Made by a program: the position numbers and the translations under genes. A stretch of 62,318 bases of DNA, filler included, from an uncultured bacterium (GTDB lineage Bacteria; CAYJOG01), in assembly GCA_964371695.1 (NCBI GenBank). It is 17 parts of 17 records of this genome, joined end to end, with 100 filler letters (N's around TTAATTAATTAA, not from the genome) between each part and the next. Parts side by side here need not be neighbours in the genome. Positions count along the whole stretch, not along the records: positions 15,091 to 18,765 come from CAYJOG010000369.1; 16 more parts are not named here. The stretch is one strand, 5' to 3'. Under the pieces are notes generated by a model. That model was not told the origin of the DNA, made no database searches, and worked only from the letters and a program-made list of their open reading frames with translations. Within the stretch, counting starts at the first letter, position 1. Every line of letters starts with the position of its first letter. Of this stretch, positions 1 to 62,318 are shown piece by piece.

Positions 1-2218
1 GAATGGAACTGCTCCACACCACGCTGGCCCCGCCCAGTGCGCCGTCTTCGGCGTCCACACCGGTGCCCACCAGATTCACCGTGGCCCCCACCGCCACGGT
101 CTGGCCTTCCAGGGGCAGCAGAATGGTGGCCACAGGCCCGGTGTTGGGGTTGTTGCTCACCACCAGTGTGCGGGTGGTGCTGGCGGTGAGGCCGCCGCTG
201 TCGGTGACGGTGAGCGTGATGGTGTGGCTGCCCGCGCTGAGGTTGGTTTTGATGAGGTTGTTGCCGGTGCCGAGCGCACCGTCCAGGCTGCTTGTCCAGC
301 TCATGGCCGAGGGGTCCAGTTGGCCCTCCTGCGGGTCGGTGGCCAAGCCGGAGAACACCACCGTGGCCCCCACGGCGACTTCCTGGTTGCTCACCGGCGT
401 CACAATCGTGGCCGTGGGCGGTGTGTTCACGGGAATCACCACGGTGAGTGTCATGGTGTCTGTGCCGGTGAGGTTGCCGCTGTCCACTGCGGTGAGGGTG
501 ATGGTGTGTTCACCCACCGCCAGATTGTTCACCGTGAGCGCCGTGCCCGTGCCCAGCGTGCCCTGACGGTTGCTGCTCCACACCAGCCGGTCCCCCGTCA
601 GCACGCCGTCTTCGGTGTCGGTGGCGGTGCCGGTGAAGGTGACGGCGCTGCCGCTGTTGGCGGTGGAGCCGTCCTGAGGCGTGGCGATGACCGGAATGGG
701 CGCGGTGTTGCTGCTCTGGCCGACGCTGATGGTGCGAGAAACGCTGCCTGAGAGACCCTGGGCGTCGGTGGCCGTGAGGGTGATGGTGTGGGTGCCCAGG
801 GTGAGGTCATTGCGGGAAAAGCTGTTGCCCGTGCCGATGACGCCGTTCAGGCTGCTGCTCCACACCAGCCGCGAGCCACTCAGAATGCCTTCTTCGGGGT
901 CGGTGGCCGCGCCGGTGAAGGCAATGCTGCTGCCCACCGCCACCTGCTGGTTGTTCAGGGGCGTGACCATGGCGGCGCTGGGGGCCTGATTCTGCGGGGC
1001 GCTCACGGTGATGGTGCGGGTGTCCTGGGCCGAAAGGCCATTTTTGTCGGTGGCTGAAAGAGTAAGCGTGTGGGTGCCCGTGGTGAGGTTGGTGACGATA
1101 AGGGGGCTGCCGGTGCCCAGCGTGCCATTCAGGCTGCTGACCCACACCAGCGAAGAACCCGACAGCAGGCCGTCTTCCACGTCCGCGCCGGTGCCCGTGA
1201 GGGTGACAGGGCTGCCCAGCGTAAAGTTCTGGCCGTTGCCCGGCGTGGTGATGGCTGCAGCGGGGGCGCTGTTGGCCGGGACCGTCACGTTCAGCACCGC
1301 GCTCACGGTGGCCGAGAGGCCGCCGCTGTCCACACCCGTCAGGGTGATGGTGTGTGCGCCGAGTTGCAGGTTGTTCACCGAAAGCGCCGCCCCCGTGCCC
1401 AGCGCGCCTTGCAGACTGCTGCTCCACGCCAGGGCCGAGCCGGAGAGCACGCCGTCTTCGGGGTCCACGCCGCTGCCCGTGAGCAGAATGCTGCTGCTCA
1501 CCGTGAGGGTCTGGTTGTTGACGGGCGTGAGGATGGACACCTGGGGCACGAGATTTGCGAGCGGTGTGAGGGTGAAGGTGGTGGTGAGGGTGGCGTCTTC
1601 ACTCAGTGTGACAAGGCGGGGACCAGGGTTGTCATAACCGGCGAGCGACACGCTGATCTGGTGCTGGCCCGCCATGATGCCCTGCATGGAATAGGGCGTT
1701 TTCAGCCCCGTGATGACGCCGTTCAGGGTCACGTCCGCCGCCAGTTGCAGGCCGCCGGGGGCCTGGGCCAGCACCACCAGTGTGCCGGACTGGCTGGGAA
1801 AGGTCTTGATTCCCGCCGCCCCGCCCACCGTGGCCACCTGGCCGTTTTTGACCGAGACGGTGGTGGTGATGGTGTCATAACCCGTTTTGTTGATGACCAC
1901 GATCTGGTCGCCCTTTGGCACGGGGCGGATGATGAAATAACCGTTCTGGTCGGTGGTGGTGGTGAGCACCGTTGAGCCGCTGATGGTGACGGTGGCGCCC
2001 GTGAGGGGTGTGTAACCCGCCGGTGGAGCGTTCACACCCAGGGCCGAGCGCCCCACTGCACCGGGGTTGCCGGCGGGCACATACACCGCGCCCTCCACCG
2101 AGCCGGTGTTGGCCGGGGGCTGGGCCAGACCGCCATTGCCGCAACCGCCGGACACCAGCGCCAGTGCGCACAGCACCAGACACGACAACAGGGAAGAAAG
2201 TTTTTTGCGCGGAGTCAC
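1..2218 (-). CDS. Large surface lipoprotein with carboxypeptidase-regulatory-like and PEGA-like domains plus at least 6 Ig/PKD-like repeats (3'-truncated at window edge)
   Basis: Missing from the ORF track because it runs off the end. GTG at 2218 gives MTPRKKLSSLLSCLVLCALALVSGG-C (lipobox). Repeats of about 94 aa with DxEDGxLxGxxLxWSSxxxGxLGTG...HTITLTxTD recur near 1460, 1180, 900, 615, 330 and 45. Confidence 0.85.
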   Translation of the reverse strand, partial: MTPRKKLSSLLSCLVLCALALVSGGCGNGGLAQPPANTGSVEGAVYVPAGNPGAVGRSALGVNAPPAGYTPLTGATVTISGSTVLTTTTDQNGYFIIRPVPKGDQIVVINKTGYDTITTTVSVKNGQVATVGGAAGIKTFPSQSGTLVVLAQAPGGLQLAADVTLNGVITGLKTPYSMQGIMAGQHQISVSLAGYDNPGPRLVTLSEDATLTTTFTLTPLANLVPQVSILTPVNNQTLTVSSSILLTGSGVDPEDGVLSGSALAWSSSLQGALGTGAALSVNNLQLGAHTITLTGVDSGGLSATVSAVLNVTVPANSAPAAAITTPGNGQNFTLGSPVTLTGTGADVEDGLLSGSSLVWVSSLNGTLGTGSPLIVTNLTTGTHTLTLSATDKNGLSAQDTRTITVSAPQNQAPSAAMVTPLNNQQVAVGSSIAFTGAATDPEEGILSGSRLVWSSSLNGVIGTGNSFSRNDLTLGTHTITLTATDAQGLSGSVSRTISVGQSSNTAPIPVIATPQDGSTANSGSAVTFTGTATDTEDGVLTGDRLVWSSNRQGTLGTGTALTVNNLAVGEHTITLTAVDSGNLTGTDTMTLTVVIPVNTPPTATIVTPVSNQEVAVGATVVFSGLATDPQEGQLDPSAMSWTSSLDGALGTGNNLIKTNLSAGSHTITLTVTDSGGLTASTTRTLVVSNNPNTGPVATILLPLEGQTVAVGATVNLVGTGVDAEDGALGGASVVWSSSI

Positions 2219-2228
2219 GGCGGGGATT

Positions 2229-3437
2229 CTACTTCACCAGCAACACCCGGTTGGTAATGAACACTTGGGCGGGCCGTGTCCAGTCCTGCACATCCACGCT
2301 GGGGGGCATCATGCTCTTGATGGTGGCGTTGCCCATGCTGGATCGGAAGCTCTTGCGGAACTTTGGGTTCAATCCCGCCCAGTTGATGGCAAAGACCAGT
2401 TCCGGCCCGGTGGGTTTGCAACTGATATGCACGGTGTCCTGATCAAAGAAATCCCCCGGTTTCTGACCTTTCTTTTTGGGGTCGGGGGCGCGGCCCGTGC
2501 CATTGAGCAGACCGCAGGGGGCGATGCTGGGAATGTCGCTGTTGCCGCCAGATCGGGCCTGACCCGTGAGGGTCTTGGCCAGAGGCGCGTATAGGGCCAG
2601 CTTGCCGGTGGAGAAAAGGCTTTCGAGTTTTTCGGGGTTTTCGGTCTCCATGAACATGGAAATGTAACTGTTGGCCTTCATGGGGTTGAGGGTGCCGCCG
2701 GTCACCTTGCCTTGCACGGTCTGGATCACATACAGCTTCTGGTCGTCGTAACCCAGACGGGTTTTGAGGATGTCGTGGCTGTCGGGAATCTTGATGGTGG
2801 GGTCGTCCACCGGGGTTTTGTCTTTGGCGGACTCAAACAGGCAGGGGTCCGTGGCGGGGTTGGGGGTGGTGATTTTGCAGGCCAGCTCTACGTAACCATT
2901 GCCGAACTGGTCTTCGCCGCTCAGGGCCACCAACACCTTCACGCCCTTGGCCTGCGGGGGGATTTTGCCCTCGAACACGTTGGGCTTCACCTTTTTCATC
3001 ATCATGGGGAAAGACCACTTTTTGCCGCCGTCGGTGCTGAGGCGCAAGAAGGCTTTGACCACCTGAAACTTGGTGGTCTTGGCCTCTTTGGTGGCGTTTT
3101 TCAGGTTGTGCATGAAAGTGGCCACCACCTTGGTGGGCTGGCCCGCCTTGGGCGCGGCGGGGCTGAAGACCACACCTTTGAGGGTGGGCGGGAAACCCGT
3201 TTTGGCCATGTCCTCCCAAATCGCTTTGGTTTTGGGGTCGGGTTTGCGCTGATCCATGGGTTTGCTGGCCGCGCCGTTTGCCGGTTTGGCGGGCTGGGCC
3301 GCCAGGGCCAGGGGCCCCACGGCCAGCACGGCGGTGGTGATTAAAACCCATCTCAAACGTATTTTGAGATGGGTTTGCGAGCCAGGACGGACTTTTGAGA
3401 TGAGTTCAAAAAATGAATGGCGAAAAGAAAAGGACAT
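2229..3437 (-). CDS. Secreted hypothetical protein (402 aa) with an in-frame palindromic insert in its signal-peptide region
   Basis: Long ORF with GGAG RBS upstream; hydrophobic ITTAVLAVGPLALA-A segment followed by a Lys/Pro-rich mature region. Confidence 0.75.
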   Translation of the reverse strand: MSFSFRHSFFELISKVRPGSQTHLKIRLRWVLITTAVLAVGPLALAAQPAKPANGAASKPMDQRKPDPKTKAIWEDMAKTGFPPTLKGVVFSPAAPKAGQPTKVVATFMHNLKNATKEAKTTKFQVVKAFLRLSTDGGKKWSFPMMMKKVKPNVFEGKIPPQAKGVKVLVALSGEDQFGNGYVELACKITTPNPATDPCLFESAKDKTPVDDPTIKIPDSHDILKTRLGYDDQKLYVIQTVQGKVTGGTLNPMKANSYISMFMETENPEKLESLFSTGKLALYAPLAKTLTGQARSGGNSDIPSIAPCGLLNGTGRAPDPKKKGQKPGDFFDQDTVHISCKPTGPELVFAINWAGLNPKFRKSFRSSMGNATIKSMMPPSVDVQDWTRPAQVFITNRVLLVK

Positions 3438-3539
3438 GGCGGCTCCCTGGTTGAAATAACGGCCTCACCCGTGTGGTGGGCTAAACGGCGGGATTATAGT
3501 GACTGGCAGTTCAGCCGGAACAGAAAGCCGGGTAAATCC

Positions 3540-3686
3540 TTACCCTTCCTCCACCCTGGTCAGTTGCACACCCATGGAAAAAGCCGTGAGCAGATGGGGC
3601 GTCTGGTCGGCGCTCAGGGCCATGCCGAAATAACTGGGGGGCTGACCGGGGGCGAACAACATGGGGGTGTCTTCCAGGTAACGCTC
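3540..3686 (-). CDS. C-terminal fragment of a hypothetical protein
   Basis: Open frame from the contig end: ERYLEDTPMLFAPGQPPSYFGMALSADQTPHLLTAFSMGVQLTRVEEG*, with host-like codon usage. Confidence 0.5.
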   Translation of the reverse strand, partial: ERYLEDTPMLFAPGQPPSYFGMALSADQTPHLLTAFSMGVQLTRVEEG

Positions 3687-3786
3687 NNNNNNNNNNNNNN
3701 NNNNNNNNNNNNNNNNNNNNNNNNNNNNNNTTAATTAATTAANNNNNNNNNNNNNNNNNNNNNNNNNNNNNNNNNNNNNNNNNNNN
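3687..3786. other. Artificial contig linker (first of 16)
   Basis: N44-TTAATTAATTAA-N44, giving stops in all six frames. Others at 7434, 11215, 14991, 18766, 22497, 26226, 29937, 33619, 37289, 40955, 44607, 48174, 51718, 55261 and 58800 (each 100 bp). Internal 10-N gaps at 36094, 38889 and 54373. Confidence 0.99.
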
Positions 3787-3827
3787 GGGCAAAGCCCCCC
3801 AATGTAAAATTAAATAAAATCGCGCCA

Positions 3828-4697
3828 GTGTTTGTGCTGGTACTGATCATGGCGGCGGGTTTGGGTTGCCAGCGGCCAGAGGGCGTCCGGCTCAAAGCTG
3901 AAAAAGCGGCCAGCACCGGCACACCCGTTGTTTCCCCATCGGCTGGCCTCGCCCCAAAACACACACCGGCCAAGGCGGCCCCGGTTGTGTCGGCCAGTTT
4001 GACGCTGATGGAAGCGGTGAAAAAAGGCGACGCCCTGGCGGTGTCGGGGGCACTGGCCGCCGGTGCGCCGGTGGACGGGGTGGACGAACACGGCGGCACG
4101 GCCCTGCTGGTGGCGGCGGGCAAGGGCCTGAGCGCGGTAATGCCCGTGCTGATTGGCGCGAGAGCCAATGTGAACCACGTGGCCGAAAAAGGCTGGACCC
4201 CCCTGCTGGTGGCGGCCCAGCAGAATCAGCCCCAGGCGGCGGCCCTGCTGCTCAAACACGGGGCGCGGGTAAACCAGGCCAATGACATGGGAGAAACCCC
4301 GCTGCACCACGCCGCGCCATTTCCCGCTTTGTCCCGGCTTTTACTGGCTGCTGGGGCAGAGATAGAGGCCCTGGACAGCCATGGTTATACGCCGCTATAT
4401 GTCGCCGCCGCCCACAAAAGCGACAAAAGTGTGGACCTGCTGCTGAAAAAAGGGGCCGACCCCCTGTTTAAAACCCCCCAGGAGCGCACCCTGCTGCACT
4501 GGGCCGCCCAGTGGGGCTGGCTGAAGCTGGCGGGGGAGTTGATCCGCAAAGGGGCGGACGTGAACGCCGTGACCCGCGACGGCCTCACCCCCCTTCAACT
4601 GGCCACATTTGCCGAAAACAGGGCCATGATGCGCCTGCTGAAGCAACACGGCGCCACCATGGTGGGAAACAGGCCCAAAGCCCCGTCCGCCCCATAA
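3828..4697 (+). CDS. Ankyrin-repeat lipoprotein (true start may lie upstream)
   Basis: About 6 ankyrin repeats (GWTPLLVAA, GETPLHHAA, GYTPLYVAA, TLLHWAA, GLTPLQLA) and lipobox AGLG-C. The frame stays open to the contig start. Confidence 0.9.
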   Translation: MFVLVLIMAAGLGCQRPEGVRLKAEKAASTGTPVVSPSAGLAPKHTPAKAAPVVSASLTLMEAVKKGDALAVSGALAAGAPVDGVDEHGGTALLVAAGKGLSAVMPVLIGARANVNHVAEKGWTPLLVAAQQNQPQAAALLLKHGARVNQANDMGETPLHHAAPFPALSRLLLAAGAEIEALDSHGYTPLYVAAAHKSDKSVDLLLKKGADPLFKTPQERTLLHWAAQWGWLKLAGELIRKGADVNAVTRDGLTPLQLATFAENRAMMRLLKQHGATMVGNRPKAPSAP

Positions 4698-4833
4698 TTC
4701 GAGACGCTTGTGACCCATTTCACAATTTGCTTGAGCAGTTGCTTATACTCTGGTAATGTTTTTCATGAAAACACAATCGGCCTGTCCAGTGTGGTCAGTA
4801 CGCTGGGCGTGAACAAAAGGATGGTTCCCTCCC

Positions 4834-5268
4834 GTGGGGTCAGACACCGCCACTCAACCTCCGAAAGACCAGTGTATGGATGAGGTCAAGCGCGATTTGA
4901 TGGACTTGGTGGGTTTGCTGAAACACGAGGTGCAAAATCCTCAAAAGAGGCAGGACGCCATTCAGTCGTTTGTACAACAACATCCGCTGGTGGAACTGGC
5001 CTATGTCACCAATCCCGAAGGCGTACAGAACACCCCCAACGCCGTGGGCAGCCGGGTAAAGGTGGTGTATGGCGGCGATGGTTTTGGTGTGGACCGCAGC
5101 GGCCGCACCTGGTTTTCCAAGGTGGCGCGGGCCGACAAACCTTTTCAGACACAACCCTATGTTTCGGTGGCGACTTTGCGCCGTTGCGTCACTTTGGCCG
5201 CACCGGTCAAAGACGACAACGGTGAATTATTGGCGGTGGTGGCGGTGGATATTCGCTGCCCCAGTTAG
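4834..5268 (+). CDS. Stand-alone soluble PDC/Cache-like sensor domain protein (alternative start ATG 4876)
   Basis: ELAYVTNPEGVQ...DRSGRTWF...PYVSVATLRRCVTLAAPV...LAVVAVDI Cache-like pattern; no transmembrane segment. Confidence 0.8.
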   Translation: MGSDTATQPPKDQCMDEVKRDLMDLVGLLKHEVQNPQKRQDAIQSFVQQHPLVELAYVTNPEGVQNTPNAVGSRVKVVYGGDGFGVDRSGRTWFSKVARADKPFQTQPYVSVATLRRCVTLAAPVKDDNGELLAVVAVDIRCPS

Positions 5269-5298
5269 CCACGCTCTTCCATTTCTTTCGTCCAACGG

Positions 5299-5327
5299 CG
5301 GACGCTCCCCTCGGCGTCCGTTTTTTT
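5299..5327 (+). terminator. Rho-independent terminator candidate between the tandem Cache genes
   Basis: CGGACGC-loop-GCGTCCG followed by T7. Confidence 0.6.
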
Positions 5328-5354
5328 ATATTTTCAATCCAAGGAGATCCCCTC

Positions 5355-5792
5355 ATGCATCTTTCTTCCAGTCCCTCCCGATCCCGGCTTGATCACCTCG
5401 TTCACGAGGTGCAGGGAAAAATAGAAAAACTGGCCTCCCTGCCCCAGGTGATTTCAGGAGACGCCCAACAGCGGTGGCAGATTTTGTCCAACTGGGTGAA
5501 GGACCTTTCGGACGTGGAACTGGCCTATATGACCGACCAGCGGGGTGTGCAGAACGTGGCCAACGCCACGGGCGCGGGCCTGCGAGTGGCCTATGACGGC
5601 GACGGGGTTGGCATTGACCGCAGCGACCGGGCCTGGTACACCATTCCGGCCCGCATGGGCAAAACCCACGTCACCCGCCGTTATGTTTCGGTGGCCACCC
5701 ACGCGTTGTGCGTCACCGTGGCCACGCCGGTGCTGGACAACAACAACATCCTGCTGGGTGTGCTGGCGGCAGACCTGAAAGTGGACGAGTAA
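5355..5792 (+). CDS. Stand-alone soluble PDC/Cache-like sensor domain protein (paralog of the upstream gene)
   Basis: AAGGAG RBS; ELAYMTDQRGVQ...DRSDRAWY...YVSVATHALCVTVATPV...LGVLAADL. Confidence 0.8.
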   Translation: MHLSSSPSRSRLDHLVHEVQGKIEKLASLPQVISGDAQQRWQILSNWVKDLSDVELAYMTDQRGVQNVANATGAGLRVAYDGDGVGIDRSDRAWYTIPARMGKTHVTRRYVSVATHALCVTVATPVLDNNNILLGVLAADLKVDE

Positions 5793-5855
5793 CACCAGCC
5801 CGCACCACCCACCATTTTCCATTCAGGCCGGTGTCCCCTGCGGCATACTGCGCCC

Positions 5856-6968
5856 ATGGGTGAAAAACACCGACAGGTGCTGCTGGTGGATTCCTCACCC
5901 ATGTTCAGCGGTGCGCAGCGCATGGCCCTGCGGGTGCTGATGGCCCTGCACAATCAGGGGCGCATCGACCTCTGCGCCTGGGCCGTGGGCGAAACCGCCG
6001 CCCGTTTGAAAACCGAAAACGTAACCGTGCGCGAAGACCCCCTGCCCTTTTTCATGCCCGGCTACGGCACAGCCAGCCAGCACTTTCGTCAGGCCCGTAG
6101 TCTGGCCCCCGCCATGGCCGAAATGGTCCAGGGCAAGGTGCTCTACGCCAACGGCATTCATTCGGGCCTGCCCCTGGCGCTGATGGGGCTGAAAAACCAG
6201 CCGGTGCGGGTGCATGTGCGGGACATTTTGCGCCCTCGCCTGCCCACGCGCCTCACCTATCTGTTGCTGCGCCGGGCGGGTTTTTCATTGGCGGGGGTGT
6301 CCGGGCCGGTGGCCGCCAACATCACCGCCCTGGGGGGCGGCCCGGCCTGCGTGCTCTACGACCCCTCTTTGCCCCTTTTGCCCGAACGGGAACAGGCCCC
6401 CACCGTCACCCGCGTGGGTTTCGTGGGCAACCTCATTCACTTCAAGGGGGCCGACCTGCTGATCAGCGCCATGGGCCTGTTGCCGGACGACCTGAAGCAG
6501 GCCACCACCCTGCACATCGTGGGGCCCGAAATGCCGGGCCACGAAGAGTATGCCCGTCGCCTGCCCGCACTGGCCCAGGAAAAAGGCGTGCGGGCCGAGT
6601 TTCTGGGGCGGCGTGAAAACGTGGCGGAACTGATGCGGGGTTTTGACCTGTTCGTGTTGCCCAGCACCTGGCCCGACCCGTTCCCCGGCGTGGTGCTGGA
6701 GGCCATCACCAGCGACACCCCCGTGGTGGCCACCGCCGTGGGAGGCGTGCCGGAAATGCTGCCCCCCGACACCGCCGATCAACCCGCCTGGCTGTGTCCC
6801 CACACCCCCCAGGCGCTTGCAGAGACCCTCACCGCCGCGCTCAGGAGCAGCGCCGCCGAGCGCCGACAGCGCCTGGACGCCGCCCGGCAGCACCTGCAAA
6901 AAAACTTCGCCGAAGAAAAAATCCTCGCCGACACCCTCCATTTTTTGACCACAGGAAAAACCCCTTGA
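5856..6968 (+). CDS. Glycosyltransferase family 4 (GT-B)
   Basis: SGAQRM N-terminal motif; FVGNLIHFKG; DLFVLPSTWPDPFPGVVLEA; VVATAVGGVPE. Confidence 0.9.
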   Translation: MGEKHRQVLLVDSSPMFSGAQRMALRVLMALHNQGRIDLCAWAVGETAARLKTENVTVREDPLPFFMPGYGTASQHFRQARSLAPAMAEMVQGKVLYANGIHSGLPLALMGLKNQPVRVHVRDILRPRLPTRLTYLLLRRAGFSLAGVSGPVAANITALGGGPACVLYDPSLPLLPEREQAPTVTRVGFVGNLIHFKGADLLISAMGLLPDDLKQATTLHIVGPEMPGHEEYARRLPALAQEKGVRAEFLGRRENVAELMRGFDLFVLPSTWPDPFPGVVLEAITSDTPVVATAVGGVPEMLPPDTADQPAWLCPHTPQALAETLTAALRSSAAERRQRLDAARQHLQKNFAEEKILADTLHFLTTGKTP

Positions 6969-7433
6969 GCACTTCCGGCAACGACGCCCTGGACGACCTG
7001 GCCCAACAACTGGCCGAGCGGGGCATGTTGCTGCGGGGCAGCGAACACACGTGGCGGCCCCATGGCGCTGCATCTGAAACACAACCCCGCTGGGTGCTGG
7101 CCGAAAACGGCGCGCCCCGTTTTTTTGTCAAACTGGCCGCCGCCGAAGAAGACGCCCCCGCGCTGAAAAAAGAGTTTCAGTCCCTGCTGCTGGTGCGCAC
7201 CCATCACCGGCAAACCAGCCTGCTGAACAACCTGCCCAACCCGGTGTATCTGGGCCACACGCGGGGCGGCTGGGCCGAGGTGCAGACGTTCGTGCCCGGC
7301 GAACCACTGGCGGGGGCGCTTTATCCGGGGGGCTTCGGACTCATGCGGCGGGTGCGGGCCGCCGCGTTTCTCAAGGTGCTGCCCCAGGTGCTGCGCCAGT
7401 TGCACACGCCCCTTCAGGCCACCGCACCGCCGG
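6965..7433 (+). CDS. Aminoglycoside-phosphotransferase-like kinase, N-terminal fragment
   Basis: TTG start overlaps the GT4 stop; RFFVKLA...LKKEFQSL...LPNPVYLG...QTFVPGEPL resembles a kinase N-lobe; truncated by contig end. Confidence 0.55.
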
Positions 7434-7533
7434 NNNNNNNNNNNNNNNNNNNNNNNNNNNNNNNNNNNNNNNNNNNNTTAATTAATTAANNNNNNNNNNN
7501 NNNNNNNNNNNNNNNNNNNNNNNNNNNNNNNNN

Positions 7534-8422
7534 GGTGTGAGCGGTCAGGCCCTGCTCAGCCACCTGGGCACAGAGGCCAGTGTGCGGGTGCTGGGGGCGC
7601 AGCCCCACCGGCAGAACCGCATCACCGATCTGGCCAAGGACATCACCGCCGGCACCTGGCTGAACCTTGGCCCCCGCGACATCGTGATGGGCGAGGAACT
7701 GGCCAAGGACGTGGGGGCCACACTGGGGGACAAGGTGCGGCTTTCCACCGGCCAGGGCCGCACGGAGGTGTTCCGCGTGGGGGGGCTTTATCAGACCGGC
7801 ATCGCGGTGATCGACCGCTCCAATGTCTACCTCACCCTCGGCGGCGCGCAGTCCATGTTCCAGACCGGCACGGCGGTCACCTCCCTGCTGGTAAAGCTGG
7901 ACGACCTGTTTCTGGCCAACGAAACCGCCACCCGCCTGGAAAACTCTTTTGGCGTGAAGGCCGAAAGCTGGATGCGCCTGGACCCGGACCTGATGGACGG
8001 CCTGCGGGCGCAGTGGATGACCAGCATCCTGATTTCCACCTTCAGCCTGCTGGCGGCGGGGTTCGCCATTTCCAGCGTGCTGGTGGTGAGTGTACTCAAG
8101 CGCAACAAGGAAATCGGCATTCTCAAAAGCATGGGGGCGAAGGGCAGCCAGATACTGCGCATCTTCACGCTGGAGGCGCTGGGCATTGCCGCTGTTGGCT
8201 CGGTGTGGGGCGTGCTGATGGGGGCGCTGCTGGTGGCCGCCACGCGACAGGCCACCATGACCACCAAGGTGCCGGGCCGCGCCCCGGAGCCTTTTTTGCC
8301 GGGAACCGTGGAGCCGGTGATGGTGGCCATCACGGTGTTGAGCGTGGTGGTGGTGACGGTAATTGGCGCCATTCTGCCTGCGCGTCAGGCAGCGCGCCTG
8401 GATCCGGTGAAGGTGATTCGGG

Positions 8423-8430
<8 letters not shown>
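7534..8430 (+). CDS. ABC transporter permease, LolC/E-FtsX family (5'-truncated)
   Basis: IVMGEELAKDVGATLGDKV, EIGILKSMGA, ILRIFTLEA, PARQAARLDPVKVIR. Confidence 0.9.
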
Positions 8431-9145
<715 letters not shown>

Positions 9146-9232
9146 TTTTTGACGTGACACCCCCCCGCCAACCAACCGGCCATTGCTGTCAGGTTCATAA
9201 AAAAAGTTGAGGAATTACCAGGATATTTAAAC

Positions 9233-9428
9233 GTAGCCCCGGCGTCTCGCCGGGAGTATCCACCGCGCCAGAGGCGCGCACCTTGTGATCTTTTTTCCAT
9301 ATTTTCTGGAAAAACGTCTGTTTTGCGCCGCCTGCGGCGGTTTTTTTCTCCCGGCAGTTCGAGCGGGGTCTTTCTGGGTGCCCATTGGGGCACCCAGCCG
9401 CGAGAAGGCGACAGCACGCCGGGGCTAC
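9233..9428. repeat. GTAG-REP-bounded element (relative of 24356-24494) with a hairpin module nested in its right arm
   Basis: Left arm GTAGCCCCGGCGTCTCGCCGGGAG; interior similar to the 24356 copy; right arm split by about 55 bp (9365-9415). Confidence 0.85.
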
Positions 9429-9444
9429 AGGTAACCTGACAGTA

Positions 9445-10509
9445 ATGGATCAAAACACACCCGCCACGCTGTGGTTGCTGGGCGATGGCAAGGCCGGTCA
9501 CGAAAACCAGTCTCTGGGCATTGCTGATCATCTGGGGGCTGCCCCCGCGCTGTTCCGCCTGCCCTATGGCAAACAGACGGGTTTTTACCGGGAACTGGCC
9601 TGGGCCTTTGCAGCGTTACTGCCTGTGGCTGGCCCCTGGCTGGCCCGTCACCGGTTGGCCCGTCTCGCTCTTTTGATGACGCCCCCCCTGCCACTGCAAC
9701 AACCGCCCCGTCTGGTGATGGCCACGGGCACGCTCTGTTTGCCGGTGCTGGTGATGTTGCGCCGGGGCCTTGGGCTGAACACCGTGGCGATCATGTCGCG
9801 GCGGCCTTTTCCGGCGGCGGCCTTCAGCGCCATGGTGGTGCATCGTCATGGCTCGTTTTCACCGCACAGGAGGGACTTTAAAAACAGGTTCATAGAAGTG
9901 CTGGGTGCGCCCAACCGCCTGGGGCGGGCGGGTGAGCCGCCGCCTTTTACCGAAGAAATCTCACAGGCCACGACAGGCCAGAGCAGCCCCCTGGCCGTGA
10001 TTCTGGGTGGCCCGCCCGACTGGGCCGAAAAAGACGAAGCGGCCTTTCTGAAACTGGTGCAGCATCTGGGACAGTCGCCCCACCCCCTCCTCCTCACCAC
10101 CAGCCGCCGCACCCCCGCTGCGGTGGACACCGCCGTGGCCGCACTGCCCAAATCAAGAGCACCTTTTGTGCTCATCGCCAGTCAGCAGCCCGGCAACCCC
10201 ATCCCCGCCATGGTGCAAACAGCGGCGGTGTGTGTGGTGACCGCCGACAGCATCAGCATGGTGAGCGAGTGCCTGAGCGCCCACAAACCCGTGGTGGCGG
10301 TGCAGGTGTGGGGGACTGATCCCACGGGCCGCGGGGCCAAGTTCGCCGGGTTTCTGTCGCACCTGGCCCAGGAGGGCCATCTGTTGCTGGCCCAACCCGA
10401 AACCGTGAATCAAACCGTGGAGCAGGCCCTGACACACCCCTTCAAGCCCTTTCCCCTGGCTGCGGAAAAAGCCGCACTGGAAATCAAACAACTGGGGCTT
10501 TGGCCGTGA
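9445..10509 (+). CDS. ELM1/GtrOC1 (DUF1022) family putative glycosyltransferase
   Basis: WLLGDGKAGHENQSLGIA, ILGGP, LLTTSRRTP, NPIPAM, VVTADSISMVSECLS. Confidence 0.9.
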   Translation: MDQNTPATLWLLGDGKAGHENQSLGIADHLGAAPALFRLPYGKQTGFYRELAWAFAALLPVAGPWLARHRLARLALLMTPPLPLQQPPRLVMATGTLCLPVLVMLRRGLGLNTVAIMSRRPFPAAAFSAMVVHRHGSFSPHRRDFKNRFIEVLGAPNRLGRAGEPPPFTEEISQATTGQSSPLAVILGGPPDWAEKDEAAFLKLVQHLGQSPHPLLLTTSRRTPAAVDTAVAALPKSRAPFVLIASQQPGNPIPAMVQTAAVCVVTADSISMVSECLSAHKPVVAVQVWGTDPTGRGAKFAGFLSHLAQEGHLLLAQPETVNQTVEQALTHPFKPFPLAAEKAALEIKQLGLWP

Positions 10510-11162
10510 AAAGCCTCAAGGCGATTTTCACCAGCGCCGCCGCACTGTTTTTTGATCACCGCTGCGTGGCCTGTGGCCACGCAGCGGTGATCACCCAATG
10601 CCCCCAGTGCCGGGATAAAAAATTCCGCTTTGCCGCCGCCCGCAGTCTTTTTGCCTATCAGGCCCCCTGGCGCGAGGTGATACAGGCGGTCAAGTTCCAG
10701 AGCTGGCACGGCCTGCTGAAACACATCACCCCCCATTGGGTGCCGTTTGTGCGGGAATCCCTTGAGAACTTTCCTTTTGAGGCATCGCCCACCATCACCT
10801 TTGTGCCGGGCCAGCCCAGCCGCCAGCGCGACCGCAGCGTGCTGCTGAGCCAGCAACTGGCCGCCCAGGCCAGCGCGGCGCTGAGCCTGCCCGCCCCGCC
10901 CCTGCTGCTGAAAACCCGCGAAACCCCGGCCCAGATGAGCCTGCCCGTGGCCGAGCGGGCCAGGAATCTGCGGGGGGCCTTTTCGCCACTGATAGAATCG
11001 GCCCCGTGGCCGAAAGAGGTGGTGCTGATAGACGACCTCATCACCACGGGCCACACCGCCAACGAATGCACCCGCACACTCATCAAAGCAGGAACCCGCA
11101 CGGTGCTGGTGCTGAGTCTGGCCCGCGCCATTCTGGACAAACCCTGGGAACAGGATCCATGA
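10506..11162 (+). CDS. comF: ComF family protein (zinc ribbon plus phosphoribosyltransferase domain)
   Basis: CxxC...CxxC; Q..L...ERARNLRGAF; VVLIDDLITTGHT; GTG start overlaps the upstream TGA. Confidence 0.85.
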   Translation: MKSLKAIFTSAAALFFDHRCVACGHAAVITQCPQCRDKKFRFAAARSLFAYQAPWREVIQAVKFQSWHGLLKHITPHWVPFVRESLENFPFEASPTITFVPGQPSRQRDRSVLLSQQLAAQASAALSLPAPPLLLKTRETPAQMSLPVAERARNLRGAFSPLIESAPWPKEVVLIDDLITTGHTANECTRTLIKAGTRTVLVLSLARAILDKPWEQDP

Positions 11163-11314
11163 AGCGGCGCACGGGTCTGGCCCCTTGGGCCATTGCTGCC
11201 ACCCTTTCGGGAGTNNNNNNNNNNNNNNNNNNNNNNNNNNNNNNNNNNNNNNNNNNNNTTAATTAATTAANNNNNNNNNNNNNNNNNNNNNNNNNNNNNN
11301 NNNNNNNNNNNNNN

Positions 11315-11481
11315 GGAGTCTTTCCAGATGCCCATTGGGGCATCTGGCCGAGCAAAGGCGATAGCGGCCTGCCCCGAAAACCGGAGGGTTGAAAACCCGC
11401 AGGTTTTCGCGCTCGTGGGCGGAATTCATTTCCGCCCACGGCGATCGAATAAATCCATGGAGGGATTTATGAGATAAGTTC
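11315..11481. repeat. Composite palindromic repeat (four hairpins)
   Basis: 11315-11366 is the exact reverse complement of 52077-52128. Further hairpins at 11391-11408, 11414-11440 and 11449-11470. Confidence 0.8.
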
Positions 11482-11503
11482 TTGTGAAACCCGTCAAAAA
11501 CAA

Positions 11504-12991
11504 TCAAGCCAACTGACCTGGTTGTTTGTCCAGAATCCACCACCTGGCTTCGGCCCGCAGCACCTTGCCCACGGGGCTGAGGGGCATTTCCGTCATGGCA
11601 TGCCACGCCCGCGGGTGTTTGTGGCGGGCCAGCCTGCCCTCCAGAAAACCCGCCAGTTCTGCGGCGGAACACGGCGCGCCATGCCACTCGATCACTGCCA
11701 CGGCGATTTCCCCCAGGTCTTCGTGGGGCAGACCCACCACAGCCACGTGGGCCACCTGGGGCAGTTGTTCTATCACCGCTTCGATTTCAGCCGGGTAAAG
11801 ATTCACGCCGCCGCTGATGATGAGGTCGCCCTTGCGATCACACAGATAAACAAATCCCTTTTCGTCCACCCGGCCAATGTCCCACACTGTCAGGAACTCC
11901 CCCTGAAAACACGCGCGAGTCGCCGCCTCCTCTTCAAAATAACCTTCCATCAACGTGTCGTTGTGGACATAAAGAAAGCCTGTTTCGCCCACGGGTTTTT
12001 CGTGGCCGTTTTCATCCAGCACCTTCACCCGCGTGCCCGGCGGCGGGCACCCCACACTGCCTGGGGCAAGGGCGCGCTCCTGTGGACTGAGGCAGGCCAC
12101 CGTGCCTGTTTCGGTGCTGCCATAAAACTCATACAACTTTTCCCGCCCCAGCCAGTTTTCGATTTCTTGCAGCACCGCCGCGCCCAGGGGCGCCCCCGCG
12201 CACACCGCCACCCGCACATTGGCCGCCGTGGCGCGAGCGTCTGGGGTTTCTTTCAGCGCCCGGCACAAACGGTGAAAGTGGGGGGGACCGCCAAAACGCA
12301 CGGCCGGGGGGCCATGGCGCAGTTCATCCAGCACCGCCTGGGGAGAAAAATGCTCAAACAGCACCGCCTGCGCGCCGCTGAACAGACAAAGGTTGAGAAA
12401 AAGATTGGGGCCGCTGTGATAAAGGGGCGCAAACAGCAGGTGCCTGTCCTGCGCCGACAAATTTAGCCAACCAGCCATGCGGCGTGTGCGGGCCTCGTCT
12501 CCCCCGGCCCGACGCACCACCGCCTTGGGCAAACCCGTGGTGCCGCCGGTGAACAGCAGCGTGGAGCCGACGCCACCCCTTTCTGGCGTCAACGCCGCGT
12601 CAGAAAAATCCTCACCGACTTCCATTTCGAGAAGACCAAGAGAAAGCACCTGCACCGCCACGCTGTTTGTCTCAACAATTTTCAGGGCAGGGGCAAACCA
12701 GTCTTCATTCACCCACCACAACGCAGGTTTCACCAGGGCAAGATGCTGGGCCGCCTCTGGTTCACTCAAACGATAGGAGACCGGCACAAACCCGATCCCC
12801 TCCAGTTGACAGGCCAGCTTCAACCACACCCAGGCGGGGCGATTTTTGGCACTCACCATCACCCGGTCGCCGCTGCCCGCGCCAGACTGACGCAGCACCC
12901 CCCGCGCCGCCGCCACACAGGCCGCCGCATGGCCCCAGGTCCAGCGCTCCGCGCCCATTTGCAGGCAGGGGGCCTGGGGATTGGCCAGCAT
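11504..12991 (-). CDS. Acyl-CoA synthetase / AMP-binding enzyme
   Basis: LLFTGGTTGLPKAV, YEFYGSTETG, DRKGDLIISGGVNLYPAEIE, GKVLR. Confidence 0.92.
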   Translation of the reverse strand: MLANPQAPCLQMGAERWTWGHAAACVAAARGVLRQSGAGSGDRVMVSAKNRPAWVWLKLACQLEGIGFVPVSYRLSEPEAAQHLALVKPALWWVNEDWFAPALKIVETNSVAVQVLSLGLLEMEVGEDFSDAALTPERGGVGSTLLFTGGTTGLPKAVVRRAGGDEARTRRMAGWLNLSAQDRHLLFAPLYHSGPNLFLNLCLFSGAQAVLFEHFSPQAVLDELRHGPPAVRFGGPPHFHRLCRALKETPDARATAANVRVAVCAGAPLGAAVLQEIENWLGREKLYEFYGSTETGTVACLSPQERALAPGSVGCPPPGTRVKVLDENGHEKPVGETGFLYVHNDTLMEGYFEEEAATRACFQGEFLTVWDIGRVDEKGFVYLCDRKGDLIISGGVNLYPAEIEAVIEQLPQVAHVAVVGLPHEDLGEIAVAVIEWHGAPCSAAELAGFLEGRLARHKHPRAWHAMTEMPLSPVGKVLRAEARWWILDKQPGQLA

Positions 12992-13041
12992 GTGGTTTAC
13001 CCAGGTGGGATGCCGGTGGGGTTGTTCTTCATGCCGATTGT

Positions 13042-13070
13042 TTGACAGTCTTCAACCACCCCTTTAGCGT
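13042..13070 (+). promoter_or_regulatory. Sigma70-type promoter immediately before ATG 13079
   Basis: TTGACA-N17-TAGCGT, then 8 nt to the ATG; no Shine-Dalgarno motif. Confidence 0.65.
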
Positions 13071-13078
13071 AGCCGCCC

Positions 13079-13888
13079 ATGTCATCCGGCAAGTTGCCAG
13101 AGCAGGTCAACCGGCAACTTCGCCGGGCGCTCATCCTTTATCAACGGGGTGAGATTATCAAACGCTATGACTTTGAAGCGCTTTCTGTAGACCCGGTGGT
13201 GGCCAGCAAGGGCCTGCTCAAGGGCCTTGTGCCAGTGGACATAGAACGCCTTAAAAACCTTTTCCTGGCCCATTTTTATCCGCCGCTGGAAAGCCGCACC
13301 GACCGGGACGAGTCTTTTGCCGTGCTGGTGAAAATGTTGTGGAACCCGAAAAAGATCATGCGTTTTGTGCCTTCCATTTCGGGCATCCTGCTGAAATACA
13401 ACGTCAAGTTTTATCCGGCGATGAAGGCGGGGCTGAACGCCATGCGCGCTTATCACCTGAGCATGGTGATCGAAAACAATCTGGTGCGTTTGCTCTATGG
13501 CCTTTACATCGAGCGGGGCCTGCCCTTTCCCAAAAAAGGCGAAGACCTGCCCACGGACATCTATCTCAAGGCCTACACCTCGGCCCATTACCACGACTTC
13601 GCCAAGCTCATCGAAATGGCCAGCCATATTCTGGGTGTGGCCCGCGAGCGCGAGGTCATTGATATTTCTCTGGAAATCCTGCGGGACGTAAAAAACTCCC
13701 TCACCCATCTCAACACGGCAGGCATCTACAACCAGGACATCAAGGCCATTGACTACGGCATTGACATGCTCAGCACCATCCATGACGTGTTCGGGCTTTA
13801 TTCCGAAGAAAAAGCCGCCCAACTGGTGGCGGCTCTGGTGCTGGTGGAAATGCGTTATCTGGACACCCACCACGGCAAGGGTGGTTAA
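13079..13888 (+). CDS. Hypothetical alpha-helical protein
   Basis: 269-aa ORF with consistent codon usage; no confident family. Confidence 0.75.
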   Translation: MSSGKLPEQVNRQLRRALILYQRGEIIKRYDFEALSVDPVVASKGLLKGLVPVDIERLKNLFLAHFYPPLESRTDRDESFAVLVKMLWNPKKIMRFVPSISGILLKYNVKFYPAMKAGLNAMRAYHLSMVIENNLVRLLYGLYIERGLPFPKKGEDLPTDIYLKAYTSAHYHDFAKLIEMASHILGVAREREVIDISLEILRDVKNSLTHLNTAGIYNQDIKAIDYGIDMLSTIHDVFGLYSEEKAAQLVAALVLVEMRYLDTHHGKGG

Positions 13889-13892
13889 AACC

Positions 13893-14579
13893 TCACGCCA
13901 GCAACGTGGGCAAATCCGCCACCAGTTTTTTGGCCCCCGCCTGAAGCAACTGCTCTGCCGGTGTGGTGTGTAGCACCCCCACGGTCCACAGGCCCGCCGC
14001 CGAGGCCGCTTGCACACCACCGGCAGTGTCCTCCACCGCCAGACACTGGGCGGGGACGAGCGCCCCGACCCGTTCCCTCAGCCGCGCCAGGGCCAGTTGG
14101 TATTGACCGGGATGGGGCTTGCCGGGCACGTCTTCTTCTGCCGCCACCACCACCTGGGGCCAGTGTTCGATGCCCATCCGCAATAGATGAAACCGGATTT
14201 CCGCCAGCAATGCGCCGCGCACAATGGCCGTGGGGGTGCCGGTGTTTTTCAGCGCCGCCAAAAGCGCCGCTGCCCCCGCAAACACCGGGGCCTGGCTTGG
14301 AGCCAGTTCCAGATAACGCCGGGCTTTTTCCTGCACCAGCCGGGCGATGGCGGCCTCTGAACAGTCCCGCCCCGCCTCCTGCAACGCCAGGTCAAACACA
14401 CCTTCGTCGTCCAGAGCGATAAACCGGCTGTCGTAATCGGCCTGGCTCAGGGTGAAATTTTCTTCTGCCAGCAGATCCCGGAACAACAGAAAATGCAGAT
14501 GTTCGTCGTCAATCAGCACACCGTTGAAATCCAGAAACACCGCCTGCGGATCAAAAGGCAGATGGGGAAATAAAGGCAT
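13893..14579 (-). CDS. HAD-superfamily phosphatase
   Basis: FLDFNGVLID motif I, GKPHP, AVEDTAGGVQAA. Confidence 0.9.
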   Translation of the reverse strand: MPLFPHLPFDPQAVFLDFNGVLIDDEHLHFLLFRDLLAEENFTLSQADYDSRFIALDDEGVFDLALQEAGRDCSEAAIARLVQEKARRYLELAPSQAPVFAGAAALLAALKNTGTPTAIVRGALLAEIRFHLLRMGIEHWPQVVVAAEEDVPGKPHPGQYQLALARLRERVGALVPAQCLAVEDTAGGVQAASAAGLWTVGVLHTTPAEQLLQAGAKKLVADLPTLLA

Positions 14580-14875
14580 TACTCACCACCCTGCTCCAGT
14601 TCACCCAGCAGTTCCCGCACCTGCACCAGCTCCACTTCAAGCTGCATGATGCGCATGGCCCCCGGCAGGTTGACGCCCTCGCCAGTGAGTTCCAGCAGGC
14701 GCTCCAGTCGGCGGATGTGGTTGTTGGTGTAAAGCCGTTTGGTGCGGCCAGTGCGCTTGGGGCTGACAATGCCCTTGCGGTCGTAGGTGCGCAGGGTCTG
14801 CGGGTGAACGCTCAGGCGAATCGCCACCTGTGTGACGGAATAAAGCGGCGTGTCGTCGTCAATCAGTTCGCTCAT
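14579..14875 (-). CDS. hspR: MerR-family regulator, HspR-like
   Basis: PLYSVTQVAIRLSVHPQTLRTYDRKGIVSPKRTG..RLYT...LTGEGVNLPG. Confidence 0.75.
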   Translation of the reverse strand: MSELIDDDTPLYSVTQVAIRLSVHPQTLRTYDRKGIVSPKRTGRTKRLYTNNHIRRLERLLELTGEGVNLPGAMRIMQLEVELVQVRELLGELEQGGE

Positions 14876-14905
14876 GGGATGTTTCTGGATTTTGAACCCC
14901 TGCGT

Positions 14906-14990
14906 TTATTCCTTGGTCAACTGCTGCACCAGCGGCACACCCCACTGGAACACCCACACCCACACCAGCAGCAGAAACACCACGCCGCCG
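14906..14990 (-). CDS. C-terminal fragment of a membrane protein
   Basis: GGVVFLLLVWVWVFQWGVPLVQQLTKE* from the contig end. Confidence 0.5.
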
Positions 14991-15226
14991 NNNNNNNNNN
15001 NNNNNNNNNNNNNNNNNNNNNNNNNNNNNNNNNNTTAATTAATTAANNNNNNNNNNNNNNNNNNNNNNNNNNNNNNNNNNNNNNNNNNNNGGTCTTTACC
15101 GTGCGGCGTTGTTTGCAAGGTTTCACGGATGAAACCGGCAAACCAATTTAAAAAACTGGGTGGGCGCACTTCAATAACCAATCGTGTCGCAGAAATTTTT
15201 CTTTTAAATGAGGGTTGGTCATTTAA

Positions 15227-17053
15227 ATGAAAGTTTTGGGTATCTCAGCTTTTAATCACGCCGCCGCCGCAGCGCGGGTGGTGGCGGGCGAACTCGTGCC
15301 CGCAGCCCAGGAGGAGCGAACCCCCCCCAAAAACCACGACCCGGACTTTCCGGTGAACGCCGCCCGTTTTTGTCTGGACAAGGCAGGGCTTGGGGTGGCC
15401 GACCTGGACGTGGTGAGTTTTTATGACAAACCCCTGCTCAAGTTCGAGCGCCTGTTGCAGACCTATCTGGCTTACGCACCGCTTGGATTCCGCTCGTTTG
15501 CGCTGTCCATGCCCCTGTGGTTTTCGCAGAAACTTTTTCTCGAAGACGAAATCCGCAAGGGCCTGGGGGGCTACACCGGCCCGGTGTTTTTCAGCCGCCA
15601 CCATGTTTCACACGCCGCCAGTGGATTTTTCCCAAGTCCCTTTGAAGAAGCCGCCGTGGTGTGTGTGGATGGCGTGGGTGAGTGGGCCACCACCTCCATC
15701 GCCCAGGGCCAGGGCAACCGCCTCACCATGCTGCGGGAGATCAACTTTCCCCACAGCCTGGGGCTGCTTTACAGCGCCGTCACCTATTACACCGGTTTCA
15801 AGGTGAACAGCGGTGAATACAAGGTGATGGGTCTGGCGCCCTATGGCCAGCCTCGTTATGTCCAGGCGATTCTGGACAACCTGATTGACCTGAAAGAGGA
15901 CGGCTCCTTTCACCTGAACATGGATTACTTCACCTATCCGGTGGGCCTCACCATGACAGGCCGCGCCCTTGAAAAACTCTTGGGCCACCCGGCGCGAAAA
16001 CCCGAAAGCGAACTGACACAGCGCGAGATGGATCTGGCCGCCAGCGTGCAGGTGGTGATTGAAATGGCCATGGACAGGCTGGCCCGCGAGGCCCACCGGC
16101 TCACCGGCTCGCAAAACCTTTGTCTGGCGGGGGGCGTGGCGCTCAACTGCGTGGCCAACGGCAAACTGCTGCGCGAGGGGCCGTTCAAAAAAATGTGGAT
16201 ACAACCCGCCGCCGGAGACGCCGGGGGCGCGCTGGGCACGGCGCTGGACGTGTGGCATCACCACGGCAATCAGCCCCGTGTGGTGAAGCCCGGCAGGCTG
16301 GACGCCCAGAAGGGCAGTTATCTGGGGCCGGAGATCACCCGTGATGAAGTCGCCGCCCTGCTCAAAAAACACAACGCCCCCGCCCGGTTTTTTGAGAATG
16401 AAGACGACTTGTTGCAGGTCGTGGCCCAGGCACTGGCGGCTGAAAACGTGGTGGGCTGGGCCTGTGGCCCCATGGAGTTTGGCCCCCGCGCTTTGGGGGC
16501 GCGGTCTATATTGGGCGACCCACGCTCAGCCAAAATGCAGTCCACCATGAACCTCAAAATCAAATACCGGGAGTCCTTTCGCCCCTTTGCGCCGTCGGTG
16601 CTGCGCGAAAAGGTGAACGAGTGGTTTGAGATGGACGCAGACAGCCCCTACATGCTGCTGGTGGCCCCGGTGTGTGAAGAAAAACGCCTGCCCGTGCCCG
16701 ATGGTTATGAAAACCTCTGGGGCATTGAACAACTCAATGTGCCTCGCAGCGTGATACCCGCTGTCACCCACGTGGATTATTCGGCGCGTATCCAAACCGT
16801 GCATGAAGAAACCAACCCGCGATACGCCCGGCTGCTCAAGGCCTTTGAAGCCCTCACCGGCTGCCCGGTGTTGGTGAACACCAGTTTCAACGTGCGCGGT
16901 GAGCCGATTGTGTGCAATGCCGAAGATGCTTATCGCTGTTTCATGCGCACCGAAATGGACTATCTGGTGCTGGGCGACTTTCTGCTGGACAAAAAAGAAC
17001 AACCCGCCCTGCCCAAGGACGAATCCTGGAAAAAGGAGTTCGCACTGGACTGA
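15227..17053 (+). CDS. O-carbamoyltransferase, NodU/CmcH/SxtI family
   Basis: HHVSHAAS, DGVGEW, SLGLLYS, GEYKVMGLAPYG, AGGVALNCVANG, EFGPRALG, KYRESFRPFAP, NTSFNVRGEP. Confidence 0.95.
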   Translation: MKVLGISAFNHAAAAARVVAGELVPAAQEERTPPKNHDPDFPVNAARFCLDKAGLGVADLDVVSFYDKPLLKFERLLQTYLAYAPLGFRSFALSMPLWFSQKLFLEDEIRKGLGGYTGPVFFSRHHVSHAASGFFPSPFEEAAVVCVDGVGEWATTSIAQGQGNRLTMLREINFPHSLGLLYSAVTYYTGFKVNSGEYKVMGLAPYGQPRYVQAILDNLIDLKEDGSFHLNMDYFTYPVGLTMTGRALEKLLGHPARKPESELTQREMDLAASVQVVIEMAMDRLAREAHRLTGSQNLCLAGGVALNCVANGKLLREGPFKKMWIQPAAGDAGGALGTALDVWHHHGNQPRVVKPGRLDAQKGSYLGPEITRDEVAALLKKHNAPARFFENEDDLLQVVAQALAAENVVGWACGPMEFGPRALGARSILGDPRSAKMQSTMNLKIKYRESFRPFAPSVLREKVNEWFEMDADSPYMLLVAPVCEEKRLPVPDGYENLWGIEQLNVPRSVIPAVTHVDYSARIQTVHEETNPRYARLLKAFEALTGCPVLVNTSFNVRGEPIVCNAEDAYRCFMRTEMDYLVLGDFLLDKKEQPALPKDESWKKEFALD

Positions 17054-17466
17054 TGTTTGCGCTGAACCAACTGCCCACGCCCAAGCCCAAAGACCTGCGC
17101 CTGTTTGGCGTACTGCTGGCGGCTTTTCTGGTTTTTCTGAGCTGGAAGTTCTGGCGGTTTGCAGGCGTGGCCCCCCGGGTGCTGTGGGGCGGCGCGGGGC
17201 TGGTGCTGTTGCTGGCGGCGGTGTTTCCAAGGGGATTGTTCTGGGTACACCGGGGCATGTTGCTGGCGGTGTTCCCGGTGGGCTGGCTGGTGGTGCATGT
17301 CTTTTTGCTGCTGGTGTTGTGTCTGGTGATGGCCCCCATCGGGTTTGTCATGCGGCTGACGGGGAGTGATCACTTGGCCCGTCGCTGGAACAAAAATGAA
17401 ACCAGTTACTGGCATGAGGCCGAACACCCACTGATGACGCCGGAAGATTTCAGTAAGCTGTATTGA
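17053..17466 (+). CDS. SxtJ-family membrane protein
   Basis: ATG overlaps the upstream stop; KDLRLFG, hydrophobic helices, APIGFVMRLTGSD.L......SYW. Confidence 0.8.
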   Translation: MFALNQLPTPKPKDLRLFGVLLAAFLVFLSWKFWRFAGVAPRVLWGGAGLVLLLAAVFPRGLFWVHRGMLLAVFPVGWLVVHVFLLLVLCLVMAPIGFVMRLTGSDHLARRWNKNETSYWHEAEHPLMTPEDFSKLY

Positions 17467-17480
17467 ATGAAGGAGCAGGG

Positions 17481-17645
17481 ATGAGCAAATTGAGCGTCTT
17501 CAAACAGTTGGCAGGTCTGGTGAAGGCCCGCAAGGCCTATGTGCTGGTGCCTGTGCTGCTGGCCCTGATGGCGCTGGCGGCGCTGGCACTGCTGGGCGGC
17601 GTGGGCGGCGGTGCGGTGCTGCCGTTCGTCTACGCATTTTTCTGA
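17481..17645 (+). CDS. SxtK/DUF5989-family small membrane protein
   Basis: AAGGAG RBS; ARKAYVLVPVLLAL...LPFVYAFF C-terminus typical of this family. Confidence 0.8.
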   Translation: MSKLSVFKQLAGLVKARKAYVLVPVLLALMALAALALLGGVGGGAVLPFVYAFF

Positions 17646-17666
17646 ACGATTTATGAAACAGTTGGA

Positions 17667-17690
17667 GTAGGCGCGGTGTCCCCACCGCGC
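17667..17690 (+). repeat. GTAG-type REP
   Basis: GTAG+GCGCGGTG-TCCC-CACCGCGC-type hairpin between convergent genes; a relative lies at 22308. Confidence 0.65.
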
Positions 17691-17761
17691 ATGTGACAGA
17701 CGGCGATGTGGACATCGCCACTACTTCAATAAACTCGCAAACTCGGTGAACCTGCTTCGAT

Positions 17762-18765
17762 TTACCGCTTTACGGCCAACACGTTCATCAGGCCAAAGCT
17801 GAACATGGGCACATAACGCCGCTCCAGCCCCAGCAGGCGGGCGGGCACGCGCAATATTTTTGCCAGGGGCGGAAACAGGCTTTCGAGGCGGTTCAGAAAA
17901 TAATCCACCGACAGAAACCGGCGGTGTTTGTAGAGCTTCACCACTTCAAAACCGGAATCTTCAAGCAGGCGCACGATGGTCTGATTCGAAAAATGAAACA
18001 GGTGCATGCGCATGAGGAACGGGTAACGGCTGCCGTAGAGGCGCGCCCACTGGCTCTGCATGTTGTGGGTGCTGAGCGCGAACAGGCCGCCGGGCTTGAG
18101 CAGCAGGGCGCACTGGCGCACGGTGTGAAAGGGGTCCGTGAGGTGTTCGATCACGTCCCACATGGTGAGGATGTCGAACGAGGCCGCCTGGGCGGGCAGC
18201 AGGTCATCCAGCGTTGCGCCCAGATACCGCCCCTGCAGGGCCGGGTTTTGCTCTCTGGCCCAGCGGGAGGGTTCCACGCCGTGGGTGTCCCACCCGGCTT
18301 CGCGGGCCACGTTCATGAACACCCCCACATAGGCCCCCACGTCCAGATGCCGCCTGTTCATGCTGACAGAGTCTTGAGAAAGTCCGTCCTGAACTTTCTC
18401 AACCGATTTTCCAGGAAATAAATTCCCGAAAAATCGCGGAAACCTGCGGTTTCCGGGGGCGCGCCGTCCGGGCGCGCGCAGGGTGTTTGTCAACACCCTG
18501 CCGGGCAGAAACGGCGTCATGTCCCGCAGGTGGCGGCGGAAGGTCATGATGCGCCCCTGGGTTTCCTGCAGATAGGTTTCGTCCACTACGTCTTCGTAAC
18601 TGCCCAGGATTTCGCCCTGGCTCTGTTCTTCTTCGCTGTAAATCAGGCCGCAGCCGGGGCATTTGAAAATATTCAGGTGGCGGCCAAAGTGGATGTTGGT
18701 GCAGGTGAACTCACCGGCGCTCAGCGGCTCGCCTGGGTGAATCCGAACCGGCTGCGCGACTACGA
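17762..18765 (-). CDS. Class I SAM-dependent methyltransferase with N-terminal CxxC (5'-truncated), carrying a 48-aa in-frame insert
   Basis: Frame open to the contig end (FTCTNIHFGRHLNIFKCPGCGLIY); HLDVGAYVG motif I, GVEPS, FDILTMWDVIEH, LLKPGG. Confidence 0.9.
18353..18496. mobile_element. 144-bp palindromic element inserted in frame in the methyltransferase
   Basis: Five consecutive hairpins, a CCTG direct repeat at both ends, and motifs shared with intergenic repeats. Confidence 0.7.
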
Positions 18766-18865
18766 NNNNNNNNNNNNNNNNNNNNNNNNNNNNNNNNNNN
18801 NNNNNNNNNTTAATTAATTAANNNNNNNNNNNNNNNNNNNNNNNNNNNNNNNNNNNNNNNNNNNN

Positions 18866-18988
18866 CCTTGGCGTGGCGAAAACCTCAACTTTTACAAAGT
18901 TTCGGCTTTCGGATGCGGTCATCCATGACCGCAAGAGCCTGCTTAAAATCAGACCATGTTCCACATGCCCTAATTTTAAAACAGGCTC
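18866..18988 (-). repeat. Partial copy of the GAGCCTGT-TIR MITE-like element
   Basis: Reverse-complement match to 50488-50607; truncated by contig start. Confidence 0.85.
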
Positions 18989-19118
18989 TTTGACATTTTT
19001 GAGATGGCTTCTGGCAGCCGGACGACACCCCCCCCGCCCGCCGGTAATTTTAGGATATGTCGCTAACCTAAAATAAGGCTCGTCCTTATTTCAGGCTTGA
19101 GCCCCTATCCTGATACAC

Positions 19119-21275
19119 ATGATCCGTTTCCAACCGGGGGCAGAGGCACCGCTGGGGCTGCTGCAGGTGCAGGTGGGCCTCAAGCCGGTGCTGAAGGTGG
19201 AGAATCTTTCCGCCGCTGTGGCCCGGCGGCTGGCGCAACAAGCGGCCCGCCTGGGTCTGGCCCAACACCGCGACGGCCCGGTGTTGTGGGTTTCCCGCGA
19301 AGCGGCCCTGGCCCGGTGCGCTGCGGACCTCACTCAGCGCGAGGCCGCAGGCGAGCGCGCCGCCACCGGCGAACTGGCGCGCCTGCTGGGTTACCCCCCC
19401 TGCTGCGGCGCGGTGTTCGCCAACTACACACCGCTGGACGACACCCGCGAGTTTGTCATGACCGCCTACTGGCGCACACGGGGGCGGTTTTATCCCGAAC
19501 TCAACAACCTGTCGGCGGATTTTCTCATCCACCACCAACCCTGTGGTTATGACTGCACCCCCAGTCTGGAACTGGCCCGGCGCTCGCTGGCATTGCTGGG
19601 CACACAGGAGGCGACACGGCGTTTGGCCGCCCTTTCGCGCCACGTGCTGTTTTTTGATCACGGCGCGTCATTCTGGCTGAAGGCGGGTGAGGCGCTGGAC
19701 AAGGCCGAGGTGCATGCTTCATCCCCGGCCCGGCGCAGGCAACTGCTCGCCCAACTTGGCGGGGGACCGCTCGTGCGCGGTGCGGGCCACTGGCGAGGCG
19801 TGCCAACCCACGATCGCCCACCCCTGCTGCTGCCCTTTGGCCAGGACTCGCCCGTGCGCAAGGCCCCGGCCCCCGTGCTGCTGGTGCAGACGGCGGACGA
19901 AAATGATCTGCCCCACCGCGCCCTGGCCCCCCTGCTGCTGGCAGACCTGCGCCTGATGGGAATCGCCGCCGCCGCCTGTCACCTGCACAACGGCAGCCGC
20001 ACCGAAAGGCTGGCCCCGTGGCTGCGGGAAAAGGGTTTCAACATGGCGCTTTTGATGGGGACGTTCGCCCCCGACTGGGGCACGGCGCTCGTGGCAGAAG
20101 GATTGGCCACATTGGGCGTGGCAACGGAAAACCCCTGGGCGGACCTGACCGTGCCCGCGCTGCACCGCCTGCTGATGCTGCGCCTGACAGACGCCCTGGC
20201 ACACGGCGAAATTTCGCCGGGGCGAGTGACGTTTGAGACATTGGGATTGACACCCGAAACTGTTTTTTCGCCCAAACACCACCAGCGCGACGACGCCCTG
20301 CTGAACACACCCGAAAGCCCCCGCGCCAAACGGCTGGCCGTGGTGCGGCCCGGTGCGGTGATTGAGGTGGCGAGCGTGTTGGGGGGCGGCCCCGCACCGC
20401 CCTGTGTGCTGCTGGCCCATCCTTCTGCCGCCGAGTTGAAAGCCGTTTTTCGCGGTCTGGAAAAAACGCCCCTGCCCGCCACCGGCTCTGAACTGGTGCT
20501 GCAACTCACAGCAAAAGAACAGACCGCGCTGTTGCCGTTGCTGGGCGCCGCCGCACCGTTTTGCAAAAAGCAGCACCTCACACTCACGGTGTTGCCGCCC
20601 CCCGGCGAAACCGGCGCGGCGCAAAAAAAACCGGCGTGGTCCATGCCCCTGGGGGCGGCCTATGAGCCGGGGCTGTGGCGCGTGGCGGTGCTCAAAAGCG
20701 TCTGCGAAAACCACTGCGCGCCCTGCGGGTTTGAGGCGCTGAAACCCCGCACGCCCCGCTTGTTTTCGCGGGCCAACGGTCAGAACGTGTTGTTCACCGG
20801 CCTGGACCCACTGCGCCACGCGGCCCTGGCGGAACTCACCACCGCCTGCCGCCGTTATGGCGCGCTGGAGGTGCGGGTGAAATCTCACGCCGGGGGCCTG
20901 ACGGCGGAACAGGCGCGGAACCTGCGCGCCGCCGGTGTGGACGGCCTGGACTGGTTCTGCCTTGGCCCCAGCGCCAGCGTGGCAGACGCCGTGGCCGGGC
21001 GCGAGGGGGCCTTCGCCGCGTCGCTGCGGGGGCAGCAGTACGCCCGCGCCGCAGGGCTGGTGGTGCGCCCCGTGATGATGGTTTTTCCCCGCCAGCTCAA
21101 CCTGGCTCGGCACACGCTGCTGTGGCTGAAAAAAGAGGGCTTCGATGAAGTGATTCTGCGGGTGCAGGGCGCGGGGCCAGAGGTTTTTTTCCGCGCCCTT
21201 TGCCAGCAACTGGGCGACGCCCTGGACCCCGCCCGCGACAAGCTGGACAACAGCCACCAGTGCGGGGGACTGTAG
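19119..21275 (+). CDS. Multidomain protein: DUF483-like N-terminus fused to a C-terminal radical SAM domain
   Basis: LLGYPPCC and HHQPCGYDCTPSLELA at the N-terminus; CENHCAPC (CxxxCxxC, 20703-20726), FTGLDP and GREGAFAASLRG at the C-terminus. Confidence 0.7.
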   Translation: MIRFQPGAEAPLGLLQVQVGLKPVLKVENLSAAVARRLAQQAARLGLAQHRDGPVLWVSREAALARCAADLTQREAAGERAATGELARLLGYPPCCGAVFANYTPLDDTREFVMTAYWRTRGRFYPELNNLSADFLIHHQPCGYDCTPSLELARRSLALLGTQEATRRLAALSRHVLFFDHGASFWLKAGEALDKAEVHASSPARRRQLLAQLGGGPLVRGAGHWRGVPTHDRPPLLLPFGQDSPVRKAPAPVLLVQTADENDLPHRALAPLLLADLRLMGIAAAACHLHNGSRTERLAPWLREKGFNMALLMGTFAPDWGTALVAEGLATLGVATENPWADLTVPALHRLLMLRLTDALAHGEISPGRVTFETLGLTPETVFSPKHHQRDDALLNTPESPRAKRLAVVRPGAVIEVASVLGGGPAPPCVLLAHPSAAELKAVFRGLEKTPLPATGSELVLQLTAKEQTALLPLLGAAAPFCKKQHLTLTVLPPPGETGAAQKKPAWSMPLGAAYEPGLWRVAVLKSVCENHCAPCGFEALKPRTPRLFSRANGQNVLFTGLDPLRHAALAELTTACRRYGALEVRVKSHAGGLTAEQARNLRAAGVDGLDWFCLGPSASVADAVAGREGAFAASLRGQQYARAAGLVVRPVMMVFPRQLNLARHTLLWLKKEGFDEVILRVQGAGPEVFFRALCQQLGDALDPARDKLDNSHQCGGL

Positions 21276-21349
21276 GCTGGGGAAAGAAGAAGCTGGAAGT
21301 TGGAAAAAGAAAAGACCCTCGACTCACCCGCCTTTTCCCGTGACACCGC

Positions 21350-21500
21350 AGTGGCCACGGACGTCTCGCCTGTGGTCTCGCCCGCCTGAGCGCGAAGCGC
21401 GAAACTGTCGGGATCAAATATGAGAAGAAGCCAAAAAAACAGCGGTTTTTTGTTTTTCTGGATTCCCGCTTCCTGGGGAATGACGCCATCCAGGGCGGGG
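21350..21500. repeat. Cluster of degenerate GTAG-type and CGTC-type REPs
   Basis: GCCACGGACGTCTCGCCTGTGG; CTGGATTCCCGCTTCCTGGGGAATGACG (21458-21485). Confidence 0.7.
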
Positions 21501-21721
21501 CTACGGGAAAACCCGACAACAGTGGGGCGGTGCAGCGGTGCCACATCACTTGTGGTTATTCAATACGCGGGGCCTGCAGGGCAATTTCTGTCGGAAAAGT
21601 CAAGACAATCCAGGGCCAAATCACCCGAATTGCATGATGCTGATCACAAAATCAGCAAAAATCGCCTGCTGCGCGCAACTTTTTGGAGAATCCCACATAA
21701 AAAGCGCCCTAAAATGCCGCC

Positions 21722-22156
21722 ATGTCCCTCAAAACACACAAAATCATCCTCACGGCCGCCGCACTTGGTGTCGGGGCCTTTCTGGGGGCCCACCGGGCCC
21801 AGGCCGCCAGCGTGATGTCCCCTCCGCCCGGCGTTTACATCCCCCCGCCCGGCACACCCACGCCAGGGACACCGTCGAACAAGCCCATGATTAAACCCAC
21901 AGGAGACACGGACATCATCTTCAGCCCCGGCGCCAACCCGAACCCCGGGAATATAGGGGGCACGATGACCACCAACAACGTGACAGGGGTCATGCACCTG
22001 CCCGTTGGCGTGGACTCTTATGTGAAGCGGCTTGAGGAACGGGTGGCGGCGCTGGAGGCCATCGTTCAGAAACTCTCGCCGGGCTTCATGCCCGTGGCCC
22101 AAAACATGGAGTTGGCCAACCCCAACAACAGCGTCAAAATCATGAATATGCATTAA
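21722..22156 (+). CDS. Small secreted Pro-rich hypothetical protein
   Basis: Signal peptide ending AQA-A, PPPG repeats, short coiled coil VKRLEERVAALEAIVQKL. Confidence 0.75.
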   Translation: MSLKTHKIILTAAALGVGAFLGAHRAQAASVMSPPPGVYIPPPGTPTPGTPSNKPMIKPTGDTDIIFSPGANPNPGNIGGTMTTNNVTGVMHLPVGVDSYVKRLEERVAALEAIVQKLSPGFMPVAQNMELANPNNSVKIMNMH

Positions 22157-22166
22157 GAACCCCTAA

Positions 22167-22470
22167 GAGCCTGTTTGAAAAGTCCACGACGGACTTTTCA
22201 AACCCAACGCCAGCGGGGGCAAAGCCCCTTCTGGACTTCCCCTGACCGTTTTATTGAAGCAGACCCCTCGTCAGTTTTGATGAGGGGTTTTTTGCCCGTT
22301 TTTTGGAGTAGGCGCGACACCCCCGTCGCGCAACAATCAAAACAAAATCAGGGGTTTTTGCTCTTTACGGCGGTGGGGACACCTGTGGCTACTCACGCCG
22401 CCAAAAAGAAAACAGAAAAGGGTTTTGGGCTTTTGTTTTTGCCACAGGCGAGACGCCCGTGGCTACTACT
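22167..22470. repeat. Repeat cluster: MITE-like half (22167-22230) plus three GTAG REPs
   Basis: TAA-GAGCCTGTTTGAAAAGTCCACGACGGACTTTTCAAAC; 22405-22466 matches 51917-51975 in reverse complement. Confidence 0.85.
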
Positions 22471-22596
22471 GCGCGCCAAAAAATGGTTGTTCATGTNNNN
22501 NNNNNNNNNNNNNNNNNNNNNNNNNNNNNNNNNNNNNNNNTTAATTAATTAANNNNNNNNNNNNNNNNNNNNNNNNNNNNNNNNNNNNNNNNNNNN

Positions 22597-23392
22597 GGGT
22601 CAGGCTCAGCCGCGCCTGACCCACCTGGGTTCCCTTCAGCCCCAGTTCCTCCAGCAGTTTGCCCGCGCTCCTGTCGGGGGGGTTTTTGAAGGTGCTGCCC
22701 GCGTTGCTGCGAATGCCCAGGAACTTGCCCCGGCGGATGCGCTGGATCTCGCGGGTTTGCGCCACCAGGGTGGTCGGGTCTTGGGGGGGGGTGAAGGCAA
22801 ACCGGGCGCTGACGATGGGCAGGCGGTCGCGCCGGAAGGTGCTGGTGCGATATCCCCACATCACTTCGTCTTTGGCCAGCGTGATGAGACGCCCGCCGCT
22901 GGCGGCCACGGTGACCGAGAGAAGCTGATCGCTGGTGCTCATGCCATAGGCCCCGCTGTTGTTCACAATGGCCCCGGCCACGGTGCCCGGAATCCCCGCC
23001 AGACCGTCAAACCCCGCCACACCCCGCGCGGCGGCGGTTTTCACCAGGCGCGATAGCAGCACGTCGGCGTCTGCCCTCACCGTGTGGTTTTCTTCCCGCA
23101 GTTCTCCCTGCCCCATGAACAGTTTGACGACCAGACCGTCAAAACCTTCGTCGGGGAACAGGCTGTTGCTGCCGCCCCCCAGCACGATCACCGGCAGGCC
23201 CCGCTCGGCGGCGGCCTCCATCAGGGGGCCCAGATCCGCCACCCGGCCGGGTTGTGCCAGCAGCCGGGCCGGGCCGCCAATGGACAGTGTGGCGTGGTGC
23301 GCCAGCGGTTCATTCACCCGGAAGGGGATGTGTTTGTCTTCCAGAAAACGAATCAGCGCCTGCACGTTTTTTGATAAGAAAGCGGGTTTCAT
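22597..23392 (-). CDS. murB: UDP-N-acetylmuramate dehydrogenase (3'-truncated)
   Basis: IGGPA, LGGGSN, GIPGTVAGAIVNNSGAYG, WGYRTS, NAGSTFKNP. Confidence 0.95.
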
Positions 23393-23396
23393 GGGG

Positions 23397-24260
23397 TTAA
23401 TCGTCGAACAGCAGTGAGAAATCAGACCTGGGCGCGGCCCCGGTCAGCTCCCCGACGGAAATAATATCCACCCCTGGCCTCGCAAATTGTGCGAGGTTTG
23501 AAAGCCGCACGCCCCCGCTGATTTCCACGGTTTTCTGGTGGTTTATCAGGGCCAGGGCTTCATCCAGGGCCTCTGGCGTGAAATTGTCCAGCAGCAGCAT
23601 GTCCACCCCGGCCCCCAGGGCTTCGCGGATTTCCGCCAGTGTGGTCACCTCCACCTGCACCTTTAAATGATGACTCAGGCCCCTGCGCGCCCTTTCCACG
23701 GCGGGGCGAATGCCCCCGGCGGCCCGCAGGTGGTTCTCTTTGAGCAAAACCATATCATCCAGCCTCAGGCGGTGGGTGAGGCCCCCCCCCACGGCCACGG
23801 CGTATTTTTCCGCCGCCCGCAGGCCCGGCGTGGTTTTGCGGGTGGCTGCCACGGCCACCCCCGGCGGCAGGGCGCTGGCATAAGCCCGTGTGAGGGTGGC
23901 AATGCCGCTCAAGTGACCCAGAAAGTTGAGCGCCGTGCGCTCGGCCCGCAGGGCCGCCGCCGCCATGGCGCTGAACCGGCAGATGACCTGTCCCGACGCA
24001 AAGTCTGCCCCGTCGGCCAAGGTGTGTTCCCACTGGGGCGCGGCTTCTTCCAGTTCAAAAGCCAGACGGAAAAGGTCCATGCCCGCCAGCACGCCGCCGC
24101 TTCTGGCCAGCAGTGACACCCACAGCCGTTGGTCTGCCGCCGCCACGCGGGCCGAGACATCGCCCATGCCGATGTCCTCCATCAGCGCCGCCCGCACCAC
24201 CTGCACACACCACTGGCGGGGCAGGGGGGTGAGCACGGTTTTGGGGTCGGTTTTTGACAC
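23397..24260 (-). CDS. nadC: Nicotinate-nucleotide pyrophosphorylase (carboxylating)
   Basis: AERTALNFLGHLSGIAT, TRKTTPGLR, HRLRLDDMVLLKENH, QVEV, LLDNF, EISGG. Confidence 0.95.
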   Translation of the reverse strand: MSKTDPKTVLTPLPRQWCVQVVRAALMEDIGMGDVSARVAAADQRLWVSLLARSGGVLAGMDLFRLAFELEEAAPQWEHTLADGADFASGQVICRFSAMAAAALRAERTALNFLGHLSGIATLTRAYASALPPGVAVAATRKTTPGLRAAEKYAVAVGGGLTHRLRLDDMVLLKENHLRAAGGIRPAVERARRGLSHHLKVQVEVTTLAEIREALGAGVDMLLLDNFTPEALDEALALINHQKTVEISGGVRLSNLAQFARPGVDIISVGELTGAAPRSDFSLLFDD

Positions 24261-24355
24261 GGTGTCAGTTTAAGGCTTAAGGCTTCAGACGGTGCTTTGA
24301 GGTCTGTTTCCGTCGGATTTGTGGAAAAAGCTCTGAAATGACTAGGTTTTTTAAC

Positions 24356-24494
24356 GTAGCCCCGGCGTCTCGCCGGGAGTATTTCCCGCGCCAAAGGCGC
24401 GCACCGTGCAATATTTTCACTTTATTTATTGGAAAAACTTCTGTTTTGTGCCGCCTGCGGCGGTTTTTTTCTCCCGGCGAGACGCCGGGGCTAC
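24356..24494. repeat. 139-bp REPIN/MITE-like element with perfect 24-bp inverted GTAG-REP arms
   Basis: GTAGCCCCGGCGTCTCGCCGGGAG...CTCCCGGCGAGACGCCGGGGCTAC; relatives at 9233 and 33578. Confidence 0.9.
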
Positions 24495-24560
24495 CAGTCA
24501 CCTGACGCAATAGCCTTGAGGTCTGTTGGGGGTGTTTGAGGCGGCACTTGACAGGCCGGG

Positions 24561-25103
24561 ATGATTATTTACCATTTGGTCAACAAAATGCCGATTCTGG
24601 AGTCTTCTGCCCCCCCTTGTTTCAAGACCCACCTGCTGCGCATGGGTTTGGCGGCCCTGGTGGGGGCGATTGTGTTTGTGCTGGTGCAGGTGATGAGCGG
24701 TCTGCCCCCCATCACGGACTATCTGGGCGGCCAGATTGTGAAAAAGGGTGGTTATGCCCCTGGCTTGGCGCCCGTGATGGGCTGGGGCATTCATCTGGGG
24801 GTGAGCCTGCAATACGCCGCGCTGTTTGGCCTGCTGGCGTGGTGGCCGGGGCTGGGCAAAACCCGTGGGGTGCGGCTGGGTGTGACATTGGGGCTGGCCC
24901 TTGTGCTGGGCTGGCTCACCACGCTCGTGACCGTGCCCGCCATAGACGTGACCATCCGTTTGTTCAGCGGACAGGGGTTCCCGGCCAGACTGAAGGGGCT
25001 GAACACCAGTTTGGGACTGCCGTTCTGGAACCACCAGTTGTTCTTTGTGTTGTGCTGGTTGCTGCTGGTGGTCTGGCCCAATCAAAAAACGCCCAAAAAA
25101 TAG
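24561..25103 (+). CDS. Hypothetical integral membrane protein, about 4 TM helices (alternative start 24588)
   Basis: Four hydrophobic segments; GWGIHLGVSLQYAALF; FWNHQLFF. Confidence 0.75.
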   Translation: MIIYHLVNKMPILESSAPPCFKTHLLRMGLAALVGAIVFVLVQVMSGLPPITDYLGGQIVKKGGYAPGLAPVMGWGIHLGVSLQYAALFGLLAWWPGLGKTRGVRLGVTLGLALVLGWLTTLVTVPAIDVTIRLFSGQGFPARLKGLNTSLGLPFWNHQLFFVLCWLLLVVWPNQKTPKK

Positions 25104-25148
25104 CCAAAATGTCAGATTTTCGCCCTGGGTGGTAGACTGAGATGGTCC

Positions 25149-26123
25149 ATGGCCAACATTGGCTACATTCAGGTCAGCCGCCTGTGCAACCAGAAGTGCA
25201 TCTTTTGCTCAGCGCCGGAGCGGCCCGACTTTTTACCCCCCGAAGACGTGCTGGAGATGATCGACGGCATGGTGGCGCGAGATTATGTGGGCATCATCTT
25301 CACCGGCGGCGAACCCACGTTGTATGAGCCACTGCCCCAGGTGATGGCCCATGCCCGTGATCGGGGCGTGCAGGTGCGCATGATCACCAACGGCCAGAAA
25401 ATCGCCAACCGCCGTTATCTCAAGGAGCTGGTGGACGCAGGCTTGAACCACGTGAATGTCTCCACCCACAGCCACATTGCCCAGGTGCACAACGACTTGG
25501 TGATGACCCCCAACAGTCTGGCATTGCAGGTGAAAGCCTTTGAAAATCTGGGCGAGTTTGGTGTGCCCACCAACGTGAACACGGTGATCAACCGTTACAA
25601 CGCCGGTCACCTGGACAAACTGGTGGAGTGGATTGTCACGGATTTTCCCCATGTGAGCCATTTTGTGTGGAACAACATTGACCCGGTGATGAACCGGGCG
25701 GCGCGCAACGAGTTCATTGTGTCAAAGCTGCGTGATTTTGAGGTGTCGCTCTACCGGGCCATGCGGTTTCTGCGGGCCCACGGCAAAACCTTCCGGGCCG
25801 AGAAAGTGCCCCTGTGCTACATGACGGAGTTCGCCGAGTTCAGCACCGAAACACGAAAGATTGTGAAGCAGGAAGAGCGCACGGTGCATTTTCTCGATGA
25901 AAAAGGCGAAATCCGCCAGAACACCTTTTTTCACCACAAGGCCCCCCAGTGCCAGCAGTGCTCGCTCAACGGCATCTGCGCCGGGCTTTATGACATGGGC
26001 AACCACTATGACCCGGCGGAACTCTCGCCGCTGTTTGTGGACCCCGAACCCATCCGGTCACGGATTCTGGGGCGGGACAGACTGAAACAGGAAAAAGAGA
26101 AGACCCTTCAGGCGGCGGGGTAA
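25149..26123 (+). CDS. Radical SAM protein with C-terminal Cys-rich (Twitch/SPASM-like) motif
   Basis: CNQKCIFC, FTGGEPT, MITNG, VPLCYM, CQQCSLNGICAG. Confidence 0.9.
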   Translation: MANIGYIQVSRLCNQKCIFCSAPERPDFLPPEDVLEMIDGMVARDYVGIIFTGGEPTLYEPLPQVMAHARDRGVQVRMITNGQKIANRRYLKELVDAGLNHVNVSTHSHIAQVHNDLVMTPNSLALQVKAFENLGEFGVPTNVNTVINRYNAGHLDKLVEWIVTDFPHVSHFVWNNIDPVMNRAARNEFIVSKLRDFEVSLYRAMRFLRAHGKTFRAEKVPLCYMTEFAEFSTETRKIVKQEERTVHFLDEKGEIRQNTFFHHKAPQCQQCSLNGICAGLYDMGNHYDPAELSPLFVDPEPIRSRILGRDRLKQEKEKTLQAAG

Positions 26124-26133
26124 CCGGCCACCG

Positions 26134-26225
26134 TCACTTCACCGCCGCAAGGCCCGCCTTGGCCAGTTCCTCGGTCAGGGCGTCCAGCAGGTCTTCGGAT
26201 TTTACCTTGCGCAGGTTTTCGCCGT
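26134..26225 (-). CDS. C-terminal fragment, possibly IspG
   Basis: GENLRKVKSEDLLDALTEELAK resembles IspG C-termini; only 30 codons available. Confidence 0.4.
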
Positions 26226-26325
26226 NNNNNNNNNNNNNNNNNNNNNNNNNNNNNNNNNNNNNNNNNNNNTTAATTAATTAANNNNNNNNNNNNNNNNNNN
26301 NNNNNNNNNNNNNNNNNNNNNNNNN

Positions 26326-29003
26326 ACCTTTTGGTCTTGAAACAGGCTGCCGCAGACAAATTGGTGGTGAGCAATGTGGGCGGCCTGAGCGCCAGCGGTG
26401 GTCTGAGTGCGAGTGGTGACATCAGCACGGTTGGCAATCTCACTGCCGGGTTCCTTTATGGCGACGGCAGCGGTTTGACGGGTGTGCCTGCGGACGCCAA
26501 CAAGGTGAACAAGGGTGGCGATGACATGAGCGGCCAGTTGTCGATTGGCGTGAACCTGGGTGGTGCTGGTGCGTTGCAGCTGAATCAGGAAGGCAACGGG
26601 CCGGTGCTGAAGGGCGACACGGGCGGCACGGGTCCGCTGGTGCAGTTGCAGCAGACGGGCACGAACAAGTTTGTGGTGGAAAGCACGGGCGAGATCAGCG
26701 TGGTGAACGGCATCAACTCGACGGGTGTGATCACGGCAAGCCAGTTCGTCACGGCAGGCGGCGTCACCGCCCAAAATCTCACCACGACCAATTACCTCTC
26801 GGCCTCGGCTTCAAGCGGCGCGTGGCCCGCCCTGTTTGTCAATCAAAACGGCCCGGGCGACAGCGCCAGGGTGATCGCCTCCAGCACAGGAAAAGCACTG
26901 AAAGTGGATTCCTTGAACACGGGAAACAGCGCCGACCTGATTTATGGCGATCACGCAGGTACGGGGAACCTTTTGGTCTTGAAACAGGCTGCCGCAGACA
27001 AATTGGTGGTGAGCAATGTGGGTGGTGTGAGCGTGAGTGCCAACCTGAGCGCGAGTGGTGATGTGCAGGCCGCTTATTTCATCGGTGATGGCTCGCAACT
27101 GGCGAATGTTCCTGCCGATCCGGGCAAGGTGGCCAAGGGCGGCGACGACATGAGTGGCCAGCTGTCGATTGGTGTGAACCTGGGTGGTGGCGGAGCGTTG
27201 CAGCTGAATCAGGAGGGCAACGGGCCGGTGCTGAAGGGCGACACGGGGGGCACGGGCCCGCTGGTGCAATTGCAGCAGACAGGCGCGAACAAGTTTGTGG
27301 TGGAAAGCACGGGCGAGATCAGCGTGGTGAACGGCATGAACTCGACTGGCGCCATTACTGCGAGTGCCAGTGTGGCCAACGCAGCTCTTCTGGTGAATCA
27401 GGCTGGTGGTGGATTGGTGCTCCAGGCGCAGGTGGGGGGCCTGCCCGTGTTGGCGGTGCAGAACACAGGCCAGCTTTCTATTTCCAACGCCAACGACGCC
27501 GTTGTCCCCTTCACCATTCGCGCCCCCGCCAGCCAGAGCACATCGGTGTTTGATGTTTATACGGGCGGTTCAGCCCGGTTCTGGATGAGCGGCGCAGGCA
27601 CGCTGCACGTCAATTCAAACAACACGGCCACCCCCCTGTTGACCATGGATGCGCCCGCTGGCCAGTCTTCTCCGCTGGCTAAATGGACCGTGGATGCGCA
27701 AGACCGGGTTCTGATGGGCAACACTGGCACGCTCAGCATTTCCACCGGCGCCATTGGCGATGTGCCCCTTATGGTCAACCAGCCCACGGGTCAGGCAGGT
27801 GAACTTCTCAAACTGGCCGTGAACGGCACCGACAAGTTCAAAGTGCTCGCCAGCGGCGGCATTACCATCACACAAAGCGTGAACACCGAGCCGATGATCA
27901 AGATTGACCGCACCACCGCCGGTGGAACGCCCGTGTTGCTGGTGCAGGACAACAGCATTGACCGGTTTTCTCTCGGTAGTGGAGGTGAACTGACGCTCAA
28001 GCCCGCCAACGCGGTCAATGCCTACACCGTCCAAGTGCAACCGGGCTTCTCGGGGGATTACCTCAAGTTCCAAAAAGGCGCCACAGCGGTCACGGAAATC
28101 CTGTCCAGCGGCGCACTCAGCATGAGCACCGATGTGAACGGCGACACGCCCATCAAGGTGATTGCCCCCACCGGCCTCACCGCCAACATGCTCACCCTCA
28201 AAAAAGGCGCTGCCAACCTGCTGAACATTTCCAACAGCGGCCAAGTGACCATCAGCACCGACAACGGCACGGCGACGCCATTGACCCTTGTCGCTCCCGG
28301 CGCTTTCACCGCCAACCTGTTTGAAATCAAAAAAGGTCCCTCTACCCGGCTTGAAGTGGGCCCCAGCGGCGCACTCAGCATCAGCACAGACGCCAATGGT
28401 GTGGCGCCTGTTTTTGTCAATGGCCCTGCGGGACTCACCGCCAACCTGCTTGAAATGAACGTGAACGGTGTGCTGAAACTCAAGGTGAACAACAGCGGCG
28501 GGCTTTCCAGTTCCTCCATCGTTTCCGCCAGTTCCTTTGTGGCGGATACCGGCGGCATCAGGCTCAAAGCCTCTGGTCCCGGCTCCACGCCGCTGGATTA
28601 TTACGAAGAGGGGACAATCACCACGCCGACGTATCAGGGGGCCACCACTCCCGGATTCTGCACCTACAACTTTCGGAATAGTCAGTACCGGCGCATCGGC
28701 AGGATGGTGTTTGTGGACATCCACATCGATACGGCGTCCTGTGCCGGTGGCATCGCCGGGCGTGCGCAGATCACACTGCCCGTGAACTCGTCGGCGGGCG
28801 GCCAATACAGGCACTCCTGCTCCATCGGTTACTTTGGCAACCACACTTATCCCGCTGGCGAACATGTGGGGGCGCAAATTCTCAACAACACGAACATTGT
28901 TGAACTCTATTCGTTCCCTGCCGCCGGCACCGCTCCCAGCAACGTGGCGGTGGATGTCAACGGCTTTGTGTTGGACCTCAGTTGTTATTACCAAGTGGAT
29001 TGA
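26326..29003 (+). CDS. Large beta-rich repetitive fibre/adhesin-like protein (5'-truncated) with phage-tail-fibre-like C-terminus
   Basis: Internal duplication offset by about 620-640 bp; GDGSxLxxVP motifs; C-terminal LDYYEEGT..TP...YRRIGRMVFV. Confidence 0.8.
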
Positions 29004-29181
29004 CACCGACCTGTTGAGGGCAGCGATGGTTTTTGGGGAAGTGGATTTTTCCTCACGACTTGCCGGATGATGGTTGCCGGGTTGTTTGCTGTCAGGGCAT
29101 CAAGGTTTCCCCTTGTGGTGTCCACGCCGCCGCCAGGGTTTTGCACAAACTTTGAGAAAATACTGTTTGGCCATTCGGGAA

Positions 29182-29808
29182 TCAGCAGTCGGAGTCCACT
29201 TTTTTGCCCGGCTCGGCCCAGATGCGGCAGACAGGGGTTTGATCCTTGAACACCGCCTCGATCAATACGCCTTCTTTCACATCTTTCACTTTCAGTTGGG
29301 GGCAGTCGCGGCTGGCCATTTCAAAGGCCCGGTCTTTTTTCAGTTCGCTGGCCGTGGCCATTTTGTGGGTGAGGCGGAACTGAAAATCCACGGCGCTGTC
29401 CAGGCTGATGACTGATTTCAGGCAGGGCAGTTTGGACCGGGGAAGTTTCAGCACATCGGGCTCCACCCGTTTTTTGACCAGCAGGTTGCTGACAAACATC
29501 AGCCCCCACATCAGCCCCAGGCCCCCCAGCAATATCCAGGGCAGCAGGTTTTTTTCTTTTTTGCCCTGGGGGGTTTGTGCCAGAGGTGGCAGCTTTGCCG
29601 GGCCGGATGAGGCGTGTGGGGCCGTCGGTGTGGGGGAGGCCGTGTCTTGTGAAAGGGCGGTGGCGGAGGCCGGGCGCTGCAGCCAGGGTTTGGGCACCGG
29701 CGAAACCGGTAACAACGAGGGCAGGGGGGCTGCCCCCTGCCCTGCACCACAATGGGGGCAGAAGCGCCCTCCGGTTTCAACCGGTTTTCCGCAGGCATGG
29801 CAAGTCAT
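29182..29808 (-). CDS. Zinc-ribbon membrane protein
   Basis: MTCHACG...RFCPHCGA, Pro-rich linker, one TM helix (LPWILLGGLGLMWGLMFV), and a C-terminal domain with paired Cys. Confidence 0.8.
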   Translation of the reverse strand: MTCHACGKPVETGGRFCPHCGAGQGAAPLPSLLPVSPVPKPWLQRPASATALSQDTASPTPTAPHASSGPAKLPPLAQTPQGKKEKNLLPWILLGGLGLMWGLMFVSNLLVKKRVEPDVLKLPRSKLPCLKSVISLDSAVDFQFRLTHKMATASELKKDRAFEMASRDCPQLKVKDVKEGVLIEAVFKDQTPVCRIWAEPGKKVDSDC

Positions 29809-29913
29809 CGTGCAAAGGATACCCTTCCCCGGCCATGGCATGAAACTTCAACTTCGGGGCAGGGTCTAGCGCAAATTCATGTTTGACGTAGACAAAGGGC
29901 GGGGCCAATCCTT

Positions 29914-29936
29914 GCCCTCTCCCTGAGGGAGAGGGC
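29914..29936. repeat. CCCTCTCCC/GGGAGAGGG palindromic repeat
   Basis: Relatives at 33729-33751, 43232-43278, 48057-48106 and 48161-48173. Confidence 0.75.
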
Positions 29937-30093
29937 NNNNNNNNNNNNNNNNNNNNNNNNNNNNNNNNNNNNNNNNNNNNTTAATTAATTAANNNNNNNN
30001 NNNNNNNNNNNNNNNNNNNNNNNNNNNNNNNNNNNNGTATACAGGGGCTTCAAGGGGCTTGAAGAACCTGTTCTTTGGCCAGAGCGGGTTGGG

Positions 30094-30933
30094 TCAGGCG
30101 GTTGGTTTTCTGACGGCCACGTTGATTTCGTTGGGCCAGAAAAACTGGTGAAACAAAAACTGGTAGGCGGGGGACTTCTTGTTTTTCAGGCGCGACAAAA
30201 TCATCCAGAGCACCTGATAGATTCGGGGATATCTGGCCAGACGGGCGTTGATGAAGCGGGCGGTGGTGGGCACCATGCCGGTATAGGTGAGGCCCAGCAG
30301 TTCGCAGCCAAAAATGCGCGTGAACAGCAGCGTGAGGGTGGACTCGTCAAAATTGCGCAGGTGGACAAACTCATAGGGAAAGTCCGGCGCGAGATAAGAG
30401 GCCAGGTCTTCGCGGTAGGGCACCCGCACCACCAGTGTGCCGCCGGGTTTGAGCACGGCGAGAATGCGCCGGATGGCGGCGCTCAGGTCCAGCACGTGTT
30501 CCAGCACGTCGGTGCTGACGATGAGATCAAAAAAACCGTCTTGATAGGGCAGGTCTTCCACCATGCAGCGGCACACCTCGATGCCCTTTTTTTGAGACTC
30601 CGCGAGATAGGCCAAGCTGATATCCACACCGTAGCGGTCCCAGCCTTCAAAGCGGTCCAGGAGTCGCCCCAGACCCACACCCACGTCCAGAACTTTATCG
30701 CTGGGATTGCTGTATTTTTTGGCGAGGGTTTCGGTGGAAAGCTCCATCTCCTGCCAGAAATCTTCATCAATCCACGGGTTCACGCCGTGAATGCGCAGGT
30801 TTTCCAGATGATCGGCAGAAATTTTGGCGTAGTTGTCCAGATAGGCGGTGGTGCCGGAGATGTAATCGGGAATACCCTTTGGCGTTGAAAGAGGGGGGCG
30901 TGCGTAAACCGGGTTTTGAGTGCTGGGTTCCAT
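30094..30933 (-). CDS. Class I SAM-dependent methyltransferase (polysaccharide-associated)
   Basis: GGAG RBS before MEPSTQ; VLDVGVGLG, YGVDIS, FDLIVSTDVLEH, LKPGG. Confidence 0.88.
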   Translation of the reverse strand: MEPSTQNPVYARPPLSTPKGIPDYISGTTAYLDNYAKISADHLENLRIHGVNPWIDEDFWQEMELSTETLAKKYSNPSDKVLDVGVGLGRLLDRFEGWDRYGVDISLAYLAESQKKGIEVCRCMVEDLPYQDGFFDLIVSTDVLEHVLDLSAAIRRILAVLKPGGTLVVRVPYREDLASYLAPDFPYEFVHLRNFDESTLTLLFTRIFGCELLGLTYTGMVPTTARFINARLARYPRIYQVLWMILSRLKNKKSPAYQFLFHQFFWPNEINVAVRKPTA

Positions 30934-30998
30934 AAGGGGTTCTCCGAACTGAAAACTGCCCATTGTTTTAACTGGGTTCTGGGGACAATTAAATATGT

Positions 30999-32510
30999 TC
31001 AAGACTCTTTTGATGTAGAGGTGAAGATTTTTAAAACATCTTTTGGCTTGAGACGGAGGATTTGTTTTCCGGAGTTAAGCAGAGAGGCCTTCTCTTCGTG
31101 GTGCAGCAAGAGAAACAGGAGTGTTGTCAACAGCGCCGAGGCTGTCAAGCTGATGAGGATTTCAACCGGCAGGCTCAGGCGGCGCGGCGCTGAAAAGGCA
31201 GCGGCATAGCCTGCAAAAATGAGCGAAAAAAGCACCAGTCGCCGCCGTTCATAGGGAATGGCCAGATAATCCTTGCGCCGCAGCCTGTTCCACAGGGCTT
31301 GCAGCAATGGCAGCGAAAACATGCCCGCCGCCAGGGCCACCGCTGCCCCCAGGATGTGGCCCGAAGGAATCAGCAGCCACCCGGCGGCGATGGAAACCAG
31401 AAAAGCCACCCCCTGCGAGACCGCCACCAGACGGACCTCTTTGGCGAAATAAACAGGCGGCGTGAGGGCGATGAAAACACCCCGGAAATAAACGGCGGCG
31501 GCGGTCCAGCCGATCACCTGATAGGCCATGTGAAAAGCGGGTTGCGTCATGATCATCACCAGCGGGCGGCTGGCGGTGAAAAACAGCAGCACCAGCGCCC
31601 CCACCCCCAGACAGTAATAAGAAATCACCCGGGCGAAAATGGGGGCGGCTTTTTGCTGGTCGTTGATGAAGGACATGAAAAACGGATACCACGCCGAGCA
31701 GAAACCGCTGACCACGATGTCGGGCACCATGCCCAGATTGAAGCCGATGGAATAGATACCCACGTCGGCCAGGCCGTGAAAATGCTGGAGCAGATAGCGG
31801 CTGCTCTGCATGAGGGCGTACATGAAAACCGAACTGGGAATCATGGGCAGCCCCAGGCGCAGCAGTTCGCTGGCCACGGGGCGTTGCAGCCCAAGGGGCA
31901 GGCGGCGCAACTGCCAGGCATAAAGCGGCATCATCACCAGCGGCGCCAGCACGTTGCTTTCCAGCAGTCCCAGTACGCCTCTTCTGAGAAAAACAATCAG
32001 CACCACGCTAAGCGCAATGCCAGTCAGGCTCGACGCCAGATTCAGCAAAACAAAGGTCTTGGCTCTTTGCTCAAATTGCAGGTGCATCTGCGCCACCGTG
32101 GCGAAGGTGTTGAACAGGCAGGTGGAAAGCGCGCTGAGCAGCACGTAATGCCCATATTTCGGGGTCTGAAAAAACAACTGGCTCAGGGGCCGGGCCAACA
32201 GAGCCGTCATGGAAAAAAGCACCACCGAGGCCAGGCTCAGCAGCGCCAGGGCGGTCCAGAGGGTGGCGGCCTTTTTGGCGGGGCTTGTTTTTTCAAAATA
32301 GACCAGACCGGCGGACACCCCCAGACCCAGGCCAGCCAGTGGGGTGATCACCAGATTGAAGGTGGCCATCATGCCCGCGACGCCATAGTCGCTGGGGGTG
32401 AGATAGGCCGTGAACAGCGGCAGCAGCAAAAAACTGATGAACCGCGACAGCAGGCCCCCCACGCCATAAACCACAGCGTTGCCGCCCAGTTTCAGGATGT
32501 GTTCTTTCAA
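30999..32510 (-). CDS. Wzx-like polysaccharide flippase (MOP superfamily)
   Basis: LLLPLFTAYLTPSDYG, LLRLGLPMIP, ADVGIYSIG; roughly 12-14 TM segments. Confidence 0.9.
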   Translation of the reverse strand: MKEHILKLGGNAVVYGVGGLLSRFISFLLLPLFTAYLTPSDYGVAGMMATFNLVITPLAGLGLGVSAGLVYFEKTSPAKKAATLWTALALLSLASVVLFSMTALLARPLSQLFFQTPKYGHYVLLSALSTCLFNTFATVAQMHLQFEQRAKTFVLLNLASSLTGIALSVVLIVFLRRGVLGLLESNVLAPLVMMPLYAWQLRRLPLGLQRPVASELLRLGLPMIPSSVFMYALMQSSRYLLQHFHGLADVGIYSIGFNLGMVPDIVVSGFCSAWYPFFMSFINDQQKAAPIFARVISYYCLGVGALVLLFFTASRPLVMIMTQPAFHMAYQVIGWTAAAVYFRGVFIALTPPVYFAKEVRLVAVSQGVAFLVSIAAGWLLIPSGHILGAAVALAAGMFSLPLLQALWNRLRRKDYLAIPYERRRLVLFSLIFAGYAAAFSAPRRLSLPVEILISLTASALLTTLLFLLLHHEEKASLLNSGKQILRLKPKDVLKIFTSTSKES

Positions 32511-32549
32511 GTCATGTTATTCCTGGCCCAAGCCACTGGCGGCATTGTG

Positions 32550-33437
32550 TCACTTCACCCGCCAACTGTCGCGGGCCTTTTCCAGCCAGGCCAGCACTTC
32601 GCCCGCCACGTTTTTGCCCGTGGCAGCTTCGATGCCCTCCAGCCCCGGCGAGGAGTTTACTTCCAGCACCAGCGGTCCACGGTGCGAGCGCAGCAGGTCC
32701 ACCCCCGCAACGTGCAGCCCCATCACCTTTGTCGCCCGCACCGCCAGGGCGCGCTCCTGGGCAGAAAGTTTCACCGCCTGGGCCGTGCCGCCCAGGTGCA
32801 GGTTGCTGCGAAAGTCCCCCTCCGGCCCCTGGCGCTCCATGGCGGCCACGGCCCGGCCCCCCACCACAAACACCCTCAGGTCGCGCCCGCCCGCTTCTTT
32901 GATGAGCTCCTGCACCAGCACCTTGCCCTTGAGGGTGGCAAAGGCGGCGATCACCGCCTCGGCGGCCTTGGCGGTGGGGGCCATCACCACGCCCTTGCCC
33001 TGCGTGCCCCGCACCAGCTTCACCACCACCGGCGCGCCGCCCACGGCGTCGAGCAACTGGGGCGTGGCCTCGGCACTGGCGGTGAAGGCGCTTTTGGGAA
33101 TGGGCAGACCCAGGTGGGCCAGCGCCTGCAGGGTGCGCAGTTTGTCGCGGCTCAGGCGAATGGCCTGGGCGGTGTTCAGGCAAAAAACCCCGGCCCGTTC
33201 AAAGTGTTCCACCACAGCCGCGCCTTCAAAGGTTTTGGAGGGGCCGATGCGGGGGATCACGGCGTCAAATTGCAGGGCCTGGCCCTGAAAACTCACCACC
33301 GGGGGCGGCCCGGCCAGGTGCAGCACACAGTCCAGATAGGGGGCCACGGTGACATCATGGCCGCGCTTGCGGGCTTCTTCGGCCAGCCGGGTGCTGCTGT
33401 AATTTTCGGGTTCGGAGGTGAGCAGGCCGATGTGCAT
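32550..33437 (-). CDS. rimK: RimK-family alpha-L-glutamate ligase
   Basis: YSSTRL, DAVIPRIG, SRDKLRTLQ, GTQGKGV, DFRSNLHLGG, LEVNSSPGLEGIE. Confidence 0.93.
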   Translation of the reverse strand: MHIGLLTSEPENYSSTRLAEEARKRGHDVTVAPYLDCVLHLAGPPPVVSFQGQALQFDAVIPRIGPSKTFEGAAVVEHFERAGVFCLNTAQAIRLSRDKLRTLQALAHLGLPIPKSAFTASAEATPQLLDAVGGAPVVVKLVRGTQGKGVVMAPTAKAAEAVIAAFATLKGKVLVQELIKEAGGRDLRVFVVGGRAVAAMERQGPEGDFRSNLHLGGTAQAVKLSAQERALAVRATKVMGLHVAGVDLLRSHRGPLVLEVNSSPGLEGIEAATGKNVAGEVLAWLEKARDSWRVK

Positions 33438-33492
33438 GGTGTGTCCTTGATGGGGTGTGCTGGCGGTGTTTTAGGCTGTTTGTTTATTTTGA

Positions 33493-33618
33493 GTAGCGGC
33501 GACGCCCTCGTCGCCGTGCTGGTGTTTCTTGTTGTTTGCACGACGGGGGCGTCCGTCCCATTGCTGTTAGGTTTCCTGTAGCCCCGGCGTCTCGCCGGGA
33601 GAATAAAAACCGCCGCGG
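33493..33618 (+). repeat. Two GTAG REPs (33493-33516; 33578 to contig end)
   Basis: GTAGCGGCGACGCCCTCGTCGCCG and GTAGCCCCGGCGTCTCGCCGGGAG. Confidence 0.8.
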
Positions 33619-33795
33619 NNNNNNNNNNNNNNNNNNNNNNNNNNNNNNNNNNNNNNNNNNNNTTAATTAATTAANNNNNNNNNNNNNNNNNNNNNNNNNN
33701 NNNNNNNNNNNNNNNNNNACCTTCGGCTGCCCTCTCCCTCAGGGAGGGGGCAAGAAAAAAGCCCTTATGTTGCCTACATCTACCCTGAAAATGCT

Positions 33796-34800
33796 CTATT
33801 TTCTCTTTCGCCGGTCAAAGGGCGGCTCGCCGGGCTGCTGAATCACCAGACAACTGCCGGAGATCGCCTTGCCTTTGGCTTTGGCCTGGGCCACGGTAAC
33901 GGAAAGTTCCGCCGGGTTCGCAAACTGGCCGGGCGACACCGGCACCGCCCCCAGCGTGAGGGCCAGCCGCCCGTATCGCGCCGGGTTGCCTTGGCGGTCG
34001 TGGGCGATGAATCCATCCTCCGACAGGTCCTGCTGGTCATAAAAATGCAAAATGCCCTCATCAAACCGTTTGAGAATGGCATCGGTGACGGCGCTGAGCT
34101 GTGCTGAGGGCACGATGAACAGAAAGTCGTCTCCTCCCACATGGCCCAGAAACCAGTCCTCCTTGAGCTGCCCCAGTTGTTCCCACAAAAGCTGTGCGGT
34201 AAAAGCCAGCACGTTGTCGCCCCGCTCATAACCATAGTGGTCGTTGAAGGGTTTGAAGTGGTCCAGGTCGGCCATCACCACCGTGGCGCTTTCGCCTTCG
34301 TGCAGCATCTGGGCCAGGGTTTCTTCTATGGCCAGATTGCCGGGCAGGCCGGTGAGGGGGTTGCAGCCCAGGGCGCGGGCCGAGCGACGCCGCACGGCGC
34401 GGGCGCGGGCCAGCAGTTCGTGGGTTTCAAAAGGCTTGCAGATGAAATCGTCGGCAAACTCCAGGCCGCTGAGGCGGTCGTCCAGGCTGGTGCGGGCCGT
34501 GACCAGAATGATGGCGGTGTGATAGGTGAGGGGGTGTTCCTTGATGCAGCGGGCCACCTCCAGGCCGCTCAGGTCGGGTAGGTTCCAGTCCAGCACCGCC
34601 AGATTGGGGCGAATCTGTGCGGCCATCTGCACCGCCGCATGGCCCGTGGCGCTGGTGTGGGCGGTGTATCCCGCTTCTTCAAACAGCAGCTCCAGGGTGC
34701 TGCGCACGCCAGTTTCGTCTTCCACAATCAACACGGTGGGGGCGCGAGAGGTGCGGCGGCTCCAGGTTTCTGGCAATGATTGAGACTGTTCATCAGCCAA
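33796..34800 (-). CDS. Response regulator with GGDEF-like (GGDDF) output domain
   Basis: REC domain: LIVEDE, LDWNLP, KPF. Output domain: NPLTGLPGN, DLDHFKPFNDHYGYERGD, GHVGGDDF. Confidence 0.92.
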   Translation of the reverse strand: MADEQSQSLPETWSRRTSRAPTVLIVEDETGVRSTLELLFEEAGYTAHTSATGHAAVQMAAQIRPNLAVLDWNLPDLSGLEVARCIKEHPLTYHTAIILVTARTSLDDRLSGLEFADDFICKPFETHELLARARAVRRRSARALGCNPLTGLPGNLAIEETLAQMLHEGESATVVMADLDHFKPFNDHYGYERGDNVLAFTAQLLWEQLGQLKEDWFLGHVGGDDFLFIVPSAQLSAVTDAILKRFDEGILHFYDQQDLSEDGFIAHDRQGNPARYGRLALTLGAVPVSPGQFANPAELSVTVAQAKAKGKAISGSCLVIQQPGEPPFDRRKRK

Positions 34801-36013
34801 TGGCGGGAATCCTCAACTCGGCCATCAGGCCGCCGCCTTCGCGGTTTTTGAGCGACAGGTCGCCGCCGTGTTCGCGGGCCACCAGCCGGGCGATGAAAAG
34901 GCCCAGACCGGCGTTCCCTGGTTTATGGCTCACAAAGGGCTGCATCACTTCTTCCAGGGTGTTTTCGTCCAGGCCGGGGCCGTTGTCCATCACCCGAAAA
35001 ACCACGCCGTCTTCCTGTGTGTTGACGGTGAGGGTCACTTCGCCCCCCGGCGCGGCCTCGGCGGCGTTTTTCACCAGATTGACCAGGGCACGCAGCAGTT
35101 TTTCCGGGTCTGCCGTCAGTGGCGCATCAGGCGGCGGCGGGGTTTGCAGTGTTGCGTTCAGGCCCGACAGCACCGGAAGGGTCTGCTGGCGCACGTTTTG
35201 CAGCAGTGTTTGCAGGTTGATGGGGGCGGGGGCCAGCGTGACCCTGCCCCGCATGTATTGCAGCAGTTCATCGGCCAGATGATTCATGCGGTTTGCGTTT
35301 TCAAGGCAGGCGGTGAGATATTCCACCTGCTGCTCGCGGGGCCATTCTTTTTTGAGCAGCAGATTCACAAAGCCGGCGATGACGGTGAGGGGGTTGCGCA
35401 GGTCGTGCAGCACCACACCGGCCATGCGGCCCACCAGGGCCAGGCGGTCGCGCTGGGCGGTCTGGTCGCGCTCCTGCTGCCACGCCAGCGCGCCTGCCGC
35501 CTGGGCCGCCAGGGCCTGCAACACCAGCAGGTCGTGGGGCTGGAACCCCTGGGGGTTTGTGGTGTTCAGCACCTCCAGCGCGCCCAGCGTTTCGCCCTGC
35601 CACACCATGGGCACACACACCAGATTTTTCACCGGCACGCCCACCTTTTTGCTGAAGGCCTGGGCAAAACGCGGATCGCTGGCCGGGTCGTTGCACAGCA
35701 CCTCTGTGCCGTGGGTCACCACCCAGCCTGCAATGCCCTGGTTTTCATCCAGAAAAAGGGATTTAAGTTTTTCTCCGGCTTGGCCGGTGGCTTCATAAAA
35801 CACCAGCCGGTGGCGGGGGGCGTCGCGCAGGATCACGCTGCTGGCGCTGGCGGACATCACCGCCTTGGCCGAGACCACGATGGCGCGAATGATGGCGGGG
35901 GTGTCGTGGGCCTGGCTGGCAAGTTGCAACAGGTTCCGCACGGCTTCCAGCTCGCGCACACGGCGCAAAAGGTGTTCGGTTTCGGCGGGGGCTGGCTGGG
36001 TGGAGGCGTTCAT
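34793..36013 (-). CDS. Cytoplasmic GAF-domain sensor histidine kinase
   Basis: GAF domain (QGIAGWV, DPRF, GALEVLN), H-box HDLRNPL, NLVKNAAEA, DNGPG, GLGL. Confidence 0.92.
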   Translation of the reverse strand: MNASTQPAPAETEHLLRRVRELEAVRNLLQLASQAHDTPAIIRAIVVSAKAVMSASASSVILRDAPRHRLVFYEATGQAGEKLKSLFLDENQGIAGWVVTHGTEVLCNDPASDPRFAQAFSKKVGVPVKNLVCVPMVWQGETLGALEVLNTTNPQGFQPHDLLVLQALAAQAAGALAWQQERDQTAQRDRLALVGRMAGVVLHDLRNPLTVIAGFVNLLLKKEWPREQQVEYLTACLENANRMNHLADELLQYMRGRVTLAPAPINLQTLLQNVRQQTLPVLSGLNATLQTPPPPDAPLTADPEKLLRALVNLVKNAAEAAPGGEVTLTVNTQEDGVVFRVMDNGPGLDENTLEEVMQPFVSHKPGNAGLGLFIARLVAREHGGDLSLKNREGGGLMAELRIPAIG

Positions 36014-36028
36014 GAAGACAAACCATTG

Positions 36029-37171
36029 TCATCCCAGAGGGTGAGAAGAACAAATCACCTGTGCCTGTGTCATTTTGCGCTCAGTCGTTTGGCNNNNNNN
36101 NNNTTTTTTCTGAACAAAACCCCGGTAACTGCCGTCGGTCACCGCCTTCACCCAGGTCCTGTTTTTTTTGTACCAGTCCACTGTGGCCGCCAGGCCCGTT
36201 TCAAAATCATGGCGGGGCCGGTAACCCAACTCGGTCATCAGGCGGGTGGCGTCCAGCGCATATCGGCGGTCGTGGCCGGGGCGGTCTTTCACAAACTGAA
36301 TCATGTCCTCGCCCTTGCCCAGTAGCGAGAGAATCTGCCGCACCACCTGCAGGTTGTTGCGCTCCTGGTGGGCGCTCACGTTATACACACGCCCGGCGCG
36401 GCCTTTTTGCAGAATCAGCCACAGGCCCTCGGCGTGGTCACTCACCTCAATCCAGTCGCGCACGTTCAGGCCGTCGCCATAAACCGGCAGGGGCTGATTC
36501 GCCATGGCCCGGCTGATCATGAGGGGGATGAGTTTTTCGGGGAACTGATAGGGGCCGTAGTTGTTGCAGCAGCGGCTGGTGAGGGTGAACAGGCCGTGAG
36601 TTTCGTGGGCGGCCCGCACCAGAAAATCGGCCCCCGCCTTGCTGGCGCTGTAGGGGCTGTTGGGTTTCAGTGGCGTGGTTTCGTGAAACTTGCCGGACTT
36701 GCCCAGGGTGCCATAAACCTCGTCGGTGCCCACGTGCAAAAAACGGAAAAAGGAATGGTCTGGGTCGTGATTTTTCCAGGCGTTGTGGGCCTCCCACAAC
36801 AGGGCCTGTGTGCCCTCTACGTTGGTTTTCACAAAGGGCATGGGGCCCAGAATGGAACGGTCCACGTGGCTTTCTGCGGCGAAGTTCACCACCGCCTGGG
36901 GAACAAGTCCGGCCACCTCGCCGGTGAGCAGTTTGCGAATCGTTCCCCGGTTGCGGATGTCGCCCTTGACGAAATGATGCCGCCGCGCCTGCTGGGCGCT
37001 GAGTTTGTTCAGGTTGGCGGGGTTGCCCGCATAGGTGAGGGCGTCGAGGTTGAGGACGTGCAGCTTGGGGTCGCGGGCCAGGGCCAGTCGGATGAAGGCG
37101 CTGCCGATGAAACCATACCCCCCCGTCACCAGCAGGGTGGGGGATTTTTCGGCCTGTGACAAAAGAGACAT
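36029..37171 (-). CDS. rfbB: dTDP-glucose 4,6-dehydratase (C-terminus uncertain across a 10-N gap)
   Basis: GGYGFIGS, DALTYAGN, FAAESHVDRSI, TDEVYG, PYSASKA, FPEKLIP, DRPGHDRRYA. Confidence 0.95.
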   Translation of the reverse strand: MSLLSQAEKSPTLLVTGGYGFIGSAFIRLALARDPKLHVLNLDALTYAGNPANLNKLSAQQARRHHFVKGDIRNRGTIRKLLTGEVAGLVPQAVVNFAAESHVDRSILGPMPFVKTNVEGTQALLWEAHNAWKNHDPDHSFFRFLHVGTDEVYGTLGKSGKFHETTPLKPNSPYSASKAGADFLVRAAHETHGLFTLTSRCCNNYGPYQFPEKLIPLMISRAMANQPLPVYGDGLNVRDWIEVSDHAEGLWLILQKGRAGRVYNVSAHQERNNLQVVRQILSLLGKGEDMIQFVKDRPGHDRRYALDATRLMTELGYRPRHDFETGLAATVDWYKKNRTWVKAVTDGSYRGFVQKKXXXXQTTERKMTQAQVICSSHPLG

Positions 37172-37204
37172 GGGGCCAGTTTAGCCGCCTGGCCCCACAG
37201 AATT

Positions 37205-37235
37205 GTTTCAAAAGTTCCTCGTGAACTTTTGAAAC
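37205..37235. repeat. Hairpin related to the MITE terminal hairpin
   Basis: GTTTCAAAAGTTC-CTCGT-GAACTTTTGAAAC, a perfect 13-bp stem. Confidence 0.65.
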
Positions 37236-37388
37236 CACCGCCTGCTGGGGCAAGGCCCCAGCGGCGGGCTTCACGCGACATCCTGTCGNNNNNNNNNNNN
37301 NNNNNNNNNNNNNNNNNNNNNNNNNNNNNNNNTTAATTAATTAANNNNNNNNNNNNNNNNNNNNNNNNNNNNNNNNNNNNNNNNNNNN

Positions 37389-38574
37389 GGGCAGGGGGTG
37401 CGCCGGGGGGCCGGGGGGCCATGCCGGGGGCCGGTGCGGCGGGGCGCGGAGGGGGACCGCCGCCGGCGACCTGCCCGCCGCCTTCGCGCTGGTGCATGGG
37501 CACCACGCCTTCGGGCGGAATGATGGACTCCGGCTTGTTGGCCTTCATCACGGCGTCTTCATAACTGGCCTTGCCTTCGGCCACCAACTGGTTCAGGTGT
37601 TTGTCCAGACTGATCATGCCGAACTTCTGTCCCAGTTCCAGGGCGGAATAAATCTGGTGGGTTTTGCCTTCGCGGATGAGGTTCTGCACGGCGGGGGTGC
37701 AAATGAGCACCTCGCGGGCGGCGATGCGTCCGGGTTTGTCCAGGCGGGGCAAGAGCTGCTGGCACACGATGCCCTGCAGGGCCACGGAAAGCTGCATGCG
37801 CACCTGCTGCTGCTGAAAGGGCGGGAACACGTCAATGATGCGGTCAATGGATTGAGGCGCGTCGGTGGTGTGCAGGGTGCCAAACACCAGGTGGCCTGTC
37901 TCGGCCATGGTGAGCGCGGCGTGGATGGTTTCCAGGTCGCGCATTTCGCCGACCAGCACCACGTCGGGGTCTTGCCGCAGGCTGGACTTGAGGGCGGCGT
38001 GAAACGAATTGGTATGCACCCCCACCTCGCGCTGGGTGATGATGCTTTTTTTGCCTTCATACACAAACTCGATGGGGTCTTCCACCGTCAGGATGTGTTC
38101 CTCGCGCTCCTGGTTGATCATTTCCACCAGACACGCCAGCGTGGTGGATTTGCCGCTGCCCGTGGGGCCGGTGACCAGCACCATGCCCTTGGAAAGATGG
38201 GCGAAACCCCGGATGGCCTCGGTGATGCCCACCTGCTCTGGCGTGGGGATTTCGCTGCTGATGATGCGCAGCACCGCCCCCATGCCGTTTTTGTGTTGCA
38301 GGGCGTTTACGCGGAACCGCCCCAACCCCGGCAGGCCATAACTGCAATCCAGTTCCTTGGTTTCTTCAAACAGCAGCTTTTGGTCGTCGTAGAGCAGGGA
38401 GTAGACGAGCATCTGGGCGTCGTCGTTGTTGATGGGGCTGTAGCCCGCCATGGGCTGCACCTTGCCCCGCTTGCGAATCATGGGCGGGCGGCCCACCACA
38501 ATATGAATATCACTCGCGCCCGCCTCTACGGCGGCCTTGAGGATTTCGATCATGTCCGGGGCGTTTTCACTCAT
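37389..38574 (-). CDS. pilT: Type IV pilus retraction ATPase with Pro/Gly-rich tail (3'-truncated)
   Basis: ASDIH, GPTGSGKSTT, EDPIE, LRQDPDVVLVGEMRD, AETGHLVFGTLHT, NLIREGK. Confidence 0.93.
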
Positions 38575-38771
38575 GGGTGGGAGGCGGGGGTTACCTTGCA
38601 GTCGTCGAGTTCTTCAAAATAAAGCGTGAGCAGTTTGCCTTCATCGTTTTTGAGAATCATGCCGGGGCGGTTGCCCTGACGAAAAATGGTTTCCACCTGG
38701 CCACGCAACGAGATGCCACAATCGCCGCCCATGTGAACGGTCACCTGGTCTCCGACAGAAATGTGCTCCAC
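38571..38771 (-). CDS. Small hypothetical protein translationally coupled to pilT
   Basis: 66 aa; stop overlaps the pilT ATG; TAAAAT lies 7 nt upstream of the GTG. Confidence 0.6.
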   Translation of the reverse strand: MEHISVGDQVTVHMGGDCGISLRGQVETIFRQGNRPGMILKNDEGKLLTLYFEELDDCKVTPASHP

Positions 38772-38932
38772 GAAAGATATTTTACTTTATCAGGCATCTG
38801 TCTGGGGGGCAGAAAATGGTTCCGAAGATTTTTGTGAACGTCACTGTCCAATGGGGTGACATGAGGGGCGAATGAGTTAAAACCCCTTNNNNNNNNNNGC
38901 AAGAGGCTTTTGACCTTCTTTTTTAAGAACAT

Positions 38933-38960
38933 CTGGATTCCCGCTTTCGCGGGAATGACG
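38933..38960 (-). repeat. CGTC-type REP
   Basis: Reverse complement reads CGTCATTCCCGCGAAAGCGGGAATCCAG; relatives at 21458 and 51890. Confidence 0.8.
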
Positions 38961-39049
38961 CCAGAGAAGCATGGCAGCGGGTTGAGTCGTTACTGTGCGC
39001 CCTGTCTCAAAAGACTCTAGGAATGGGGTTCTCGTTTATTCTTTGCCCC

Positions 39050-39994
39050 GTGAAGGCGTGGCGACGGGCAACTCTGGTGTGGGGGATGGTGGCGGCCTCA
39101 GCCCTGGCTGCGGTTGACGGACGTGCGCAGGAGACAACCGTTCCTCACACGCCCCTGGTGCTGCAAGCGCCGGTTGAGACCCATGCCAGACCCGGCGAGG
39201 TGACGCTGAAAATCCTGTCTGGCACGGTGTGGCTGCGGGCCAGCCAGTTGCCCGGCGACTGGTTGCAGAACCGCGAGGACTTTCTGCCCCGGTGGCTGGA
39301 AGAAAACGGTTATGTGCGTCAGGGCGAAGTGTCGGTGTCGGTGGCCCTGCTGGAGACCGCCCCCAAAACACCCGCCACCACCCAGGGCCTTTGGGTGAAG
39401 GCCAAAACACCGGGGCGGGACATCCACCGCTGGTTGTTGTTGACCGACTGGTCGCCCCAGGCCACGGCTTTGGTGCAGGCCGATTTCACCAACCTTTCGC
39501 CAGAGGCCGAACAGGTCCTCAGCGGCGTGTTTCAAACCCTCCGCCTGGACAAAGCCCGCTGGTTCAGTCCCTTTCTGGCCCTGGGTTATGGATTTGAGGA
39601 ACCGGTGGGTTTCAAGCCCGCCCGCAGCGATGGCCGGGGTGTGGTGTATACCCTCAGCGGAAAGTTCCCGTCCCCCGGCGAAGCGCTCTGGCTGGTGACC
39701 CGCGAGCCGGTGACACCGGCCACCGGTTTACCCCAGCAGCGGCTGAAAAACCTGGGGGGCTACGAGACCCTCATGCCGGGTGAGTCCGGCCAGTTGGATG
39801 CCCCCGCCCGGCCCGTCTGGGCCGTGGCCACGGCGCGTCAGGTGCCCCAGGGGGTGGACGTGTTTCTGTTCGCCGGTGTGGTGGTGAAGGGGGCAGAGGG
39901 TTTCTGGATGTTCGGCGAATGCCCGATCTCCCAGTCCGCCGCCTGCCAGAAAAACTTTTTGAAAAACCTGGGCGGGTTCTGGTTGCAGGAATGA
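39050..39994 (+). CDS. Secreted hypothetical protein
   Basis: GTG start gives a signal peptide MKAWRRATLVWGMVAASALAAVDGRA-Q. Confidence 0.7.
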   Translation: MKAWRRATLVWGMVAASALAAVDGRAQETTVPHTPLVLQAPVETHARPGEVTLKILSGTVWLRASQLPGDWLQNREDFLPRWLEENGYVRQGEVSVSVALLETAPKTPATTQGLWVKAKTPGRDIHRWLLLTDWSPQATALVQADFTNLSPEAEQVLSGVFQTLRLDKARWFSPFLALGYGFEEPVGFKPARSDGRGVVYTLSGKFPSPGEALWLVTREPVTPATGLPQQRLKNLGGYETLMPGESGQLDAPARPVWAVATARQVPQGVDVFLFAGVVVKGAEGFWMFGECPISQSAACQKNFLKNLGGFWLQE

Positions 39995-40071
39995 GTACCG
40001 CTGCGCCGCGTAATCAAACCCCATGCGCATGTTTGCCGTCAGTGGACAAACACCTCTACAATTTCAGTTTC

Positions 40072-40954
40072 ATGGACTTGTTGAAGTCCCAGGGCAAAAA
40101 AGGGTTTCGGGGCCATGGCAGGGTGCTTGTCTGCGCCTGCGTCGTGGGGGTGCTCTCGCTGCTTTTGGGTTGCCACCGCAAAACCGCGCCGCCGCCGGTG
40201 ACACAAAAACCCCCGGTGGCCAAACCCAAACCCGTCGGGCCGGTGGACAGCGAAGAGTTCGGCCAGTTGCAGGGTGTGCTGGAAGTGGCGGCGGTGTATC
40301 GCAGCAAGGGCATGTTGGCCCAGGCCCAGGCCGAGATTGAAAAAACCCTGCCCGGCGTGCTGCACCCGGTCAACCGCACCCGCGCCCTGTTTGAGCTGAG
40401 CCAGATTTACATCTCCCAGGGCAAACTGGCCGAGGCGGCCCGCCTGTTTGAAGAAAACCCCGCCAAGGAACCCCAGGCCGACGCCTTCCGCAAACTCTAT
40501 CTGGCCAACATCCGCAAAATGCAGCGGCGCGAAAAAGAAGCCGAGCAGATTTACCGGGGGTTGCTCAAACATCCTTTTTGCCAGCGGGAGCTGTCGTTGC
40601 TCTCGAACGTGACCACCGAACTGTCGAACCTGCTGGCGGCCCAGGGGCGCACCGCCGAGGCCATCCAGATTTACCGCAAAACCCTGGAGGCGATTCCGGT
40701 GGGGGCGGGGCGCTCGGTGGAATCCCAAAAGGCCGCCGCCCAGGCCCGTTTGCAGATGGCCGGGTTTCACCTGCAAAAGGGCACACCCCAGGGGGCCATC
40801 GGCCTGCTGAAAGAAGTGCTGAGCCAATCGGCCAGCGACCCCGCCCTGCAATCCGAACACGCCAGCGCCGTAGAGCTTTACACCGAGGCGCTCAAGCAGG
40901 CGGGGCGTTATGAAGAAGCCGCCGCGCACCTGCGTCTGCGCCTGAGCGCCACAC
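40072..40954 (+). CDS. TPR-repeat lipoprotein (3'-truncated)
   Basis: Lipobox SLLLG-C; repeated helical LxxxYxxQGxxAEAxxxY/F units. Confidence 0.8.
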
Positions 40955-41054
40955 NNNNNNNNNNNNNNNNNNNNNNNNNNNNNNNNNNNNNNNNNNNNTT
41001 AATTAATTAANNNNNNNNNNNNNNNNNNNNNNNNNNNNNNNNNNNNNNNNNNNN

Positions 41055-43119
41055 GCACATAGTCCGCCACCATGCGGTGGCTTTGATAAACCGGCCCCAG
41101 GCGGATCATCGCGGCCTTCAGGCTGGCGGTCCAGGTCCGTGGAACGCCCTGGTCGTCGCGATCATGAAACAGCGGGACGATCTGTTTTTCCAGCAGGGTG
41201 TAGAGGGCGCGGGCGTCGTGGGCGTCGGCCCCGCCGGTTTTGTGGCCGGTGGGGGGCGCGACGGCGAAGCCCACTGGGGGCTGGTGTGCGCCTTCGGCGG
41301 CCCAGGCTTCCTCCCACCAGCCATCCAGAATGCTGGCGTTCAGCGCGCCGCTCAGCACGGCTTTCATGCCGCTGGTGCCACAGGCCTCGCGGGGCCATTC
41401 GGGTGTGTTCAGCCACAGGTCCACGCCGCCCAGCAGGGCCTTGGCCAGGTCCAGGTCATAGTTTTCCAGCAAAAATATTTTGCCCTTGAAGGCTGGCTCG
41501 TGGCTCAGATGCAGCACCTGACGCAGCACCGCTTTACCCTGTTCGTCGCGGGGGTGGGCCTTGCCCGCAAAAATCACCTGCATGGGGCGGCGGGGGTTGT
41601 TCAGCAGGCTGGCCAGACGCTTGGTGTCGTGAAACAGCAACCCCGCCCGTTTATAGGCGGCAAACCGGCGGGCAAAACCCACCGTGAGGGCCTGGGGGTT
41701 GAGCAGGTGGCCGCCGTCATCCAGAAGATGCTTCGCCACTTTTTCCATTCCCGTTTGGCGGATGGCCTCGCGCCATGCCCACAGGGTGGCGGGGTCCACC
41801 TTCAACGCCTGGGCAAAATGCTGGCGCGTGAGGGGCAGGGTGCGCCAGCCGGGGCCGTGGGTGGCGTCCATCTGGTGTTGCAGCAGCGGGGGCAACCAGG
41901 TGGGGGCGTGCACGCCGTTGGTGACGTGGCCAATGGGCACATCCGCCACCGCCTTGCCGGGCCACAGGGGTTGCCAGTGCTGGCGGGCCACCACGCCGTG
42001 GCGCTGGCTCACGCCATTGGCTCGGCCGCTGAGGCGCAGGCACAAGGTGCTGAGGCAGAACTGGGTCTGTGGCCCCCGGCCCGGCGGCGCACCCAGGGCC
42101 AGCAGGGTTTCCACGGGCACACCCAGGGTCTGGGCAAAGGGTTGCAGGTGGGGGGTGATGAGCGGCAGGTCGTAACGTTCGTGACCGGCTTCTTCCTGCG
42201 TGTGCGTGGTGAAGACAAGGCGGGGTTTGAGCCACGCCAGGGCCTGCCGCCACGTTAGCCCCCGACTGATGGCCTGTTGCAGCAGGGCCAGCGCCACCAA
42301 GCCGCTGTGGCCTTCGTTCAGGTGAATGACGGTGGGTTCGCGCCCCGTGGCCTGAAGGGCCAGATACCCCCCCACGCCCAGCACCAGTTCCTGTTGCAGG
42401 CGGCTCGGCCGGTCGCCCACATACAGGGTGTGGCTCAGTCGGCGCAGGGCAGGGGGGTTGGCGGCGTGGTCGGTGTCCAGCAGCAGCAGGGGCACGCGCC
42501 CCACGGCCAGTTCACGCACACGCACCGAGGCGGTTTTGTGTCCCAGCGGCACGGGCACAAACAGCGGCTTGCCGCCGGGGTGGGTGAGGGGCAGGTGCTC
42601 CGGGTGCAGGTGTTCGGGGTGTTCCACCTGACCACGGGAATCAATGCGCTGGCGGAAATATCCCCGGCCATACCACAGGCCCACGCCGGTCACCGGCACG
42701 CCCAGGTCGCTGGCCGATTTCAGAAAATCCCCCGCCAGCACACCCAGGCCGCCAGAATAAATCGGCAGGCCGTGCCACAGGCCAAACTCGGCGCAAAAAA
42801 ACGCGGCGTGCAGGTCTTTGGGCACAGCCGCGCCGGTGGACCATGTTTTGCGGGCGCGGGTCTCGGTCAGAAACCGTTTGTGCAACGCGGCCACGGTGCG
42901 GGAGAGGGCCGGGTTTTCATTCAGGGTTTTGAGGCCAGCGGGAGAGAGAGCTTTCAGAAAACGGCTCAGGTTGCCGCCAGCGCGTCGCCAGTGGGCCGAC
43001 AGGGGCGAGGCCGCCAGCGCTTCGTCCAGCCCCTGCCAGGTCCACCAAAGGTTTTCAGAGAGTTCCTGAAGCCGCTGGGTTGTGGTGGGTGTAGCCGGAG
43101 ACGCACGGTGAGGGGACAC
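41055..43119 (-). CDS. glgP: Alpha-glucan (glycogen) phosphorylase (3'-truncated)
   Basis: NLWWTW, YSGGLGVLAGD, HLNEGH, TNGVH, ARRFAAYKR, EACGTSGMKA, LDGWW. Confidence 0.95.
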
Positions 43120-43231
43120 AGTGTGTCAGTATAATAAAGATGATGATTCGGCCAGCTTCTCTTTACGGAAGAAGGCCGGAGGTGGGGAGGCAAAAAAGAA
43201 AAAACTGTTTGGTTTTTTGCCGTTAAACAAA

Positions 43232-43278
43232 CCCCTCACCCGGCCTACGGCCACCCTCTCCCCATAAAGGGGAGAGGG
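43232..43278. repeat. CCCCTCACCC...CCCTCTCCC...GGGAGAGGG repeat between divergent glgP and malQ
   Basis: Similar in reverse complement to 48057-48106. Confidence 0.75.
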
Positions 43279-43310
43279 AATGGTGACGCCCGATTTTTCT
43301 GATCAACGCC

Positions 43311-44606
43311 ATGGCCCAAACCCTTCGCCGCCAACGTCAGCTTTTGGCCCTTTATGGCGTCAGTGCGGGATTTTGGGATGGCCAGGGTCGCTGGCAAAAA
43401 GCGCACCCAGAGGCGTGGACGGCGGGGCTGCCAAGTCGGGGGGGGTTGACGGGCGGCAAAAACTGGCTTGAGAAGGCGCTGCAAAACCGATGCGCAGAAC
43501 TGTTGGCGCGGGGTTTTGACGAACCGGCGGTGTCGTGGGGCGGCCAAAAGGTGTTGTTCAACCTGTGGCTGAACGAGGCCAGCAGCAAGCCGCCGCTGCG
43601 GGTCGCCGCCCTGCTGGAAACGGGCGAAGAAATACCCCTGCAACCCACCCGCCGGGGGCAGGGCAGGGGGGTGGCGGGCCTGCGCCTGAGTCCGTGGACA
43701 GCCCAAGGGGCCACGCCGCTGCCGCCGGGATTGCACCGTCTGGTGATTCAGCAGGGCCGGCTGAAGCAGACCGCGCCGCTGATTGTGGCCCCCCGGCGCT
43801 GCCCGGCATTGCCGTTGCCCCCCGGTAAAAAAGGCCGCTGGGGGTTGCTGGCCCCCGTGTTTGCGCTTTATGACCAGAAGGCTCCGGCACTGGGCACTTA
43901 CACGGACCTGGCTGCTCTGGCGCAGGGGACGGCTCGTCACGGGGCCGGTGTGCTGGCCACACTGCCCCTGCTGCCCTGTTTCTTGGAAAAGCCTTTTGAA
44001 CCCAGCCCCTACAGCCCCGTGAGCCGCCTGTTTTGGAGCGACGCTTTTGTAGACCCCGCCGCCGCGCCAGCGTGGCCCCACTGCGCCGCCGCCCGTCGGG
44101 TGCTGTCGGGTGCGGCGGCGGACAGGGCGGCGCAGCATTATCGGGATAACCCACTGGTGGACTTCGCTGGTCAATATGCCTTGCGGCGCAGGGCACTGGG
44201 CCAACTGGCGGATTTCTTCTTTTCCCATGGAGCTGACGCCCAGGCGGATTTTCAGTCGTTCCTGAAAGAACACCCCGGCGCGGCGGACTACGCCCTGTTT
44301 CGCGCCGTCACCGAGGCCCAGGGCAGCGTGTGGTCTCAGTGGCCCAAAGGACTGAGTTTCAGAAACCTGAAGGCCACAGACGCCAGGCCACAGGACGCGC
44401 ACTATCACCTCTACGCCCAATATCTGGCCCACCGGCAGACCCAGGCGCTGAAACAAAAGGCCCGTGACAGCGGTGTGTTGTTATATCTGGACCTGCCCCT
44501 GGGTGGCCACGCCGGGGGATATGACACCTTTGTTCACCAGCGCGCCTATGCCTGGGGTGTGTCGGCGGGCGCGCCCCCCGACGCGTTTTTTCAGGAGGGC
44601 CAGAAC
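43311..44606 (+). CDS. malQ: 4-alpha-glucanotransferase, GH77 (3'-truncated)
   Basis: WGLLAPVFAL, PSPYSPVSRLF, LYLDLPLG, AGAPPDAFFQEGQN. Confidence 0.92.
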
Positions 44607-44706
44607 NNNNNNNNNNNNNNNNNNNNNNNNNNNNNNNNNNNNNNNNNNNNTTAATTAATTAANNNNNNNNNNNNNNNNNNNNNNNNNNNNNNNNNNNNNN
44701 NNNNNN

Positions 44707-45613
44707 GGCCGAGGGTGACGTCACCATGCCCGAAAAAGTGTACATGGCGTTTCCCGATGGCGACCTGCGCCTCATGCCCAGCCACCTGCACACCGCCGGA
44801 GCCGCCGGGGTGAAGCTGGTGACGGTGCATCCGCACAACGCAGCCGAGGGGAAATACCCCACCGTCATGGCCACCTATGTGCTGCTGGACCCGGCCACGG
44901 GTTTCCCGCTGGCGGTGATGGGGGCCTCGTGGCTCACAGCGCTGCGCACCGGCGCGGCCAGTGCCCTGGCCACCCAGGCGCTGGCCAACCCCGACGCCTC
45001 TGTGCTGGCGATAGTGGGGGCTGGTGTGCAGGCCCACACACAAATCCTGTTTCACCTCATGGTCATGCCCAATCTGCAGGAGGTGCATGTGTATGGCCTC
45101 AACCCCGAAGTCCTGATGCAATTCCGCGAAGAGCATTTTTCCACCCTGCAGGCCCAGGGGGTGTCGCTGGTCACCCACACACAAAATCTGGGCGAGGTGC
45201 TGCGGGGGGCCGACGTGATTGTCACCGTCACGCCCGCCCGCAACCCGGTGGTGCTGGACCGCATGGTCAAGCCCGGCACCCACATCAACGCCGTGGGGGC
45301 CGACGCGCCGGGCAAGCAGGAGCTGGACCTGGCCCTGCTCAAACGCGCCCGCATTTTTGTGGACGAATGGGAGCAGGCGGCCCACAGCGGTGAAATCAAC
45401 GTGGCGGTGCTCAAGGGACAGCTCAAAAAAGAAGACATCGCCGGAACATTGCCCATGGTGCTGGCCAAAAAAGCCCAGGGCCGGTGGAACGAAGAAGAAA
45501 TCACGGTGTTTGACAGCACCGGTCTGGCGGTGCAGGACGCCGCTCTGGCCCACGGGTTTTACACCCGCCTCAAAGACCACCCCCAGGTGCTCAAGGCGAA
45601 TCTGGTGTCGTAG
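44707..45613 (+). CDS. Ornithine cyclodeaminase/mu-crystallin family, resembling archaeal-type alanine dehydrogenase (5'-truncated)
   Basis: MPEKVY..F..GDLRLMP, GVKLVTVHP.N, PTVMA, TALRTGAA, GAGVQA, HINAVGADAPGKQE, FDSTGLAVQD. Confidence 0.9.
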
Positions 45614-45630
45614 CCTGCCGGGGCTACCTC

Positions 45631-45658
45631 AAAAAACCCCTGATAATCCGGGTTTTTT
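45631..45658. terminator. Bidirectional terminator candidate between convergent genes
   Basis: AAAAAACCC-loop-GGGTTTTTT. Confidence 0.5.
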
Positions 45659-45693
45659 CTCGCAAACCCAACAGCAATTGCCTGCCGGGCGAC

Positions 45694-46341
45694 TCATTTC
45701 TCCAGTGTGAAATACAGCAGTTTTTCCGGCTCGCCGCGCCAGAGGTAAGACATGCGGCCCAGCCACAGGCCCGGCCCCAGGGCCTTCACCTCGCCCCGGA
45801 TGGCCCGGAGCGGCAGAGGGTTTTGATCCACGTGATAATTCAGCACCACGGCTTCGCTTTCGCTGTCCAGCGTGTGGCCATGGGCGATGCTGTAACCGGC
45901 AAACGTGGGACCATTTTCGGTGAACCACACGTTGACGCCCGTTTCGCCGTCAAAACATTTGCCCCGCCACGGACTGAGGGGGCTGTTGATGAGGTTCAGG
46001 AACATCTGGGGCAAACCGGCGGGCAGGGCGTCCAGCCCTCGGGCCAGCAGCACTTCGCCCCGGCAAAAACCTTCTGGCGTGCCGGGCGCGGGGGCAGGCA
46101 AGCCCGCGAACACATGGTTCAGGCCGTCAAAATCCATTTCCCGCAGGGCGTCCAGATCAGGCAGGGCAGGAGCCGCTTTGGGCGCTGATTTGGGCCGGAT
46201 GGATTTTGGCTTGGACTGGCTTGCCTTGGCCTTGGCAGGTGACGCTTTTTTGGGTTTGGCCGCAGCGGGTTTGGCCGCCAGTTTTTTGCTTTTTGCGGCA
46301 GGTGTTTTTTTGCGGACAGGTTTGCTTTTTTTCTCGGCCAC
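45694..46341 (-). CDS. Hypothetical protein with Lys/Ala/Pro-rich N-terminus, downstream of the GMC oxidase
   Basis: GGAGG RBS; PWRGKCF, AVVLNY..DQNP, IRGEVKALGPGLWLGR. Confidence 0.8.
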   Translation of the reverse strand: MAEKKSKPVRKKTPAAKSKKLAAKPAAAKPKKASPAKAKASQSKPKSIRPKSAPKAAPALPDLDALREMDFDGLNHVFAGLPAPAPGTPEGFCRGEVLLARGLDALPAGLPQMFLNLINSPLSPWRGKCFDGETGVNVWFTENGPTFAGYSIAHGHTLDSESEAVVLNYHVDQNPLPLRAIRGEVKALGPGLWLGRMSYLWRGEPEKLLYFTLEK

Positions 46342-46369
46342 GAACGCCTCCCGGAAAATTGAATGAAAC

Positions 46370-47866
46370 TCAGGATACCATCAGGCTGGCCTGCCGTTCT
46401 GCCAGGGCGGCGATGGTGAGGCTGGGGGGAATGCCCGGCGGACGCGGATAAAGCGAACCATCGGCCACATACAAACCGGGGTGGCCAAAAATCTGGCCGG
46501 TGTGGTGGGTGACGGCTTCTTCGGCGCTGCGCCCCAGGCTGGCCCCGCCCATGGGGTGTACCGTGGCGATGGTGCTGGCCCCCCGTCCGCCGGGGGCGTT
46601 GTTCATCAGCCACCGGGGTTGATAGTGGGCCGAGAGTTTTTCCACCGATTTTTCGATGGCGTCAAACAGTTCTGGCCCCACGTCTCGCCCCATGGGGGTG
46701 TGCAGGTTTTTGCCGTCATAGGTGAGCACGCCGGTGGCGCTGTCGCGGCCCATGGCCAGAATCATGGCGCAGCCCGCCAGGGCGTTTTTCAGCGGCCCCG
46801 GCAGCGGCAGCGCCGCCAGCGGCAAGCCCACTTCGCCAATCAGGTATTCATAGTGACCCCGCTGGGGATGCCGCAAAAAAGCGTTGAATGCCGGGCCGTG
46901 GGCGCTGTTTTTGAGCTGGGGGCTGAACAGGAACGCCGCGCCCATATCGCCGTTGGGAGAAAACCGCAGACCCAGTGTGCGGGGCAGGCGGGGCAGGGTG
47001 CGGTGGCGGTCCCGCGCGGCGAACAAAAGCCGCAGCGTGTTCAGCGTGCCCGCCGCCAGAATCAGCCGCCTGCCCGCCGCCTGCTTGGTCTGGCCGGTGC
47101 GGTGGTCCGTAAAACGCACGGCATAACCCTTGCCATGGGGGGCGATGGCCGTCACCTCGCACAGGGGGCGCAGCGTGGCCCCGTGCCTGAGGGCCAGAGG
47201 GACATAGGTGAGGTCCATGGTGGTTTTGGCCTTGGTGGGGCAGCCCAGAATGCAGGTGCCGCAAAAGTTGCAACTGCCCTGCGCCACACCGGCTGCGTTC
47301 ACCACCGGGCGCTGCCGGTTGGGGGAGTCTCCCCACACCACCGCCAGTTCGGGATAGGTGACGCCGCCCAGTCCGGCATGGCTGGCCATGGCCTCGAACA
47401 CGCGGTTTTTTTCTGGCAGGTGCGGCATGGGGGCGGGGCGCAGCATGTCGCGCACCCTTTGGAAATAGGGCCGCATTTCCCGCGCCGTGATCTCTGGCGG
47501 AAACCCCTGAAAAAAATCGTCGTCGGGCTGGTGCAGGATGTTGGTGTAAATGAGCGAGCCGCCCCCCACGCCGCTGCCGGTAACGGTGAGCAGGTGGTCG
47601 AACAGATGGGTCTCCAGCCAGCCGTCTTTGTTCAGCAGCCATTCCCGGCTTTTCTGGCTGCGGGCCATGCGCACATTGCGCACCAGCCGGGTTGCCCCGG
47701 CGCCTTGTGGAAAAGGCCGCCGCAGGCTGTCCTCCTGGCCTTCTCCCGCTGGCCCCCACCAGGGGCCGCGCTCCAGAATCAGTACCTTCAAACCCTTTTG
47801 CGCCAGCCGCGCTGCGGTGATGGATCCGCCAAAGCCGGAACCGACGACGATGGCGTCCCAGAGCAC
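46370..47866 (-). CDS. GMC oxidoreductase, cholesterol-oxidase (ChoD)-like
   Basis: DAIVVGSGFGGS, LERG, GVGGGSLIY, CNFCGTCILGC, TVHPMGG, GLYVADGS, PSLTIAALAER. Confidence 0.9.
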   Translation of the reverse strand: MLWDAIVVGSGFGGSITAARLAQKGLKVLILERGPWWGPAGEGQEDSLRRPFPQGAGATRLVRNVRMARSQKSREWLLNKDGWLETHLFDHLLTVTGSGVGGGSLIYTNILHQPDDDFFQGFPPEITAREMRPYFQRVRDMLRPAPMPHLPEKNRVFEAMASHAGLGGVTYPELAVVWGDSPNRQRPVVNAAGVAQGSCNFCGTCILGCPTKAKTTMDLTYVPLALRHGATLRPLCEVTAIAPHGKGYAVRFTDHRTGQTKQAAGRRLILAAGTLNTLRLLFAARDRHRTLPRLPRTLGLRFSPNGDMGAAFLFSPQLKNSAHGPAFNAFLRHPQRGHYEYLIGEVGLPLAALPLPGPLKNALAGCAMILAMGRDSATGVLTYDGKNLHTPMGRDVGPELFDAIEKSVEKLSAHYQPRWLMNNAPGGRGASTIATVHPMGGASLGRSAEEAVTHHTGQIFGHPGLYVADGSLYPRPPGIPPSLTIAALAERQASLMVS

Positions 47867-48056
47867 CGGTGTATTTTAGAATGGAAGGGCGGAAAGCTTC
47901 GCAGAAATCAGAAACCGTCTGCATTGTGTTTTGCGATAAGTTTTCATTTCCCATCAGTTGATGCATCCAGCATTGTCTCCTCTCCTCTTTATATACATGA
48001 CGACATAAGTCGCGGTGTATGGATACATGCTTGCGTGGGGAAGCGTCACCCTTTTT

Positions 48057-48173
48057 ACCCTCTCCCCTTTACGGGGAGAGGGTGGCGCGTAGCGCCGGGT
48101 GAGGGGTCAAGCAAAAAGCAAAAAACCATTGAGGTTTTTATATTTGGTTAAGCCCCACACCACCCTCTCCCCA
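48057..48173. repeat. CCCTCTCCC-family palindromic repeats at contig end
   Basis: ACCCTCTCCCC-loop-GGGGAGAGGGT followed by GGCGCGTAGCGCCGGGTGAGGGG, plus a truncated second copy. Confidence 0.75.
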
Positions 48174-48273
48174 NNNNNNNNNNNNNNNNNNNNNNNNNNN
48201 NNNNNNNNNNNNNNNNNTTAATTAATTAANNNNNNNNNNNNNNNNNNNNNNNNNNNNNNNNNNNNNNNNNNNN

Positions 48274-48661
48274 GCATGTTCCTGGCCAGAATGTCATGAA
48301 CGGTCTGGTCGCTCAGAGAGACTTCCATGAGCAGTTGCGAAAGCGCCGTGGCCTGCTGGTTCTGCACCAGATAACGCATGTAATAGGCGAGGATGGCCTC
48401 CAGCAAAAGATGGGGGTTGGAATAAGGCCCCTGCAGCGCCCTGGCCAGATAGGCGATGGAGTCTTCCACCATTTCCTGGCAAAGGGCCTCCAGGATTTCC
48501 TGCTTGTTGCGGTAATAAAAATACATGCCTCCCCGGCTGATGCCGGCGGCCTGGGCGATGTCCTCCAGGCTGGTGGTGGCGTAGCCCTTTTCGACAAACA
48601 GGGTGCGGGAAGCCGCCAGGATGTCCTGACGGCGTTTGTTTTCTCCGAGGTGTTTGCCCAT
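48274..48661 (-). CDS. TetR/AcrR-family regulator (3'-truncated)
   Basis: RQDILAASRTLFVEKGYATTSLEDIAQAAGISRGGMYFYYRNKQEIL. Confidence 0.93.
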
Positions 48662-48684
48662 GGGGATGAGTGGAAAGCCGGTGT

Positions 48685-48717
48685 AAAAAAACGCGCCGGA
48701 GCACAGGCCCCGGCGCG
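48685..48717 (-). terminator. Terminator candidate
   Basis: CGCGCCGG stem followed by T6 on the minus strand, just after the 48731 stop. Confidence 0.55.
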
Positions 48718-48730
48718 CCCAAAAAGCGGA

Positions 48731-49348
48731 TTACATGATGCCGAGGGCTTCGAGAATGTTGCTGGGGGGAGTGGCCACGTCAGAGAGGGGGCAGTCCTTG
48801 TGCAGGATGAAAAACCCCTGGCTGGGCAGGTTGAACAGGCCGAAATCCAGATAGGCTTTGCCCAGCAGCAGGCTGGTGTCGCCTTCGTTCACGCACACCA
48901 TGTAGTCGCGCAGCAGGCTGGTCACGTCCAGGGCCGGGTTGTCGCCTTCGCCATAGTTGATGAGCAGGGCCTGGCTGTAGTGGTTGAAGGTGTCGTCATC
49001 GGCGGCGGGATAAACCTTGTAAAAACCGTGGGCGGTCTTGCGGATGTCGTCGCTGGTGGTTTCCCAGGGGCCGTCCAGTTCGCGGTCCTGCTTGATTTTC
49101 AGGTTCCAGCCCCGCAGTTCGCCGGTGATGGGGTCGCGGTAGAAGCACTTTTTGAATTTCTGAGCGAACATTTTGAGCAGTTCGGGCACACCCACGTTCA
49201 GCCCCTTGAACTCGAAGCCTTCGATTTCCTTGGGGTCCACGGGGTGGCCGTTTTCCATCAATTCGTCCAGTTGATCGTTGGACATTTCCCGAAGTTCCTC
49301 AAAGGTGATGCCCTTGGGGTGGGCTTTGGTTTTGCTTTTGGTGGCCAT
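48731..49348 (-). CDS. Hypothetical protein related to 45694-46341
   Basis: AAGGAG RBS; ELREMSNDQL, FKKCF, ALLINYGEGDNP, LRDYMV, LLLGKAY. Confidence 0.8.
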   Translation of the reverse strand: MATKSKTKAHPKGITFEELREMSNDQLDELMENGHPVDPKEIEGFEFKGLNVGVPELLKMFAQKFKKCFYRDPITGELRGWNLKIKQDRELDGPWETTSDDIRKTAHGFYKVYPAADDDTFNHYSQALLINYGEGDNPALDVTSLLRDYMVCVNEGDTSLLLGKAYLDFGLFNLPSQGFFILHKDCPLSDVATPPSNILEALGIM

Positions 49349-49472
49349 GGTGGCTCCTTGAATGGAAAGTCCGGTTGCGCACCGGCTGTCCAAATTTAAG
49401 CACATTGCCGAAATCGGGGCAACAGCGGGGTCTTAAAACAGTTTTAATCTAAACGGAGCTTAAAAAACCCGC

Positions 49473-49499
49473 TCAAGGTTTTGACGGGGCCGCCGTTAA
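49473..49499 (+). promoter_or_regulatory. Sigma28 (FliA)-type promoter of flgL
   Basis: TCAAG-N14-GCCGTTAA, ending 7 nt before the ATG. Confidence 0.65.
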
Positions 49500-49506
49500 A
49501 CACACC

Positions 49507-50481
49507 ATGAGGGTCACAGGACAACTATTAAAGGGAACCTTTCTCAAGGACCTGGGCGACAACGCCAAGCGCCTGCAGGACTTGCAGCACAAGATTTCCA
49601 CGGGCCGCCGCATTTTTATTCCCTCAGACGACCCGGTGGGGGTGGACCGCAGCCTCACCCTGCGGCACGTGCTCAACCAGGACACCCAGTTTGAACGCAA
49701 CACCGACGACGGCATCAACGTGCTGGAGGTGGCTGATCAGGCCATGGAAGACAGCAGCACCCTGCTGCTGCGCCTGCGGGACATCGCCGTGCGCCACAGC
49801 ACCCAGTTTTTTCCCCAGACGGCCTATGACGCCGCCGCCCAGGAAGTCAACCAACTGCTGGAAGAAACCTGGTCCATCTCCAACTTCAAGTTTCAGGGCA
49901 AATTCATCTTTTCCGGTTTCGCCACCAGCACCCTGCCTTTTCAGGACACCCGCAATGGCGCCGGAGAAATCACCCAGGTGGATTACATGGGCAACGACGG
50001 TGTTTACAAGGAAGACGTAGGCATCGGCGTCACCATCGGCATGAACATTCCCGGTTCGTCGCAGGTGGCGGGCACGCAGAATGTATATGGCCCCCAGACC
50101 AACTCGGCCATCAGCGCCGTCACCACCACGCCCGAAGTGTTCCAGCGGCTCATTGACATGCGCGACGCCCTGCGCACCATGAGCGCCACCCCCGCCGCCA
50201 GTCTCACGGTGATGCAGGACACCATCGACAACATCGACAATGTGCGCAACAACATCCTGAACCTGCGCACCGAGCTGGGCGTGCGCATCAACCGCCTGAA
50301 CATCGCCAAAAACCGCATCGAGGCCACCAACGTCACCAACACCCAGCTCAAGAGCGTGGTGGAAGACCTGGACATGGCCAAGGGCATCAGCGACCTGCGC
50401 CTGCAGGAAGACGTTTACCGCGCCAGTCTGGGCGTGGGCGCGCGGGTGCTGCCCCCCAGTCTGCTGGACTTCCTGCGGTAG
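49507..50481 (+). CDS. flgL: Flagellar hook-associated protein 3
   Basis: MRVT start, ISTGRR...PSDDPVG, GKFIFSGF, YMGNDG, LGVRINRL, EDLDMAK, YRASL...PSLLDFLR. Confidence 0.92.
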   Translation: MRVTGQLLKGTFLKDLGDNAKRLQDLQHKISTGRRIFIPSDDPVGVDRSLTLRHVLNQDTQFERNTDDGINVLEVADQAMEDSSTLLLRLRDIAVRHSTQFFPQTAYDAAAQEVNQLLEETWSISNFKFQGKFIFSGFATSTLPFQDTRNGAGEITQVDYMGNDGVYKEDVGIGVTIGMNIPGSSQVAGTQNVYGPQTNSAISAVTTTPEVFQRLIDMRDALRTMSATPAASLTVMQDTIDNIDNVRNNILNLRTELGVRINRLNIAKNRIEATNVTNTQLKSVVEDLDMAKGISDLRLQEDVYRASLGVGARVLPPSLLDFLR

Positions 50482-50487
50482 TTTTTA

Positions 50488-50668
50488 GAGCCTGTTTATC
50501 GTGCGCCATGTCTCACAAAGCGCACGATAAACAGGCTCTTGCGCTCATGGATGAGCGCACCCGAAAGCCGAAACTTTGAAAAAGTTGAGGTTTTCGCCAC
50601 GCCAAGGGGGCTTTGCCCCCGATGGCGTTGGGTTTTAAAAGTCCACGACGGACTTTTAAAACAGGTCC
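50488..50668. mobile_element. 181-bp MITE-like element with GAGCCTGTTT/AAACAGG(CT/TC)C ends, flanked by TTA on both sides
   Basis: TTA at 50485-50487 and 50669-50671; several internal hairpins; partial copies at 18866, 22167 and 52149. Confidence 0.75.
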
Positions 50669-51717
50669 TTAGAATATGGGCGCGCCGGTCTGGCGTAAAA
50701 ACCGTTCCACGCCCATCAGGTGCCACACCTGCCAGGCCCGGTCCTCACCGCGCCAGAACCCCTCCACCAGGCGGCGCACCGCACCGGGGTTCAGGAAGGC
50801 TCGGCTGTGCAGTTCGCCCATCAGGGTTTCCTGCACCCAGGGTTTCAGCGGCCCCCGCAGCCAGCGGGCGAGGGGCAGCAGAAAGGGCTGTTTTTTGCGG
50901 GTTTGCAGGGCAGGGGGCAGCAGGTCGGCCACGGCGGCGTAAAGGGCCTGTTTGGGGCGGGCCGTGAAGCGCACGGCGTCCGGCCAAGTGTTCACCCACT
51001 CCACCAGGGTGTGGTCCAGAAACGGCACGCGGGCTTCCAGGCTGTGGGCCATGGTGGTGCGGTCGGTGTAGGCCAGAAAATCTTCCACCAGCGTGGTGCG
51101 CAGTTCCAGCCAGGCAATGCGGCGGGTGATTTCGGCAGGGGCTTCCCCTTCAAAAGCCGCCACGGCCTTTTGACAGAAATCCTGCGCACTGAGCAGCGCC
51201 TGATGACCCGGCTGAAGCAGTGGCGTCAGTTCCTGCTGGGTAAAAAGGTTGATCCAGGCGGCGTAGTGCTCTTGCGGCGCCGCCGACAGCAGGCGATCGA
51301 GGCGACGGAAACGGTCGTTTTTCTGGCCCTGCAGCGCGCCTGCCCAACGGGGGGCCGCCGCGGCCAAAGACCGCAGACCGCCGGGGAAAAACTTCAGAAA
51401 CCCAAGGGCCTGAAGCCGCTGGTTGCGGTGATAACCCCCAAGTAGTTCGTCCGCACCAATGCCCGTGAGCACCACCTTGTGAGTTCTGGCGGCCTCGCGG
51501 GACAAAAACCAAGTGTGCAGGCCGCCGCCAAAAGGTTCGTCAAAAAACCGCAGGGCTTCGTCAAAGGCGGCGGTGATTTCTCCCGGCGCGAGGGATATGT
51601 CCACGTGGTCGGTTTGCAGAAAACGGGCGGTTTCAGCGGCCCGCTGGCGTTCGTCCAGGTCGGCCATGTCGCCTTCAAAACCCAGGCAGAAGGTGGTGAG
51701 GCGGCTCACCCTGGGGC
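50669..51717 (-). CDS. asnB: Asparagine synthase (glutamine-hydrolysing) family amidotransferase (5'-truncated)
   Basis: FDEPF, KVVLTGIGADELLGGY, DRTTMAHSLEARVPFLDH, RKKQPFLLP. Confidence 0.88.
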
Positions 51718-51817
51718 NNNNNNNNNNNNNNNNNNNNNNNNNNNNNNNNNNNNNNNNNNNNTTAATTAATTAANNNNNNNNNNNNNNNNNNNNNNNNNNN
51801 NNNNNNNNNNNNNNNNN

Positions 51818-52201
51818 CGCAAAGCGACGAGCGCCAGGATGGCGCGAGAGCGAGGAAGGCTGCCCGGCTGCCCTTTGGCCACCGATTGCCGTCATTCCCC
51901 AGGAAGCGGTGCAGCAGTAGCCACGGGCGTCTCGCCTGTGGCAAAAACAAAAGCCCAAAACCTTTTTTCTGTTTTTTTTCAGTTGGGCAGGCGTCCCGCC
52001 TGCCTTTTATATGAACGCAGGCAAGACCACAGACGGGGACGCCATAGGCGTTAATCTTACGGAGTAGCGGCGGTGTCGCTATCGCCTTTGCTCGGCCAGA
52101 TGCCCCAATGGGCATCTGGAAAGACTCCTCGCAAACTCATGTCCACGAGAGCCTGTCCAAAGTGGGCCATGTTTCACATAACCCACTTTTCAAACAGGCT
52201 C
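51818..52201. repeat. Mosaic repeat tract (CGTC REP, GTAG REPs, nested hairpin module, 53-bp mini-MITE)
   Basis: Units at 51890, 51917, 52064, 52077-52128 and 52149-52201, each with relatives elsewhere in the window. Confidence 0.85.
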
Positions 52202-52765
52202 TTACAACACCCTGCTGAGGACATTTTTCTCGGTGTGATCAAAAATATCCGGCTGTCCTTTTATTTTGATTCGGCTGTTTTCGCTGTAGGAGAACTCATC
52301 CTCGCCGGTGAGCTCAAATTTGATTTCATAGCTGACGGTTTGAAACTCTTCGTCCAGAAACTTGTTGGAGCACAAGCCATAAGTCGGCGAGGCCAACTCG
52401 GCTTTCATCAAAAAATCGGTGGCGTTGATGTCGGCGCTGCCGCCCGCATTCACGGCAATGCCTCTGGGGACGATGAAACTTTTCATCACCTGGGCGTTGG
52501 CCTTGTCCCAGATGAAATAACCCACTTCCTCGTGAAAAGGCTCTGCGTCGTCGCCTTCTTCCCATGCCTTGGTGCTATAGCGCAGCGCATACAGCAGTTG
52601 TTCGTGGTTCTCCACGCTTCCGATAGGCTCGAAGGTCATTTCCTGACGGAACTTGGTGTTTTCAACTTTCCTGTCCGGGTCGGGAGCACGGTTTTCTCCT
52701 CTGAAGCCTTCGCTCTGCCATTTGCCGATCAAGAACCGCAGGGGGCCGTAGTTGATGTTGTCCAT
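52202..52765 (-). CDS. Nitrobindin/FABP-like (DUF1794) heme-binding beta-barrel protein
   Basis: GGAGG RBS; GPLRFLIGKW, FHEEVGYFIWD, IVPRG, FDHTEKNVL with the C-terminal His. Confidence 0.85.
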   Translation of the reverse strand: MDNINYGPLRFLIGKWQSEGFRGENRAPDPDRKVENTKFRQEMTFEPIGSVENHEQLLYALRYSTKAWEEGDDAEPFHEEVGYFIWDKANAQVMKSFIVPRGIAVNAGGSADINATDFLMKAELASPTYGLCSNKFLDEEFQTVSYEIKFELTGEDEFSYSENSRIKIKGQPDIFDHTEKNVLSRVL

Positions 52766-52888
52766 GTTGCCTCCGAATAGCAGGATGTTTGAGTCCAGGC
52801 ACGATAGCCGTGCCCAGTGGCCAAGTAAACTTGGCCCTGTACTCACGGCAACTATCCCCTTTTGGGGTTCTTCTTCAACATCAAGGCT

Positions 52889-53653
52889 TCACTTCCGCCG
52901 CAGCCAAGCCCCCGGCCAGTGGGTGATGGGTGTGCTGAGGTCGCTTTCGTTAAAGAGCCAGGCGGGTTGTTCCAGCACAAATTCGGTGTGGGTTTGGGCG
53001 AAGTCCGCCGCCGCCGTCATGGGGTTATCGGTGTCCCAGGCCGGATTGCCCCGCGGCACCTCGGTGAGAAAAGCCATGGAGCCGTCGGTGGCCACGAGGT
53101 AGGAGCCAGCACTCACCAGGGGGGCATAGGCGTTCAGTTCCCGCGTCACGTGCTCATAGCTGTGGTTGCTGTCGAGAAAAACCATCACGCGGTCTTCGGG
53201 CTTGAGCAGCGCCCGCACCTGGGCCACCACGTCGGCTGCGGCGCTGTCGCCTTCAATCAGGGTGATGTGCCGGAACATGGGGTGCGCCTCGATGGCGGCG
53301 CGGTTGTGGGGGCGGATTTCCACGTCCACACCAATCACGCGGCCCCCGCCCATCATTTGCAGCAGTGAGGCGTTGAAAATCAGCGAGCCGCCGTGGGCGA
53401 TGCCCGTTTCCACAATCACCGTGGGGCGCACACAAAACACCACCTCCTGGGCGCGCAGCATGTCTTCGGGCTCCTGAATCACGGGCCGCCCCAGCCAGGT
53501 GAAGGTGTAGGGGTGTTTCTGGTTCCAGCCCACCTTCAGCCAGGCGCGGCTGAGCCAGTCAAACCCTTCGGGGCTGTAAAGAGAAAGGGTTTTGGGGCCT
53601 TCCGGCGTTTCTACCGTGAGTGTGCCCGCACGGGTGTCAAGGCTTATTTTCAT
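52889..53653 (-). CDS. CmcI / cephalosporin-hydroxylase-family (sugar O-)methyltransferase
   Basis: YTFTWLGRPVIQ.PEDM, IVETGIAHGGS, LIEGDS, LDSNHSYEHV..EL..YAPLV..GSY. Confidence 0.9.
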   Translation of the reverse strand: MKISLDTRAGTLTVETPEGPKTLSLYSPEGFDWLSRAWLKVGWNQKHPYTFTWLGRPVIQEPEDMLRAQEVVFCVRPTVIVETGIAHGGSLIFNASLLQMMGGGRVIGVDVEIRPHNRAAIEAHPMFRHITLIEGDSAAADVVAQVRALLKPEDRVMVFLDSNHSYEHVTRELNAYAPLVSAGSYLVATDGSMAFLTEVPRGNPAWDTDNPMTAAADFAQTHTEFVLEQPAWLFNESDLSTPITHWPGAWLRRK

Positions 53654-53666
53654 GGCGGGCATGTTA

Positions 53667-55091
53667 TCAGGCGCTTCCTCCGCCCAATGACCAACTCACC
53701 GGCTGCTCCAGCATGCGCGCAAGCGTGCGGGCGTGGGTGTTCAGAGCCTTGAGCGACAGGCGGGCCGGGCGGCCCAGGTCCGCCAGCACCACCACACCCG
53801 CCCCCCGGTTCTGCACTTCCACGTGGTGGCCGTGGGCCTGCTCCAGATCCCCTGCCAGCGACAGCAGGGTTTTCAGAAGCGCCACCTGCTGCGGGTCTGG
53901 CGGGGGGGGGGTGTTTTCTGGCTCCACCGGTTCCGCGCTTTTTTTTCGCTTTTTTTCCTTGCCCAGAAACACCTGGGCCATCAGCCCCGCCATGGGGCCG
54001 GGGGTGTCCAGGTTCAGGGCAGGCAGGGTGTTCAGAAACCGCCTTGCTGTTTTGGGTGGCCAGTTTTTTTTCGTCAGGGGCCGCAACATCTCAAGCCACA
54101 GGGGCAGCTCGGCGGGGGCCTGCACCAACAAAGGATGACGGGTGGTTTCCAGAAACCCTGCGTAAAGATTCAAAAAACATGACCTGTCGTGACTGGCGTG
54201 GCCATGGCCCCGCAGGCAGCGGCTGATGGCGGCCACTGCGGCCTTTTTTTGCCGGGCCGCCCCCACACCGGTCAGGGGCAGGGACTGTTTCAGCAGCGCC
54301 AATTCACCCGCCGGGCCGCTGGCCAGTTGCCGGTAGGTGGTCAGTCGCTGGTCGCGGGCCTCGTTCAACTGGNNNNNNNNNNATTCGGCTCTGGCGGAAT
54401 GCGGCAAAACGGCGTTCATCAACACGGTTTTCAGCACGTCCAGGTCATGCACCTCGCCCAGGGCGTCCTGAATTTTTTTGAGGGTTTTGCCGTGGTGGGC
54501 GTGCTGGTGCGGCAGGAAGTTTTCAATCACGTAACGCAGGCGCTTGAAACTGATGCGCAGGGTATGCCACGCGGCGGGGTTCTGGTTACGCAGGGCCCGG
54601 CGGTGGTCTGCCAGCACGGTTTTCAGCCGCAGGGCCGCGAGGTGGGCAAAGGCCGGGTCTTCGGTCAGAAACAACCCCAACCGCTCCGCGGCCAGTTCGC
54701 CGTGATCCGACCAGTCCTGCACCGAAAAAGCCGCCACCGCCTGGGCGGCTTGTGTTTTGAGCGTTGCCTCCTGCTGCGCCAGCGTGGCCAGAAAAGTCTC
54801 ACCCTCCGGCGTGTCCGTCCAGCCCAGTTCCGTCACCCACAACATCAGCACCTGCATGTCGCGCAGTTCTCCCAGGCCGCAGAACAGCGCCGCGCCATCC
54901 CGGTTCAAACGCCGCCACACGGGGTGCGGATCCAGCAGTCTGCACACCTGGGCCACGCTGCGGCAGCGGCGCAGCGCCACCCGCAGGTCGTGGGTCACTT
55001 CTTCGCTCAGGCCGCCTGAGAGGGCTCGGTGATATTCCACCAGCACCTGGGCCATGTTCTGTGAGAAGACCTGGCTGGCGGTGGCGGGCAT
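53667..55091 (-). CDS. CHAD-domain protein (contains a 10-N gap)
   Basis: HDLRVALRRCRS, LGELRDMQV, WHTLRISFKRLRY, QDALGEVHDLDV. Confidence 0.88.
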   Translation of the reverse strand: MPATASQVFSQNMAQVLVEYHRALSGGLSEEVTHDLRVALRRCRSVAQVCRLLDPHPVWRRLNRDGAALFCGLGELRDMQVLMLWVTELGWTDTPEGETFLATLAQQEATLKTQAAQAVAAFSVQDWSDHGELAAERLGLFLTEDPAFAHLAALRLKTVLADHRRALRNQNPAAWHTLRISFKRLRYVIENFLPHQHAHHGKTLKKIQDALGEVHDLDVLKTVLMNAVLPHSARAEXXXXQLNEARDQRLTTYRQLASGPAGELALLKQSLPLTGVGAARQKKAAVAAISRCLRGHGHASHDRSCFLNLYAGFLETTRHPLLVQAPAELPLWLEMLRPLTKKNWPPKTARRFLNTLPALNLDTPGPMAGLMAQVFLGKEKKRKKSAEPVEPENTPPPPDPQQVALLKTLLSLAGDLEQAHGHHVEVQNRGAGVVVLADLGRPARLSLKALNTHARTLARMLEQPVSWSLGGGSA

Positions 55092-55104
55092 GGGCACGGG
55101 GATG

Positions 55105-55260
55105 TCAGGTGGCTTTTGGTCCGGGCCAGGGCATGCTTTTGAAACAGGCCGGGCGTGAGAGATCCTGCTGAAAGGCCCCCCGGTCATCCAGCCAGGTGAT
55201 GACGGCGTGTTGCAGCCAGTCGCCGGTGTTGATGTAAAGGCCCTCGCCGCAGTCCACCAC
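55105..55260 (-). CDS. C-terminal fragment of a calcineurin-like metallophosphoesterase (LpxH/YbbF-like)
   Basis: LYINTGDW motif; 52 codons from the contig end to TGA. Confidence 0.65.
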   Translation of the reverse strand: MVDCGEGLYINTGDWLQHAVITWLDDRGAFQQDLSRPACFKSMPWPGPKAT

Positions 55261-55360
55261 NNNNNNNNNNNNNNNNNNNNNNNNNNNNNNNNNNNNNNNN
55301 NNNNTTAATTAATTAANNNNNNNNNNNNNNNNNNNNNNNNNNNNNNNNNNNNNNNNNNNN

Positions 55361-56579
55361 GGTCCAGACCGCACACATAAAGCACCTTCACCTTGCCGCT
55401 TTCCAGGGCGCTCAAAAAGGCTTCGGCGTTGGCGGCGTCGTCAAAGGTTTTCAGACCCAGGCGTTTGGCCCCCTGGGTGTTGGGGTTTTTGTCTGCGAGC
55501 ACCAGCAGCTTGTCTTCTTTCGGGCCGTCGGTTTCGGCATAGGCCTTGACGGTGGCGTAAACCGCCGCGCCGGTTTTTTCGCCCAACACCCCCAGCAGGT
55601 AATTGGCTTCATTGCTGAGTTGGGCGCTGCCCACCAGCAGGGTTTCTTCGCTGCCTGCGCCGGTGAGGGCTTCGTGCAGATAATCCAGCGCGGTTTTCCA
55701 GGGGGCGGGTTCCTTCATGGCGTAACGCTTGAGGCTCACCGCGCCCAGGCGCGCCCCCAGGCCCGGATACTCAAAACTCACCCGCGCCTGATCGCACAGC
55801 CAGGTGCTGTTCACCGCGTCGTTCTGTCGGGGTTTCACGCGATACAGCGTGTTGTCCTTGTGATGGGCGAAAAGGTTGCAGCCACGGGCGCAGCCGGGGC
55901 AGATGCCCTGGTTTTCTTCAAGGAACCACACCCGCTGCTTGAACCGGAAGCGCTCGTCGGTGAGTGCGCCCACGGGGCAGATGTCCACCACGTTCTGGGC
56001 ATAGTGCGATTTCAGTTCACCAAAGGTGGTGGTGATGAGGCTGTGGTTGCCCCGGTTTTCGATGGTGAGTTCCTTCTCGTGGGTGATCTCGTCGAAGAAC
56101 CGCACGCAGCGGGTACACATGATGCAGCGCTCGTTGTCCAGCACCACACTGCGGCCAATGCGGCGCTGCTTGGGTTTGTGGTCTTTGTCTTCCAGGTGAA
56201 TGCGGCTCTGGTGCAGGCCGTGCTCCATGTAAAAATCCTGGAGTTTGCATTCGCCGGCCTGGTCGCAGATGGGGCAGTCGATGGGGTGATTGACAAGGTG
56301 CAGTTCCAGCACGCCCCGCACCACGTCCTTCACTTCCTGATCCTGAAAACTCACTTTCATACCGTCTGACGCCATGGTGTTGCAGGCGATTTGCAGCTTG
56401 GGCATGGGTTTGCCGCCCATTTCCACCTTGCACACACACATGCGGCACTGGCCCGCGATGGACAGCTTGGGGTGGTAGCAGTAGTGGGCCACGTCCACGC
56501 CCACCTGTTTGGCGGCTTCGAGCACCGGAATGGGTTTTTCCAGTTCGATTGTTTTTCCGTCTATCTCAATGGTGATCAC
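55361..56579 (-). CDS. nuoG: NADH-quinone oxidoreductase subunit G-like (3'-truncated)
   Basis: GTG overlaps the nuoD stop; HYCYHPKLSIAGQCRMC, NHPIDCPICDQAGECKLQD, RCIMCTRC, CPVGAL, CPGCARGC. Confidence 0.9.
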
Positions 56580-57790
56580 CGGTCGATTTCTCCCCCGATC
56601 ATGTTGATGGATCCGAAGGTGGGAACGACGTCGGCGAGATAACCGCCCAGCAGCATGTCCTTCAGTCCCTGCATCAGTGCAAAACACGGCGGGCGAATGT
56701 GCAGCTTGTAGGGCTTGCCGCCGCCGTCCGAAACAATATAAAAACCAAGCTCGCCGTTGCCGCCTTCAACGCATGTATAAGTCTCGCCGGGCGGCACACG
56801 CACACCTTCCATGATGTGCTTGAAATGGTTCATGAGTGATTCGATGTTGGTGTAGACGTATTGCTTGTCGGGCATTTTCACCCGTGGGTCGTCGGCCACC
56901 ACGGGGCCGTCGGGGATTCTCTTGATGCACTGTTCAATCAGGCGGATGGACTGGCGGATTTCTTCCATGCGCACCAGATAACGATCGTAGTTGTCGCCCT
57001 GCTCGGCGATGGGCACGTCAAAGTCCAGTTCGTCGTAAACCAGATAGGGCTGGTCTTTGCGCACGTCATAGTCCACGCCCGTGGCCCGCAGGCAGGGGCC
57101 GGTGAAACCCAGGTCCACGGCTTTTTCTTTGTCAATCACGCCGGTGCCGCACATGCGGTCCATGAAAATGCGGTTGCGGGTGAGCATGGTGTTCACCTCG
57201 GTCATGGTGGTGCGCAACAGCGAGAGGGTTTCTTTGAGCGCCTTGAAAAACTCTGGGCGCAGATCGTGGTTTACGCCGCCCACGCGGGTATAACTGGTGG
57301 TGAGGCGCGCCCCGGTGGTCATTTCAATCAGGTGCCACAGCTCTTCGCGGGCCTTGATGAAATAAAGAAAAGCGGTGAAGCCCCCCAGCTCCATGGCGCC
57401 AGCGCCCACGCAGGTGAGGTGGTCGGTGATGCGGCTGATTTCGCTCACGATCACACGGATGTACTGGCTGCGGGGCGGGTCTTGAATGCCCATGAGTTTT
57501 TCCACCGCCAGCATGTAACCCACGTTGTTGATGAGGGGCGACACATAGTTGAGGCGGTCGGTATAGGGCAGGCACTGCACCCAAGTGCTTTCTTCGCACA
57601 TTTTTTCAAAGCCCCGGTGCAGGAAGCCCACTTCGACGTCCGTGTCTTTCAGCACTTCGCCGTCTACCTTGGCGATGATGCGCACCGTGCCGTGCATGGC
57701 AGGATGCACCGGCCCCATGTAAAGCTCCATGGGTTCTTCGGTGAGCAGAATGTCTTTTTCCAGCGCGCCGGTGGCGGTGTCCGGACTCAT
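56576..57790 (-). CDS. nuoD: NADH-quinone oxidoreductase subunit D
   Basis: GPVHPAMHG, GFLHRGFEK, DRLNYVS, GELGFY, GEIDR. Confidence 0.96.
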   Translation of the reverse strand: MSPDTATGALEKDILLTEEPMELYMGPVHPAMHGTVRIIAKVDGEVLKDTDVEVGFLHRGFEKMCEESTWVQCLPYTDRLNYVSPLINNVGYMLAVEKLMGIQDPPRSQYIRVIVSEISRITDHLTCVGAGAMELGGFTAFLYFIKAREELWHLIEMTTGARLTTSYTRVGGVNHDLRPEFFKALKETLSLLRTTMTEVNTMLTRNRIFMDRMCGTGVIDKEKAVDLGFTGPCLRATGVDYDVRKDQPYLVYDELDFDVPIAEQGDNYDRYLVRMEEIRQSIRLIEQCIKRIPDGPVVADDPRVKMPDKQYVYTNIESLMNHFKHIMEGVRVPPGETYTCVEGGNGELGFYIVSDGGGKPYKLHIRPPCFALMQGLKDMLLGGYLADVVPTFGSINMIGGEIDR

Positions 57791-57808
57791 GGGGAACTCC
57801 TTGTGGCT

Positions 57809-58399
57809 CTAGCTTTTGTGGCCGGGGGCTTCTTCGGCGGGGTGGTGGGCCATGGGGGCCGCACCGCAACCGTGAATGCTTTCCCAGCGGGTTTTTTCGG
57901 GTTTGTGGGGGGTGCGCAGCTCAATGAGCGGTGTGGCGCGGGTGACGGGGTGGGTCTTGCGCAGGGGATGTCCCTCGAACTCTTCATAAAGCAGAATGCG
58001 CCGCAGGTCCGGGTGGCCCTTGAAGCGGATGCCGTACATGTCCCAGGTCTCGCGCTCAAACCACTCACAGCCCTTGGTGACGCTGATGATGCTGTCCACC
58101 GTGGGGTCGTTTTCGGGCACGCTGGTTTTCACCCGCACGCGGTGTTTTTTGGTGAGGGAAAACCAGTGATACACCACGTCAAAACGGTTGGGACGGCGGG
58201 CGGGATAATCCACCGCCGTCACGTCAATGAAAAACTCGCAGGAAAAAGCCGGGTTGGACCGCACCATGCGCGAGGTGTCCAGCACGCCCTCGCGCTTGAT
58301 GAGCAGCATGAGGTGATCGTCATACACCCATGGGTCGGCCTCCAGGTGCTGGCCCACGGTGTCTTTGGCGGTTTTGATCAGCAGGTCGTAGTCGGGCAT
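57809..58399 (-). CDS. nuoC: NADH-quinone oxidoreductase subunit C
   Basis: DVTAVDYP, RFDVVY, WFERETWDMYGIRFKGHPDLRRIL, GHPLRK. Confidence 0.95.
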   Translation of the reverse strand: MPDYDLLIKTAKDTVGQHLEADPWVYDDHLMLLIKREGVLDTSRMVRSNPAFSCEFFIDVTAVDYPARRPNRFDVVYHWFSLTKKHRVRVKTSVPENDPTVDSIISVTKGCEWFERETWDMYGIRFKGHPDLRRILLYEEFEGHPLRKTHPVTRATPLIELRTPHKPEKTRWESIHGCGAAPMAHHPAEEAPGHKS

Positions 58400-58406
58400 G
58401 GGAAGG

Positions 58407-58799
58407 TCAGCCTTTCGCGGTGGGCAGGTGCAGGTGGTGGTCTGGCCCCACCACGCGGTCGCGCACCATGTTGGTGATGTTGCGCTCGGTCTGCACTTTG
58501 TCCTGAAGTTTCATCAGGCCCTCGAACACGCCTTCGGGGCGTGGGGGGCAACCGGCGATGTAAACGTCTACCGGGATGATGCAGTCAATGCCCTGCACGG
58601 TGGCGTAGTTGTCATAAAACCCGCCGGTGCTGGCGCAGGCCCCAAAGGCCACCACCCATTTGGGCTCGGCCATCTGCTCATAAATGGTGCGCAGCACGGG
58701 CGAAAGTTTGTGGTTCACCGTGCCCACCACCATCAGCAGGTCGGCCTGACGGGGGCTGAAACGGGGGAACTCCGCGCCAAACCGGGCGATGTCATAGTG
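58407..58799 (-). CDS. nuoB: NADH-quinone oxidoreductase subunit B (5'-truncated)
   Basis: [45 protein letters not shown]. Confidence 0.95.
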
Positions 58800-58899
58800 N
58801 NNNNNNNNNNNNNNNNNNNNNNNNNNNNNNNNNNNNNNNNNNNTTAATTAATTAANNNNNNNNNNNNNNNNNNNNNNNNNNNNNNNNNNNNNNNNNNNN

Positions 58900-58944
58900 A
58901 CCCTGGTCACGGCGGTGCTCATCACCCTGCGCCGGGCAGGTTAA
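58900..58944 (+). CDS. nuoH: C-terminal fragment, probably NuoH
   Basis: TLVTAVLITLRRAG* immediately upstream of nuoI. Confidence 0.5.
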   Translation, partial: TLVTAVLITLRRAG

Positions 58945-58964
58945 ACACAAAGGAGTCCAAAAAC

Positions 58965-59555
58965 ATGGCTGCCAGAACCGTCAAAGTGATCCGCCGGGAG
59001 ATGACCCTCACCGAACGTTTTTATCTGCGTGAGGCGTTTCAGGGCATGGCGATTACCCTGCGCCATTTTTTCGTGAACTGGGCTGGCCGCCTGTTCGGCA
59101 CCAAGAGTTACATCGTCACCACCGAATATCCCGAACAAAAACGCCCGGTGAACGAATGGTGGCGCGGCAAACACCGCCTGATGACCCGCGAAGACGGCAC
59201 CATGCGTTGCGTGGCCTGCCTGATGTGCAGCACCGCCTGCCCCGCCAACTGCATCAACATCGTGCCCGGCGAATATGACCCCGCCGGACCCAACGCCAAA
59301 TACGAAAAATATCCCCTGGTGTTTGAAATTGATGAGCTGAAATGTGTGTTCTGCGGCCTGTGTGTGGAGGCCTGCCCCTGCGACGCCATCCGCATGGACA
59401 CCGGCATTTACGCCCTGGCGAGTCTCTCACGCGACGACCTTTACCTGAACAAAAACAACCTGCTGCAAGACGGCCCGTTCATTCCCAAAGGGTCCCTGGA
59501 CCCTCGCTATAAAGACGGCGAACTGGACGTAACCGGCGCTCGCGTGGCGTATTGA
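58965..59555 (+). CDS. nuoI: NADH-quinone oxidoreductase subunit I
   Basis: AAAGGAG RBS; EYPEQKR, CVACLMCSTACP, CVFCGLCVEACPCDAI. Confidence 0.95.
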   Translation: MAARTVKVIRREMTLTERFYLREAFQGMAITLRHFFVNWAGRLFGTKSYIVTTEYPEQKRPVNEWWRGKHRLMTREDGTMRCVACLMCSTACPANCINIVPGEYDPAGPNAKYEKYPLVFEIDELKCVFCGLCVEACPCDAIRMDTGIYALASLSRDDLYLNKNNLLQDGPFIPKGSLDPRYKDGELDVTGARVAY

Positions 59556-59581
59556 ACAACCAGACCATCAGCCAGCATAAA

Positions 59582-59613
59582 GATTCCAATTCCTCCTATC
59601 TGGAATTGGAATC
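59582..59613. terminator. 12-bp hairpin after nuoI (terminator or repeat)
   Basis: GATTCCAATTCC-N8-GGAATTGGAATC; no U-tract. Confidence 0.45.
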
Positions 59614-59640
59614 GGAATGAAGTAGGATTTTCACGGTGCC

Positions 59641-59919
59641 ATGGTCCAGTTCTCAAAAGTGCCCAAGGGGCTGAAACCCCCGTCTGTTTTTCCCCACAAC
59701 CTCACGCTGGCGGTGCGGTTTTACCGGGCCATGTTCGTGAACCCGAACCTGAACATTCTGGCGGCCATGGATCAGCAACTGGCCACGTCCCTGCACGCCC
59801 AGCCCGCCTTTTGGCTTGAAATTGACCGTCAATATCGCAAGAACCCCCGCACAGAAGTCCAGGCCCTGGTGAAGGAAGAACTCAAAAAAATTTTGGAGGC
59901 AAAAAACCTGGGTCAGTGA
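59641..59919 (+). CDS. Small hypothetical protein
   Basis: 92-aa ORF with host-like codon usage filling the gap between genes. Confidence 0.65.
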   Translation: MVQFSKVPKGLKPPSVFPHNLTLAVRFYRAMFVNPNLNILAAMDQQLATSLHAQPAFWLEIDRQYRKNPRTEVQALVKEELKKILEAKNLGQ

Positions 59920-59929
59920 CCCCGCCAGT

Positions 59930-60982
59930 TCACGCCAGGCCGTCCAGAATCGCCCACACCGGCAGGTGGTCGCTCAGGTGGCCCGCCTCCAGCGGCGACA
60001 CCACACCCGCCTTGCGCACCGTCAGACCCCGCTGAAAAATCAGGTCTATCACCACGCTCACACCCCAGCTTTTGTCGGTGGTGCCCCGGTGGCGGGCGGG
60101 CAGCGAGGCGTGGGCATCGGTCAACCCGGCCTCGCGCAGCACGCGGGTTGCGCCATCCACCGGCAGGCCGCTCAGCACATCCAGCGTATAAAAGGCGGTG
60201 TTCATGTCCCCCCCCACCACCACGGGGCCTCCAAAGTTTTTGGCGTGCTCGGCCAGTTCCTGCGCCTGCGAAATACGAAACCGTTCGTTCACCGGGTTGC
60301 TCGAAAAATGCACGGCGTAAAACCGGGCTATTTTGCCGCCGACATGAATGTCCGCCCCCACGGTGAGTACGCCCCCCAGGCGGGGTTGCTCGCTGTAGCC
60401 CGACCAGTCCTCAGACTGTCCATGGCGAATCTGACACAGGTTCTCCAGCGGAAACGGGCTGAGGATGGCGTTGCCGTGCTCACACACCGCATCAATCCGG
60501 TTCACCGGCAAATGGGCCTTTCGGGGCAGCTCCACATATTCCACGCCAAACACCATGTTCATGCCCAGGGCCTTGGCCAGGTCCCGCGCCACATGGCGAC
60601 AGCCGCTGCGCGAACACCCCCTGTCCAGTTCGTTCAACAACAACACGTGGGCTTTTTTCAGCACCGGGTGGGTTTTGAGCAGTGTGACCTGTTCTTCAAA
60701 ACACATGCCCCGCTCCAGGTTATAGGCGGCCACAACCAGACCACCCCCCGGCAGCAGCGGCGGCGGCTGGCGAGGGCCAAACTGCGCGGTTTCCAGGGGC
60801 GTGTGGATTCGCACCTTGTCGGCCACTTCCTCTGGCGCGTGGGCCAGCGCAAAAAGCGTGCCCTCCGGCGGGTCGCTCACCTTTTCGACATGGCGCACCG
60901 GCCCCGGCTGTTTGATGACGTTTTCCAGACGGTTGCCCGCCTCTCGCCCAAATGTCTCCAACGCACTTAACCAGTCGGCCAT
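59930..60982 (-). CDS. Endonuclease/exonuclease/phosphatase (EEP) family protein
   Basis: AYNLERG, LLNELDRGCSRSG, HGNAILS, VGGDMNT, IDLIF, SDHLPV. Confidence 0.9.
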   Translation of the reverse strand: MADWLSALETFGREAGNRLENVIKQPGPVRHVEKVSDPPEGTLFALAHAPEEVADKVRIHTPLETAQFGPRQPPPLLPGGGLVVAAYNLERGMCFEEQVTLLKTHPVLKKAHVLLLNELDRGCSRSGCRHVARDLAKALGMNMVFGVEYVELPRKAHLPVNRIDAVCEHGNAILSPFPLENLCQIRHGQSEDWSGYSEQPRLGGVLTVGADIHVGGKIARFYAVHFSSNPVNERFRISQAQELAEHAKNFGGPVVVGGDMNTAFYTLDVLSGLPVDGATRVLREAGLTDAHASLPARHRGTTDKSWGVSVVIDLIFQRGLTVRKAGVVSPLEAGHLSDHLPVWAILDGLA

Positions 60983-61002
60983 GGGGGATTATAAAAACAT
61001 CG

Positions 61003-61293
61003 CTAACCTTCTGCGGAGAGCAGAATTTCTCCCACCGCAGTGCTGGCGGAACCTTGACCGGCCAACTGGGCGATTTTCGCCAGTCCGCTCATCGCGCTGG
61101 TGTTCACCGGTTTGGCCCCGTCTCTTGAGAAATTGCCGCTGGCCGCACCACGCCCGGACTGGCCCAAAACACCCACCACATCCCCCGTTGCGCCACCCGT
61201 TCTGTCCATCACTGCCGCGGGGTTCACCACCCTGGCATAGGCCGACTGATAACGGCTGGCCGCTGCCGCTGAACTGACCGATGAAATACTCAT
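61003..61293 (-). CDS. Small Ser/Ala/Gly-rich hypothetical protein (96 aa)
   Basis: GGAGG RBS; MSISSVSSAAAASRYQ; preceded by a sigma54 box. Confidence 0.7.
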   Translation of the reverse strand: MSISSVSSAAAASRYQSAYARVVNPAAVMDRTGGATGDVVGVLGQSGRGAASGNFSRDGAKPVNTSAMSGLAKIAQLAGQGSASTAVGEILLSAEG

Positions 61294-61338
61294 GATTTTG
61301 CCTCCTGCAAAAACAATTTGTGCTGGAAGTTTGCAACC

Positions 61339-61353
61339 GCAAAAACCGTGCCA
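61339..61353 (-). promoter_or_regulatory. Sigma54 (-24/-12) promoter
   Basis: TGGCACG-GTTT-TTGC, 45 nt upstream of ATG 61293. Confidence 0.7.
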
Positions 61354-61459
61354 GATTCTTTCTAAACCTCCTGTTTCGCGTCCGCGCAAAAACGCCACAA
61401 AAAAACGCCGGTGTTTCTCCGACGTTTTCTGACAATCGTTTTGGTGAAAAATCTGGGCG

Positions 61460-62131
61460 TTATTCCTGGTGACCCATCCGCCCTTTTTTCTCATCCAGCA
61501 AGGTGCGCAGTTTTGTCATTTGTTCCGGCGTGAGCACCTTGCCCAGTTCAGCCTCCATTTTCTGGCGCATCTCCTGCCGCCGCGCTTTGCGCTCTTCGGG
61601 CGCAAGGCCCTGCATCTCCTGACGGTGAGCCTGCCGTTCGTCACGGTGAGCCTTCATGTTTTCATGGAGCTGTTTTTTCTGATCTTCGCTGAGGCCCAGT
61701 TGATCCAACACCTGGCGCAGCGGCCCGCCGCCCTCGCCTTTCTGGTGACGCACGGGGACACGGTTCTGGATGAAATCCTGCGCCTGGGCCAGTTGAGCGG
61801 GGGTGAGAATGGGCGTGACCGCCGCCTTGAGTTTTTCCAGCTCGGCCTTCACCTGCTCCCGTTTCTGCTCCGGCGCAAGACCCTGCTCGCGGATGCCCTT
61901 CATGGTCTGATGATGCGCCTTGATGAGGGGAATGAGCTTTTCTTTCTGCTCCTCAGAAAGACCCAGTTGCTGCATCAACCGGCCCAGGGGGTGTTGCCCG
62001 CCCGCCGCCTGCTTCTGCCCTCCCCAGGGCATGGCCAGCACCGGGCTGACAGGGGCCGCCAGCGGCAACACCAGCAGGCTGGCCAACATCAGGTTTTTCT
62101 TCCAGCGAATCAGTGAAAAGGTTACGTTCAT
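61460..62131 (-). CDS. Spy/CpxP-like periplasmic protein with two tandem LTxxQ modules
   Basis: GGAGG RBS, signal peptide, and QLGLSEEQK...ILTPAQ repeated as QLGLSEDQK...VLTPEQ. Confidence 0.85.
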   Translation of the reverse strand: MNVTFSLIRWKKNLMLASLLVLPLAAPVSPVLAMPWGGQKQAAGGQHPLGRLMQQLGLSEEQKEKLIPLIKAHHQTMKGIREQGLAPEQKREQVKAELEKLKAAVTPILTPAQLAQAQDFIQNRVPVRHQKGEGGGPLRQVLDQLGLSEDQKKQLHENMKAHRDERQAHRQEMQGLAPEERKARRQEMRQKMEAELGKVLTPEQMTKLRTLLDEKKGRMGHQE

Positions 62132-62173
62132 TTGATTTTCCTCCAGGTTTTTTGAACTTGCTTTGAACACTGA

Positions 62174-62199
62174 GACGCCGTTGCCGTGCAGGGGTTTAG
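62174..62199 (-). promoter_or_regulatory. ECF-sigma-type promoter candidate
   Basis: CTAAAC-N16-CGTC upstream of the Spy/CpxP-like gene. Confidence 0.45.
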
Positions 62200-62240
62200 A
62201 ACCTTTTCAGAATTTGTGTTGTGCCGTTGCATCCCTTTTA

Positions 62241-62295
62241 CGGGGACTCTGTCCCCGTACCCCTGCCGGGGGAACCGCTGTTCCCCCGGACCCCC
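62241..62295. repeat. Tandem GGGG/CCCC hairpins at contig end
   Basis: CGGGGAC..GTCCCCG and CCGGGGGAAC..GTTCCCCCGG, each followed by ACCCC. Confidence 0.55.
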
Positions 62296-62318
62296 AAAGC
62301 TTGGCGGTTCCTGACAGG

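Follow-up and report, generated by a model that had tools for sequence, protein, structure and literature searches.

The DNA analysed here (from here on: the window) is 62,318 nucleotides long, filler included, and consists of 17–18 contigs of one draft genome that were chained with runs of N; it is not a single stretch of a chromosome. The draft genome (G000) comprises 672 contigs and 3.43 Mb, has a G+C content of 61% and is 83% complete. Its source is an uncultured sediment bacterium whose phylum appears to have no other genome in the collection examined, and the 40 nearest genomes share with this bacterium only domain-level kinship.

Contig C369 (window positions 15091-18765) carries a gene for a class I SAM-dependent methyltransferase on the minus strand (17762..18765). 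The stop codon is located at 17762 and the 5′ end lies beyond the contig end at 18765, leaving the 3′ 1004 nt on C369 and the first ~30 codons outside the window. The window translation (P0001) has 334 residues and contains, next to an N-terminal four-cysteine domain, the Pfam domain Methyltransf_23 at residues 137-277 with 88.8 bits (cut-off 27). The full-length product, P0002, has 364 aa, is 99% identical to the window version with the insert described below included, and is recorded from three contigs, the longest of 24 kb. The closest solved structures are UbiG-type enzymes (E 2.6e-11). Over the last 23 nt of C369 (18743-18765) the window conflicts with the contigs of the sequencing runs, which continue as P0002 does. 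On the plus strand of the same contig, a carbamoyltransferase gene (15227..17053) is followed by genes for an SxtJ-like membrane protein (16912-17466) and a DUF5989 protein (17463-17645), all three convergent with the methyltransferase gene.

Within the methyltransferase gene, a copy of a miniature inverted-repeat element (MITE), diverged or mosaic in its interior, occupies positions 18367..18500. This 134-nt copy was delimited by alignment to 29 other copies in the genome, with the ends set by the terminal repeats. It is translated in frame on the minus strand and corresponds to residues 119-164 of P0002. Six codons further downstream on the coding strand begin the codons for LDVGAYVG (18323..18346, minus strand), which represent SAM motif I and strand beta-1; the invariant L, D and G columns of this motif are retained in the alignment of the insert-bearing enzyme.

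Boundaries, empty site and composition of the insert

Thirteen homologues were aligned with the window protein (alignment A1), consisting of P0002, P0003, P0004 and 10 more distant sequences. Apart from the near-identical P0002, all of them (12/12) show one single gap of 46 columns. P0003 is 91-92% identical over the aligned columns and P0004 71%, and both lack the 46 residues. A larger alignment of 40 sequences (A2) gave the same picture, with the insert at this site in none of the 39 other homologues, some of which are only ~40% identical. The empty site was found at the DNA level as well. Run X6 originates from groundwater, i.e., from another study and another habitat than the window genome, and contains a relative that is ~90% identical (57 differences in 546 nt). 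Its record 19 follows the window from 18313 to 18354, continues with six other letters (GCCCCG) and then resumes at 18499-18652, so that a net 138 nt are absent. On the coding strand, the empty site reads FLPGTGRRH in the X6 relative and FLPSTGRRH in P0003.

The filled site, in turn, was recovered outside the draft assembly. Record 4 of run X1 is a separately built contig of 517 nt that matches 18123-18639 with 0 differences and spans both junctions, and run X2 yielded two contigs with one junction each; both runs may be source samples of the genome and are weak as independent support.

The extra DNA in the methyltransferase gene thus amounts to 138 bp or 46 codons, composed of the 134-nt element and a single 4-bp copy of the duplicated target. 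At the hairpin-1 end, the terminal inverted repeat (18367..18385, plus strand) matches the family consensus CAGGGTGTTGAGAAAGTCC at 17 of 19 positions. At the other end, the outer 9 nt AACACCCTG (18492..18500, plus strand) match at 9/9 positions and form the outer arm of a terminal 22-bp palindrome. The flanking 4-mers on the plus strand are CTGA (18363..18366), probably a decayed copy of the target duplication, and CCGG (18501..18504), the copy that is identical to the empty site of the relative. The two agree at 2/4 positions and do not conform to YTAR. A 4-bp duplication at this particular copy is suggested by the net length of 138 bp together with the pattern of the family. In the orientation of the gene, the upstream 4-mer CCGG equals the empty site of the relative and the downstream 4-mer, TCAG, is two transitions away from it. 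These two transitions, together with changes in the subsequent linker codons, have obscured the duplication.

These data refine an earlier note on this DNA. Its description of an intact methyltransferase with an in-frame palindromic element ahead of motif I stands, with the size reduced from 144 bp and 48 codons to 138 bp and 46 codons, and its bounds of 18353..18496 move to 18367-18500, the size having been off by 6 bp and the boundaries by about 14 bp. The direct repeat CCTG at 18353 and 18497 is not a target duplication; it dissolves into the tip of the terminal repeat (18497-18500) and a chance 4-mer. Likewise, the empty site is not FLPGRRHLDVG, as had been deduced by excising the 144 bp, but FLP(S/G)TGRRHLDVG, present in P0003 and in the X6 relative. 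The alignment to homologues that the note had proposed as a check did reveal a single gap just before motif I, of 46 rather than about 48 residues.

Five back-to-back hairpins had been described within the element, and all of them were recovered by a repeat search and an RNA fold. Hairpin 1 (18374..18402) has 10-nt arms that are 100% complementary and pairs the inner portion of the terminal repeat with its complement. It is followed by hairpin 2 (18404..18436; 14-nt arms, 86% complementary), hairpin 3 (18437..18455; 8-nt arms, 100% complementary) and hairpin 4 (18459..18477), whose 7-nt arms of G and C were identified from the RNA fold and by direct reading of the sequence. Hairpin 5 (18478..18501) corresponds to the terminal palindrome of 22-24 bp with 10-nt arms that are 100% complementary. 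Folded in the mRNA sense, the 134-nt core is predicted to form these five consecutive hairpins with -73.3 kcal/mol; shuffled sequences had a mean of -40.9 (z = -8.5), and 0/200 were as stable.

The codons of the insert were also unusual, as previously remarked. GC3 is 0.57 in the 46 insert codons versus 0.80 in the other 287 codons, and TTA, TCT and GGA occur one, two and four times in the insert, respectively, and nowhere else in the methyltransferase gene. In its sequence, the copy is family-typical at the ends and strongly unlike the family consensus in the interior. Hairpin 2 is similar to the copy on contig C476; the counterparts of hairpins 3 and 4 are on C179, in an element that ends in a variant form of the terminal repeat. 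The right half of the window copy is richer in G+C than the consensus copies. Intergenic elements on C179 and C461 contain G+C-rich hairpin modules as well, so that the odd interior points to a rare or mosaic subfamily more than to remodelling within the gene. The exact source subfamily is without a representative in the assembly.

The repeat family and its IS5-type relatives

The earlier note had asked for a genome-wide search for related copies and had pointed to similar hairpins at window positions 22178, 50637 and 11391, which were confirmed. A BLAST search with 18340-18510 against the whole genome gave 86 matches. In the draft genome, 35 paired loci were obtained and 30 copies could be aligned end to end; family members are 72 to 302 nt long with a mode of 149. 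Their consensus begins with CAGGGTGTTGAGAAAGTCC on one side and ends with ...AACACCCTG on the other; the terminal inverted repeats of the family are 19 bp long. The second end is a 22-bp palindrome, the outer arm of which inverts the first nine bases of the CAGGGTGTTGAGAAAGTCC end. With at most one mismatch, the end 19-mer has 29 matches in the genome versus 0 for a reversed control. The flanking 4-mers are identical in 12/35 loci and agree at three of four positions in another 13/35, and 20/35 loci have YTAR on one or both sides. Several copies sit at contig ends.

After addition of the 4 bp, 16/35 loci have a length that preserves the frame, and 13/35 are free of stops in the frame used here. 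Both properties coincide at 2/35 loci only, a copy on C7 and the methyltransferase copy. The latter is the only one of the 35 located within a credible gene. Long frames that run through the copies on C172, C230, C5, C283 and C57 were considered as genes and rejected, with 0 Pfam families in all five; the C230 copy, examined in detail, lies between two plus-strand reading frames, and its through-frame is antisense to both. The insert peptide (residues 119-164 of P0002) had no match beyond P0002 itself when compared with the proteins of 200-637 aa in a large protein collection. With one genic locus in 35, through-frames that lack Pfam families and a peptide found in no other protein of this size range, the family is overwhelmingly intergenic and the methyltransferase copy is a single surviving accident. 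The suggestion that the lineage has a repeat family of its own that adds peptides to its enzymes therefore did not hold, also with regard to the ends, which are shared with IS5 elements elsewhere.

Subfamilies swap hairpin modules. They retain five consecutive hairpins and the loops while whole stems change from A/T-rich to G+C-rich. When five representatives were compared, a small sample with an uncertain alignment in the middle of the element, the five-hairpin layout was retained with the stems replaced, and for 19/55 predicted pairs both partners were replaced in one or more of the five.

The terminal sequences link the element to a known transposon family. Two loci in public metagenomes share the 19-bp ends of the MITE: L096, of 1250 bp and flanked by CTAG on either side, and L091, of 1230 bp. 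Each encodes a transposase of 358-363 aa that scores 266 or 256 bits with the NCBIfam model NF033581 (IS5 family, cut-off 140) and carries the Pfam domains DUF772 and DDE_Tnp_1. The window element has only the terminal 19-20 nt in common with these full-length IS5-family elements and encodes no transposase. IS5 is described as duplicating 4 bp with a preference for YTAR in an excerpt of PMC5009759. A search of G000 with PF01609 detected no IS5-type transposase, in an assembly that is 83% complete and of a kind in which IS copies often stay unassembled.

Small derivatives with the same ends (L104, L108 and L066) were found in other metagenomes and in one Fibrobacteria bin. Because the 19-bp ends are common to full-length IS5-family elements and to small derivatives in unrelated metagenomes, the element is, on sequence grounds, an ordinary IS5-derived MITE and not private to this lineage. 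In addition, a contig of 40 nt from the X6 community matches hairpin 1 and has roughly ninefold the depth of the gene, as would be expected if the repeat is multi-copy there as well. Scanning genome contigs with the 19-mer end gave 36 single matches in many phyla, nearly all of them in long open frames and chance-like; related candidates were L066 only, a 161-nt element with both ends, and in part L070 and L076. The corresponding scan of metagenome contigs also gave 36 single matches, about a dozen of which represent one conserved gene. A blastn search of the plasmid collection with a consensus-like copy had no match, and the Rfam scan of 18250-18600 at E values up to 10 returned two sub-threshold chance matches alone. 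Neither 19-mer end occurred in the literature text searched, in which matches to 12-mers were unrelated primers.

Origin of the insert and state of the enzyme

The observation has proved real and lies well outside the range of chance; it represents an insertion rather than an ancestral segment or an artefact. Very probably, an IS5-derived MITE has transposed in frame into the methyltransferase gene, a 4-bp target was duplicated and the gene is still read through. The non-autonomous element would have been mobilised in trans by an IS5-type transposase and would have landed in the short linker that leads from the N-terminal cysteine-rich domain to the first strand of the Rossmann fold, with duplication of 4 bp there. 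The resulting 134 + 4 = 138 bp are a multiple of three, and the copy contains no stop in the landing frame. The gene is therefore presumed to be read through with 46 residues added.

Several lines of evidence bear on the present state of the gene. The reading frame is open across all 364 residues of P0002. Of the 46 columns without variation across 37 distant homologues, 45 are retained in the insert-bearing protein, the same number as in P0003. With P0004 as the outgroup, 5 unique changes fall on the P0002 branch versus 8 on the P0003 branch, i.e., there is no acceleration. Between the window and the X6 relative, 34/40 of the differences listed are at third codon positions, with 22 further differences outside those 40; this third-position bias and the rate test span the whole divergence from the relatives, so a recent loss of function would escape them. 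The substitution pattern shown by this comparison of sequences is typical of purifying selection on the methyltransferase gene. In the AlphaFold2 model of P0002, the mean pLDDT is 86.3 with values >90 on either side of the insert. The modelled insert sits between the helix at residues 99-116 and the strand at 169-173 (motif I), has no secondary structure and drops below 50 at residues 123-131 and 134-158, a low confidence that is expected regardless, as no aligned sequence covers the insert. The 46 extra residues most likely form a disordered surface loop just before strand beta-1, as the model depicts; this would agree with the surface loop that the note had raised, with the same reservation about pLDDT.

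What might still overturn part of this account is the possibility that the insertion is real and has inactivated the enzyme, leaving a young pseudogene with a frame that is open by chance. We consider this possible, though unlikely. With 46 residues inserted six positions ahead of strand beta-1 and motif I, binding of the cofactor could suffer, the structured mRNA could impede translation at its predicted stability, and none of the RNA runs among the public runs contained the insert stretch. Moreover, about one third of insertions keep the frame by length alone, and 13 of the 35 copies have no stop in the frame used here. However, the two properties are combined in only two of the 35 copies, and an open insertion is therefore not the default. 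The predominance of third-position differences, the unaccelerated branch and the retention of all but one invariant residue speak against decay as well, as does the finding of one and the same allele in three contigs from the protein cluster and in two or more runs. On balance, the enzyme is probably still functional, well short of certainty. We infer that it is still made and active and that the insert would be a tolerated passenger rather than an adaptation.

The opposite view, that the 46 residues have been co-opted and the loop or the hairpin-rich mRNA has gained a function of its own, for instance in linking two domains flexibly, in binding a partner or in pausing translation between them, is highly improbable. 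It draws on the location of the insert exactly at a domain boundary, on the G+C enrichment of its right half relative to consensus copies and on the five-hairpin layout kept across subfamilies with the two-sided pair changes mentioned above. Yet the same modules, the G+C-rich ones included, are present in the intergenic C179 and C461 elements and were not shaped in the methyltransferase gene; the peptide is unique to the methyltransferase among the proteins of 200-637 aa compared, the closest orthologues function without it, and the loop has no predicted structure. A misjoined repeat copy introduced during metagenome assembly might be suspected in a bin of 672 contigs with repeat copies at contig ends and a C369 terminus that disagrees with the run contigs over 23 nt. 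This is extremely unlikely, since both flanks belong to the same gene in the same frame, the 517-nt contig crosses both junctions without a difference and two more contigs cover one each, and the 99% identical full-length protein with the insert comes from three contigs of up to 24 kb. A two-state comparison alone gives no direction, and an ancestral segment deleted in the relatives would produce the same gap. The end-to-end homology to a dispersed repeat with terminal inverted repeats and target duplications, and the 39/39 other A2 homologues without the segment down to ~40% identity, make this next to impossible.

Apart from the question of origin, it is highly improbable that the multi-hairpin layout is under selection and that the methyltransferase copy has been retained for a useful structured mRNA or 46-residue linker. 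If true, it would capture a MITE turning into a protein or translation-control module, in the phylum's only genome in the collection.

For the preferred reading, in-frame insertion of a MITE with continued function, the consequences are more general. Survival of mobile repeats in frame within enzymes is one route to new loops and linkers, and the same process would occur with an ordinary IS5-derived MITE in an uncultured sediment bacterium. The natural pair of alleles with and without the 46 residues offers a gauge of how large an insertion a Rossmann-fold enzyme can accommodate beside its cofactor motif. Inserts of this kind should be anticipated in gene calling and in homology pipelines, so that the respective genes are not split or discarded.

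Comparison with known palindromic repeats

The case is that of a MITE inserted in frame in a gene, and in-frame insertion of small palindromic repeats is already established. We know of few documented cases outside Rickettsia in which both alleles, the parent transposon and continued constraint are available together. Rickettsia palindromic elements (RPE) are palindromic repeats in frame inside Rickettsia genes (Ogata et al. 2000, 2002, as excerpted in PMC10969869 and PMC3184786). The earlier note had called the present insert RPE-like, and with respect to how it works this is apt: a palindromic repeat of ~100-150 bp sits in frame in the gene of a housekeeping-type enzyme, leaves the reading frame intact, contributes a peptide segment and occupies a site that the fold is predicted to accommodate. 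The likeness ends with the genomic distribution and the ancestry. Nearly half of the RPE copies are genic according to the excerpt of PMC10969869, whereas 1/35 is genic here, and, unlike RPE as described there, the window element has terminal inverted repeats, 4-bp duplications and a putative IS5-family parent.

In-frame gene fusions are also known for other small repeats, namely for BRE in Bordetella, BOX/RUP in pneumococcus, ERIC, the MITEs of Anabaena and QMITE1 of Coxiella (excerpts of PMC3184786, PMC10969869 and PMC5896051). As far as these excerpts describe them, they share with the window element that they are small, non-autonomous, mostly intergenic and occasionally located inside unbroken coding sequences. 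They represent other sequence families in other hosts, and a distinction of the present case is the empty site, here documented in a 91-92% identical protein and in the DNA of a second study.

REP and REPIN elements, to our knowledge, lack a target duplication. An identity with them was considered and discarded: in the excerpt of PMC3733652 they are palindromes of 20-40 bp that carry GTAG or CGTC as a tag on one end, and the window element has 134 nt, ends in CAGG..CCTG and belongs to a family with 4-bp duplications.

By contrast, the features of a MITE are found throughout, namely terminal inverted repeats, target duplications, a small size and dispersed occurrence without a transposase, empty sites, and autonomous elements with the same ends in metagenomes. 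Nezha and Chunjie, classical prokaryotic MITEs (excerpt of PMC3184786), likewise combine terminal inverted repeats with target duplications, are present in many copies and show filled as well as empty sites when relatives are compared, to the extent covered there. They differ from the window element in their architecture, which in the latter is a row of five local hairpins instead of one long terminal stem, with modules exchanged among subfamilies. As to the parent, the metagenome elements show what characterises the IS5 family, a match to the DDE transposase model and, in L096, a 4-bp duplication of the YTAR type (CTAG). The window family resembles them in its 4-bp duplications enriched for YTAR and in 19-bp ends identical to those of the two elements with an IS5 transposase, and departs from them in lacking the transposase and all but the terminal 19-20 nt of the full-length sequence.

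Solo palindromes and variant elements

Outside the full copies of the miniature element (MITE), the draft genome carries 42 lone 22-bp palindromes of the form CAGGGTGTT-N4-AACACCCTG (two mismatches or fewer, genome-wide), for example at C84:6831-6852, C22:9173-9194, C335:2825-2846 and C523:2313-2334, and at many of these the flanking 4-mers are identical or resemble YTAR. Such a palindrome is the expected product of an interior deletion between the two direct CAGGGTGTT 9-mers of a full copy. Because they equal a full copy minus this interior, the solitary palindromes may be 'solo' remnants of MITEs, each of which would have lost its interior by deletion between the direct 9-mers.

Related multi-hairpin elements with a variant terminal palindrome, CCGGGTGTT..ACACCCGG, were found at C179:3700-3860 (locus L083) and at window 11350-11450. 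Both have hairpin modules in common with the MITE copy in the methyltransferase gene, which suggests that modules are exchanged among MITE subfamilies.

A second hairpin repeat is more abundant, with 116 loci in the genome. It has the core AAAGTCC-N5-7-GGACTTT with, for example, TGTTTGAA or TGTTTTAA as the outer arms, is often preceded by TAAGAGCCTG, and looks like a sister MITE family whose end sequence is related. The earlier note had matched an AAAGTCC/ACTTT hairpin to repeats at 22178 and 50637; repeats are indeed present there (window 22150-22230 and 50610-50680), but as members of this second family.

MITE copies and contig ends

Several MITE copies lie at, or run off, contig ends, as at C51:16-59, C468:3-145, C597:1810-1953, C451:2789-2846 and C320:4000-4036. 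The family probably contributes to the fragmentation of the assembly, and its copy number in this genome is probably underestimated.

The last 23 nt of contig C369 (window 18743-18765), which carries the methyltransferase gene, conflict with the contigs of the public sequencing runs X1 and X6, and these continue with sequence encoding the N-terminal part as in the full-length protein P0002. This end of C369 probably arose by misassembly, and that would explain why the first residues of the window translation P0001 differ from those of P0002. An open reading frame of 718 aa on contig C370 (window 19119-21275, + strand) had no Pfam match at E ≤ 0.001.

Host lineage and the same ends in other organisms

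In the genome collection searched, this genome is the sole member of its phylum-level set, and the 40 'relatives' offered for it are kin at the domain level only; either the lineage is very isolated or its taxonomy is unrecorded.

Public genome and metagenome contigs of other organisms contain short elements of about 150-160 nt with identical 19-bp ends and YTAR-like flanks (loci L066, L104, L108 and L111), which are otherwise unrelated. The presence of these ends on unrelated short elements in other hosts argues that MITEs have arisen repeatedly, in different lineages, from this IS5-type end.
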